Both the position numbers and the translations under genes were made by a program. From assembly GCF_006345805.1 (NCBI RefSeq), contig NW_021835038.1, forward strand, positions 1 through 64,000: a DNA stretch of 64,000 nt. The letters are read 5' to 3'. The stretch is from Octopus sinensis (Eukaryota). The notes below the pieces were generated by a model. The model was not told the DNA's origin. It saw only the letters and a program-made list of their open reading frames with translations, and ran no database searches. This document shows, piece by piece, positions 1 to 64,000 of this stretch; positions within the stretch are counted from its first letter, which is position 1; every line of letters starts with the position of its first letter.

Positions 1-705
1 TGTTCTAAATTCCACTGAAAGCACTTTCTTTCCACCTTCCTTTTCTCTCCTTTCTTCTCACCTCTCTCTCATTCACACACACTCTCTCTCACTCTCACTC
101 ACTCTCTCTCTCTCTCTTTCACCCTCTTTCTATGCAATAAAAAACAGAAGAACGCAGAAATTTAAGTACATGTACTGACGTATATGTACTTACAAGTGTT
201 CCTTTAAAATACCTTTTACACTGCGAACCTTTATATAAAAAAAAAAATAATAACAAACAAAAAACCCTGAATAGGATTAGATTAAAATACCTGAATGTGA
301 AATGGTAAACCTTGCCAGATGTTTATACTTGATTCTACGCATGCAGCTGGTGTATGTATGGCGTGTGGGACGTGAATATTGTATGGAGTGTATAACACGC
401 CGCTGCTGCTGCTGTTGTTGCTGTACCAATTCTGCTCCACGTTAGAATTGGTACAGAAGAACAGCAATCAAAGATCATACTGCATTTTTCTTTTCTTTTC
501 TGGAACAGTGTACCGAGGACTACATTATATAATAGGTCTTCTATATAAGAGAGTCAGTCGAATCTGGATGCGAAGGAGATTTGGGTGCTATTTCTAGCAA
601 GTCGAACAACCACGTAAGAGGTTCTGCTCGTTGGTCCTTAAAACGTGTGTATATGCCTGTACTTGCGTGTGTGTATGTATGTGTGTATGCATATGTATAT
701 GATGA

Positions 706-744
<39 letters not shown>

Positions 745-1685
745 AGCATTTGTGTGTGTGGGGGTATGTCTGTATGTGTGTGTCACTGTTTTGCTTTCCA
801 TTCGTCAACACAAACGAATAAACAGTAAGCACTATCGTACCTAGAGGGTGACGGATTGGCGTTCCACCCCGGGCGGCACTTCTATAGGGGCGGCAGCACT
901 TTTGGGACTGCTGTAGACAATATGTATTTTTCGTGGGAGGCCCCGGGGTGACAAACTAACGGGCCGCCACGGCCGCGAAATTCTTTTTCCACTGGAGTTC
1001 CGGACCCCAGTAATGAACTCATTTGCATACAGCCAATCAGAACTCACCTTGACCTTTTTGCCAAGTTAACAAACACACTCTACCAAGCAAGCGCAAGACG
1101 AAGAACGGTATTGTAAGTTGACCGATCGCCAAGTTATGCCTGGTTTTAGAAGGGGACAAGTTATTAGATAGATTTGCATCTATACCTATTATCGAATTCA
1201 GTTAGGGCCCCATATGGTAAAGGTGTGGATGGGGAAAATGTGGGTAGAGGGTGATGTGCTAGCAACCCTCTCCCCTTAATGTTTTACAAAGTAAACAACA
1301 ACACAAATAACTACGCAGAGGCAGCCATGGTTGAAACAAGAACAAGAACAACAAGCATTCTTAAAAGAGAAAAGAAGCATGGTCATTCCTTAACCAAGTG
1401 ACCTTATCTGATCACCCATCACTTGTTATGCGCTCATAAATTAGTTTGATAATTTGAGCTCTGATTGACTGTATACAAATGAGTTATAACTGGGGTCGGG
1501 AACTCTCGTAGGAAAAATAATGTTGCGCCCCAGACTGCACACACTCTGGTTACGCTAGTGATAGTAAGCCGAGTCAACGAGTTTTTGCGGCATAAGTTAC
1601 TCAGCGGAGTTCTAGGTAACTGATGTTAATCCACTCAAATGGCAAAAGTGAGTAATGACCGTAATTCACAGTCAGTCTTGCCACA

Positions 1686-1790
1686 TTTGGTGTATCACGC
1701 TGAATCTACCTGAGAACTACAGTACGTTAAAGGTACGCGTGTCTGTGGAGTGCTCAACCACTTGCATGTTAATTTCCAGTGACAAACCGT
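1686..1790 (+). repeat. ~100-bp segment homologous to the 3' half of the tRNA-SINE at 50946-51337
   Basis: tcacgctgaatctacctgagaact...acgttaaaggtacgcgtgtctgtggagtgctcaaccacttgcatgttaat aligns by eye (~85%) to 51185-51260. The upstream sequence does not match the SINE head. Confidence 0.75.
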
Positions 1791-1853
1791 TTCGAAAAAA
1801 GGAGAACAAGCAATAATAAATCATGTAGGTGGGAAATTTAGGGACATATATAC

Positions 1854-1886
<33 letters not shown>

Positions 1887-1961
1887 TATATAATATAGAT
1901 ATAGATATAATGTGTGTGTGTGTGTGTATATATATGTATACACACACACACACACACACGC

Positions 1962-1999
<38 letters not shown>

Positions 2000-2272
2000 A
2001 AAAAATACAAACCGGGACAAGAACGCAAAACATTTAGAAGACGATACAAAAGACACGGACGAGAATTCGAAGCCTTCAATCTTCAGTCAAGAACCGGATC
2101 ATCCACGCAATTTGGCTGGTTAATATATGTGTGTTATATTAGATATATATTTATTATATAATATAGATATATATATATATAATATTATATATATATATAT
2201 ACATATACATATATGTATATATATATATATATATAGATATATATATACATATATACATCTCTTATATATATG

Positions 2273-2303
<31 letters not shown>

Positions 2304-3007
2304 TATATTATATATATATATATACTATACATACATACAGACACACATACCCACATGCACATATACCATTCTTTATTCGTCAGTATAAGTGATTTGTATT
2401 TGTAATCGTTCTGGAATGGTATTTCGTGATGGCAGCTTGTCTTTAGACGCTTGCATTTATCAAGCATGAATTCCGTTCCGATGAATCTAGTTGTGTCGGG
2501 GGAAAGGGGCAGGATAAATAAAAATAAAAAAAAATGAAAACAATTTACACGACAATTGGCAGATTCAGCCAATGAGATCGAATTCTCAACACCAGAAAAT
2601 TATACAAGGCATCTGGAATAGAATAACCAATCATTAAAAAAAAGGAGAAAAGGAAAAAACGATTGAACTTGACGGTTAGTTGGTTCTTAAGAAATGGCGA
2701 AATGAGTTCTTAGTTTATTGCAATGAAAAATTCTTTATTATTTTTCTATTCTTTTCCTTCTGTTTCCTTTCTTTTTTTTCTTTTTTTTTTTTTTGTTAAA
2801 TGTGCTGAATTATGTTGGATAGCAGAAATGGTAGAAACGGAAGAGAAATTATTGGATATTCACATTAAGCTCCTTTAATGTTGTTGTATCTTGGGAGGGT
2901 CATGATGCCAACAATAAACACACGCATTGACCCTACACAAGATACAGCAACAACAACAACATCAGCAGCAACAACAACAACAACGACAACAACAACAACA
3001 AATAATA

Positions 3008-3039
<32 letters not shown>

Positions 3040-3158
3040 TAATAATAATTAATAATGATGATGATGATGATGATAATAATAATAATAATAAAATAATAAT
3101 AATAAAATAATAATAATGATGATGATGATGATGAAATAAAATAATAATAATAATAATA

Positions 3159-3199
<41 letters not shown>

Positions 3200-3301
3200 G
3201 TCTGTTTCAATATACGATTTCACATCAGAAGCTGCAAACCGAAAACGAAATATTCCTCTAATTTCTTCACTCACATGTGAATTGGCAAGCCTTGCAAAAT
3301 A

Positions 3302-3348
<47 letters not shown>

Positions 3349-3424
3349 CAACAACAACAATAATGATAACAACAACAACAATAATAATAATAATAACAAT
3401 AACAACAACAACAACAATAATGAT

Positions 3425-3457
<33 letters not shown>

Positions 3458-4193
3458 AATAATAATAATAATAATTGAAAGGTAAAAAACAAAATAAATT
3501 ATGTACGAACCATAAACTCGAATGAAATTAGTCAATTATTCATTCACATCTCTCTTACACACAAGCACTCATACATATGAACACTTATACATATCATACA
3601 TATACACACATCTACACACACATTAAACTGTTCATACGCACGAATACACACGCTCACACATACACATGCACACACACATTAAACTATTCAGTGACCCATA
3701 CAAACCCATACACATACGCTTGTATGCACACGCTCATACAAACACCCCACACATACACACACATACACACGCTCACATACAAACATTTATACACTTATAT
3801 ACACAAACTTGAAATTATTCATAGATATGTTATACACACATTTAACTGTTTATATACTCCATACAAACACATACACACATGCACTTACATACGCACCTTC
3901 ACACACATATTCACGCACATGCTCACTTATATACACACATACTTATATACATGCATATACACACATGAAATAAATCAACACATACACACAATACGATGTG
4001 TATATGATTTTGTCTTTAACGATAGCCAAGCTACATATATATACATACATACATACATACATACACACACATACACACACATACATACATACATGCATAC
4101 ATACATACATACATACATACATACATGCATGCATACATATATGCATACATACATACATACATACATACATACATACATACATACATACATACA

Positions 4194-4221
<28 letters not shown>

Positions 4222-4224
<3 letters not shown>

Positions 4225-4549
4225 GTAACACACTGCCTAAATACCAATCTTGAGAAATTAGGCTTCTCAAAACCAGAAATGAGAAATCTGATTCCAAGAC
4301 TAGAGATCTAATTCATCACTGGAACTGTAAAAATCTGTGAAACTTTTCAGAAGTTTATCATTTAAATATATATGAGCATGTTTAGACATGCAACTATATG
4401 CATGACAATACATACTTATACATACATACACACATACAAAAATATCCTGTTCATGATGTTGAAATTTCACTGAAGGAGTCTTGGGATCTTGGTTAGAAAA
4501 CGGCCTTTTCTCTATTGGCAAGGAATCTCGAAATAAAACTGAATAATGA
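4222..4549 (+). mobile_element. 3' end of an RLE-type (R4-like) non-LTR retrotransposon embedded in (TACA)n
   Basis: Translates YVTHCLNTNLEKLGFSKPEMRNLIPRLEI*FITGTVKICETFQKFII*, resembling the RLE C-terminus (L..LG......IQ...L.GT..I....L). Followed by a ~185-bp UTR. (ACAT)n on the left (4045-4221), atacatacacatac on the right. Confidence 0.55.
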
Positions 4550-4730
4550 CATACATACACATACGTTACGTAGTATACACTCACTAAAAAGTGTGTTATA
4601 AAAATAAATAGAATAGAAATGAAACTAAGAATAATTAGCTATGAAGTTAGCGCGATAACTACAGTATGTAAGCCGTAGTTTGGTACGATCTCTATTGGGA
4701 ATTTAAGCGAAACTGAGATAATAGAATGAT

Positions 4731-5231
4731 TACTCTTTTACTCTTTTTACTTGTTTCAGTCATTTGACTGCGGCTTTAGTCGAACAAATTGACTCATTCT
4801 TTGTAAGCCTAATGGATATTCTGTCGGTCTCTTTGGCCAACCGCTAAGTTACGGTGACGTAAACACACCAGCATCGGTTGACAAGCGATGTTGGGGAGAC
4901 AAGCACAGACGCACAAACAAACCACACACACACACACACACACACCACACACACACACACCACACAAACATACACACACATATATATATATATATATAAT
5001 ACATATATAAATATATATATATATACATATATATAACATATATAATATATATACATATATATACGACGGGCTTCTTTCAGTTCCCTCCTACCAAATCCAC
5101 TCACAAGGCTTTGGTCTGCCCGAGGCTATAGTAGAAGACGCTTGCCCCAAAGGTGCCACACGCAATGGGGATTGAACCCGGAACCATGTGGTTGGTAAGC
5201 AAGCTACTTACCACACAGCCACTCCTGCGCC
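4731..5231 (-). mobile_element. tRNA-derived SINE, family A (CORE-like body, internal TA/GT microsatellite)
   Basis: Minus strand starts ggcgcaggagtggctgtgtggtaag (A box), B-box-like gggttcaatccc, ggcacctttggg..caagcgtcttctact core, (AGTAAAAG)n-type tail. Confidence 0.9.
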
Positions 5232-5780
5232 TGGGAGATATTTAACTAAAATTTGTTTAAAATGCATTTCATTAAAGATTATCTGGGAAATAATATTGGC
5301 TCAGGCAAGAAAGAAAAGAAAATTTTATCGAGGAATTTTATCGAGGAATTAACCATATTTTTTAAAAAATGACCACAAATAGTTAAACTGCGTCGCTAAA
5401 TAATGAATAAAAAAAATAAGAAGGAAGAATTAAAAAGCTTACTGATATTTTCTAATCTGCTCTGGTCCTTGGGGGTTCTTCCACAACTAATTGCTCTAGG
5501 ACCCGGCTCTGGTCCTTGGGACAGTTCATTAATATTAGCGATGAAATATTAGCAGTGAAGGGCAATAAAGTCTGATTTATAATTAATATTAAGATTATTA
5601 AAGCTATTATAATTAAAGTTATTAATCTTTAGTAATAAATATATTTATTACTAATAATTAATTAATTAATTATTATTGTTGTTGTTGTTGGTCGTCTATC
5701 GACACGTCACTTCCGTAAATTTGTTGTTATTCATATTGATACACATTGTTATACATTTGTTATCGCTACATATTCTCTTA

Positions 5781-5960
5781 TTCTTTTATTTGTTTCAGTC
5801 ATTTGACTGCGGCCATGCTGGAGCACCACTTTTAGTTATCCTTTGTAAGCCTAGTACTTATTCTGTCGGTCTCTCTCGCCGAAACGCCAGGTTACGAGGA
5901 CGTAAACACACCAGCATCGGTTGTCAAGCGATGTTGGGGGGGGACAAACAAAGACACACA

Positions 5961-6000
<40 letters not shown>

Positions 6001-6152
6001 CATACATTATACGACAGGCTTCTTTCAGTTTTCCGTCTGCCAAATCCACTAACAAGGCTTTGGTCTGCCTGAGCTATAGTAGAAGACACTTGCCCAAGGT
6101 GCCACGCATTGGGACTGAACCCGGAACCATGTGGTTGGTAAGCAAGCTACTT
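5781..6152 (-). mobile_element. SINE family A, head slightly truncated
   Basis: Same consensus as 4731-5231 and 45201-45633. Confidence 0.9.
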
Positions 6153-6599
6153 TATTTTTTTATTTTTTTTTTAAATTGCCATAAAGACATGATACAGAGT
6201 AGGCTGGACAGAAACATTGATGAGATGAATGATGAAATAAAATTATATTAATGGGAGAACACAAAAAACGCCTGCCGATTTTTTGCTTCTCTAAAACATT
6301 TTTTCACCACAAAAAACAAACGAGGTATTGAACCGCTTACTTCCGTTTTTACAATTTTTGGACTTAATAGTCCATTTACAAATTGAGGCGTTGAGCCTCT
6401 TACACAATTAAACGTTATAACACTGAGGCTTTTCAACCTCTTGTCAATTTTCCTCCCCAATATCGCTTGTGCTCGTATACTCCGCTATTACCCACGCATC
6501 GTTTAAAACCAAGGCGGGCTCTGAGTCGGCGTTGCCTGGCCACAAGCGATATTCCTCTTTGAGTCCCTCCAGCCTACGTATCACGGGCAACGTTATGGC

Positions 6600-7885
6600 C
6601 TCCACAGCTATCTGCGGAGGCCATTCGGGTTCCGGTTGAAAGTTAAATGTATTCCCTTATAGTGTTTTTCCACCACCTTTTCTACCCCTCCACCTCTGGC
6701 GGCACAATTCCTGCCAACGGTGTCTCTTTCTCTGCCGGTGGCACAACCGACGAGGTTACAACTTCCTCTGTAGGTGGCATGATTCCCACCGAAGAGGCAC
6801 TGTCCCATTCTTTTTTCTCTTTTTCTTTTTTTATCTTTGGTGCGGGAGGGGTTGGCTCCGTCGCCATAACTGCAGGAACCTTGCTTCCTCCCACAACCTC
6901 GGGATCCCTCGGAGAACAATAATTGTTGATCCTCTTCTTCCTTTTTCTCCCCTTTTTTCGGGGGAGGTTACTCTCTCCTCCCGGAGGAAGAGGGGGTTCT
7001 TCCACAACTAATTGCTCCAGGACCCTGCTCTGGTCTTTGGGACAGTTCTTCTTAATGTGGCCAGGCTCCAGGCACTGATGACATTTGGTGGGGAGGGGGC
7101 GCCTCTCAAGAACCACCGGATACCTGGATCCGGCCATTCTAAAAAAATCTGGGAACACCAGATCATCAGCTGATTAGGTCCATAGGGTCAAAACTGCTTT
7201 TGACCCCAACCAATCAGCCGCAGGCATCATTTTAACATTCAAGAGCTTAGCTCCGCTTCCACCCAGACCCGTCGATTAGTGTCCTCTACCCACTCGGGCT
7301 CAATTCCGAGTGGCAGCCCACACACCCAAGCTCTTGTCAATTTCCTCCCACGATATGTGGGCAGAAACAGAATTTTCTCCCCTTTCAAGGGCTGGCTCGC
7401 AAAAATGCGAGCCTCCTCAGGGGTATCAAATAGCAACCACACTTGCATATTTGACACCCCTCGCAATAAACTTGATGGTTGGCAGGTATTCTGCGAACTC
7501 CTCAATATCTACTTGAGAGAACACAGTGATGGTGTCGAGGGACTTGGAATATGTCCTCAACACCACCGTTCTCTCATTAAGGTCCTTTACCCACTGCTTG
7601 GGGGGGAGGGGGGCAAAATTTCCCACTCCAAGACAGTGCTTTTTTATATTTTGCCATGCTTTGAAAAAAACAAAAAAAAAACACAGGAAAATGTTCAAAA
7701 AAAGTTCAAAATATTCAAATAAAAGTCCAAAGAAACACAAAGAAAGAACAGAAAGAGAAAGCAGAATAAAGAACGAAGACAGTTCCAGCACGGCAACACA
7801 ATTCCGCCACTTAGGTAAGCCGGGTCCACAGGTAATCCACAAATAATCCACAGGTAATCCTCCAGAATATTGCTTCACACAGGTC
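6600..7885 (-). mobile_element. Tx1/L1-type LINE 5' region with frameshifted ORF1 (gag-like zinc knuckle)
   Basis: ORF 6682-7158 has CHQCLEPGHIKKNC (CX2CX4HX4C) followed by a basic/Pro-rich tail. Upstream frames 7239-7505 and 7426-7878 give RRM-like segments (LLFDTPEEARIF, AWVCGLPLGIEPEWV). Confidence 0.7.
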
Positions 7886-7904
7886 TCCTGTTCACCGTAG
7901 CATA

Positions 7905-8272
7905 AAAAAAAAAAAATTCGTCCACGAATAGATCAAATTTTATAAATTCCCAGACTTCAAACCCCTTGATGCAGGGTGCAGTTGAGCGAGAGACCAACAA
8001 AACTCCTTGTAACACCAAAGATAAACTGAAGGCAAGGGTTATGGTAGCGCTCACCAACTTAAACAAGGAAACCACCCAGAAGAGTTGCAGGATATTCCAA
8101 AGTCATCTGGTGGCTGTGGCTCAAGTCAATGGTGATTTCATTGAATTAATTTACTCTTTAGTATTCCAAAATATTTTAATGTAATTTTGGTAGATATATC
8201 TGTTAAAATGAGATGTCAGTATTATTTACATTTTTGCGTAATCTAGACGACAGTTTATTTATTGCACCCTAT
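7905..8272 (+). mobile_element. Tc1/mariner-superfamily transposase C-terminus and right end
   Basis: NSQTSNPL/PD..PLD-like motif, then GAVERETNKTPCNTKDKLKARVMVALTNLNKETTQKSCRIFQSHLVAVAQVNGDFIE. Ends ...attgcaccctaTA (TIR-like). Confidence 0.8.
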
Positions 8273-9068
8273 AAATATTTTCTTTTTATTCTTTTTACAT
8301 GTTGACTCGGCCATTCTGGAGCACAGCCTTGAAGGGTTATTAGTCGAAGAAATTGACCCCAAGGCTTATTCTTTGTAAGCCAAGTACTTATTCTATCCAC
8401 CAAGTTACAGTGACATAAACACACCAGCATCAATTGTTAAGTGATGGCGAGGAACAAACACTGGCACACGCACACACACACACACACACACACCACACAC
8501 ACACACACACACACACCAAATATATTCATATATTCACAGAGGGAGCAGCCGTTTACACAGGAACGAGAAGGAGTAAACATTATGTCGATAAGTATTCTTT
8601 GTTAATTGTTTTACTAGATTTTTTTTACTAGTTTTATTCAATAAATCTATAACGAATATAGTAGTTTTTACTAAATCTTTTTAATACTATTAACTAAATA
8701 CTATTTTTAAATACTATTACATAAAATATGGTAATTCATACTTGTATAGATAGGGGTAAATCTTACACTAAATTATTAATTACCGTAATATTTATATAGA
8801 TAGGTTGTAGGATTTGATTTGTTTATAGTATAGTCGTTGAAGGTTTCATTAGGTTTAGAATTTTCTATATATATACCGGTATTGTAATTTTAGGTGTTCA
8901 ATTAAAAAAAATTTTTTAATTAAAATTTTTTTTAATTTAAAAAAAATATATTTGGAATTTATATATTTTTATTATATTTTTCTTCATATTTTTATTTTCC
9001 TATTTAATATGACTTATAATACGTATTTTTAATTTTGATCCATTAGTAATAATAACAATAAGATAAAT

Positions 9069-9149
9069 AGCCTGAGGACGCACTGGTGGAATTATGTATT
9101 AGGTATGGCGTAAAGAAACAGCCCACCAGTGCAGAAACACGTGTAAGCT
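9069..9149 (+). ncRNA. Type-I hammerhead ribozyme motif (near-canonical)
   Basis: agc-CTGAGGA(9072-78)-c-gcactggtgg(9080-89)...ccaccagtgc(9123-32)-a-GAAA-palindrome ACACGTGT(9137-44)-A-a-gct. Confidence 0.65.
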
Positions 9150-9268
9150 GACTAAAAATATCTTCTTTCCCCACAGACTAATAACAGGATAGTTATATAT
9201 ATTTGCTCAAATATTTTTTCAAATAATTTTATTTTATTTTATAGTAGGTTTTGTAAATACCTATATTA

Positions 9269-9322
<54 letters not shown>

Positions 9323-9372
9323 GTTATTATTATTATTATTATTTTATTATTATTATTATTATTATTATTGTT

Positions 9373-9425
<53 letters not shown>

Positions 9426-9569
9426 CATCATCATTATTATTATTATTATTATATTGGATATAACTTCTATGTGTATTCCATAGAATAAGGTTATCCTGAT
9501 ATAGGAGTTGTGTTTCTATTGGTAAAATTCCAAATTTGTAATAATTATATTCATATATATCTATATCTA

Positions 9570-9683
<114 letters not shown>

Positions 9684-9718
9684 CACACTCACACAGACAC
9701 ACACACACACACATATAT

Positions 9719-9870
9719 ACGGACGGGCTTTTCCAGTTCCCTCCTACCAAATTCACTCAAGGCTTTGGTCTGCCCGAGGCTAGAGTAGATACACTTGACC
9801 AAGGTGCCACGCAGTGGACTGAACTGGGAACCATATGGTTGGGAAGCAAGCTTCTTGCCATAACAGCCAC
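9719..9870 (-). mobile_element. SINE family A, 5' half
   Basis: Head and core match family A. Confidence 0.8.
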
Positions 9871-9885
9871 GATATATATATATAT

Positions 9886-9927
<42 letters not shown>

Positions 9928-9929
<2 letters not shown>

Positions 9930-12900
9930 GTAACCACGCTGAAAAGTTTCCCGACCAACCTTGCACGAATAAAAAATTAACTCAAACTTCAACACTACCC
10001 AACGGAAAGAGGTTAACTGAAAGGATGAGGAATTAACAATTAAAGAAGCCGATAAAGGGAGTGCGGTAGTAGTGATGGACACAGGCTACTACATAACCTA
10101 GTATTATCCATGCTGAATAATGAAGACTACTACGAAAAGATCGAAGACTACAATCCTCAAAGAATAATGACAAGTCTCTCGACATTAGTTCAACTACACG
10201 GAAAAGGCCTGACGCACAACGAAATAGACTACATAACTAATTTTAAATGTAAGGGCATACCGAAAATTCAAAAAATTCATGAAGCAATTAAAAAATCACG
10301 GAAGTCATACAAACATATACCAACACCAGGAGACCTTAAACTAAGGCTCATTATAGCCGGACCATCCTGCGAAACGCACCGACTGAGTTACTTAATTGAC
10401 ACCCTCTTGAAACTACTTCTAAAATACATTAAATGTTACATTAGAGATGATTTAGACATGTTAAACCACCTCTCAAAAAGAGTAAAGGAAAAACACTTAT
10501 GGTTTCCTTTGGTATTGTAAACCTGTAAACTAATATCTCCCCATAATTATGGATTAGAAGCAACTCAGTTCTGTCTGGAAAAATATCCAGAAGAAATACC
10601 AGAACATATTAGCAAAGAGATCATAACTGAATCATTAAAATTTATTCTCCAGCAAAATCACTTCATTTTTGACACCACTGTATACTGAATGAAATTTGGA
10701 GTTTCGATGGGAACCAACGCAGCCCCCGTTTTGAAAACCTGACAATGGGCTATTTGGAACTAATAGTATATCAGAGGTCACTCACAAAACTCGGAAATCC
10801 CCTTTCCCAGTACGTAAAGGAAAATTGGAAAAGATACTTGGATGACTGTTTCATTCTATGGAATGAGAACATGGCAAAACTTTTGGAATTCAAATGACTT
10901 CTCAATAGCATAAATACAAATATACAATTCGGAATGGAATACAACAAAAAGGAACTCCGTTTTCTAGAGACTCTAATAAAAAAAAAGTAATGGAACATAA
11001 CAAAAAGCAACTCACTTTTGTAGATATACTAATCAACAAAGCTAATTTTAAAAAATAGAAACCAACATATTTTACAAAATTGCGAACTCGAAGCAATACT
11101 CATTATTTAGCTCATGCCATCCGAGACATATTAAAATAAATATCCCATTCAATCTAGCGAGAAGAATCTGCACTATAGTGTCGGAAAAAGACACCAGAGA
11201 ACTCAGACTACAAGAACTTAAAAGCATATTCGTCGACAGACACTACCCAGCTTCGCGTATAGATGATGGGGTAAACATGCTAAAAGAATTGATATACAAC
11301 CACTAAGAGAGGTCAAACAAAAAAACACACCACTATAAAGATATTACTTTATATTTTCACATACAACCCCAGAAACAACGAAGCATATAGCACTATTATC
11401 CAAACCCTTCCAGTACTATATAAGGACCCTAAGCTGTATGAAATTCTACACACCCATAAAATTATTAAGTGTAACAAACAGCCAAATCCACTAAAGCGGA
11501 TACAAATGCAAAACTGTACTAAAAAATAACAGAAGCAAGAGTTAAAAAAAAGTGGGCAACCGAACAGTGGAACATGTCCCAACCTAATGGAAGGCTCAGA
11601 ATTCCGTTTTAAACAAGGACAAAAATTTAAAATTAAAACTGACTTCACTTGCGCCTCAGAAAATCTCATCTACGTCATATGTTCCGGCTACAGTAGTAAC
11701 TATATAGGTTCAACAGGAATGTCCCTAAGACGTACAGCTACACTACACAGACAACAAACTACCACCCCAATACCGTTAAACGCCACTCAGTGGTCATATA
11801 GACAGATGTGCTAAGGAACGCCAACCACAATTTACAACATTCCCACTATACCAATGCACGGAAAGGACCTCAACTCAACAACGACTAAATAAAGAGGCTA
11901 CATTCATTGAAAAATTCAAACCAGAACTTAACATAAATATATAATGGACTTCACAAATAAAACACCAACCGGAGATAAGAAAAGAAAGGATTTACCTCCC
12001 TTTAGCTAAGAAATATTATATCCACTGATTACCCCTTTAGCTAAAAAACATTATACTCACTAATCATTCCCCCTTTCTCTCTTCCTTTCTCTAATTCTTT
12101 TTTCTCCTCTTCGCCCCCTTTCGTTTTCTCTCCCTCATACTTTTTCTCTAATTCTTTTTTCTCTCCTTCACCGTTTTTATCTATTTGTCTCTTTCCCTCT
12201 TCCTCCTTTACCCTCTCTCTCTCTTTCTCGTTGCTAACACGTGACCATCGCCCATCTTTCCTTTCCTCACGTGATCATCTTTCTTTTCCTTCGGTCTGTT
12301 GCACAGCCCAGACACATTCTTATCTGTCACCTCTCGTATCTTTTCTTTTATCAAAGAATCTTCTTCCAGCGTTCGCTACCTTACCTCGTCTGACCTAACG
12401 GCCCTCCCAGTCAGTTTTCGTTTTGTTTGATTTGTCGTATGCCCTGTTTTTGTTACCAACTTCGACCCTCCGCAAATCCCAAATTTTATTTTGGTGCCCA
12501 GGAGCAACTGTTCCTTGAAGACATATATCGTCGTGAATTGTTCGAAATGTTAAACAGTCGACAACTGATAAATGGTTGTTCTTCATGTTACTTGTCTTGT
12601 TTTCCATTTGTTCCTCTCGTTGTTCGCATACCCAAGTTTGTCTTCGTGTTTCATATTGTTTACGTTTTGTGACGTCCTGCACCCATATATGCATATACAT
12701 ATATACATATAAAAGTATGTACATATATGTATGTATATATGCATATATATATATGTATGTATATATATACTGTTTATATCTCGCTCAGAGATTTATTATT
12801 GTTTTCGAACGGTTTTTCTACATCAGTGACTATGGTTACTGTGAAAATCCTTATATATGCAGCCTGTAGAGAGAGTCCCTCATCGAAGAACGGTGCTTAC

Positions 12901-13161
12901 CATACGTTGATAAGAGGCAATTACCTCGAAACCGGTCCGTATGTAGTATCCGTATCTTCGGGGAGGCTGATCTCCCTTTACAGGCTAGCAAGGACACCGT
13001 GATAGTGTCAGTCCTTCTGGTGACGTCGATGATCGCCTGGGGCTAAATGCATCAGTAACACCCCCACCACCCCGCCCTGTCCCTAGCCACATTCAGATGG
13101 CTGATCCCCCTTACGTATAGCAGTTACTGTTTTATATCTCGCTCAGAGATTTATTATTGTT
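9928..13161 (+). mobile_element. Penelope-like element: degraded RT + GIY-YIG endonuclease and pLTR-like 3' region
   Basis: LTIKEADKGSAVVVMD (~10035), GDLKLRLIIAGPSCETHRLS, GVSMGTNAAP (~10700), RYLDDCF (~10832), CASENLIYVICSGYSSNYIGSTG (~11650). Several stops and frameshifts. 36-bp direct repeat at 12768-12803 and 13125-13161. (TA)n on both flanks. Confidence 0.9.
12901..12943 (+). ncRNA. Minimal type-I hammerhead ribozyme, U3-A8 core variant, in the PLE 3' region
   Basis: catacg-TTGATAA-gagg-caatta-cctc-GAAA-ccg-GTC-cgtatg: stem I 6 bp, stem II 4 bp, palindromic stem III ACCGGT. Confidence 0.8.
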
Positions 13162-13391
13162 ATATTAATATATATATATATTATATATATATATATATAA
13201 TATTAAAATATTAGGGAATAAATCCAAACTTACAGGGAAAAATTAGATTTGGGATTAAATCCAATTTTATAGTATAAATATATATATTATATTATTATAT
13301 TATATTAAATAGAGATAAAACCACTATTAGGCAATCAAACAGTGGAAAACATAAGCTATATATATATATATAATATACCATACTTGTATCA

Positions 13392-13750
13392 GTTATTAGA
13401 CTACGGCCATGCTGGGGCACCACCTTCAAGTCTTTTTAGTCCAATGATTGGCCCCATATTTTTCTAAAAGCTTTGCACTTATTCTACAAACTAAGTTACG
13501 GAGACGTAAACACACAAACACCGGTTGTCAACGGTGGTGGGCGAAAAACACAGACATGAAGACACACACACATGCACACACACATTTACATATACATACA
13601 CGACTGGCTTCTTTTAGCTTTCATCTACCAAATCCACTCAATGTTTATTTGGCCGAGGCTATATTAAGAGACACCTGCATAAGGTTCCACATAGTGGGAT
13701 TGAATATGGGACCCTGAAGCTGGGAAGCAAGTTTCTTATCATACAGCCAC
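13392..13750 (-). mobile_element. SINE family A, diverged
   Basis: Full family-A layout with more substitutions. Confidence 0.8.
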
Positions 13751-14384
13751 TAGTTTACTGTTTTGTTAGTACTCCATCCAGTGAGGGATAGATATCTTTT
13801 AATATACACAGTATAAAGATACCAGCTACAAATAGTTACTTGCTTTGGAGACACGTATCTAAGCTGGTTTTTATAATACGCTTTGTATCTTGAAGTAATT
13901 TTCAGGCTCTGAGCACATTGTCTATTCCATTTGAAAAACAGAACGCTTGTACATGAAAAGATCACAATAAAAAACGAGAAGGTTGATGCAAAAAGTGGAC
14001 GGGTGAAAAATTGGAAAAGAAAGAAAACTGGAGTTACCTCCCCAAGGGCGATAAAAGTCATAATTGAACTAGTTGAAGAATAGATAAACGGTGTGGGGTC
14101 CAAAGTCTGCGAGACAGCTGCTCAATCCTGAGAGGGTGGTGTTCTACAGTTCGCCAAAAAAAAAAAATAAATAAATAAATAAATAATAATAAATTTGGTA
14201 AAAATTTTGGTTCTGGAATTAAGGAGTGCAACGGAATCCTTTGATCGAAAAAGAATGCGTTATCTTTCAGCAAAGCTTAAGTTGCGTTTATTAGATCCAT
14301 TTACATATGACAGGGATTTTCCCTACGATTCTCCATTTGAATGTGTCGACCACCAGATAACCATACAATAAAAAAAAACAATCA

Positions 14385-14868
14385 TCATTATCATTGTCGT
14401 CGTCTTCTTCTTCTTCGTCGTCCTCGTCGTCGTCGTCATCATCATCATCATTCTCATCCTCATCAACGTCGTCATCGTCCTCGTATCATCATTGTCAACA
14501 CACCATCAACTTTTCGTCCTCCTTCCTTCCTCTCCTCCTGCACCTCCCCTCCTCCTCCTCCTCCTCCTCCTCATCATCATCATCATCATCGACGTGGTGG
14601 TCGTCGTAGTTGTCATCATTATCATCATTATTTTCACCATCGTCGTCACTGTCGTCGTTTTCGTCATCGTCATCATCACCACCACCACCACCACCACCAC
14701 CACCGCCGCCATCATTATTATCGTCGTCATCATCATCATCATCATCATCACCATCATTACCATCATCGTCATCGTTGACGTCATTTCTGTCGCCGTCGTT
14801 TTCGTCGTTATCACCGCTATCATCAACAACAATAATCACCACAGTAACAACAACAACAACAACACAAC

Positions 14869-14901
<33 letters not shown>

Positions 14902-14960
14902 GACAATAACAACAATAACAACGGCAACAACCACAACAGCAACCACAACAACATCAATGA
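14385..14960. repeat. Compound trinucleotide microsatellite (CGT/CAT/CCT/CAC/CAA)
   Basis: Direct inspection. Source of the poly-S/H/T/D ORFs. Confidence 0.9.
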
Positions 14961-14984
14961 TAACAGCCAGGAAGAAACTTATCC

Positions 14985-15213
14985 GGCAAGCTGGCAGAAA
15001 CGTTAGCACGCCAAGCGAAATGCTTAGCGGTATTTTGTCCGCCGTTACGTTCTGAGTTCAAATTCCGCCGAGGTCGATTTTGCCTTTCATCCTTTCGGGA
15101 TCGATAAATTAAGTACCAGTTTCGCACTGGGGGCCGATGTAATCGACTTAATCCCTTTGTCTGTCCTTGTTTGTCCCCTCTATGTTTAACGCCTTGTGGA
15201 TAATAAAGAAATT
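14985..15213 (+). mobile_element. tRNA-derived SINE, family B
   Basis: ggcaagctggcagaaacgttagc...gagttcaaattccgccgagg. TSD aagaaactt(a/c)tcc at 14972-14984 and 15214-15226. Confidence 0.92.
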
Positions 15214-15227
15214 AAGAAACTTCTCCG

Positions 15228-15430
15228 TGGTCGCACGAACTGCTAGAAATCGCAGCCAAATCTCTCTCATATCTCACCCTAGAGACTTAAATATGATAGC
15301 AAGATAACACTAGGAACTATTATCTTGGATACAATATGCTTCGAACGAAAAGTGCCTGTCAAGGACTGGAATACGTTTTGATGGAAGGCCTGCTTCCTCC
15401 ATAAGAGATGTCTCAGGGTTAAACAAGAAC
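15228..15430 (+). repeat. Diverged 3' part of another interspersed repeat (family F); related antisense fragments at ~560-630, 30215-30400, 31895-31955, 32085-32125, 33020-33050
   Basis: Recurring motif ctgctagaaatagcagccaaatctc(c)c / gagatttggctgctatttctagc. Confidence 0.55.
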
Positions 15431-15637
15431 CAGAAACCAGGATTTCCTCGTCTTTCAGCCAATGTAAACAATTAACTTCCTTTCATCCTATTTGAAAAAT
15501 GTCACTTTTTCAAATACTTGTATGACCTGTGATTCTATAAAAATAAATAACCACGGCAGGCGTACATATGGTAATACAATTATGTGTTGTGCGTGTGAGT
15601 GTGTTTGTGTGTGTGTGTGTTGTGTGTGTGGTGTATG

Positions 15638-15675
<38 letters not shown>

Positions 15676-16035
15676 ATATATATATATATATATAATATAT
15701 ATTATATAATATATATTATATATATATATATACATATATATACATACTTATGTGTGTGTGTGTTTTTGTGCGTATGCGTGTGTGTACGTGTGTGCGTGTA
15801 TGTGTGTGTTGTGCATGTGTGCATGTATATATATATATATATATATATATAATATGCGTGTGGGTGTGTGTTGTAAGTGTATTTATGCATGTATGTATAT
15901 GTGTACAATTCAGACACGCGCATACATAGAAGTGTGTGAGTGTGTGTGTGTGTTGTGTGTGTGGTGTGTTGTGTGTGTAGCTAGCAAGCCAGCTAGATAG
16001 ATAGATAGACAGACAGATATTATATATTGATAGAC

Positions 16036-16079
<44 letters not shown>

Positions 16080-16080
16080 G

Positions 16081-16157
<77 letters not shown>

Positions 16158-16180
16158 GTGTATATTCATGTGTTGGTATA

Positions 16181-16402
16181 CAGTAATCCCTCGACTATCG
16201 CGGATGTTACCTTCCCAAACCTCCGCGATAGGTGAAAACCCGCGATAGGTGAAAACCCGCGATAGGTGAAAACCCGCGAAGTAGAAAAAGTAGAATTTTT
16301 TCTTTCATTATTTTAAAAATTTGTATATATTTATTTTATTATAAATGCAAAATACCACAGAGGAATCGACGTAAACTTAAATAATAAACTGCGATATGGC
16401 GA
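16181..16402. mobile_element. Tigger/pogo-type MITE, right TIR truncated
   Basis: TA|cagtaatccctcgactatcgcg start, related to the left end at 34965. 17-bp unit cgcgataggtgaaaacc x3. Ends gcgatatggcga as at 37602-37613. Confidence 0.8.
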
Positions 16403-16590
16403 CCTCGTGTGTACCGTTGGCGATTTTTTTCCCTCTGTCTTCCCTTCTCTGGATCTTTCCTTCTCTATGTTTCTAACGAAGAGCTCCGCTCGAAACGTTA
16501 AACTCTCCTTCTATCCTTCTTTCCTATATATACTATATTTGTTCCACGTCCTGGCGTTGTTGTGTTTTTTTTTGCTTTCTTGTTTGAATT
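16403..16590 (+). repeat. ~185-bp mini-element with a degenerate hammerhead, ending in (TA)n
   Basis: gttt-CTAACGA-a-gagc-tcc-gctc-GAAAcGTT-aaac (16469-16504). G5A would inactivate it. Confidence 0.55.
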
Positions 16591-16601
16591 AACTACATAT
16601 A

Positions 16602-16643
<42 letters not shown>

Positions 16644-16913
16644 TCTTTTATCGTTTTTATCTTTACTTGTTTCATTCGTTAGACTACGACCATCATTGGG
16701 CGTTGCCTTGAATTTTTAGTCGAACAAACTGACTACGTACAAGTTTTTTTAAAAATCCTGATACTTATTCTATCGGTCTTTTTTTTTTCCAAAACGCTAA
16801 AATACGGGGTCGTAAACACAGCAAGCTGGGGACAAATACAGACACGCACAATGACACACTCGCACTCACACGCACACATGCGTGCGTGCATATATATATA
16901 TATTATATATATA

Positions 16914-16956
<43 letters not shown>

Positions 16957-17023
16957 TATTTATTATATAGAAGGAGCTTCTACAGGACTAGAACTGTTTT
17001 CTTCAAGAGAAATCTTCAGGAAT

Positions 17024-18121
17024 AATATTACATTATATATAAGGGCTTAGTAAAATAAATTACTTTGCCACACATACTGAACTCATTAGAAATAGCAGCT
17101 AAAGAAATTTCTTCAGCTATTTCTAATACTTAAAGAAGATCTCTCTCAGATAGTGTTTGCCTAAACCAACTCACAAAGGTATGGGGAAAAACATTAAAAA
17201 ATCAAGTGCAAAGGTTATTTGAGAACGTACGTTTCTAGATTAGTCAATTCGACATTTCTTTCGTCGTCAGCTCAGAATTCCTTGAATCGGATTTGGGACA
17301 CTGAAAGTTAGGAGCATACCCTTTCGGCTTCTTATCACTTCTAGAATTCTGCTCGAACTAAAAGTGCTATCAAATCCGAATATTGCAAGCGAAGAATTTC
17401 TGCTCTCCCCTTTCCACCAGCGTGGGTTAAATTGACAAACACCATGTATTAACGTGAAAACCGCAGCATTTAAACAGAGAGATGATTATAATTTCAACAA
17501 TTGAGGGTAAAATTAATTAATTATTATCAATTTCACCAAGTATTCAGTATGTAAGGGACCATTTTAGCGCATTCAAATATTACATTATATATAAGGGCTT
17601 AGTAAAATAAATTACTTTGCCACATACTGAACTCATTAGAAATAGCAGCTAAAGAAATTTCTTCAGCTATTTCTAATACTTAAAGAAATCTCTCTCAGAT
17701 AGTGTTTGCCTAAACCAACTCACAAAGGTATGGGTGAAAAACATTAAAAAATCAAGTGCAAAGGTTATTTGAGAACGTACGTTTCTAGATTAGTCAATTC
17801 GACATTTCTTTCGTCAGCTCAGAATTCCTTGAATCGGATTTGGGAACACTGAAAGTTGGGAGCATACCCTTTCAGCTTCATACCTTTGTGAGTTGGTTTA
17901 GGAAAACACTATCTGAGAGAGATCTTCTTTAAGTATTAGAAATAGCTGAAGAAATTTCTTTAGCTGCTATTTCTAATGAGTTCAGTATGTGGCAAAGTAA
18001 TTTATTTTACTAAGCCCTTATATATAATGTAATATTTTGAATTCGCCTAAAATGGTCCCTTTACATACTGAATACTTGGTGAAATTGATTAATAATTAAT
18101 TAATTTTACCCTCAATTGTTG

Positions 18122-18125
<4 letters not shown>
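17024..18125. repeat. Direct + inverted repeat block (PLE pseudo-LTR-like architecture)
   Basis: 17024-17331 is repeated at 17576-17879. 17879-18125 is the reverse complement of 17491-17732. Copies are near-identical. Confidence 0.9.
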
Positions 18126-18156
<31 letters not shown>

Positions 18157-18195
18157 TAAAAAATGGAGCTAACGCAGGTTTAAACAAGTATTTTT

Positions 18196-18281
18196 ACTTT
18201 CGACACATGTTTCGAAAATTCCACTGATACTATTCAAAAGAATAAATGGTATAAACAATGCAATCTTCTCTTCGGGAAAGT
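18196..18281 (-). ncRNA. Type-I hammerhead ribozyme motif with long stem II (U4C substitution)
   Basis: Minus strand: actttc-CCGAAGA-gaagatt...aattttc-GAAA-catgt-GTC-gaaagt. Stem I 6 bp perfect, stem II 7 bp plus extension. Confidence 0.7.
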
Positions 18282-18399
18282 GAAAAAAACGAAACTCGTC
18301 AACACGACATTTTAGCAAAAAAATGATGGATTTGTATAGCGATAGACAGAACGCTATTAATATTGTTTAAAAAAACGTTATATGATATAACGTCATAAG

Positions 18400-19110
18400 T
18401 AGCTAACAGAAAGCGAGCCACTGAGAGCCGCGGCAGCCCGTCGAGGTAGGATGTGAAATCCATCCTGCCACCCGGCTCACCGCTATTCCCGAACATTTGA
18501 GCAAAGCGCCGCTGAAAGGCCGCACACATCTGTTTTGGAACAGTTATCATTTGCCCGTCGTGGTCCGACAACGATCGAATCCAGGATTTATTGCTATGCT
18601 GTGCCTCATCCACTCGGGCCCATTCAACGACTTTCGTCCCTTCGTGTCTAAGTGATCATGCCTTAGCTCTGACAACGTAACCTTCGTGTTTCGCGTTGAA
18701 GAATTTGACTAGTTCTGCCCCTACTGTTTCTTTCTACTGCTAGTCCTTTGCAAGACCTTATAGATTCTATTCTAATCGCCCTTTTCAGGGCGAACCATAA
18801 TTTATTCTGGATTATTGCTGCCTTAACTTGTTCACTTATCCGGTATCTGAAATCTTTACGCGTCGGCAACGAGGTGTTCAGTTTCAAGTAACCGGGTTCC
18901 TGTCTATGAAGCCTATCTAAGTCGACTGTACTGATGACGAATTTGTGGTCTGTGTAGTCGGCTACTTTAAATTGTGGACAACTTAGGCTATCCTTATCTG
19001 CTACTCTACAGAATAATACCCTACCTAGATACGTTCTGGATGACCCGATGTTGTTTGATCAGGTCTACGCTGGCATATCAGCGAAATCCAATCGATACCT
19101 GTCAATAACA
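18400..19110 (-). mobile_element. Tx1/L1-type ORF2 fragment (APE endonuclease C-terminus and linker)
   Basis: SSRTYLGRVL...DYTDHKFV...RQEPGYLKLNTSL, then WIRSLSDHDG..QMCAAFQRRFAQMF...FTSYLDGLPRL. Confidence 0.8.
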
Positions 19111-19493
19111 GGAAGTATTTTGAATTGATAAAATTTTGCTGAATCTTATCTAATGGCTGTTTTACTGAAAAATAACATTTATGGTGGCGTAGCTGTGAGG
19201 GTGCGGCGACTGTTGGCGATAGATAAAGCTGTTGTTTGTAGTTGTTGCTGTTGTTGATGGTGGTGTGGCGGCGGTGGCGCTGGTGCTGGTGGAGCTGGTG
19301 GTGGTGATGGTGGTGGTGGTGTAAGTGATGTTCGTTGGTAGTGGTGAAGTTGTTAGTGGTGATGTTCTTGGTGGTGTGGTGTGGTGTGGTAGTAGTTGTG
19401 ATGGGTGTTGTTGTTAAGGTGATGGCAGAGTTGCTGTTGTTAGTAGTGTTGTTGTCGGTGGTTGTATGATCATTATCATGATTACCATCATCC

Positions 19494-19542
<49 letters not shown>

Positions 19543-19543
19543 A

Positions 19544-19583
<40 letters not shown>

Positions 19584-19846
19584 GTTTAGTAGTAGTGTAG
19601 TAGTAGTAGTATAGGTAGTAGTAGTAGTAGTAGTAGTAGTAGTGTGGTAGTTGTAGTTGTTATGATAGCGATAGTGTGGTAGTGGTGGTGGTGGTGGTGG
19701 TGGTGGTGGTGGTGGTGGTGGTGGTGGTGAGGTAATGTTGCTGATGATGCTCGAGCAGTCCCAACATGGACTGCAACTCAACACTGACAGTAATAGTACT
19801 GCAGCTGCTCATGCTGTTGCTGTTGCTTCTGCTACTGCTGTTGCTG

Positions 19847-19892
<46 letters not shown>

Positions 19893-19974
19893 GTGTAGTA
19901 TTATTACTACTACTGCCGCTAACCATCCACCACCAACACCACCAACACCACTACTACCAATGCCAGTGCACGCG

Positions 19975-20328
<354 letters not shown>

Positions 20329-20348
20329 ATAGATAGATAGATAGATAT

Positions 20349-20410
<62 letters not shown>

Positions 20411-20426
20411 TAATATATATATATAT

Positions 20427-20501
<75 letters not shown>

Positions 20502-20598
20502 GATAGATAGATAGATAGATATCGAAGGCCGTCCAGTATGTTGTAACGTTTATGGCTCACACACACATACACATACATATATCCAGTAGCCATCATCT

Positions 20599-20642
<44 letters not shown>

Positions 20643-21009
20643 TATATATATATATTAATATATATATATAATATATATATATATATGCACGTATGTACGC
20701 ATACACGTCCTATATTTGTATTCGATGTTTATCCAAAGTCATTGCAGTTTTTATTAGACGTCTACTCTTGTAATTTGTACCTCGAATGTGTTGTAGATTT
20801 GTACCTTCAATTATCCTTCAAACACCTCCGTGTGAAACAATCAACATGTCATCTGGTCACCACTGAACCCGTTATCCTAGTGATGTGAAATGACGATAAG
20901 TGAATGAATAAATCTCTAAGTATTTCCTCTAAGTATTTAAGACAACACTAAAATTATTGTTATATTTGGGAATGGTCATTTTTACCAATAAACAAACGCA
21001 ATATTTAGT

Positions 21010-21920
21010 TGATCTTGCGCGGCATATGTAGCGCGACATGTGTGGCAAGATAAGATATCCAATGACTAAATCTCAGAAAAAGGATATTTTTCTAGTATCG
21101 AAAGCATGTTGATGAAAATTCAGTGCAGATGGACAGGACATGTTCGAATGAGAAATGACCGCATTCGGAAAATGGTTCTGTAAGACCAACAAGTGGAGGG
21201 ATACCGCGACAAAGGAAGACCAGTTCTTAGGTATAAGGATAAGTTGAAGCAATCGTTAAAATCTCAACAGCTTAACATGACATCTTAGAAAATTCATTGC
21301 CTAGATTGACCTGCAATGGCGTAAAATGACTGACGATGCATCAAACCAATTTGAGTTGAAGAAAAAGAACAATAGAAGAACTATATCAACAGACGCAGGA
21401 GTGGCTGTGTGGTAAGTAGCTTGTTTACCAACCACATGGTTCCGGGTTCAGTTCCACTGCGTGGCACCTTGGGCAGGTGTCTTCTACTATAGCTTCGGGC
21501 CGACCAAAGCCCTGTGAGTGGATTTGGTAGACGGAACTGAAAGAAGCCCGTCGTATATATGTATATATATATATGAGTGTATGTGTGTCTGTGTTTGTCC
21601 CCCTAGCATTGCTTGACAACCGATGCTGGTGTGTTTATGTCCACGTTACTTAGCGGTTCGGCAAAAGAGACCGATAGAATAAGTACTGGGCTTACAAAAG
21701 AATAAGTCCCGGGATCGAATTGCTCGATTAAAGGCGGTGCTCCAGCATGGCCGCAGTCAAATGACTGAAACAAGTAAAAGAGTAAAGAGTAAAAGAGAGA
21801 CACATTTGCCCAATTCCAGGCTAAATCAAAATTATCAATGTCCCCATTGTGACTTCATAGCAAAATCCATTCCTGGATTGAAATCACATTCACGCAACCA
21901 TCGCAAACAGATGCAGCTCC
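21010..21920 (+). mobile_element. RTE-clade LINE 3' fragment with terminal C2H2 finger, interrupted by a SINE
   Basis: WQDKISN..IESMLMKIQCRWTGHVRMRNDRIRK..KGRPVLRYKDKLKQSLK; after the SINE, YQCPHCDFIAKSIPGLKSHSRNH. Confidence 0.75.
21392..21797 (+). mobile_element. SINE family A, full length
   Basis: gacgcaggagtggctgtgtggtaag...aaacaagtaaaagagtaaagag. Confidence 0.93.
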
Positions 21921-22075
21921 TTACTGTTTTTCTTTTTTTCTTTATTTTCTTCCTTCCTTCCTTCCTTCCTTCCTTTCTTTCTTTCTTTTTTTCTTCTTTC
22001 TATTACTCTCTTTAACATTACTCCTCTCCTTCACTCATACGTCGAAACCGACGGGAGCGACAGTCATCATCGTCA

Positions 22076-22129
<54 letters not shown>

Positions 22130-22132
22130 TAC

Positions 22133-22212
<80 letters not shown>

Positions 22213-22338
22213 ATTATTATTATTATAGTTATTTATTAGAGTCTTTTGTTACGCGTTCTGTGATTTCTTCAATGACTTTCTGTTGTTTCTGGTCTCTCTT
22301 CTTCTCTCAATGAGTGACGAAAATTCTGTGGCAAATAA

Positions 22339-22397
<59 letters not shown>

Positions 22398-22399
22398 TG

Positions 22400-22452
<53 letters not shown>

Positions 22453-22559
22453 GATGATGATAGTGATGATTATGATGATGATGATGATGATGATGATAGC
22501 AACAATAATAATAGCAATAATAATAATAATAGCAATAATGATGATGATGATGAGGATAT

Positions 22560-22762
22560 AAGCACTTAACTACCAACATGGCTGAAAAAGATTGGTGCAA
22601 GTGTGAAGGTAGAACATCTACAAGAATCAGCATTGCTTGGAACTGCAAGAATTTTTTGCATGGTTCTTGAAGCATGACCAGTAAACAAGTGTCACTTTCG
22701 TCTGCTGGGTGTGGACAGCTGACACTTTCCCTCATACCCAGCAAAATAAGCTGTGGGGTTTC

Positions 22763-22765
<3 letters not shown>
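22560..22765 (+). mobile_element. Extremely 5'-truncated R4/Dong-clade 3' end in (TAA)n
   Basis: WLKKIGASVKVEHLQESALLGTARIFCMVLEA* plus ~90-bp UTR with hairpin, then (AAT)n. Confidence 0.8.
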
Positions 22766-22801
<36 letters not shown>

Positions 22802-22821
22802 TAATAATAATAATAATAATA

Positions 22822-22854
<33 letters not shown>

Positions 22855-22939
22855 TAATAAATAATAATAATAATAAATAATAATAATAACAATAATGATA
22901 TAATAACAATAATAATAATAATAATATAATAACAATAAC

Positions 22940-22986
<47 letters not shown>

Positions 22987-23170
22987 TAATAATCATAATA
23001 ATATAATAATAATAATAATGATAATAATCATAATAATAATAATAATAATAATGATGATAATAATAATAATAATAATTATATTATTATTATAATAATGATA
23101 ATAATAATAATGATAATAATCATAATAATAATAATAATATCATAATAATCATAATAATATAATAATAATA

Positions 23171-23206
<36 letters not shown>

Positions 23207-23554
23207 TATAATAATAATAATGATAATAATAATGATAATAATAATAATAATAATGATAATAATGATAATAATAATTATAATAATGATAATAATAATAATA
23301 ATAATTATAATAATGATATAATAATAATAATAATAATAATAAATAATAATATAATAATATAATAATGATAATAATCATAATAATAATAAATAATAATGAT
23401 AATAATCATAATAATAATAATAATAATAATGATGATAATAATAATAATAATTATTATTATTATTATTATAATAATGATAATAATAATAATGATAATAATC
23501 ATAATAATAATAATAATAATCATAATAATCATAATAATAATAATAATAATAATG

Positions 23555-23606
<52 letters not shown>

Positions 23607-23716
23607 TAATAATAATAATAATGATAATAATAATGATAATAATAATAATAATAATGATAATAATGATAATAATAATTATAATAATGATAATAATAATAAT
23701 AATTATTATAATAATG

Positions 23717-23762
<46 letters not shown>

Positions 23763-23790
23763 TGATGATGATGATGATGATGATGATCAT
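22766..23790. repeat. ~1-kb imperfect (AAT)n array
   Basis: Direct inspection. Confidence 0.95.
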
Positions 23791-24650
23791 AAAGCTAAGG
23801 TGAAGTTCAAATAAATAATGTGTGCGTTTTAGGACTTAATATGGATATATTTCAGAAAAGCTGTGTAATAGGAAATTGAATAAGTTCACTGCTCATTTTT
23901 CCGTTCTTTTGTCATGTGTGTGTGTGTGTGTGTACTGGACTGGCTTCTTTCAGCTTTTGTTTTCCGAATCCACTGACAAGGCTTTGGTTCGCCCAGAACT
24001 ATAGTAGAACACCCTTGCCCAAGGTGCCACACTGTGGGACTGAACTCAGTCGGGAAACAAACTTATCTGACGATCAGAAATCAAATCAATAAATGCTTTA
24101 GGGAGCTCTGACTTTTTCAAGGATTCTATCCAAGATAGCTAATTTGTCGGCCACGTTTCGTGAATTAATGCAGTGTTCTTGAAAGAAGCAGAATATTACA
24201 TGCATTGATGACTCCATTCGTTCTCCGTCGTGATTCTAAATAGCTATGGCTGTTTAGAATCATAATTTATTAAAAGAAAATTTAATTAATTGATTGTCTG
24301 GTTAATTTTTCTGTCAGTCAATCAGGTAGGCTAATCAATTGACAAATAATAAGAGAAGTTAAACAGAACCAGTGCGTGTGTTCATTATTGGCATAATAAC
24401 CCTCCCAAGAATCAACAAATCGTCATTTATTTAACAGATTAGTCACTTGATTATTTAATTAATTGTTTGGTCAGTCAATTAGGGAGGTTAACCAATTGGC
24501 TAATAATAATGAAAGAAGTGTTTCAAAACCAGTGCGTGTGCTTATAATGAGCATAATGACCCTCCCAAGATTGCCTTTTATTTAACAAATTTATTTATGC
24601 ATTGTTTGATTATTTGTTTGGTCAATCAATAAGATAGGCTACTCAATTGT

Positions 24651-24720
<70 letters not shown>

Positions 24721-24763
24721 CAACAATAATAACAATAATAATAATTATAATAATAATAATAAT

Positions 24764-26932
24764 GAACAGAAAGGATGTAAACGTGGATCCTACGATTGTA
24801 AAGATCAACTACTCATCAATAAGATGATCTTAGAAGATTGTCACAAACGACACAAAAACTTATCAATAGCCTGGATAGACTATAAAAAGGCTTTTGATAG
24901 CCTACCACATAGCTGGATTAAGAAATGCCTAGAAATGTATAAGATAGCACCTACTCTGCGAAACTTTTTGCCTGTAAGTATGAGATCACGGAGAACCACA
25001 CTAACTTTGAACAGTGACAATGAATCTCTAAATGCTGGTGATGTAAACATTTCATGTGGCATTTTCCAGGGTGACTCACTATCACCACTCCTCTTCTGTT
25101 TAGCCTTAGTACCTCTCTCAAAACCGCTCAATGACGCGCAGTACGAATATAAAATGTTTGATAAAAATATAAATAATCTCATTTACATGGATGATTTAAA
25201 GCTCTTTGCAAAAAATGACCAACAACTCAAGGGCTTACTAGCGATTGTCAAACAATTCAGTGATGACATCAGAATGCAATTTGGCCTCGATAAATGTGCA
25301 AAAGCTACCTTTATCAAAGGAAAAATGACAGAAACATCTAACGTTAACCTTGACCAGTAGAATGTCATGAAAGAATTAGACCCAGCGGAGAACTACAAGT
25401 ATCTAAGGATAATTGAAGGGGACGGAATAAGGCATTCAGAGATGAAGGAAAGGATCAGGAGAGAATGTTATCGCAGAGTAAGAGCAATACTCAAGACAGA
25501 GCTGAATGCGAGAAACAGGATCGAAGCGATCAACGCATTAGCCATACCAGTCGTGACTTACAGTTTCAATATCGTTAACTGGTCAATTACTGAAATATGT
25601 AATCTTGACAGAAAAATACGAAAACTGTTGACAATGCATAGAATGCACCACCCTAAGGCAGATACAGAACGACTTTATCTGCCAAGAAACGAGGGAGGCC
25701 GTGGACTTTTACAACTGGCAATAACAATGAAGATTGCTACAATTGGCCTAGACACCTACCTGAAAAACTCTGAGGACTGGATGTTAAAACTTGTCTCAAA
25801 ACATGAAAACAAGAAAGCATCATACTCAGTAACAAAACAGGCAAAGGAATATCTAAGTGAATTCCGAATACAACAAATTTCGGAATTAGAGATAGACATA
25901 CAAGAAACAAGCACAGAAAAAGCTAAGCGCATGAAAACCCGTGCTAAAACTGCGGCCTTAGATATTCTGAATGATAAATGGCAAGAAAAACCTCTCTATG
26001 GCAAATACTCAAAGAGAGCGAATAATGCAGATATTGACAAAGCCCTGACCCATCAATGGTTAATGGCCTCTGGCTTAAAATCTGAAACAGAGGGATTTAT
26101 CATAGCAGCTCAAGATCAATGCCTACCAACAAGAAAATACCAGGCCAACATATTAAAGAGCGGCAGTAGCCCAACATGTCGTGTATGTCAGCAACAAAAT
26201 GAAACCATTGATCATGTTGTCTCCAAGTGAAGTCTTCTAGCGCCTACAGAGTATCTCAACAGGCATGATAGAGCTGCACAATATATTCACTGGGTAATCT
26301 GCAAAAACCTGGATTTGCCCCATGAAAAAAACTGGTGGGAACACAAACCACCCCCAGTGCTTGAAAATGACCACATCTCACTCCTCTGGAACTTCACCAT
26401 TCAAACTGCAGAAAGATAGATGCAAATAGGCCAGACATCATATCGAAAGACTTCAAACAAAGAACATGCCTCCTTATTGATATGACTGTCCCAATCGATA
26501 TAAACGTATCTGTAAAGACCTACCAAAAATTGAGCAAATATAAAGATCTTGAAATAGAAATCAGCAAAATGTGGAACCTGAAGACTAAAACAATACCTGT
26601 TGTCATAGGTGCCCTGGGAATGATAGCAAAAGGGGCTGATTGCTACCTAACTCAGATACCAAGAAACCCCAAAATGGCAGAAATTCAAAAGATAGTGCGC
26701 ATGGGAACTGCTCATATCCTACGCAAAATACTTTCTATGTAATCTCAAGGTTTAAAACAAACATAATTTTTTTTTAGACATCCACTAGTACAACACCAAA
26801 AACAAAAAAAAAACAAATATATGGCACACTAGGCATAACAACAACGTGAACTTCCAACCTGTTGTCTCTTGAGGTCTCTGGGTGAGACTTGGAGCCAACT
26901 TGTACAAATATAAAGCAAAAGTCAAACATAGG
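24764..26932 (+). mobile_element. R4/Dong-clade non-LTR retrotransposon, 5'-truncated (RT, CCHC finger, RLE endonuclease)
   Basis: [79 protein letters not shown]. Stops at 25358 and 26228, frameshift ~26408. (AAT)n on both sides. Confidence 0.95.
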
Positions 26933-26943
26933 ATAATAATAAT

Positions 26944-27022
<79 letters not shown>

Positions 27023-27786
27023 GAAGTGAAACAGAACCAATACGTGACTTTATTATTGGAATAATGACACTCCCAAAATCTTTTGAAACAGGTTTTGCTG
27101 TATCTTGATTTGTTTGTTTCAGCACACTAGTTTACATAAAAAAATATTGCGAATCAAAATACAAAAACGGAAATATTTTTTAAATGTTAGTACGGAAATA
27201 ACCTTAAGCATTATTGGATTTTAGTATGGGAAACCTTTGGGGGTTGCATACAAGCCCGCAAAAACCAATTTTTGAAAGTGTACATGCATTTCATATACGT
27301 GCTCCATCTGGGCCCTTCACCTTACCATTCTCTTGTGTACATTTTTTCGAAGCACTTTATGACTCACACGATGCTAGTATCTAGATGCCATATCAGTGCA
27401 GCTACTTGCTATCTGAGTAACGCTCCACATACGCTGTGTGGCACTCAATATTTTTTATCGCGCAATAAGAGCGCAGACGCATATTTATCGTTGTTCTTAA
27501 ATGCATACTCTATTCGTTTTGCGAAGATTTATACACTAAAGTGTGATATAATATGGATGTGTGATATAATCTTAGATTATATTACCAAAGTTTTTGCTTT
27601 TTTTTTCAACTTTCCAACTGCATAGTTTAAATATTGCTTTTCAAAGTTTCTATTTATATGTCTGTATATCAAGCTCCAAGTTAGCATAGAATATCGTCTC
27701 GCTTTGAAAGTTTCTTGGGGACTTTGCAATCCAACACGCAATAAGCAACTCCAAGCATTTATAGATATATAAATTTCACACAGACA

Positions 27787-27819
<33 letters not shown>

Positions 27820-27899
27820 GTATTTGTTACGTTTTATCTGAGTTATACCCTCCAACCCTCCACTACTCATTTCTCTTTCAGTAACAGAGTCTTTCAGTT

Positions 27900-30160
27900 T
27901 CTTTTCTTCAATGATTCCCTTCTTCACTCTCTTAAGATTAATCTGCTGTTTCTGTTGCTCTCTGAACTCCTCCAACCATCAGCAAACTGCTCAACTGTAT
28001 TACGTTCTGTATCGAGGACACCTACCTTGCCTCAATCCTCTTTCGAAATCATAATCTTTGCTGACGTTTAATATTAACCAAATTTCTTTTGGAATTGGCA
28101 CTGCTCCCACGCAGACGTTGAAGAGCAGAAACCTAAATTCTTACCACCCAGAACTCTCTACAACAAATAGCGTCACTGCCTACATATGTCCCTGACCGAT
28201 ACATCGGCACTGCAAACGGCCGTGACCGCTTTTACATTTCTTGTCCTAACTATCACCGCCTATCGGATCATACGAGCCAACTAAATAACACCAACACGTT
28301 ACACACCCACATTTTGCTGAAAAAAATTCCACCAGACCCCAGACACGATGCTATTTCAAGTCAGTTTTACGCTGATTTCTCTGGCAGAAAATATTCTCCA
28401 CCTTTCAGCCTTACGTAGTAGCACCAGTAGATGGCCAAAACCATTCTTTGTGGTATGTCCCTCAAACAATTGCATGTCGTAACCAAAAAGCTCCAAGTGG
28501 TTCACATACTGCTGAGCAGTAACAGCAGCATCCGTGTACCAGGGTGCACCAGGGGGAACCAGGAAACAGCAGAAAGCAGCAAAAAGCAGCAGTGTCCAGA
28601 AAGGTGAACAGGGCACAGTTACAACAACACAGACGAAAAGTATGTATTCAATACCTGCGAAAAAATAAATAATAAATGCACCCTTTTAAAGCCTAGCCAG
28701 GCTCATGGGCCCGGTTTCCCGGTTTCAATGGTGTATGTGTTCCCCAGCTGGACAGGACGCTAATCCATCGCAGCGTTACTCATTTTTGCCAGCGGAGTGG
28801 AGTGGAGCAACGTGAAATGAAGTGTTTTGCTCAAGAACACAACGCGTCGCTCGGTCCACGAATCGAAACCATAATCTTACGATCATGATGCTGACACCTT
28901 AACCACTAAACCACGCGCCTCCACCAATACCTGGAAAAAACAAAACAAAAAAATGCCATCATCTACTTAATGAATGGAATTCTTACAAGACTACCGAACT
29001 ATTCAAAAAGTAAAAGATGTCTTAAATGCATATATGACCAGAACCTGCAATCCTTCCTTCTAAATTGCAACGGATCCTTTTGCTTTCTTGCCAAGAGGAT
29101 CTCTATAAACTTTGAAGAATCCTTCTACTCACCACTTCTTAACAAGAATAACTCTGTGAAAAGTAGCGCTGTCACTGCGTGTAAAAGCTTCCGCGTTTGG
29201 TGCAGGCTTTGCATCCAATTCCGCAATGCACATCCTAGACAAAATTTTCTTCCAAAAATTCTCTTCGATTCTGCTTGCCTCGCTCCACACATATTTATAT
29301 ACAACGATCACTTCAAGCAAAGTCCTTGTCGCTTCCATTACTTTCCAAACCGCTAACTATAAGCCCTGCTCATCAGTTTATTATTATTTTTCAATCTTTC
29401 TTTCTCTATAGAAATCTTTCTTAATAATTACAAATATGCTTCAGTACGTCCTGCAAAACTAAAGTAGCTTTACTGTTCCTACCAATATCTATTTATCGAT
29501 ATTGGTAGGATCAGCAACCATCATCTAAATACTGGCGAAACAGTTGTTAACAATCACCTTTTTCCAATTCATTGAGCCGGTGCGCGCGCTCTCTCTCTCT
29601 CTCTTTCTCTCCTTCTCTCTCTCTCCCTCTCTCTATCTCTTTCTCCTTGATCACTCACCGCCAATACAAACAGCCTCTACAACACAAAGTCTCTTGGGCA
29701 TTAGGGACCTACTGTCCTATGACACCCACCAGTGGTTCCTCTCTTGAGAGCTTTGTCATTGCTTTTGATATCAGTGATCGTATCTGAAATGAGTATTTTC
29801 TTGGCTAAGCCTCTCTACGATGAGCTCCGCTCGTCTTAGGTTTTAAACCTCTCGCTTGATTGCACCATTGTAAGATACATTGAAAAGGGTCTCTTTTACG
29901 AACACAATAGAGCTTTGGTGTGCCATATACTTATTCCTTCTGTGCATTAACAATTTTCTCAGTCACCACAAGCAATGTTCACTCCTTTACAGTTTAAAGT
30001 ACCCTTTACCCATGAAACATCATCTGATACAACCTCACATAGATATCATCTACATACAACCTAGACATTTTACACCAAACTTATCCCGCCTCTATGAACA
30101 AACATCTCGAAAAACATCCCCTAATGGGGACATGGAAATCCCGTCTTGATGAACAGCAAA
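27900..30160 (+). mobile_element. Highly degraded CR1/L2/Jockey-group LINE ORF2 (APE + RT), interrupted by insertions
   Basis: EIIIFAD.FN, PTYVPDR, PKSSKWFT, NY.P-like segment (~29355), DLLSYDTHQW, VIAFDIS-DRI, LFLLCINNFLS, all in the expected order. Confidence 0.65.
28681..28924 (-). mobile_element. tRNA-derived SINE, family E
   Basis: Minus strand: gtggaggcgcgtggtttagtggttaagg (A box), ggtttcgattc (B box), cttgagcaaaacact, gatggattagcgtcctgtccag. Confidence 0.85.
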
Positions 30161-30766
30161 TCTTTGTATCCTAACCAAGTAAAATCAATATATACGTTTT
30201 GCTTATTCCCTCATCTGCAACGATTGAGCAGACCTATAAAAAACCAAAGACGTTCCAACCGTGACAATGTAATCTTTTTCCTGATATAATGTATCTGGAC
30301 TACATTATCTAATATTCCTTACCTTATTTAAGACAGTAGGATGGAATTTGAGGAAGGATTTTTGCTACTATTTCCCACAAGTCGAGCGACCACATGGCTG
30401 TTTACTTCTCCAGTAATCAATTTCAATACAGTATCCGTATTCTTCACGGCATAATTAAAAGTCTGTTGCAACGATTCTCGTGAATTTGGGTGTGGTAGCC
30501 TGGTGTGTCTATTACTGATCTGCATTGTACGATATCTCTTGCACAATTTTTAAACAGAATAATGCTGTTGCATGTTGTATGTTGTTGATAATGCTGCAGT
30601 CAATGTCCTTGATGCAGATTCAGTAATATAGGTTAGGGTAAATATGCAGTTTTTTTTAATTGTTAGCTCTTACTATCTGTTGGTGTGCAGCTGCAGATTA
30701 TATGTAGCTAATTACGTCGCTATGCACCATATCTAATTTCAACATGTGTGAAGTGCAGTGAGTCAG

Positions 30767-30797
<31 letters not shown>

Positions 30798-31773
30798 CAA
30801 AGAGAGAAAGATAGATTCTGATTTAAATGTGTGTATATGTGCACATGCATGTATGCAAAATACGAATGTAATTCTTATTCTATGCAGTTGTGGCAGACAA
30901 TATGCAGTAAGTTAGAATTTACAGGCTGTCATTAAAAAGAAGGGATTTAAATTGTAATTTCAATATTCCCATCACCGGAATTCAAATTAGATAGACATAG
31001 AATAATGGTAGAATTCACTCGCAAGTTTACAAATAAAATTTTTGGTATATCTATTTATTAAAGAGATACCAGCGTGGAGAAGGCGAATTAAGAAACTGCA
31101 AAAATTGCTAAAACTTGCAATTTCATGTTTCTTCCTCTCTTTATTCATTTTATTTTTTTTATCTATTTATCTATTTATTTTTCTTATCCATATATTTATC
31201 TATCTATCTATTTATTTATTTATTTTTCGCACAATGATTCTGAAGGTTAAGTTCCAAACAGGAAATGAAGGAAGGTTGTTGGTGTGTTCTCTTGCATTCT
31301 GAAGAATTCTGTGTGAATTTCAGGGGAAAAAAAAAATAGTGCAAACGCCGATATTTTGTAAGGGTAGATGTAAGCAACTTGCTCCGAAATACCCACAGCT
31401 TATCAAAGAATACTTGCTGCCAAATGTATTCTGTAAGAATGGTTAAGAAACCTAAGGCGATGTGTGCAAACGATAGTAAATTCTGTAAGATCACAGTTTA
31501 AGCAAAAACCGAGATAACCGACAAAAAACATGGCGTCGTTGCAGGAGAACTTTGAAACTATGGAGAACTACGCTTCCTTCTCAATAAAACGAAAAAAATA
31601 CTAAAAGAGTCTTGTAACAAACAAAAATTCGAGTACATTGAAAGAAGAATTCTAAGGAACTTCGTATATTTGATTCCATAAATACTTTGTCAATAGAACC
31701 GTAAGAGTGTTTCACTGTAGGTTGGTTGGCTAGTTGGTTGGTTTCTGGTTATTGCTGTTATTGTTGTTGTTGC

Positions 31774-31828
<55 letters not shown>

Positions 31829-32370
31829 GCTGCTGCTGCTGCTGTTGTTGTTGTTGTTGTTGTTGTTGCTGTCGTCATCGTTGTTGTGTTGTTTAACCCG
31901 AGTTCAGCTTCGATAGAACATACAGAAGATCAAAGACGTTCCAACTGTGACCTCTCGTTTTTATCCTCCCTACTTTTTTTTTCTTGTTTTTTTTTTTCGG
32001 TGTTCAATAACGGTAATATGAAGGCTGTCTACATTATCAGATGTGTTCTTACTACTTCTTATAAAAACGGTAAGATCCGAATTTTAGGGAATTTCGGCTG
32101 CTATATTTAGCTGGTCAACTGACATCATAGAGGTTCCCTCATTGTCTTGTCTTGACTGGTGCAGAAAATGTTCAGTTTGTAATACTGCAAGTTCGTGGTT
32201 CGCGTGATGAGGGTAGACGTGGGGAGTTTCATAAGAATACAGTGTGTTGGTTTTATTTTGCCCTTGGCCAGCCCTGACCGGGTAGACTTATGATTGAAAA
32301 CAAATATTCCAATCATGACCACCACCACCACATCCACCAGAGTAACTTATATCTACAACTAAGAATAACC

Positions 32371-32968
32371 TATTTCTTTATTACTATACAAGGTGCTAAA
32401 CACAGAGGGGACAAGCAAGGACAGACACAGGTATTAAGTCGATTACATCGACCCCAGTGCGTAACTGGTACTTAATTTATCGACCCCGAAAGGATGAAAG
32501 GCAAAGTCGACCTCGGCGGAATTTGAACTCACAACGTAACGCAGACGAAATACCTATTTCTTTATTACCCACAAGGGGCTAAACATAGAGGGGACAAACA
32601 AGGACAGACACAGGTATTAAGTCGATTACATCGACCCCAGTGCGTAACTGGTACTTAATTTATCGACCCCGAAAGGATGAAAGGCAAAGTCGACCTCGGC
32701 GGAATTTGAACTCACAACGTAACGCAGACGAAATACCTATTTCTTTATTACCCACAAGGGGCCAAACACAGAGGGGACAAGCAAGGACAGACACAGGTAT
32801 TAAGTCAATTACATCGACCCCAGTGCGTAACTGGTACTTAATTTATCGACCCCGAAAGGATGAAAGGCAAAGTCGACCTCGGCGGAATTTGAACTCAGAA
32901 CGTAACGGTAGACGAAATACCGCTAAGCATTTCGTCCGGCGTGCTAACGTTTCTGCCAGCTCGCCGCC
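32371..32968 (-). mobile_element. Head-to-tail trimer of SINE family B
   Basis: Units 32371-32554, 32555-32737, 32738-32968. TSD ctaagaataacc at 32359-32370 and 32968-32979. Confidence 0.93.
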
Positions 32969-33389
32969 TAAGAATAACCATTGTCCCTTCATTTATCTAA
33001 CTTGTAGTCTATTTATTCGAGGGAGATTTTGCTGCTATTTCTTCAAGTGAGACAACTAACTGACTGACTTTTTAGAAACGTCTTTGCATTGATTAAAAAT
33101 ATATGAGATATATTAGTAAAAAATTAATTAATTATTTATTTAATTATCTTTCTTTTAAATGATTTTGAAATATTTTCATTCTCTCTTGCTTTCTTATTTT
33201 CTTTCCTTTTTTTTTTACGTTAATGAAACAAATTCATTATATATATTTTTTTTGGGGGGGGGGTTGAAATTGGAATAATTAATGTTCATGACATTCTAGG
33301 AGATTTGAGACAGTATACGTTTACCAAAATAATTTTGAAATGCTGTTGGTGTTATTGGGTTTCTTCTCTGTACTTGGCAAAGCCATTAC

Positions 33390-34290
33390 TTAATAACAAA
33401 AAAGAGAAGGAAAGGATAAAGAAAAGAAAGAAATGAAGAAAGAAAGAAAGGAAGGAAGGCAGGAAGGAAGGCAGGAAGGAAGAAAGAAAGAAAGGAAGGG
33501 AGGGAGGGAGGGAGGGAGGGAGGGAGGAAAGAAGGAAGAAAGGAAGGAAGGAAAGAAGGAAGACAGAAAGAGACAAAGAAACAAAGAAAAAGAAAGAAAG
33601 AAAAGAAGGAAAGAAAAGAAGGAAAGAAAGAAGGCAGGAAGGAAGGAAGGAAGAAAGAAGGAAAGAAAGAAGGAAAGAAAAGAAGGAAAGAAAGAAGGCA
33701 GGCAGGAAGGAAGGAAGAAAGAAAGAAGGAAGGAAGGAAAGAAGGAAGGAAAGAAGGAAAGAAAGAAATGAAGAAGGAAGGAAAGAAGAAAAGAAAGATA
33801 GAAGGAAAGAAAGAATGAAAGCAATAAAGAAATGAGGAAGGAAAGAAGGAAGGAAAGAAAGAAGGAAGGAAGGAAGGAAGGAAGGAAGGAAGGAAGGAAG
33901 GAAGGAAGGAAGGATGGAAGGAAGGAAGGAAGAATAAGAAAGATGGAAAGAAAGAAAAAAGAAGGAAAGAAGGAAGGAAAGAAAGAAAGATAGGAAGAAA
34001 GACAGAAACAAGGAACAAGGGAAGGAAAGAACGAAAGGAAAAAGAAAGAAAGAAAGAAAGAATGACGGAAAGAAAGAAGGAAAGAAAGAGAGAAAGAAAA
34101 GAAGAAGGAAAGAAAAATAGAAAGAAAGGAAAATGGAAAGAAGGAAGGAAAGAAAGAAAGAAAAAAGGAAAACGGAAGGAAGGAAGGATGGAAAGAAAAA
34201 GAAATATAGAGAAGGAAGGAAATAGAAAGAAAGGAAGTAATGAAGGAAAAAGGAAGGAAAAAAGAAGGAAAGAATGTAAGAAATGTGATA
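33390..34290. repeat. ~900-bp polypurine (GAAA/GGAA/GGGA)n tract
   Basis: Almost entirely A/G on the + strand. Confidence 0.95.
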
Positions 34291-34428
34291 CATAGTATAT
34301 ATTTCCCTGGCGTCCATGCTTCTTATATAAGACATATTCTCAAGTTCTTTTTTTCAACCACGAGAATAACTTGAGACTTTTGAAAGGAAGAGATTTATAT
34401 TACCCAGAACGAATGGAATAAGGGCTAA

Positions 34429-34459
<31 letters not shown>

Positions 34460-34964
34460 ATGTATATATGTATGCATGTATGCATTTATGTATGTAAGCA
34501 TGTATGTATGCATGCATGTATTCATATATGTATGTATATATGTGTGTATGCATTTATGTATGTAAGCATGTATGCATGTATGCATGCATGTATTCATATA
34601 TGTATGTATGTATGCATGTATATATGTATGTATGTATGCATGTATGCATTTATGTATGTAAGCATGTATGTATGCATGTATTCATATATGTATGTATGTA
34701 TGCATGTATATATGTATGTATGCATGTATACATGTATGTATTCATATATGTATTAATGTATGTATTTATGTATGTATGCATGCATGTGTACATGCATTTA
34801 TGTATGTAAGCACGTATGTATGTATGCATGTATGTATGTATGCATGCATGTATGTATGTTATCTTGCATGTATGTACGTGTGTGCATACGTATAAATTCA
34901 TGTGTGCATACATGTATGTATGCAGGTATGTATGTATATATGCGCGCAAGCATGCTTGTATGTA

Positions 34965-37623
34965 CTGTAATCCTTCGACTATCACCGGTGTTACGTTCCA
35001 AAACCCCTCGCGATAGGTGAAAATCCGCGAAGTAGAAACAGTACTGTATATTTTTATTTTTTAGGGTTAGGGTTTGTATATATTTATTTTACTATTTTTA
35101 TATACTTAAGCTTTTAGTAAACTCCCTCCCACACTCTTAGGAGTACACGTGTCTTCTTTTCTTTTGCGGGTGAGAAACATAGTGATAGGCGTTGCCTTTT
35201 CTTCTGTGTTAGGAGGTTTTTATAATCTTCCATGGCTCCGTCGATTGCATTTCCGAACTGCAAATCACGAATCATCTGGGGTTTCCATTTTTGCTAGAGT
35301 TGAGAAGCGTTCTAGTGATAGGCCGACGTCTTCTTCTTCCCCTGGATTCTCGTTGTTCTTCTTCGTCCTCACTTGCAGACTTCGATATCCCTGTCAGATC
35401 TTCATCCGTTAACGGATCTGAGTGGGCTGCGATCAAGTTATTAAAGTCCTTGGTAGTCATATTGGTGAAACCATCTCCTCCTAGCAATTTTTCCGGCTTC
35501 ACTGCCTTATGTATTGCAGAGTAGTAGATTTCGTCAGAAGAGAAATCCTTTATAGTTGTGGACCGCTTCTGGCCATAATTTCTTCCAACTGCCATTCAAA
35601 GTTTCGTTCTTCATCTCCTTTATGACCTGAATATTTTGGAGACATGTTGCAATGGAGTACCTACCCCAGTACTCCTTCAACGAGAATCTCTCATCTGAGT
35701 CCTTAGCCTCGACCAGGTGTCGCAGGAAGTTTCGCGTATAGAGTGTCTTAAAAGCACAAATAACGTCTTGATCCATGGGCTGGATCAGAGATGTGGTGTT
35801 CGGCGGTAAGAATTCGATTTGTACACCCTCATACCTCAGGTCAAGAGCGTGACCTTCAGCGTTGTCCATTAGGAGAAGCACTTTAAATTCCAGTCCTTTT
35901 TCGGCGAGATAAACTTTGACTTCGAGAATCAAGCACTGGTGAAACTAATCCGATGTCAGTGATTTTATTATCCATGCCTTCTGGTTGTGCATCTATCCAA
36001 TTCACTGGCAACAGGTTCTTAGTTTTGGTTTCGCGGGCCCTTGGGTTTCTGGACTTATAGATAAGTTCTGGCTTCATCATAAAGCCCACAGCATTTCCAC
36101 ACAATATAATTATGACGCGATCTTTGTACGCCTTAAATTGAGGGACTCTGGCCTCCTCTTTCATAATGGAAGTCTGCGATGGCATCCGTTTCCAAAAGAG
36201 ACCAGTCTATATCCATATTGAAAACTTGTTCACGCGAATCCTCGACGATGGTCTTGAATGTCTCGTTCACGTATTCCTCAGCGGCGGGTTTGTCAGCAGA
36301 GGCAGCTTCTCGATGCATGAACGTACTCTTAATGTTGAACCTCCTTTGGAATTTATCAAACCAGCCCTTGCTGGCATTAATTTCGGTTAGAATGGTGGGA
36401 GGTGCCGTAGATGGTCCTAGTTCACAGTCGTCTGGGTCGTCGTCACCGCCATCCGTAAACTTGCCGTACAGCTGCCTGGCCTTCTCAGAGATGGTGTTAA
36501 TATCGAGTGCAATGTTCTTCTTCTTGCAGTCACTGATCCAAAGAGTTAATGCAGACCACATCATTACGATATCCTTATTACGGGAAGTTACCACTCTATT
36601 CGCTGGCTTGTCAAAAGTCACTTTTGCCGTCGCCCTTATATATTTTTCGTCCTTCTTGATGTAGCGAACGTTAGATCCATTGACGTCGTAATGGCATCCT
36701 ACATTCGCATACCTTCTCTCTTCCTTAAGCATGTCGAGGAGTTTTACCTTCTCTGCTATAGGAAGCATCTTCCTCTGGCGCTTGAGTTCCCTGCCAGAAG
36801 CCTTTGAAAGTGCAGAACGTTTGGACGACATCGTAGAGCTTGAAATATATACACAATTTTATACACAAATGCAAAACAACACCATACACTCGCTTCCCGA
36901 GTTTCGTTTTCCTTACAGTATATGTGATTCTTTGTTTACTCATCTTCGGTACACTACACATTGTCTTTTAATATATACTAGCAGTATCGCCCGGCGTTGC
37001 TCAGGTTTGTAAGGGAAATAACTATAAAGCATTTTTAGAGAGTTATAGCCAAAAAATAGCAAAAAAATGGAAAAAAAATTATGGTAAATTTTTTTTGAGA
37101 GTTAAAAAAGGTCGAGTTGCGTCCCCTAGACAGTCTGTGGTTTGTGTTTCTGATTGTCGACCCCATGTCGAATTTATCGATTTTATTCAGAACTGGGGGA
37201 ACTTTTCAAAATTTTCGCTGCGTTAGTTTTGTATTATGACATTGGGCTATGTGTGTGTCAAGTTTCATCAGAATCGGTTGAAAGCCGTGGTCAGGGTGAG
37301 GGTACAACCAAACAGACACACAGAAACACACAGAGACAAACTGCCGTTTATATAGAGAGAGATATTAATTAATGTGGCATACAGTGCAGTACTGAACTGT
37401 ATTTTTAATTATTAATTTATTAAATTTTAGGTATGAAAATGCTTCTTTTACTACAGAAATAACTAAAATCTAAAAAATAATAATAATAAATAAATACCTA
37501 TCGACCGCAGAAACACGCGATGAACTGAGGAGTCCGCGATATAAATTTACATATATGAACCAGAAAAATCCACGATGTACTGAGAGTACGATAGGTGAAC
37601 CGCGATATGGCGAGTGGTTGCTG
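34965..37623 (-). mobile_element. Tigger/pogo DNA transposon with a frameshifted transposase (HTH-psq + CENP-B HTH + DDE)
   Basis: RKMLPIAEKVKLL, ASKGWFDKF, FNMD(ET)GLFWKRMP, KDRVIIILCGN, VLLLMDNAEGH, FLPPNTTSLIQPMDQ. Imperfect TIRs, TA at 34963-64 and 37624-25, inside one (TATG)n array. Confidence 0.92.
36978..37362 (-). mobile_element. Non-autonomous Helitron nested in the Tigger element
   Basis: Minus strand: A|TC start (37362), CTAG|T end (36978), subterminal hairpin cctgagcaacgccggg, no TSD. Confidence 0.85.
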
Positions 37624-38262
37624 TATGTATGTATTATGTATGTATGTATGTATGTATGTATGTATGTATGTATGTATGTATGTATGTACGTATGAATGTA
37701 TGTATGTATGTATGTATGTATGTATGTATGTATGTGTGTATGTATGTGTGTGTGTGTGAGTGTATGTATGTATATATGTATGTATGTATGTATGTGTGTG
37801 TGTGTATGCATGCATGTATGTATGTATGTATGTATGTATGTATGTATGTATTTATGTATGTATGTATGTATGTATGTATTTATGTATGTATGTATGTATG
37901 TATGTATGTATATACGTACGTACGTACGTACGTATGTATGTATGTATGTATGTATGTACGTACGTACGTACGTACGTATGTATGTATGTATGTATGTATA
38001 TATGTATGCATGCATGTATGTATGTACGCATGAATGTATGTATGTATGTATGTATGTATGTATGTATGAATGTATGTATGTATGTATGTATGTATGTATG
38101 TATGTATGTATGAATGTATGTATGTATGTATGTATGTATGTATGTATGTATGAATGTATGTATGTATGTATGTATGTATGTATGTATGTATGTACGTACG
38201 TATGTATGTACGTATATATATGTATGTATGCATGCATGTATGTATGTATGTATGTATGTATG
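37624..38262. repeat. (TATG)n array, continuous in orientation with 34445-34962
   Basis: Direct inspection. Confidence 0.95.
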
Positions 38263-38578
38263 TAATCCTCCAACTACACCAAATTAAGATCCAATTACAA
38301 GAATTCTGGAAAACAAGCATGGATGTTTTGGACAAACTTATGAACATGCTTTGGACAGGTGAAAGGTTAAATTGTAAGCAAAAACCGTGTCACAGTCTTC
38401 ACTTACCGTTTTCCCTCTGTTTTTTTCTTCTTTTTATCTAATTCTTGTTTGACATAGTTCGTTACGAAAGGCTTTCAAATATTTAATTAATTAAATATCA
38501 AATATTTTAAATACCTGTTAAATTAGATAATATTAGTTTCTAGCACACATACAATGTCTGGTGGCGGAAATGTGTGAA

Positions 38579-38615
<37 letters not shown>

Positions 38616-38872
38616 GTGCGGGGAGAGGGGTGGGGGTTTCGAAAGATCGTCAGCCGTCGTCACTCGCGAGCGAGTATGGCTTCGTAGCGTGTACCATATT
38701 TTCACTAATTGTTTTAGGCGCTTATGTAGTCGCAAGCAGGCATAGACTCCCACTCTCCACCGTCCTCCACCTCCACCTCACTCCGCATTACTTTTGACCC
38801 TGCATCGTATCCAGGATGTGGCAACTAGAAAGAGAAAGACAGAGAGAGAGAGGGGTGTGGAGAGATAGAGAG

Positions 38873-38903
<31 letters not shown>

Positions 38904-39149
38904 GTGTACTGATACTCAGCTACTACTCATTTACAACTGCGTAGACGGATGCAACACAAAATTATCTGTTTTTATTCGAAGACAGGAATTGAACCCATGG
39001 CTTTATGATCGTGTCCCGAATAGCGTAACGACTAGGTCAGTGTCTCTCAACCACTGGACTTCCTACCTATGAAATCTTTTGGTGCCTATTTTACTCTGCT
39101 GGACCCTCCTAAACATTCGATGTTGGAAAAATCCTATTATGTTTTTATT

Positions 39150-39767
39150 ATCTTTTCTACCCTAGACACAAGACCCAAAATTTTGGGGGAGGGGACCGGT
39201 CGATTAGATCAACCCCAGTACGCAACTGGTACTTAATTTATCGATCTCAAAAGGATGAAAGGCAAAGTCGACCTCAGTGGAATTTAAACTCAGAACGTAG
39301 AGACAGATGAAATACCTATTACTTTACTACCCACAAGGGGCTAAACACAGAGGGAACAAACAAGTACAGACAAATGGATGAAGTCGATTATATCGACCCA
39401 GTGCGTAACTGGTACTTAATTTATCGATCTCGAAAGGATGAAAGGCAAAGTCGATCTCGGCGGAATTTGAACGCAGAACGTAAAGACAGACGAAATACCG
39501 CTAAGCATTTCGCCCGGCGTGCTAACGCTTCTACCAGCTCACCGCCTTTAATAATCTTTTCTACTATAAGCAGAAAGCCCGAAATTTTAGGGGAGGAGGC
39601 CAGTTGATTAAATCAACCCCAGTTCGCAACTGGTACTTAATTTATCGACCCCGAAAGTATTAAGGCAAAGTCGACCTCGACGGAATTTGAACTCAGAACG
39701 TAAAGACAGACGAAATACCGCTAAGCATTTCGCCTGGCGTTCTAACGTTTCTGCCAGCTCACCGCCT
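39150..39767 (-). mobile_element. Cluster of three SINE family B/B2 copies
   Basis: Dimer 39150-39548 (junction gaaatacc|tatt ~39315) plus a further copy 39555-39767. Confidence 0.88.
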
Positions 39768-40689
39768 TTTTGTTATGCTTTTATAATGAAATATTAGGAA
39801 TTGTATTAAAAGAAGTATTAAAATATTTTTGTGTATTGTAGAAATATAACCAACTTATTGCAGATTAAGTTTAATAACAAGATCTTGGAACTCCAATGAA
39901 CCCTAAGGACTATATGGATCCCGGTTGAGCACCACTGGAGTAAACTTTTCACCTTCATGGGCCAGAGTGAAGATGGAAGTGGTGGGGGTGATTTTATAAT
40001 TAATTACGTCGACTTCGTTTTCGTGTCTGGTTTACAAGATTCTTTATGCGAATTCGTGTGTTGAAGCAAAAGCAACGAAAATTTTGCAAAAGAAAAAAAA
40101 ATATGAATAATAAATGAGCGAAAATTGAACCAGTGCGTGTGTTAGATAATAAGGCATTAAGACAATATGGCTCTCTCCAGACACAACAAAATATGTCGAC
40201 TTCCCCAGTTCTTAAATATTATTTATTGCGTCAACTCAGTGTATATTAGATAACATTACAAATTTATCATCTTCTTTATTGTTTATTTTTATTATGAGAA
40301 AGGATGATTTATTTGAAAAATATTCTCAACGACAGGCGTTTCTTATTAAAACATAGTGATGCATCATCATATCTCAGGGGAAATGTCAAAACGACTTAAG
40401 ATCTTGTCAAACAACAGACACATAAATAAGTAGGGTGGAATATTCTCTACCCGTAAGTATCAACGCTTCTCACGAAATATTTTACTTTGAATGAATTTAA
40501 ATGGATTTCCTGCTGATAGTTAAACATGTATGTCTGTAGAACCTTAAAAAGAAGAAAAATACACGGAAACTTATATTTCGTCAAATTTAAAAAGAAAATA
40601 ATGATAAGCTAAATAGTTTCTTTATTTCTTCAAAAGATATACTTGAAACTTCTAAAAGCCATCAGTTTATACTCAAAATAATAATAATA

Positions 40690-41118
40690 ATAATAATCTT
40701 TTCTACTAAAGATACAGAGCCCATAATTTGGTTGGGTCAGAGCTAGTCGATTACATCTACCACAGTGTTTCACTGGTACTTAATTTATCGATCCCGAAAT
40801 TTGAACCCAGAACCTGAAGACAAACGAAATGCCGCAAATCATTTCTCCCGGCGTGTTAACGATTCTACCAGCTCGCCGCCTAATAAAAATAATAACAATC
40901 CTTTCTACAATAGGCAAAGGGCCTGAAATTTAGGGGCGGGGGGGGGGGCTAGTCGATTACATCGACTCTAGCATGCAACTGGTACTTATTTTCATAACCC
41001 TAAAACGATGGAAGGCAAAGTCGACCTCTGTGGAATTTGAACACAAACGTGAAGATGGACAAAATGCAGCTAAGCATTACACCTGGCTCGCTAAACGATT
41101 TTGACAGTTCACCACCTA
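40690..41118 (-). mobile_element. Two SINE family B2 copies (alternative 3' tail)
   Basis: Family-B head and body with tail ...atttcaggccc..tgcctattgtagaaaggatt. Confidence 0.8.
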
Positions 41119-41637
41119 AGTACCAGACAGTGGCTCTCATGGTTTCTGATCTTAAATGATTGGAAGTGTTATCATGTACATTTTGTCTTGGTTTTAAAAA
41201 AGAAGGGCTACAGCAATATTCTGCTCAATACCACAGATTTGCTTGTCAGTTGTTTGACCTTAACCAGTTGAGCATGTCCCTTAGTGGCTGACGATATGTG
41301 CATCTCTGATCACGAGCAGAAGTAGTGGGGGAGCATCATAGCAATGTGTTGAGAGGGATTCTTTGGGGTTTGAATAGTTCACCTCTGGAAACATGGGTGG
41401 TTCGTTCGACATCCTTAAACCTTTTGAGCGGGATGAGCTACTCGACCAGAAGGAAACTTTAACTGGGCCTCATCTGCGCTGTTTATGTTGATATAAGATC
41501 ATCCATGTCGTGCACATATGGTTGTGATGCATGTGCCTGGTGTACCCTTAACAGACGGGTAGTCATGATGCGTATATTGGGCTTCGTATATTTGTACTCC
41601 CAGTGTCACTTTGATGGCATGCACTGCTCTCTCACTC
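41119..41637 (+). mobile_element. Non-coding interspersed element 'D' (5'-clipped), ending in (TAA)n
   Basis: High identity to the reverse complement of 56196-56738. No recognisable ORF or pol III boxes. Confidence 0.85.
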
Positions 41638-41720
<83 letters not shown>

Positions 41721-41742
41721 CAACAATAATAATAATAATAAT

Positions 41743-44340
41743 TGGGCACAGAGCAGGAAGTATAAAATATTGAAAGAACGGGCCTGAAAGTGGTAATGGA
41801 GGAGCTGAAACAGCGCCTCATTTCAAAGAAAGCAAAGATGGTAAGATACGACCAAAGAATGAAGGGATACTAGCAGAACAGGTTATTCAGTGTAGATCAG
41901 AAGAGATTCTACAAAGCAATAAATGGAGGGTGTACCGATGAATAGTTGATACCAGATAATATTGAAAGTCAAAGGTTTTGGAGTGACATCTGGAGCAAAG
42001 ACAAGGAGCACAAGAAGGATGCTGAATGGTTGCAAGAACTGAAACAAACAGTAGTTTGTCCACAACAAGCAGAACTAGTCATTTCAGTTAGGGAAGTGAA
42101 GGAAATCAGCAAACAAAAAAAGGGCAACTAGAAGGCCCCGGGACCAGATGGAGTTCAAGGCTACTGGATCAAAAGATTTGGTGAATGTCATGCACGAATA
42201 GTTGCACAACTCAACACCTTGTTAAATGCCAACCAAGTAACACCAGAGTGGTTTACAAAGGATAGGACAGTGCTGTGCTTGAAAAACATCGAAAAAGGCA
42301 ATACGGTAGAAACTTACAGGCCGATATCCTGCTTGCCACTTATGCGGAAATTATTGACTGGAACAGTCGCAGAGTAAATGTACGGACATCTGGAAAAAAT
42401 GGAGCACTCCCACATGAGCAGAAAGGTTGCAAGCGTAAGTGCAGAGGTAACAAGGATCAACACCTGGTAGACAAAGCTGTACTTAGAGACTGCAAGAGGA
42501 GGAAAACTAACTTAGCCATGGCGTCGATTATCGTAAGGCGTACGATATGATCCCACATTCTTGAATTATGGAATTGCATTGCATCGAATGTTGAATGCTT
42601 GGAAAAAGTATGGCGCAGTAGAGGACGGAATTGACAGCATATGGAAGTTGTTTAGGGACAATAGAAATCAGGAGAGACATCTTCCCGGGGGACTGCCCTT
42701 CCCCACTGATCTTTGTACCACTAATACTGATTCTGAGGAAAGCAAAAGCTGGGTATGTATTCAAAAGCCGCCAACAAAAAGTCAACCACTTATTATTCAT
42801 GGATTACCTCAAACTTTATGATAAAGATGAATCCCGAATCAGTTCCCTCGTTGAGACAGTGTATACTTTCAGTGTTGATATCAGAATTGAGTTCGGACTG
42901 AAAAAGCGTGGTGTGTTAGTCTTGAAGAGCGGCAACAATAAATGTATGGACGGGCTAGCGATACAGTCGATGGGGGTTATGAAGCAGATAGAAGAGACAG
43001 GCTATAAGTGTTTGGGGATATTGGAAATGCATAAATTGATGGAGAAATAAATGATAGAAAAATATAAGGCGGAGTACTTGTGCAGACTGATCCTTAAGTC
43101 GAAATTAAACGGACTAAACAAGATTGAAGCTATTAAACACCTGGGCGGTTTCACTCCTTAGATATGTAGCAGGGGTAATCGCATGGACAGTAGACGAACT
43201 AAACAGCTTAGACAGAAAGAAGTTGCTGACTAGATATGGGATACTCCACCCCAAAAGTGACAGTCATATTGTATGTACCAAGAAAAAGAAGGGGAAGAGG
43301 AATGACTGAATGCAAACACAGCATTAGAGCAGAAGAAAACAACATAACATGGTATGTAAAAAAATGCCACAGAACCACTATTATTGGAAGTAAGAAGGTC
43401 AGGCTTGTGATGGATGGAAGATTGCAAAGATAAAGCACTGAGCAAGCACTTGAGAATAGATGAAACTGAAAATAGGTGGATAAATAAAAGAATGCGTAGA
43501 CAATTTCATAGGGATGTTGAACATATGACAGACATAGAAAAAAAGATGGCTATGAATGTGATTTAAAACCGGAAACGGAAGCTCTAATCTTTGCTGCCCA
43601 AGAGCAAGCATTAAGAAGCAATTATATCAAATTCATCGAAATCTGTGCTCCCCAAGAGCAAGCAATAAGAAGCAATTACATAAAATACAGAATAGACAAC
43701 ACACCAGAAAGTGATAAGTGCAGAATTTGTTGACAAAATGGTGAAACCATGTGGCATATTACCAGTCAATGTATGCCACTATCTCAAAAGGAACATAAGA
43801 GACGTCATGATAATATAGCAAGGCTTGTCCATTGGACACTTTGCAACAAGTATGGACTTGACAGAGCAAAATGATGATACGAACATAAATCCGAAGGCAT
43901 CATCGAAAATGATAATGCAAAGATCCTATGGGATTTTATGATTCGGTGCGACCATGAGATAGAAAATAGGAAACCAGACATAGTCTTAATTGAGAAAGAA
44001 AGCAAACTATGCTGGATTATATATATAGCGTACCCAGCTGACAACAAGGTATGCGATAAGGAAGAAAGAAAAGTTGAGTGATATGATAGGTTAGCTTGGA
44101 AAGTTAAGCAGTTGTGGTCGATGAAAAAGGTAGCAGTAGTACCAATAATTGTCGGAGCCCTGGGGACAGTGAGCAAAAATCTCGAGAAGTACGTGGAACA
44201 AATAGGGGTTGCAACAAGGGTGGAGCACTTGCAGAATACTCCGGATGGTGCTCGAAAAATAAGGAGTGTTACCTTAGTTTTCTGGTAGTGAAAAGCTGGC
44301 ACCGTAGTACATCTCTAATGTTAGAAGCTGTGCAAAGACG
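41743..44340 (+). mobile_element. Second R4/Dong lineage, 5'-truncated and degraded
   Basis: [84 protein letters not shown]. (AAT)n on both sides. Confidence 0.92.
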
Positions 44341-44429
44341 ATAATAATAATAATATAATAATAATAATAATATAATAATAATAATAATAATAAAATAATA
44401 ATAATAATAATAATAATAATATAATAATA

Positions 44430-44463
<34 letters not shown>

Positions 44464-44464
44464 C

Positions 44465-44650
44465 CTGTCTTCTAAAGGCACAAGACCTGAAATATGGGGG
44501 TAGGGGACTAGTCGATTACATCGACCCCAGTACGCAACTGGTACTTAATGTATCGACCCCGAAAGAATGAAAGTAAAGTCAACCTCAGCGGAATTTGAAC
44601 TCAGAACGTAGCAACAGGCGAAATACCGCTAAACATTTCAACTAGCGTGT
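44465..44650 (-). mobile_element. SINE family B2, head truncated
   Basis: Family-B body. Confidence 0.85.
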
Positions 44651-45182
44651 GCCAGAAATGGAGATTTGAAGCTGGAAATACATGGTGCAATCATCGAGTG
44701 GAAAGAGTACTGGAGTCGGAGAAATGTAAGACTTTGTGGGACTTCCCTATTCAAGGGCATAAGTAATTATAAAAATAATAGACCAGATATAACGATTGTA
44801 TATAAGGAAAAGCGAAGTTGCTTACTTATTGACCCACCATGCCCGTTTGATTCCAGGAAGGTAAAGAAGAATAAAATACAATTCATTAGAGTTTGAAATA
44901 GTAAGAATTTGGTACACGCGAACAGTAAAGGTTGGGCCTATAATAACTGATGCGTTGGGAACAGTAAGCCAAAATATATAGACAAATGGCTGAAGGAAAT
45001 TGAAATAGAGTGCCCTGTAGAGTACCGATAGAAAGTCTGTCTCTTAGGAACAGCAAGGATTATCAAGAGGGTTTTAAGCACTTGAAAGATTGCTGAAAAC
45101 TTGTGGATGCCTAAGGTTTCAGGAATAACCCGTTACCCTCCTAATTTCTACCAAGAATAAAACCGAACTTGAGCCAAACCAA
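44651..45182 (+). mobile_element. Third R4/Dong lineage, RLE domain and 3' UTR
   Basis: WCNHRVERVLESEKCKTLWDFPIQ, NRPDITIV..LLIDPPCP, LLGTARIIKRVLST*. Ends in aataataa. Confidence 0.85.
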
Positions 45183-45200
45183 AATAATAATGATAATAAA

Positions 45201-45633
45201 GGCGCAGGAGTGGCTGTGTGGTAAGTAGCTTGCTTACCAACCCACATGGTACTGGGTTCATTCCCACTGCGTGGCACCTTGGGCAAAGTGTCTTCTACTA
45301 TAGCCTCGGGCCGACCAAAGCCTTGTGAGTGGATTTGGTAGATGGAAACTGAAAGAAGCCCGTCGTATATATGTATATATATATGCATGCGTGTGTATAT
45401 GTTTGTGTGTCTGTGTTTGTCTCCCCAACATCGCTTGACAACCGATGCTGGTGTGTTTACGTCCCCGTAACTTAGAGGTTCGGCAAAAGACACCGATAGA
45501 ATAAGTACTAGGCTTCCAAAAAGTAAGTCCTGGGGTTGATTTGCTCGATTAAAAAGGCGGTGCTCCAGCATGGCCAAAGTCAAATGACTGAAACAAGTAA
45601 AAGAGTAAAAGAGAGTCAAAGAGAGTAAAAGAG
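45201..45633 (+). mobile_element. SINE family A, full length
   Basis: ggcgcaggagtggctgtgtggtaag head, (AGAGTAAA) tail. Confidence 0.93.
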
Positions 45634-45640
45634 TAATAAC

Positions 45641-46690
45641 GTTTTCTTTATTAACCACAAATGATTAACAGAAAGACCAAGGATATGAAATGGTGAGGAA
45701 TTACATGAAAGCGTGAAATAATAAAAACAAAATTCGAACATGAAAAAACTCCCCCCCAAAGGGACACTTCCGAGAACTGCTCGTGAAAATCCTACTAAAC
45801 TACGGTCATCCTGACCAAAAGAGCATGTGCCTTCTCCTCGTCCTGTTCTCCCAGTTTACAGTCGCATGCTCAGAACAGGTCTGTTCACTCAGACTGTACT
45901 TGTCACATTCACCCAGCTTTCAAAAATTTTTCTGGAAGGCAGCACGTGCGTCTCCACCTTCACTTTCCTTTTTTTTTTTCTTTTTTTTTTTTCAAGTGAA
46001 ACTTGAAAACGTTAATGAGGGTTTGAACAGAGAAGAAAGTGTCCATCTTCAGCCCTTACAAACTGGTCCACCACACGACCTCTTTTGCTAAGTTCACCAG
46101 ACAGATTAAACACTGCCTGTCCTTCACAATCAGAATAAGACAGCAGGGCGATTTTCACAATGGACTCAGCCGATAGCTGGATTCGTCCTACTCGTGGCAG
46201 TTCGACATCAGTCAGCAATTCTCCGGCACTAGACGCGTGCGAAACAGTTTCGTCACTCTGCGCACATTTCGTGTAGGCCTGCCTGATGGCTCTACTCAGT
46301 GACTGTAGTTTTTATCTTAAACCAGCAATGCCCTTCAGTAGCATTGCATAGGGCGCAGATTTCTGGAAATTATCCGAGAGCCTGCTCGAAAGTCCAGCAG
46401 GACAGACCAACCAGTTGATACTCGTCGATGCTCAGTCTTCTCGAAAACGTCATCATACTTGCGTGCCACTAAATCTCTGTGAAACGCCGACTGCTGTGCC
46501 CGACTGACAGAGAGTGTGAATACCTAATGGCACTGAAATTGCCAGGCACCCTACCTCGGTTTACGCTTGATCCAGTTCAGTCAAAGAGACTAGCTGCGGA
46601 TAAGCGAGTCTGACAAAAGGCGAACACACAAGCTAACCGTGGAGGAAACGCGGGAGATGTCACTGCCTCAATGCATGTCTGCACATCATC
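45641..46690 (-). mobile_element. Tx1/L1-type ORF2 C-terminus and 3' UTR
   Basis: RDLVARKYDD, DNFQKS, KCAQSDETVSHA (C-terminal Cys/His motif), FFKFHLK..KVKVE..SW. AATAAA at 45647-45652 (minus strand). Confidence 0.72.
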
Positions 46691-46745
46691 GGCCACACAT
46701 TTGTATATTTGTGTGCGCGTGTGTGTGTGTGTGTTTGTGTGTGTA

Positions 46746-46790
<45 letters not shown>

Positions 46791-47169
46791 TATATATGTG
46801 TGTGTGTATAATGTTTGTGTATATGTATGTATAAAAATATATATATATATATAATATATATATATATTTGTACATACATATACACAAACATTTATACACA
46901 CATATATATATACACAAATATATATGCACACAAACATACAAACATGCATGCACACGTACACACATACATACACAGACACAGTATATACATACACAGACAC
47001 AGTACATACACACATGCTTGCATATGCAGGAGACAAATAACAGTCAATGCAACTGGAACCATTACAACATTAGAAATTTGCAAGACTGTCACCGTACTTA
47101 ATATGAACATATCTTTGAGTTAGAGCACGACTGTGTTCTGGTAAACCACACTCCACCCTGGAAGACGTA

Positions 47170-48455
47170 TGGACTACAATTTTGGCAGTCATCACAGTTT
47201 ACAAATGATTGGGCCTGCCAATTAAAACACATAACTGAGGTCATGTCTTCATCACCTTCTGACTTTAACATTTCCTCAATACAACAGCACAACCATTCAC
47301 ACTCTCCCAAGTCTGATAGATACCTTGGCAGCACCATTTCCAATGACTGCCCACTTGATTCTTTCTAAACAGCTGTTTCATACCAAAATTGTCTTTTACT
47401 GGACATCCACCATGGGTGCCCAGAAACAGACCAAGTGCAGCCAATACTACAGGGCACTGGAGGTCTTTAACATCCAGTGTTTCTAGAAGATTCTTTTTGT
47501 CACTTGACAAGATAGGGTTATGTTGTGTGGACGCCCCCAGACGATGAAGTAGGCTAGCCCAATACATAGATATAGAGGGAGAAGTCTAGACGTCAGGAGT
47601 TGAGTAGAGGTCATTGGAATGTGCAATATAACAGTGGCAACGAGGATTTCGTAGCACACACAGCCACTGTGTAGTATTGTGATATAACAGGTTACATACC
47701 TATAAACCTTCTGTTAAAACTAACACCTGCAGTATAGTACAGGCATCAACTAAAATGGTTTGATGATGTAGTGTGCATGTGTGACTCATGTCTTTTCTCT
47801 ATGAACCACTACGGCTAGCTACACTGTGATCAAAACCTGACTGAAGGACTTTAAAAATAGTTCCAGTACATACTGTTTGATACCTTTCTCACTGGCGACC
47901 TCATTATTACTGATTATAAATAACTACATCTGTCAATTGAACATCACAAAATTGAAGTCATCTTCATCACCTTCTCACTTTAACATTTCCTCAATACAAC
48001 AGCACAACCATTCACACTCTCCCAAGTCTGATAGATACCTTCGCAGCACCATTTCCAATGACTGCCCACTTGATTCTTTCTAAACACTGTACAGGCATCA
48101 ACTAAAACAGTTTGGTCATCTAATCTGCATCAGTGATTCAAGTCTCCTCTGTATGAATCACAATGGCTAGCTACACTGCGATTGATATCTTACAGTGTTC
48201 TGTTGTATAGGCGCACTTGCTTTGTGTCTGGGCACCCATGGTGGATACCCAGTAAAAGACATCTTTAGTATGGGAAATCTGCTTAGAAAGAATAAAATGT
48301 GTAGTCATTGGAAATGTGCTGCCAAAGTTCTCTTTTACTGGACATCCACCATGGGTGCCCAGACACAGAGCAAGTGCAGCCAATAAACAGGACACTGTAA
48401 GTCTTTAAACTCCACTGCCTCCAGAAGATTCTTTTAGTCACTTGACAAGATAGGA
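47170..48455 (+). mobile_element. RTE-clade RT fragment with local direct and inverted duplications
   Basis: TEVM, YLGSTISND, LL..GCPET, ALEVFNIQCF.KIL..QDRV. 47225-47370 recurs at ~47950-48085. Inverted copy ~48190-48330. Confidence 0.75.
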
Positions 48456-49080
48456 TTACATATATAGAAAGTGGAAGTGAACATTGTGGCCTCTGTCAAG
48501 GCATGGCAATTTAGTTTTTTTTATGACTTGTTAAAAAGAAGTGAGATAATACCAATTAGTATTTTCACTATCTCGAAGACTAATTGGGAAAACATGTAGT
48601 GAAGAACCAAACTTTAGTGCTAAGTGCACTAAAGTACTCAACTTCTGGTGTTGAGCCTTGCAATAAATATAATCAGTCACCTGATTTAATGACTGATATT
48701 TTTGATGAGGATCCATGAAATTAATGTTTACAAAATTACACATGCAATACTAAAGTCACTCCAAGCTTCTTCTACAGCATAATTTGCTTAAGGTGAATTG
48801 AAGGGATGATGGAAACTGAAAGCATTTTCTATTAGTGGTTAACAATGGATAAATAAATATTTCATGAATTTAATTTTGGGTTTGGACAATCAAAGAATAG
48901 ATATTAAAATGTTATAACTTCCTTAACAAAGGAGATTTTTTTGAATAATAACCCAAATTTTTTTGCTTAGAAGGTATGTTAGCATTGGGATAACTGTAAT
49001 TTTTTTTTTTTGTTTGGGAGGTCATATTTAAAAAAGAGATTTCAACCTCGATATTGGATTTAAAAACTTATAGCATAGAG

Positions 49081-49600
49081 CAGTGGTTTTTAACTGGGGG
49101 GTTCATTAAAGATTTGTTGTTAAAAATCATGCTCACAAATCAGTTATACTTTTACAACACATAAAATATTTCAACAATTTTTTTTTTATATAATTCTTAA
49201 TAATATTTAGTCATAAAAATATAATGGGATTTTTAAAAAACTTCATATGGTTATGAGGGTCCTGTTGTGTAAAACAGAAATGAAAGGATTCCACAAGCGA
49301 AAAATGGTTGACTATGGTTTAAAGATTTTGTGCTTTATTTAATCTGTCAGTCTAGATCAGTGATTCTCAACATGGGGTCCACATAAGATTTAGGTGTTAA
49401 AATAAATCAGTTATACTTTTACAATACACAAAACATTTTAACAATTTTTTATACAACGGTGGCGCCCCAGCTTGATTGCAGCTTTAAAGCTGAATCAATT
49501 TAAAGAATTAAAGAATTAAAGAAATTCCTAATAATATTCAATTATAAAAATATAATAGTAATTTTTAAAATTTCAAGTAACTATAAGGGTCCAGTTGAGA
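49081..49600. mobile_element. Two related hAT/Charlie-like MITE copies in tandem
   Basis: Starts cagtggtttttaac (49081) and cagtgattctcaac (49358); shared internal aaatcagttatacttttacaa. A matching right end ggttgagcaccactg lies at ~39921-39935. Confidence 0.6.
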
Positions 49601-50066
49601 AAAATAGGCAAAATAAAAAGAAAGTGATTGAAAATGACTTTATTGGATAATAATGGTTGATTTTTCAAAATTTCGCATGATCTGAATTGAAACCAATAAT
49701 TATTGGTGGAGGACATCTGCAGGATAATTTGAAAAAGTCAATGGACAACTCAGGACTGAATCATGTTTCATGAATTTTGGGGTACATTAATTCTGTATTC
49801 AAAACATACTGTTGTATGAAATTTTTTTTTTTTTTTTGTAATCTTTCCTCTCTCTATCCATGATATAAGTACTAGTTACATTCATGGAAAGAACAAAAAG
49901 AAAAGAAAAAAAGAAAGAAAAAAGACATTCTGTTGTAACAGAAGGCTGGATAAAAATTGGCCCTTTCCCAAGCAATAAGAAACTTGACTTTGACAGCTAT
50001 AATGAAAGTGATTCTTAGCAACGATGATACTGTCTGTAAGTTATGAGAATACAGTTTAACTTTATA

Positions 50067-50462
50067 GGTGCAGGAATGGCTGTGTGGTAAGTAGCTTGCT
50101 TACCAACCACATAATTCCGGGTTCAGTCCCACTGCGAGGCACCTTGGGCAAGAGTCTTCTACTGTAGCCTCAGGCTGACCAAAGCCTTGTGAGTGGATTT
50201 GGTAGACGGAAACTGAAAGAATCCCATCGTGTATATATATATATGGTTGTATGTATATGTTTGTGTGTCTGTGTTTGTCCCCCCACCATCACTTGACAAC
50301 TGAAGCTGGTGTGTTTACGTTCCTGTCACTTAGTGGTTCAGCAAAAGAGACCAATAGAATAAGTACTAGGCTTCCAAAGAATAAGTCCTGGGGTCGATTT
50401 GCTCAACTAAAGGCAGTGCTCCAGCATGGCCGCAGTCAAATGACTGAAACAAATAAAAGAAT
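50067..50462 (+). mobile_element. SINE family A, full length
   Basis: Consensus match. Confidence 0.92.
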
Positions 50463-50609
50463 AACTTTGATAATATTACTTACCAGCTATGATAATAATG
50501 TTTATTAACTATGAAAATACAATTTATTAGCTACAGTGATACTGTTTAGTAGTTATGCCGGTACTGTTTATTAACAATGTTTATTAGCTAGAATTTTTCT
50601 TTTATTCTT

Positions 50610-50905
50610 TTACTTGTATTCAGTCATGTAACTGCAACCATGCTGGAGCACCAGCTTAATAGGTTTTAGTCGAACAAATTGACACCAGGACATACTTTGT
50701 AAGCCTAGAACTTATTCTATCAGTCTCTTTTGCTGAACTGCTAACACACCAAGGCTTCTTTCAGTTTCTGACTTCCAATCCACTCACAAGGTTTTGGACA
50801 GCTCAAGGTTATAGTAAAAAACACTTGCCCAAGGTGCCACGCAGCGGGGACTGAACTAGAACCATGTGGTTGAGAAACAAACTCCTTACCACACAGCCAT
50901 GTCTG
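50610..50905 (-). mobile_element. SINE family A with internal deletion
   Basis: Tail and head present, central microsatellite region absent. Confidence 0.8.
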
Positions 50906-50945
50906 ATGGGTTTTTTTTTTAATGCTATGGTGATATACCATCACA

Positions 50946-51337
50946 GTGGAGGCGCAATGGCCCAGTGGTTAGGGCAGCGGACTCGCGGTCGGAGGATCGC
51001 AGTTTCGATTCTCAGACCGGGCATTGTGAGTGTTTATTGAGCGAAAACACCTAAAGCTCCACGAGGCTCACCAGGGGGTGGTGGTGAACCCTGCTGTACT
51101 CTTTCACCACAACTTTCTCTCGCTCTTTCTTCCTGTTTCTCTTGTACCTGTATTTCAAAGGGCCAGCCTTGTCACACTCTGTGTCACGCTGAATCTCCTC
51201 GAGAACTACGTTAAGGGTACACGTGTCTGTGGAGTGCTCAGCCACTTGCACGTTAATATCACGAGCAAGCTGTTCCGTGATCATATCAGCTGGGACCCTC
51301 ATCGTCGCAACCGATGGAGTGCTCCTATATAAAAAAA
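50946..51337 (+). mobile_element. tRNA-derived SINE, family C, full length
   Basis: A box tggcccagtgg, B box gtttcgattct, A-rich tail. 11-bp TSD ataccatcaca at 50935-50945 and 51338-51348. Confidence 0.92.
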
Positions 51338-51639
51338 ATACCATCACAATAATAATGAGATGAAACAGTATTGTTTAAGAAGATATGAGGTTACAGAAAA
51401 ATAAAGCTTTTGCCAGGATCACCTCTTTATCTGATGAAATATTTAGTTAGCCTGAAAATTATATCCATGGCATTCTAATCCAGCCACATATTCAAGCAAA
51501 CACACACACGTCCATACACACACACACACATACACACACACACACACACACATATACATACACACACATACAACATACACACATACACATGTTCGTTTGT
51601 AATCACATTCTGAAATGAAAAAAAAAATAAAATAAAAGG

Positions 51640-51993
51640 TAACGGAGGGGCAGTGCGTAGCCTGCGCGCGCATAAGGAGAACATAAAATAAATTTAATAA
51701 ATATATTCTCAGACGAATTCATATTTCAACAAAATGAAACCTAGAGTTATTTCCCCCAGCTTATCGTTTATTCTTATGTAACGAAGAAACAAAACATTTT
51801 GATTCACTTTTCCGCCTGTTTTGACTATAATCAAACCAAAATTAAATGAGTTCGAGCCACTCACCCAATAATTGAGTATTTCTGCCAAATTTGGTGAAAA
51901 TCCGTTCAGCCATTTTCCAGTAATTTTGCAAACACACAGACAAATACGAGCGACTACAATAGCGTGCTTTCGCTTCCGCGCGCAGGGTAATTA
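51640..51993 (-). mobile_element. Helentron-associated non-autonomous element (HINE/DINE-1-like)
   Basis: Subterminal IR cctgcgcgcg (51661-70) / cgcgcgcagg (51977-86). Minus start taattaccctgcgcgcgg..., gtctgtgtgttt tract, cggattttcaccaaatttgg. Confidence 0.65.
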
Positions 51994-52117
51994 TCAGACT
52001 CATTTGAAACAGTATTAAGTTACACTAAAATCACTTAAAATATACACTTATATGTATGCATTGGAGATGTTAGACACACGGTTACATTTTCTCTTGTAGT
52101 AATAGTTTGTGCGTTTT

Positions 52118-52163
<46 letters not shown>

Positions 52164-52314
52164 ATATCAAATTAGAGACAAAACCACTACTATGCAAATC
52201 AAACAAAGAAAGACTTAAGCCAATACATAATTAAATCTGATTTTTCCTTGTAAATTTGGATTTATTCCCTAATATTTATTATTATTATATATATATATAT
52301 ATATATATATAATG

Positions 52315-52370
52315 AGATACAGAGAAGTTTCAACTCAGGCAGACTACGATTGCTGTATATATATATTTTA

Positions 52371-52417
<47 letters not shown>

Positions 52418-52967
52418 ATTTAATATGATAGAATTGTCTAAAACATATATTACTACATTCAGAATATAAAGATATAGAAATATATATGAATGTTAAAAAT
52501 ATGCAAGGACAAACCAGTTAATACATTTCTGGCGCAAACGCTATTCTTTTCCCCTGACAATGGGGGGGGGGTGCATTCTTTGGAAGTGAATCATGAGATT
52601 CACATGTACTCTTTGAATAAACTCTAGAAACGATCGTCGGAATACTTCATTTCCTTTGAATATGGTACCAAAAACTCTTTTTAAACATCCAATACTCCTT
52701 CCATTCCATAATTTCTTGAGAATATTTTAAAGAAATGTCTTTCATTATTTCATTATTCTTATCTATATTTTTATCTTTACTCTATTGTATTTGTATATCT
52801 ACGTATTTATTTGTTCTTGCATATTTTTAACATTCATATATTTTTATATTTCTATATATGTATATTCTGAATGTGTTAATAAATGTTTTACTCAATTCTC
52901 TCATTTTAAACCCGTGTATGTATACATCAATTGTAGTCTGCCTGAGTTGAACCTCTTCTCTGTATCT
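52315..52967. repeat. Diverged inverted repeat (~170-bp arms, ~300-bp spacer)
   Basis: 52315-52512 (interrupted by (TA)n) is the reverse complement of 52811-52967, ~80% by eye. Confidence 0.8.
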
Positions 52968-53804
52968 ATTGTACTTGTCTAGCGTCTTGGGTTCGACTCG
53001 AGCACTTCCATGCTTTCTTTGCTTTTCTAAAGAAATTTATAATATATATATATATCTCCTTAAAAGCTAGCTCCTGTGGAGGGCTCTGCTTTGGGCCTTG
53101 AGCCCAACAAAAACACTTCATGCATTGAGTACATATATCAAATTTTATCAAACTTGACCAATATTTTTCAAGCAATGAACAATTTTCATCAAAACAATGA
53201 TGGAACCTATTGCAAAGCTACATGATAAACAATTTTTGTCTTCCCATTTAGGGGTCAGTACAATTTTTTTTCTGTCTAATCTCTTTCTTTCTCTCTCTCT
53301 CTCTTTCTGTTGATTGTTTTCAACCATCATCATTACCAGTGCTACTACCATCGCCACCACAACTGCCATACACGCACCATTTAGACTTCTGATGCCACCA
53401 CCATCAACATCTTTGAGTTCGGCGCCTTCCCCTCCATCACCACCATTACTGTCTTTCACATTGTTTACTATCACCTTCATCCCTGACTGTTTCGGTTACC
53501 ACCACCACCACCACCACCACCACTACCATCATCACTGTCACCTCTGCCTCTATCACAACTACAGCTCATACTATTACTATCACCCATTACTATCACAACC
53601 GTCAATCTACTACCGCCCTCACCATCTCTATACCTATTATTACTCTCACCCCAGCAGGTGGAATAGTAGAAGTGTCATTGAATAGTAAGAGGGTGGGGGT
53701 CATTATTATATAGATATATGTACAGAGTATTAGAAGTGGTCAGCCTATAAACTTTTGCGTCGACCCTCGCTAGTTGCCTTTCTCTAAGTTCTTGTTGAGA
53801 TCGA

Positions 53805-54324
53805 TACTCTTTTACTCTTTTACTTGTTTCAGTCATTTGACTGCGGCCATGCTGGAGCACCGCCTTTTAGTCGAGCAAATCGACCCGGGACTTATTCTTT
53901 TGTAAGCCCAGTACTTATTCTATCGGTCTCTTTTACTTGTTTCAGTCATTTGACTGAGGCCATGCTGGAGCACCGCCTTTTAGTCGAGCAAATCGACCCG
54001 GGACTTATTCTTTTGTAAGCCCAGTACTTATTCTATTGGTCTCTTTTGCCAAACCGCTAAGTGACGGGGACGAAAACACACCAGCATCGGTTGTCAAGCA
54101 ATGCTAGGGGGACAAACACAGTCATACAAACATACACACACACACATATATATATACATATATACGACAGGCTTCTTTCAGTTTCCGTCTACCAAATCCA
54201 CTCACAAGGCATTGGTCGGCCCCGGGCTATAACAGAAGACACTTGCCCAAGATGCCACGCAGTGGGACTGAACCCGCAACCATGTGGTTGGTTAGCAAGC
54301 TACTTACCACACAGCCACTCCTAC
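53805..54324 (-). mobile_element. SINE family A with a 113-bp tandem duplication of its 3' part
   Basis: 53815-53927 repeated at 53928-54040, joined at ctctttt. Confidence 0.92.
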
Positions 54325-54554
54325 GGAATCATTAAAATAATTATCTGAAATGTATTTAGTTTCGATCAATCGAATATTCATCGCTTCTTGTCAATGTATT
54401 GGAATTTTTACAAACGCAAATACTTACACATTCTCTCTCAGCCTTTTATTTGTTTCAGTCATATGACTGCAGCCATTTTGAAGCTCCACCGTGTAAGACT
54501 AGTTGAATAGATCGACGCCAATACTTATTTTCAGCTTAGTACTTATCTATAGGG

Positions 54555-55070
54555 GGCAAAGGAAGTGATTGCGTCACTCATAGCCTCTCCTCTCCAGGTG
54601 TAATGATCGCTGCAGAGAACTTCTACCTGGCTGCGCCTTGCGGAAAGTTCTGCTTATGGCCTCTCCTGCACTACTGTGTCCACAGCAGCACCTTCACGCG
54701 GTACCCCTGTTTCTCACTGAGCCTGCTGTGTGGCGCGACAGGGTGCTTGGCGGTATAACCGGGTGGGCAGACCGGGCTCGTTAGCCTTGTTGGCAGCCAG
54801 TCTAGGAGAAGGAAAACTCTGACTCCAAACCCTCGCTCCGCTGCCTTGCGGATGCTCTTGGGAGAGGGAAAGGCTATGGGAGTAAACCCAGACAGAAAAT
54901 CCGGAGTGGAGCCCCGAAGGCGGTAGGGTGTCGAATCTCGACCCTTTCCGGCAACTCCTGCAGCCAACCAGACTCCAAACGTACTGCACTGCATTCCTTT
55001 GGATTATGTCTGGGGGGCCGAGAGGGAGATTCTGGTGTCTGGGCAGCCCAGTGTCTTCGTTTTTCTACCG
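54555..55070 (+). mobile_element. GC-rich RTE-type 5' UTR / leader fragment
   Basis: gcagccagtctaggagaaggaaaactctgactccaaacc...gctgccttgcgg...aaatccggagtggagccc...ggcaactcctgcagccaa, motifs I recall from RTE 5' regions. Confidence 0.6.
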
Positions 55071-55494
55071 CCCAGGCTGCACCATGGAGAAAACTACTCC
55101 ATCGATGGAACTTATCTATAGTACTTATTTTCCCGAACCGCTGAGTTACGAGTACATAAACAAACCAACATACACACCTACGCACACACATACACACCCA
55201 TATGTGTGGATTTTACACTGTTTCCGTCTACCATATTTACTCAAAGTGTTTTGCAGGAACGTCTTAACTGCATAGACATGCCTAGTATAATGATATTCTT
55301 GGATAACGAAACAGAGGCGCTTTTCTGTTTTGTTTTGTTTTTCAAGAAACCATATGATACGTCCTTGGTTTTAAGAATACAAACATTTCTGTTAAAAGAT
55401 TTCAGTAAATTTACCGATAAATTCTAACAAAGAATAATTATTATAATTATAATTATTATTATTATCATTATTATTATTTTTATTATTATTATTT

Positions 55495-56191
<697 letters not shown>

Positions 56192-56195
56192 CATT

Positions 56196-56755
56196 GAGTG
56201 AGAGAGCAGTGCATGCCATGAAAGTGACACGGGGGTAAAATATACAAAGCCCAGTATACCCATCATGACTTACCCGTCTGATAAGAGTACACCAGGCACA
56301 TGCATCACAACCATATTTACGAGACATGGTGATCTCATATCAAGATAACCAACGCATGACCTTGCAGGCGGGACTCAGTTAGAATTTTCTTCAAGTTGAC
56401 TAGCCCATCCCGATCAAACTGTTCTTAAATAAGGGTTGTTTAAGGATGTTGAAAGATACACCCATGCTCCCAGAGGTGAATTATTCAAACTTCAAAAAAT
56501 TCCTCTTATCACAAGAATATGATGCTCCCCCACCACTTCTGTTCATGATCAGAGATGCACATATCGTCAGCCACTAAGGGGCATGCTCAACTGGTTACGG
56601 TCAAACAACTGACAAGCAAATCTGTGGTATTGAGCAGAATATTTGCTGTAGCCCATCTTTTATACCAAGACAAAACAATGTACATGATAACACTTCCAAT
56701 CAGTTAAGATCAGAAGACATGAGAGCCACTGCCTGGTACTGCATCAGGGCATTTA
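56196..56755 (-). mobile_element. Element 'D', full length (~560 bp), in (TAA)n
   Basis: Minus start taaatgccctgatgcagtacc, end ctctctcactc. (ATT)n on both flanks. Confidence 0.88.
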
Positions 56756-56764
56756 TTATTATTA

Positions 56765-56816
<52 letters not shown>

Positions 56817-57347
56817 CATTTTTTTTTTTTGCCATTCGAAAATTCTCAGGCAATACTCAGTTGAAATATACCGATCATGTCGGAATGAACTGTATGCTCA
56901 GAAAAGGGATTGTTAAACACTTGACGTAGTGTCACAGCAATCAATAATTTTGTTTCTTAGTGGAAAAATTCCTTTGCGGGAAAAGCTGAATAATCATAGA
57001 AATACAACATTCGGTTGATTGACAAAAATAGATAACATTAAAAGTTACACATTTACAGCTTCGTTCTGTTCAATAAACTCAAATAAACTCGTATTCAGAT
57101 GTTCGACTTATGAACAGTTTTTTTTTTTTGTTTTTTTTTAATCATATTTTATGGGAAAGAAGCATTAAAAATCAGGTAAACTACGAATAAAAATGATAAA
57201 TTTGTCGAAAATCTTACTTGAAACTTCTCTTCTTTTTTTTACTGATACTTTTATCATTAAAGTCGGGGAAAATGAAACAATAAAATAAAGGTGTGCGCGG
57301 TGTATATTATATATATATATATATATTATATATATGTGTGTTGTGTG

Positions 57348-57378
<31 letters not shown>

Positions 57379-57634
57379 TGGTGTGTTGTACGTTCATTTG
57401 TGTGTATATGTATATATATTTATACACATTTATTATCAATTACAAATATATATGTATGTATATATATAGTATATATACATGTACCACAAATTATACGTAT
57501 ATGCTTATAATATATACAGATACACACACAACACACGTATATATATATATATATACAGATATATGTATATGTATGTATATATGTATGTATATATAATATA
57601 TATATATATACATATATATATATGTATGTATGTA

Positions 57635-57703
<69 letters not shown>

Positions 57704-57799
57704 TATACAGATGTATATATATACACAGATATATATATATATATATACAGATATACGTGTATATGTATATATATGTATGGTTCTATGTATGTATGTATG

Positions 57800-57843
<44 letters not shown>

Positions 57844-58234
57844 GTGCGACTGCGTGTGTAATGTATGCATGTTTTTTGGCTTCTCAGAGATATGCCCTGA
57901 CGTCGATATTAAAATATCGGACCAAATCTTGTCAATGTTTCCTCTGAATTAAGGAAGCCATTTTGGTGTTAGCTGTAAAATGTTAGTTATCAAAACGAAA
58001 CGTATCTATCACTTTTCTTTCTTTTCTTATTCTTTTCTTTTTTTTTTTTGTCGGAAGACAAATATTAATAATAAATGGAATTTGTAAAGTTTACAGAGGC
58101 AAAACGTATCAAAAATATTTTCAGTACTCTCCATGGTGAATAATAATAATAATAATAATAATATAATAATAATAATAATAATAATAAAAATAATAATAAT
58201 AATATAATAATAATAATAATAATAATAATAAATG

Positions 58235-58271
<37 letters not shown>

Positions 58272-58315
58272 TATAATAATCTAATAATAATATAATAAAA
58301 ATAATAATAATAATA

Positions 58316-58361
<46 letters not shown>

Positions 58362-58372
58362 TAATAATAATA

Positions 58373-58417
<45 letters not shown>

Positions 58418-58422
58418 TAATA

Positions 58423-58460
<38 letters not shown>

Positions 58461-58496
58461 TAATAATAATATAATAATAATAATAATAATAATAAT

Positions 58497-58808
58497 CTTC
58501 AAAATACAATGACCTGGAAATAGAAGTAACTCGAATGTGGAATCTAAAAACAGAAACAATTCCTATCATAGTAGGCGCATTAGGTATGATAAAAAAATAT
58601 TCAGACAAATACATAACAAAAACACCAGGACTTACAAATATATACAACATACAGAAAATTGGACTACTAGGCACTGCACACATCCTACACAAAACACTTT
58701 CAATGCAGTAACCATCAGAGCATCACAGCAAACCACAGCACATATTCAAGGCACACAGAGCTGCGCTCGGTAGTGAAGTGAAAGCACGATATAAAAATAA
58801 AACTATTG
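58497..58808 (+). mobile_element. R4/Dong 3' end (another lineage) in (TAA)n
   Basis: SKYNDLEIEVTRMWNLKTETIPIIVGALGMIKK...IQKIGLLGTAHILHKTLSMQ*. Confidence 0.9.
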
Positions 58809-58826
58809 ATAATAATAATAATAATA

Positions 58827-58882
<56 letters not shown>

Positions 58883-58899
58883 TGTATAACTGTAACTTA

Positions 58900-60170
58900 C
58901 TGACTGCGGGGATAATGGAGCAAACATGGATGAGAAAAGGAAAGACCGTGCTGATATCGAAAAACAATGAAAGGGAGGTACAGTCAATTGTTATAGACCT
59001 AATATGTGCTGACTGTTACTCTGGAAATTATTAATTAACCTCAAAGCAGATGAAGTGCATAGCTATGTAGAGAAGGAGAATTTATTGCCAGGGGAGCAAA
59101 AAGAATGCATAAAGAAGTCAAGGGAAAATGCTGATCTGATGCATAATGATAGTAGGACACTAAATGTGATACGAATAAGAAGCAAAAAAATATAGCTATT
59201 GGACAGATAGACTTCAAGAAGTTTATGACGATGTTCTACACTGCTGGCTCATGGAATGTCTGGGGACACTCAAAGTCAATGAGAAGATAAACTGTGTTTT
59301 TTTTTAGAAATAAGAAACAATTAGAGCAATGGAAGTAAAACAAATGTGAATCATTAGGAAATGTGAAAATACAAAGGGGGATACTCCAGGGAGACTCACT
59401 CTCTCCTTTACTTTTCATCATTGCATTAATCCCTTTGATAAAGATATTGAGAAAATACCGGCCTTCCCTATGAATTTGTCCAAACTAGGGTGAAAATTAA
59501 TCACCTACGATATATGGATGACCTCAAACTGTATACAAAAAAAAAAAAGGAATAGGCCTGTATTCTCTATTATAAATAGTAAAATTATTTAGCAAGGATA
59601 TTGGGATGCAGTTTGAAGTAAATAAGCGTACAGATTTAACTATGGAGAAACATCGAAGGGTTACATTTGACAGAATAAAATTACAAGGCGGTGAACTGGA
59701 AGAAACGTTAGCACGCCGGGCGAAATGCTTAGCAGTATCTCGTCTGCCGCTGCATTCTGAGTTCAAATTCCGCCGAGGTCGACTTTGCCTTTCATCCTTT
59801 CGGGGTCGATAAATTAAGTACCAGTTACGCACTGGGGTCGATGTAATCGACTTAATCCGTTTGTCTGTCCTTGTTTGTCCCCTCTGTGTTTAGCCCCTTG
59901 TGGGCAATAAAGAAATAAGCATAAAATTACAAGATGATATCGTTAGGTCGGTGAGAAATAATGAGGGATACAAGTACAGGTACGATTAGATAATGAAAAG
60001 AGAAATTGTCTCCAAAGAGAAGGGTTAGGAGAGATTCGAAACAAAACTATCTCTGCGAATACGAAATACGATCTACACTTGGACATCTTAAAGAGGGTCC
60101 TTTCTTGCACTGGAAATAAGAAAAAAAAATGCAGATTATGTCCCACAGAGGCCATTCATATGTTAGTAAG
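58900..60170 (+). mobile_element. Old R4-clade RT fragment interrupted by a SINE
   Basis: [38 protein letters not shown]. Confidence 0.8.
59688..59920 (+). mobile_element. SINE family B, full length
   Basis: 13-bp TSD ataaaattacaag at 59675-59687 and 59921-59933. Confidence 0.95.
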
Positions 60171-60189
60171 TAATAATAAGTAAGTAAAA

Positions 60190-60440
60190 TCTTTCGCTGG
60201 TGACTGGAGGTAGAGGCTGTCCTCTTAACCAATACGCCGTTTCGGTGGCGCTGGATGACGGACTCTGGTGATGATGTTATTCCACTCTTTCCGATCCATA
60301 GCACTGACCTTAGCATGCTTGAGGTCTAGGCGCTGCGACTTCAAGTCTTCCTCAATTTGTTTTGACCTTGTCTTCTTTGTTGCATAGTGCTGGGATCCTC
60401 CAGTGCGAGGATCGCTGCCGCCACAAAAGTTGGTGTGGTA
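60190..60440 (-). mobile_element. Probable RTE-clade ORF C-terminus
   Basis: KQIEEDLKSQRLDLKHAKVSAMDRKEWNNII (A.DR..W motif). Confidence 0.5.
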
Positions 60441-60557
60441 GTCTTCTGGTGCTCATTCTGCTCGACTAAAGGCGGTGCTCCAGCATGGCTACAGTCAAAT
60501 GACTGAAACAAGTAAAAGAGTAAAAGAGAGTAAAATATATATATATGTGTGTGTGTT

Positions 60558-60608
<51 letters not shown>

Positions 60609-61099
60609 TGTGTGTGTGTGTGTGTGTACTCGTAAATGTTTAAACAAGCACACAGTGTGCTCAATTCAATTTGATGACCACGTATCTTTCTCGTATAAAT
60701 TAATTTGCAATTTTTTTTTTGCACTTTTACAACAACAACAACAATAATAATAACAACAATAATAAGTGAAACTCAGTGTGATAGCTTCGTTACCATTTTT
60801 AGCATTTTCACATGAACATTGTTGCAAGTACTGATGTCAGGAGAATTATCTTGTAAAAGAGATTCTTATTAACAAGAATCTGGGAAAAAAAGCCTTTGTA
60901 AGTCTCCTCGACAAAATGCTGCCTAACTATTACTTAGTTGCATAACCATTTACCATGTCGCTAGATTACAAAGCAGTCATCATGAGAGGCGTGGTCTTTA
61001 ACCAATTTAACGTAAAATATGTTCCACATTTCTGGCAAACATTATGTTCTACGAATATAGTTTTATTAATCTTCTCACTTCGTCACCTCGCTTTATTAC

Positions 61100-61915
61100 G
61101 CGCATACATACATACGTACGTGCATATATGCATGCATACATACGTACGTGCATACATACATACATACATACATACATACATACATACATACATACATACA
61201 TACGTACATACATACATACGTACGTGCATACATGCATGCATACATACATACATACATACATACATACATACATACATACAAGCATTTATACCTACATACA
61301 TACGTACGTACATACATACATACATACATACATACATACATACATACATACATACATACATACATACGTACATACATACATACATGCATACACACATACA
61401 TACATACATACATACATACATACGTACGTACGTACGTACGTACGTACATACATACATACATACATACATACATACATACATACATACATACATACATACA
61501 TACATACATACGTACGTGCATACATGCATGCATGCATACATACATACATACATACATACATACATACATACATACATACATACATACATGCATACATGCA
61601 TACATACATATGTACATGCATACATGCATGCATACATACATACATACATACATACATACATACATACATACGTACGTACGTACGTACATACATACATACA
61701 TACATACATACGTACGTACGTACGTACGTACATACATACATACATACGTACACACATACATACATACATACATTTGTACATACATACATACATACATACA
61801 CACATACATACATACATACATACATACGTACGTACATACATACATACATACATACGTACATACATACATACATACAAGCATTTATACCTACATGCGTACA
61901 TACATACATGCATGC
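61100..61915. repeat. (TACA)n / (TACG)n array; similar arrays at 62870-63400
   Basis: Direct inspection. Confidence 0.95.
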
Positions 61916-62330
61916 ATGTAATTTATATACATACATATGTAATGCATACACACATATACACACATACACAAGAATATAAATATAAAACGTAAATAATACA
62001 TAAATGCATATTCACAAAATTAAACGTACATAGATATATTCATACATATATGCATACATATATATGTATACATGTACACACACACACACATACACTTATG
62101 TATGTATATTTCAATACATACATAGATATATATACATATATACATACACATAAATACATTTGTATATTTATTCATATATATACATTCGTACATACAGACA
62201 TACATACATACATACATATACACACATACACATATATATATATACATATACATGCATACATATACATACATACATGTATACATACATATACATGCATACA
62301 TCCTACATTCATACATACATACACATAGAC

Positions 62331-62362
<32 letters not shown>

Positions 62363-62614
62363 GTGTGTTTATACGCATATACATGCACATACACACACAC
62401 ACAATATATATATATATTATATATATATATACATACACATATATAAACATATACACATACATATACACACATATATATACATATACGTAAACACATACAC
62501 ATACGTTTACACATATATGTGTGTGTGTATATATCTGTAGGTATATATATATATGTGTGTGTGTGTTGTGTTGTGTGTGTGTGTGTGTATGTGTATGTGC
62601 ATGCATATATGTAG

Positions 62615-62647
<33 letters not shown>

Positions 62648-62656
62648 ATATATATA

Positions 62657-62832
62657 TGTAGGGAGAGTTTACGAAACAAACAAAAGACGAAGACCGGTGG
62701 TGTACAAAACAACAGATGTATTAGTATAAACGCTCAGGAATAAAAAAAGTATTTCACGTTTCGAGCCTACCTCTTCTACAGAAAGGGACACAGAAAAAAT
62801 GTGTGTAGTGGCTAACGATTTATCATGGCGGT
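62657..62832 (-). repeat. ~175-bp mini-element with a degenerate hammerhead-like motif, ending in (TA)n
   Basis: Minus strand: cttt-CTGTAGA-a-gag-gtagg-ctc-GAAAc-GTG-aaa. Same layout as 16403-16590. Confidence 0.45.
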
Positions 62833-62887
62833 GCATGTGTATATGTATATGTATGTAAATGTATAAATATGTATGTATGTATGTAAA

Positions 62888-62923
<36 letters not shown>

Positions 62924-63125
62924 TGTATGTATGTATGTATGTATGTATGTATGTATGTATATGTATCATACATACATACATACATGCATACATACATACA
63001 TGCATACATACATACATACATACATACATACATACATACATACATACATACATAAAGGTATGTCCTATCTTCCGTTGTCTTTATTTAATCCTGAAAATAT
63101 TTATGTATAGTACGCACTCATTAAA

Positions 63126-63159
<34 letters not shown>

Positions 63160-63761
63160 CATACATACATACATACATACATACATACATACATACATGC
63201 ATGCATGCATGCATACATACATACATACATACACGCACACATACATAAATACATACATACATACATACATACATACATACATACATACATACATACATAC
63301 ATACACATACATACGCATGTACACATATATATATACACATACACATATACATGCATACATACATGCACATACACACATATACATACATGCATACGTATAC
63401 ATATAAACAGGAAACTGCAACTCAAAACATGTCCTGTATGTACGTGTTTTTTATAAATAAGCGGGAGAAGTTAGAAGGTAACTCATGCACTAGGAGTTTC
63501 GTTCTTTGACACCTGTGTATGTATGTATCTATGTGTGTATGCGTGTGTGTATGCATGTATATATATGTATGTATGCATGTGTGTATGTATGTGTATATGT
63601 GCGTATGTATACGTTAGTGTATGTCTGTGAGTGTATGTGTGTGAGGGAGTGTGTTTACATATCTATTTGTGCATATATATGTATTCATAAATGCGTATAT
63701 TCAAATATATATGTATATTTATATATATATGTGTGTGTATATATCTATCTATCCACCTATC

Positions 63762-63796
<35 letters not shown>

Positions 63797-63798
<2 letters not shown>

Positions 63799-64000
63799 CT
63801 TTACTGCCCACAAGGGGCTAAACACAGAGGTTACAAAGAAGGACAGACAAAGGGATTAAGTCGATTACATCGACCCCAGTGCGTAACTGGTACTTTAGTT
63901 ATCGACCCCGAAAGGATGAAAGGCAAAGTCGACCTCGGCGGAATTTGAACTCAGAACGTAACGGCGGACGAAATACGGCTACGCATTTCGCCCGGCGCTT
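63797..64000 (-). mobile_element. SINE family B, runs off the window end
   Basis: Family-B tail and body. Confidence 0.9.

What the first reader, a model, noticed from the sequence alone, without database searches (positions are those of the whole stretch)
56196..56755. Candidate R4/Dong-dependent SINE-like element without a tRNA head
Element D is 560 bp and non-coding, with two copies here (41119, 56196). Both end exactly at ctctctcactc followed by (AAT)n, and the full copy has (TAA)n on both sides. About 45 nt from its 3' end it carries tatac-TGGGCTT(C/T)-gtata, similar in position and loop start to the R4 UTR hairpins. No pol III boxes are visible, so how it is transcribed (read-through, 5' ribozyme, internal promoter) is open. 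Short partners of RLE elements are known (R2 SIDEs, R4-associated SINEs), but I cannot place this one.
Basis: partly seen in the sequence, partly recalled or inferred. Interest (0 to 1): 0.72.

Follow-up and report, generated by a model that had tools for sequence, protein, structure and literature searches.

The report
Non-coding hitchhiker retroposon of TAA repeats
Element D is a real non-coding mobile element of about 555 bp that sits only inside (TAA)n microsatellites next to Dong/R4-type LINEs, and it has distant relatives in two unrelated metagenome contigs, but the small hairpin said to link it to the R4 3'UTRs does not hold up.

Summary
There are two copies, D56 (56196-56752, minus strand) and D41 (41119-41637, plus strand). 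They are about 84-86% identical and non-coding. Both end in CTCTCTCACTC followed by (AAT)n. D56 has TAA repeats on both sides.

New evidence: D is a family. Homologues lie in two metagenome contigs, L064 (about 630 bp) and L055 (537 bp). Each is flanked by TAA repeats, is in the same orientation as a Dong-like LINE, and lies directly downstream of that LINE. L055D and D56 begin with the same ATGCC just after the repeat, which argues for a discrete unit rather than random 5' truncation. No copy carries a coding remnant.

The hairpin link fails. Dong 3'UTRs do carry a strongly covarying hairpin (CCYTAGG-stem-YGGNY-stem-CYCGG). A covariance model of it finds the R4 copies in this window and 56 sites in 84 relatives, but no D copy. 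D has its own conserved 3' fold (a long hairpin plus a short one) and a 5' hairpin.

No pol III head or boxes were found. The ribozyme test was inconclusive.

Best reading: a non-autonomous, TAA-specific retroposon, probably copied by Dong-like LINEs. The partner and the mode of transcription are inferred, not shown.

The parts
56196..56752 (-). D56, the reference copy of element D (about 557 bp). It runs from 5' ATGCCCTGATGC to GCTCTCTCACTC 3'.
   Evidence: The 5' terminus ATGCC is shared with L055D.
41119..41637 (+). D41, the second copy. It lacks the first 12-15 nt, and its 5' end abuts a SINE 3' end.
56114..56195 (-). (AAT)27 directly 3' of D56 on the sense strand; either target microsatellite or tail.
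56753..56820 (-). (TAA)22 directly 5' of D56 on the sense strand.
41638..41742 (+). (AAT)35 directly 3' of D41. The R4B LINE fragment follows it.
56242..56305 (-). Conserved long 3' hairpin of D (about 26 bp, including GCCUGGUGUACUC / GGGUAUACUGGGC). It has compensatory changes in L064D.
56213..56230 (-). Conserved short 3' hairpin GUGUCA-CUUUCA-UGGCAU, 17 nt from the 3' end.
   Evidence: U-A changes to C-G in L064D.
56240..56259 (-). Most of its bases fall in the 3' strand of the long hairpin; it is not supported as a structure.
56693..56716 (-). Conserved 5' hairpin CUUCUGAUC-UUAAC-UGAUUGGAAG, with compensatory changes in L064D and L055D.
55857..56113 (-). R4E2, a 5'-truncated Dong-like LINE 3' end (last 26 aa plus 3'UTR). 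It lies just downstream of D56 in the same orientation.
   Evidence: R1 hit at 55891-55923, E 2e-4.
55494..55750 (-). R4E1, the twin of R4E2. Together they form a 363-bp tandem duplication that includes the ATT repeat.
41743..44340 (+). R4B, a degraded Dong-like LINE (RT to RLE, many frameshifts). It lies just downstream of the D41 tail and is followed by (ATA)n at 44341-44463.
24764..26933 (+). R4A, a 5'-truncated Dong-like LINE (RT, CCHC, RLE, 193-nt 3'UTR) flanked by TAA repeats on both sides. It is the best-preserved possible enzyme source in the window.
   Evidence: R1 hit at 26865-26897.

Best explanation
D is a discrete, non-coding, non-autonomous retroposon family of about 540-630 bp. 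It lives specifically in (TAA)n microsatellites.

Proposed mechanism. A D RNA, most likely transcribed by read-through from upstream sequence across a TAA array, ends in its own conserved 3' fold followed by UAA repeats. An RLE-type reverse transcriptase of a Dong/R4-clade LINE nicks a TAA array and copies this RNA by target-primed reverse transcription. The cDNA reaches the 5' end of D, or the upstream repeat, where it can join the TAA target by homology. That join gives a unit bounded by TAA repeats on both sides.

Shown:
- the unit, its TAA flanks and its fixed orientation;
- its lack of coding capacity;
- a 5'-truncated copy;
- family members in three sources next to Dong-like LINEs;
- conserved RNA helices with compensatory changes.

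Inferred:
- that Dong-like enzymes are the ones that copy it;
- how it is transcribed;
- how its 3' end is recognised, given that it lacks the Dong hallmark 3'UTR hairpin.
For: - There are two diverged copies in different flanks in the window.
- There is a homologue in L064. nhmmer with a profile made from the window copies alone gives E 1.5e-18 and 2.2e-13.
- There is a more distant homologue in L055. It is supported by model R2 at 28.6 bits (E about 7e-6) and by two collinear nhmmer hits from a profile that excluded it (E 1e-3 and 8e-3).
- All four copies have (TAA)n on the sense strand at the 3' end. Three of four also have it at the 5' end; the fourth abuts a SINE 3' end.
- D56 and L055D both start with ATGCC right after the repeat.
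- D carries no Dong coding remnant and no conserved ORF.
- In 38 relatives the Dong 3'UTR runs only 66-270 nt from stop codon to TAA, with one exception.
- Every RLE LINE fragment in the window sits in TAA arrays in the same orientation. The closest relative, L001, does too.
- Published work names Dong as the element that targets TAA microsatellites (PMC3812793).
- The Dong ORFs just upstream of L055D and L064D are 65-69% identical to each other, so they belong to one sublineage.
- L057 carries the same Dong as L055, but no D follows it, so D is a separate insertion.
- Compensatory base changes occur in the 3' and 5' helices.
Against: - No sampled Dong 3'UTR resembles the 3' end of D. This holds for R1, for R2 searched over 84 loci and for blastn. 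The usual mark of a LINE-partner pair is therefore missing.
- L064D carries about 165 nt 5' of the point where D56 starts. The 5' end is therefore not uniform across lineages.
- Only four copies were available, and the source genome could not be searched.
- The two relatives sit on short-read metagenome contigs, which could be misjoined at repeats.
- No promoter, ribozyme or transcript evidence was found.
Confidence: 0.6

Rival explanations
1. D is only the long 3'UTR of an autonomous Dong/R4 family that is absent from the window, and all copies are 5'-truncated LINE fragments.
For: - 5'-truncated Dong fragments flanked by TAA on both sides are common here: R4A, R4D, R4E1 and R4E2.
- The 5' ends of three D lineages differ, at about -165 nt (L064D), 0 (D56, L055D) and +12-15 nt (D41).
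Against: - None of four copies shows a coding remnant.
- The implied UTR would be at least 560-725 nt, against 66-270 nt in 37 of 38 relatives and 70-195 nt in the window copies.
- Two distant lineages share the same 5' terminus.
- None of 72 Dong loci that reach the C-terminus has a D-like 3' domain.
- D lacks the hairpin that marks Dong 3'UTRs.
Confidence: 0.13
2. D is an internally deleted derivative, like the R2 SIDEs, of an unsampled Dong family. It keeps that parent's 5' leader (with a self-cleaving ribozyme) and its 3'UTR.
For: - B. mori Dong and Ascaris R4 have 5' HDV-like ribozymes that cut exactly at the TAA/element junction, and R2 SIDEs are built in this way (PMC3774820).
- D has conserved structured 5' and 3' ends and a sharp 5' junction with the repeat.
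Against: - Rfam finds no ribozyme.
- A strict double-pseudoknot descriptor was run only on three full-length Dong 5' ends and found nothing there. A relaxed one on the D 5' ends was no better than shuffles for D56 (9 of 40 shuffles scored as high) and found nothing in L064D.
- These tests also find nothing in full-length Dong relatives, so they carry little weight.
- The 5' end of D is unlike the conserved 5' leader of L082, L083 and L084.
Confidence: 0.15
3. D is copied by a LINE that is not of the RLE type and that makes its own (TAA)n tails, as I-type elements do. On this reading the upstream TAA repeats are only the tails of neighbouring elements.
For: - The 3' TAA run is short (5 units) in L064D and L055D.
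- D41 has no TAA array at its 5' side.
- Background knowledge, not tested here: some LINEs end in TAA repeats.
Against: - Three of four copies have TAA repeats directly at the 5' end. The fourth abuts the 3' end of a SINE; the SINE copy just upstream of that one ends in a short TAA-like tail.
- All copies sit in arrays shared with Dong fragments in one orientation.
- No such LINE was seen in the window.
Confidence: 0.07

Closest known systems
R2 SIDEs (short internally deleted elements of Drosophila R2; Eickbush and Eickbush 2012, as described in PMC3774820)
   Same: Both are short, non-coding parasites of a site-specific RLE LINE. Both occupy the same target as the LINE, in the same orientation, and have no pol III head.
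   Different: SIDEs keep the parent's 5' ribozyme and show clear identity to its 3'UTR. D shows neither with any Dong sampled here. D is also conserved across very distant sources rather than being a recent deletion product.
Dong (R4 clade), the TAA-microsatellite-specific RLE LINE of B. mori, A. gambiae and B. glabrata (PMC3812793, PMC3774820)
   Same: Same target, (TAA)n. Same orientation relative to the repeat. D sits in tandem arrays together with Dong fragments.
   Different: D has no ORF, no similarity to Dong proteins, and no Dong-type 3'UTR hairpin (model R1).
Classical SINEs with a LINE-derived 3' tail (tRNA, 5S or 7SL head plus a shared 3' end)
   Same: Non-autonomous, copied by target-primed reverse transcription, with 5'-truncated copies and a conserved internal domain across taxa.
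   Different: D has no pol III head or conserved A/B boxes, it is about 555 bp long, and no 3' end shared with a LINE was found.

Membership tests
Dong/R4-clade RLE LINE (the neighbours R4A, R4B, R4E; not D itself) | A single ORF with RT followed by a CCHC motif and a C-terminal restriction-like endonuclease. | tested here: met
   RVT_1 at E 2e-20. CRVC...H and RPDI...IDM...K motifs. The protein aligns with solved R2 proteins from RT through RLE, E 6e-20.
Dong/R4-clade RLE LINE (the neighbours) | Insertion into (TAA)n in one orientation. | tested here: met
   R4A, R4B, R4D, R4E1 and R4E2 are followed by TAA-type repeats. L001 has them on both sides. 38 of 72 related loci have them.
Dong/R4-clade RLE LINE (is D a fragment of one?) | Copies continue 5' into the RT/RLE ORF, or keep a remnant of it. 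| tested here: not met
   No conserved ORF. tblastn of 120 Dong-like proteins against four D copies gives only noise, best E 0.015 in a tiny database.
Dong/R4-clade RLE LINE (is D a fragment of one?) | The hallmark 3'UTR hairpin CCYTAGG-stem-YGGNY-stem-CYCGG. | tested here: not met
   R1 finds R4A, R4E1 and R4E2 and 56 sense-strand sites in 84 loci. It gives no hit at E<=10 in D56 or D41, and none at E<=1 in L064D or L055D.
SIDE-type non-autonomous partner of an RLE LINE | Same target site and orientation as the autonomous element. | tested here: met
SIDE-type non-autonomous partner of an RLE LINE | A 3' end identical or clearly similar to the parent's 3'UTR. | tested here: not met
   No similarity to any of the 5 window R4 UTRs or the 84 loci. 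The true parent may not have been sampled.
SIDE-type non-autonomous partner of an RLE LINE | A 5' self-cleaving (HDV-like) ribozyme. | tested here: inconclusive
   Rfam found nothing, and the relaxed descriptor found nothing beyond shuffles on the D 5' ends. The same methods, including a strict descriptor, also find nothing in full-length Dong 5' ends, so there is no positive control.
Classical SINE | A pol III head (tRNA, 5S or 7SL) with A/B boxes. | tested here: not met
   ARAGORN found none. Rfam found none even at E<=10. A/B-box-like matches are at shuffle level and are not conserved.
Classical SINE | A discrete 5' end shared by independent copies. | tested here: inconclusive
   D56 and L055D share ATGCC after the repeat, D41 is 12-15 nt shorter, and L064D is about 165 nt longer. 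Four copies are too few.

The most novel reading that the evidence does not exclude
D belongs to an old family of structured non-coding retroposons, spread across several host taxa, that lives on Dong-type LINEs in TAA microsatellites. It does so without carrying the hallmark Dong 3'UTR hairpin. If so, either the Dong enzyme accepts a second, unrelated RNA fold, or priming needs only the UAA tail annealed to the nicked TAA target. Such a family would be the first described parasite of a microsatellite-specific RLE LINE.
Probability: 0.3. Interest if true: 0.7.

Novelty: new variant of a known kind. Interest (0 to 1): 0.55.

Why it matters
Site-specific RLE LINEs such as R2, R4 and Dong are models for target-primed reverse transcription, and they are being developed as gene-insertion tools. 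Their known parasites, the R2 SIDEs, reveal which RNA parts the enzyme needs.

A Dong parasite that keeps the target but not the 3'UTR hairpin would show what a TAA-targeting enzyme really recognises, and so how freely it can be handed other RNAs. It would also help explain the nested arrays of elements that build up in TAA microsatellites in this genome.

I found no description of such a partner for Dong in the searched literature. Repbase and Dfam could not be checked.

Tried and rejected
- **Six-frame translation searches.** I searched translations of D56 and of L064D against the 5.8-billion-protein collection, hoping for spurious gene calls on other copies. Neither gave a hit.
- **Exact-pattern scans.** Conserved D blocks were scanned in metagenome, viral and prokaryote genome contigs. 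The only matches were two chance 23-mers, L085 and L086.
- **Dong proteins in viral contigs.** Nothing was found.
- **Exact look-up of a window ORF** to find the source assembly: not on record. The organism was not identified, and SINE k-mers do not occur in the paper library. From memory the SINE looks cephalopod-like, but this is unverified.
- **Rfam** on the window, on D and on L064: no tRNA, 5S, 7SL, snRNA or ribozyme.
- **HDV-like descriptor**, strict and relaxed: not informative, because full-length Dong 5' ends (L082-L084) gave nothing either.
- **5S-like origin** of two D blocks: considered and dropped, because the Rfam 5S model gives no hit at E<=10.
- **D as the 5' leader of the downstream LINE:** rejected. 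The element after D differs in every case, and each is truncated at a different point.
- **D as a second 3' module of the upstream LINE:** rejected. D56 and D41 have no Dong upstream, and L057 carries the same Dong as L055 without D.

Full report
**Observation.** The window holds two copies of a non-coding element.
- D56 lies on the minus strand at 56196-56752. D41 lies on the plus strand at 41119-41637.
- They are 83.5% identical by blastn, and 86% over aligned columns.
- Both end in GCTCTCTCACTC followed by (AAT)n on the sense strand.
- D56 is bounded by (AAT)27 downstream (56114-56195) and (TAA)22 upstream (56753-56820).
- D41 lacks the first 12-15 nt and abuts the 3' end of a SINE.
- No reading frame is conserved.
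- TAA-type arrays cover only about 3.2 kb (4.9%) of the window in 17 arrays, so a unit framed by them is not a chance arrangement.

**Surroundings.** tblastn with 120 relatives of the window's reverse transcriptase maps several LINE fragments.
- The fragments are R4A (24764-26933), R4B (41743-44340), R4C (from 44644), R4D (58497-58790), the twins R4E1 and R4E2 (55494-55750 and 55857-56113, minus strand), and an unnamed RT fragment at about 58992-59890 (plus strand).
- R4A has RVT_1, a CCHC motif and an RPD...D...K endonuclease motif. It aligns with solved R2 proteins from RT through RLE.
- Each named fragment is followed by TAA-type repeats on its sense strand. R4A, R4D, R4E1 and R4E2 have TAA-type arrays on both sides.
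- The closest relative of R4A is P0001 (64% identity), and it also sits between (ATA)n runs.
- The literature names Dong as the LINE that targets TAA microsatellites (PMC3812793).
- D56 lies in one array with R4E1 and R4E2, all on the minus strand. The tail of D41 runs straight into R4B.

**The hairpin claim.** I fetched 80 metagenome loci encoding Dong-like C-termini.
- 38 of the 72 loci that reach the stop codon have a TAA-type repeat 66-270 nt further on, with one exception at 1148 nt.
- Their 3'UTRs share a motif, CCYTAGG, a 4-bp variable stem, a YGGNY loop, the return stem, then CYCGG, placed 35-60 nt before the repeat. The conserved GG and CY flanks extend the stem to the 6 modelled pairs.
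- On 22 sequences, 95.5% of cells pair, and 37 cells change on both sides against 11.4 in shuffles. I chose those 22 sequences by eye, which favours the structure.
- The covariance model R1 was built without any window sequence. It finds R4A and both R4E copies in the window (E 2e-4 to 1e-3).
- It also finds 56 sites in 84 loci, all on the sense strand and nearly all just after the ORF, and many of them were not in the training set. The R4 UTR hairpins are therefore real.
- D is not among the hits. There is nothing at E<=10 in D56 or D41, and nothing at E<=1 in the two D relatives.
- It is not conserved in the relatives.
- A perfect 5-bp hairpin in the last 100 nt occurs in 29% of shuffles.

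**Relatives of D.** A sensitive blastn of D against the fetched loci hit L064.
- L064 is a 2133-bp JGI metagenome contig. Its order is a Dong-like ORF and 3'UTR, then (ATA)n, then a D homologue at about 1342-1972, then (ATA)5.
- A profile made from the two window copies alone scores L064 at E 1.5e-18 and 2.2e-13.
- Model R2, built from the 3' 135 nt of the three sequences, then found L055 at 2903-3023 (28.6 bits, E about 7e-6).
- L055 has the order Dong 3'UTR, (AAT)n, a 537-bp element at 2487-3023, (ATA)5, then a 5'-truncated RT.
- A profile that excluded L055 hits it at two collinear places with the right spacing (E 1e-3 and 8e-3).
- L055D begins ATGCCTGGG directly after the repeat, and D56 begins ATGCCCTGA.
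- L057 carries the same Dong as L055 (100% identical C-terminus) with no D after its repeat.
- L064D is longer at the 5' end by about 165 nt, so the point homologous to the D56 start is internal there.
- None of the four D copies has any similarity to Dong proteins.

**Structure of D RNA.**
- The 3' 135 nt fold into a long hairpin of about 26 bp and a short hairpin. Four pairs keep pairing through changes on both sides.
- The 5' part holds a hairpin, CUUCUGAUC-UUAAC-UGAUUGGAAG, which also has compensatory changes.
- With three lineages this supports the structures but does not prove them.
- Whole-element folding energy is unremarkable (z = -1.6).

**Transcription.**
- No tRNA, 5S, 7SL or snRNA match was found.
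- A/B-box-like matches are at shuffle level and are not conserved.
- B. mori Dong and Ascaris R4 carry 5' HDV-like ribozymes that cut at the junction (PMC3774820), so I looked for one.
- Rfam finds none in D. It also finds none in the full-length relatives L082 and L083.
- My strict descriptor, run on the full-length Dong 5' ends, finds nothing there. The relaxed one is no better than shuffles for D56 and finds nothing in L064D.
- This test is inconclusive for lack of a positive control. I did not use the sequence of the human satellite virus ribozyme as a yardstick (see referred steps).

**Partner.**
- The Dong ORFs upstream of L055D and L064D are 65-69% identical to each other and only about 45% identical to R4A or P0001. 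They therefore belong to one sublineage.
- D follows 2 of the 4 loci of that sublineage that have at least 600 nt downstream. It follows none of about 11 other such loci, a suggestive difference (p about 0.06).
- R4B, next to D41, is slightly closer to this sublineage (40-42% identity) than to P0001 (35%).
- No 3'UTR of any sampled Dong resembles the 3' domain of D.

**Verdict.**
- D is a discrete non-coding retroposon family specific to TAA microsatellites, and the evidence for this is fairly strong.
- Copying by Dong-like RLE LINEs is the most economical inference. It rests on shared target, orientation and neighbourhood, and it is not shown.
- The rival that D is a long LINE 3'UTR is weakened by the shared 5' terminus, the lack of coding remnants, the short UTRs of relatives, and the absence of the D 3' domain from 72 LINE 3' ends. 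With four copies and no access to the source genome it cannot be excluded.

Noticed in passing
window 26865-26897 (+), 55891-55923 (-), 55527-55559 (-); L001-L084: Dong-like LINEs from many sources share a covarying 3'UTR hairpin, CCYTAGG-stem-YGGNY-stem-CYCGG, placed 35-60 nt before the TAA junction and often enclosed by an outer stem. Model R1 finds 56 sense-strand sites in 84 loci. It is a candidate binding site for the reverse transcriptase.
   Followed up: yes
L082 1-70, L083 1-70, L084 3034-3105: Full-length Dong relatives share a 5' leader, CGTCGCGYGG...GCGTCCC, followed by a covarying hairpin (CCTCAAG/CTTGAGG against CCTCAGG/CCTGAGG) and then TCGAAAA. It may be a 5' ribozyme or a structured leader. 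Neither Rfam nor my descriptor recognises it.
   Followed up: partly
window 55437-56195: A 363-bp unit made of an ATT repeat plus a 258-bp Dong 3' fragment is present twice in tandem at 96% identity. This is a local duplication rather than two separate insertions.
   Followed up: partly
window 6090-6129 (+), 21437-21476 (-), 50112-50151 (-): Three copies of another repeat give weak R1 matches (E 1-2) through TTGCCCAAGGT...ACCCGGAA. This is probably part of a tRNA-like SINE and a chance resemblance.
   Followed up: no
window 39150-39767, 40697-41118, 32368-32921: Copies of an abundant SINE lie head to tail with short TAA-like spacers, and one stretch is a 183-bp unit repeated three times. D41 is inserted exactly at the 3' end of one such SINE. 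SINE tails may seed TAA arrays.
   Followed up: partly
window 35275-36858 (-): Remnants of a pogo/Tigger-like transposase lie here (Tc5 HTH domain, E 3e-9), split over several frames.
   Followed up: no
window 44-127: This is a CT-rich low-complexity run of TCTCTCACTC-like units. It resembles the last 11 nt of D, but no D sequence is next to it, so it is probably a coincidence.
   Followed up: partly
L055 3040-3127: After D and (ATA)5 comes a 5'-truncated reverse transcriptase starting near the KAYDMVPH motif. Nested arrays of TAA-targeted elements therefore also occur in that organism.
   Followed up: no
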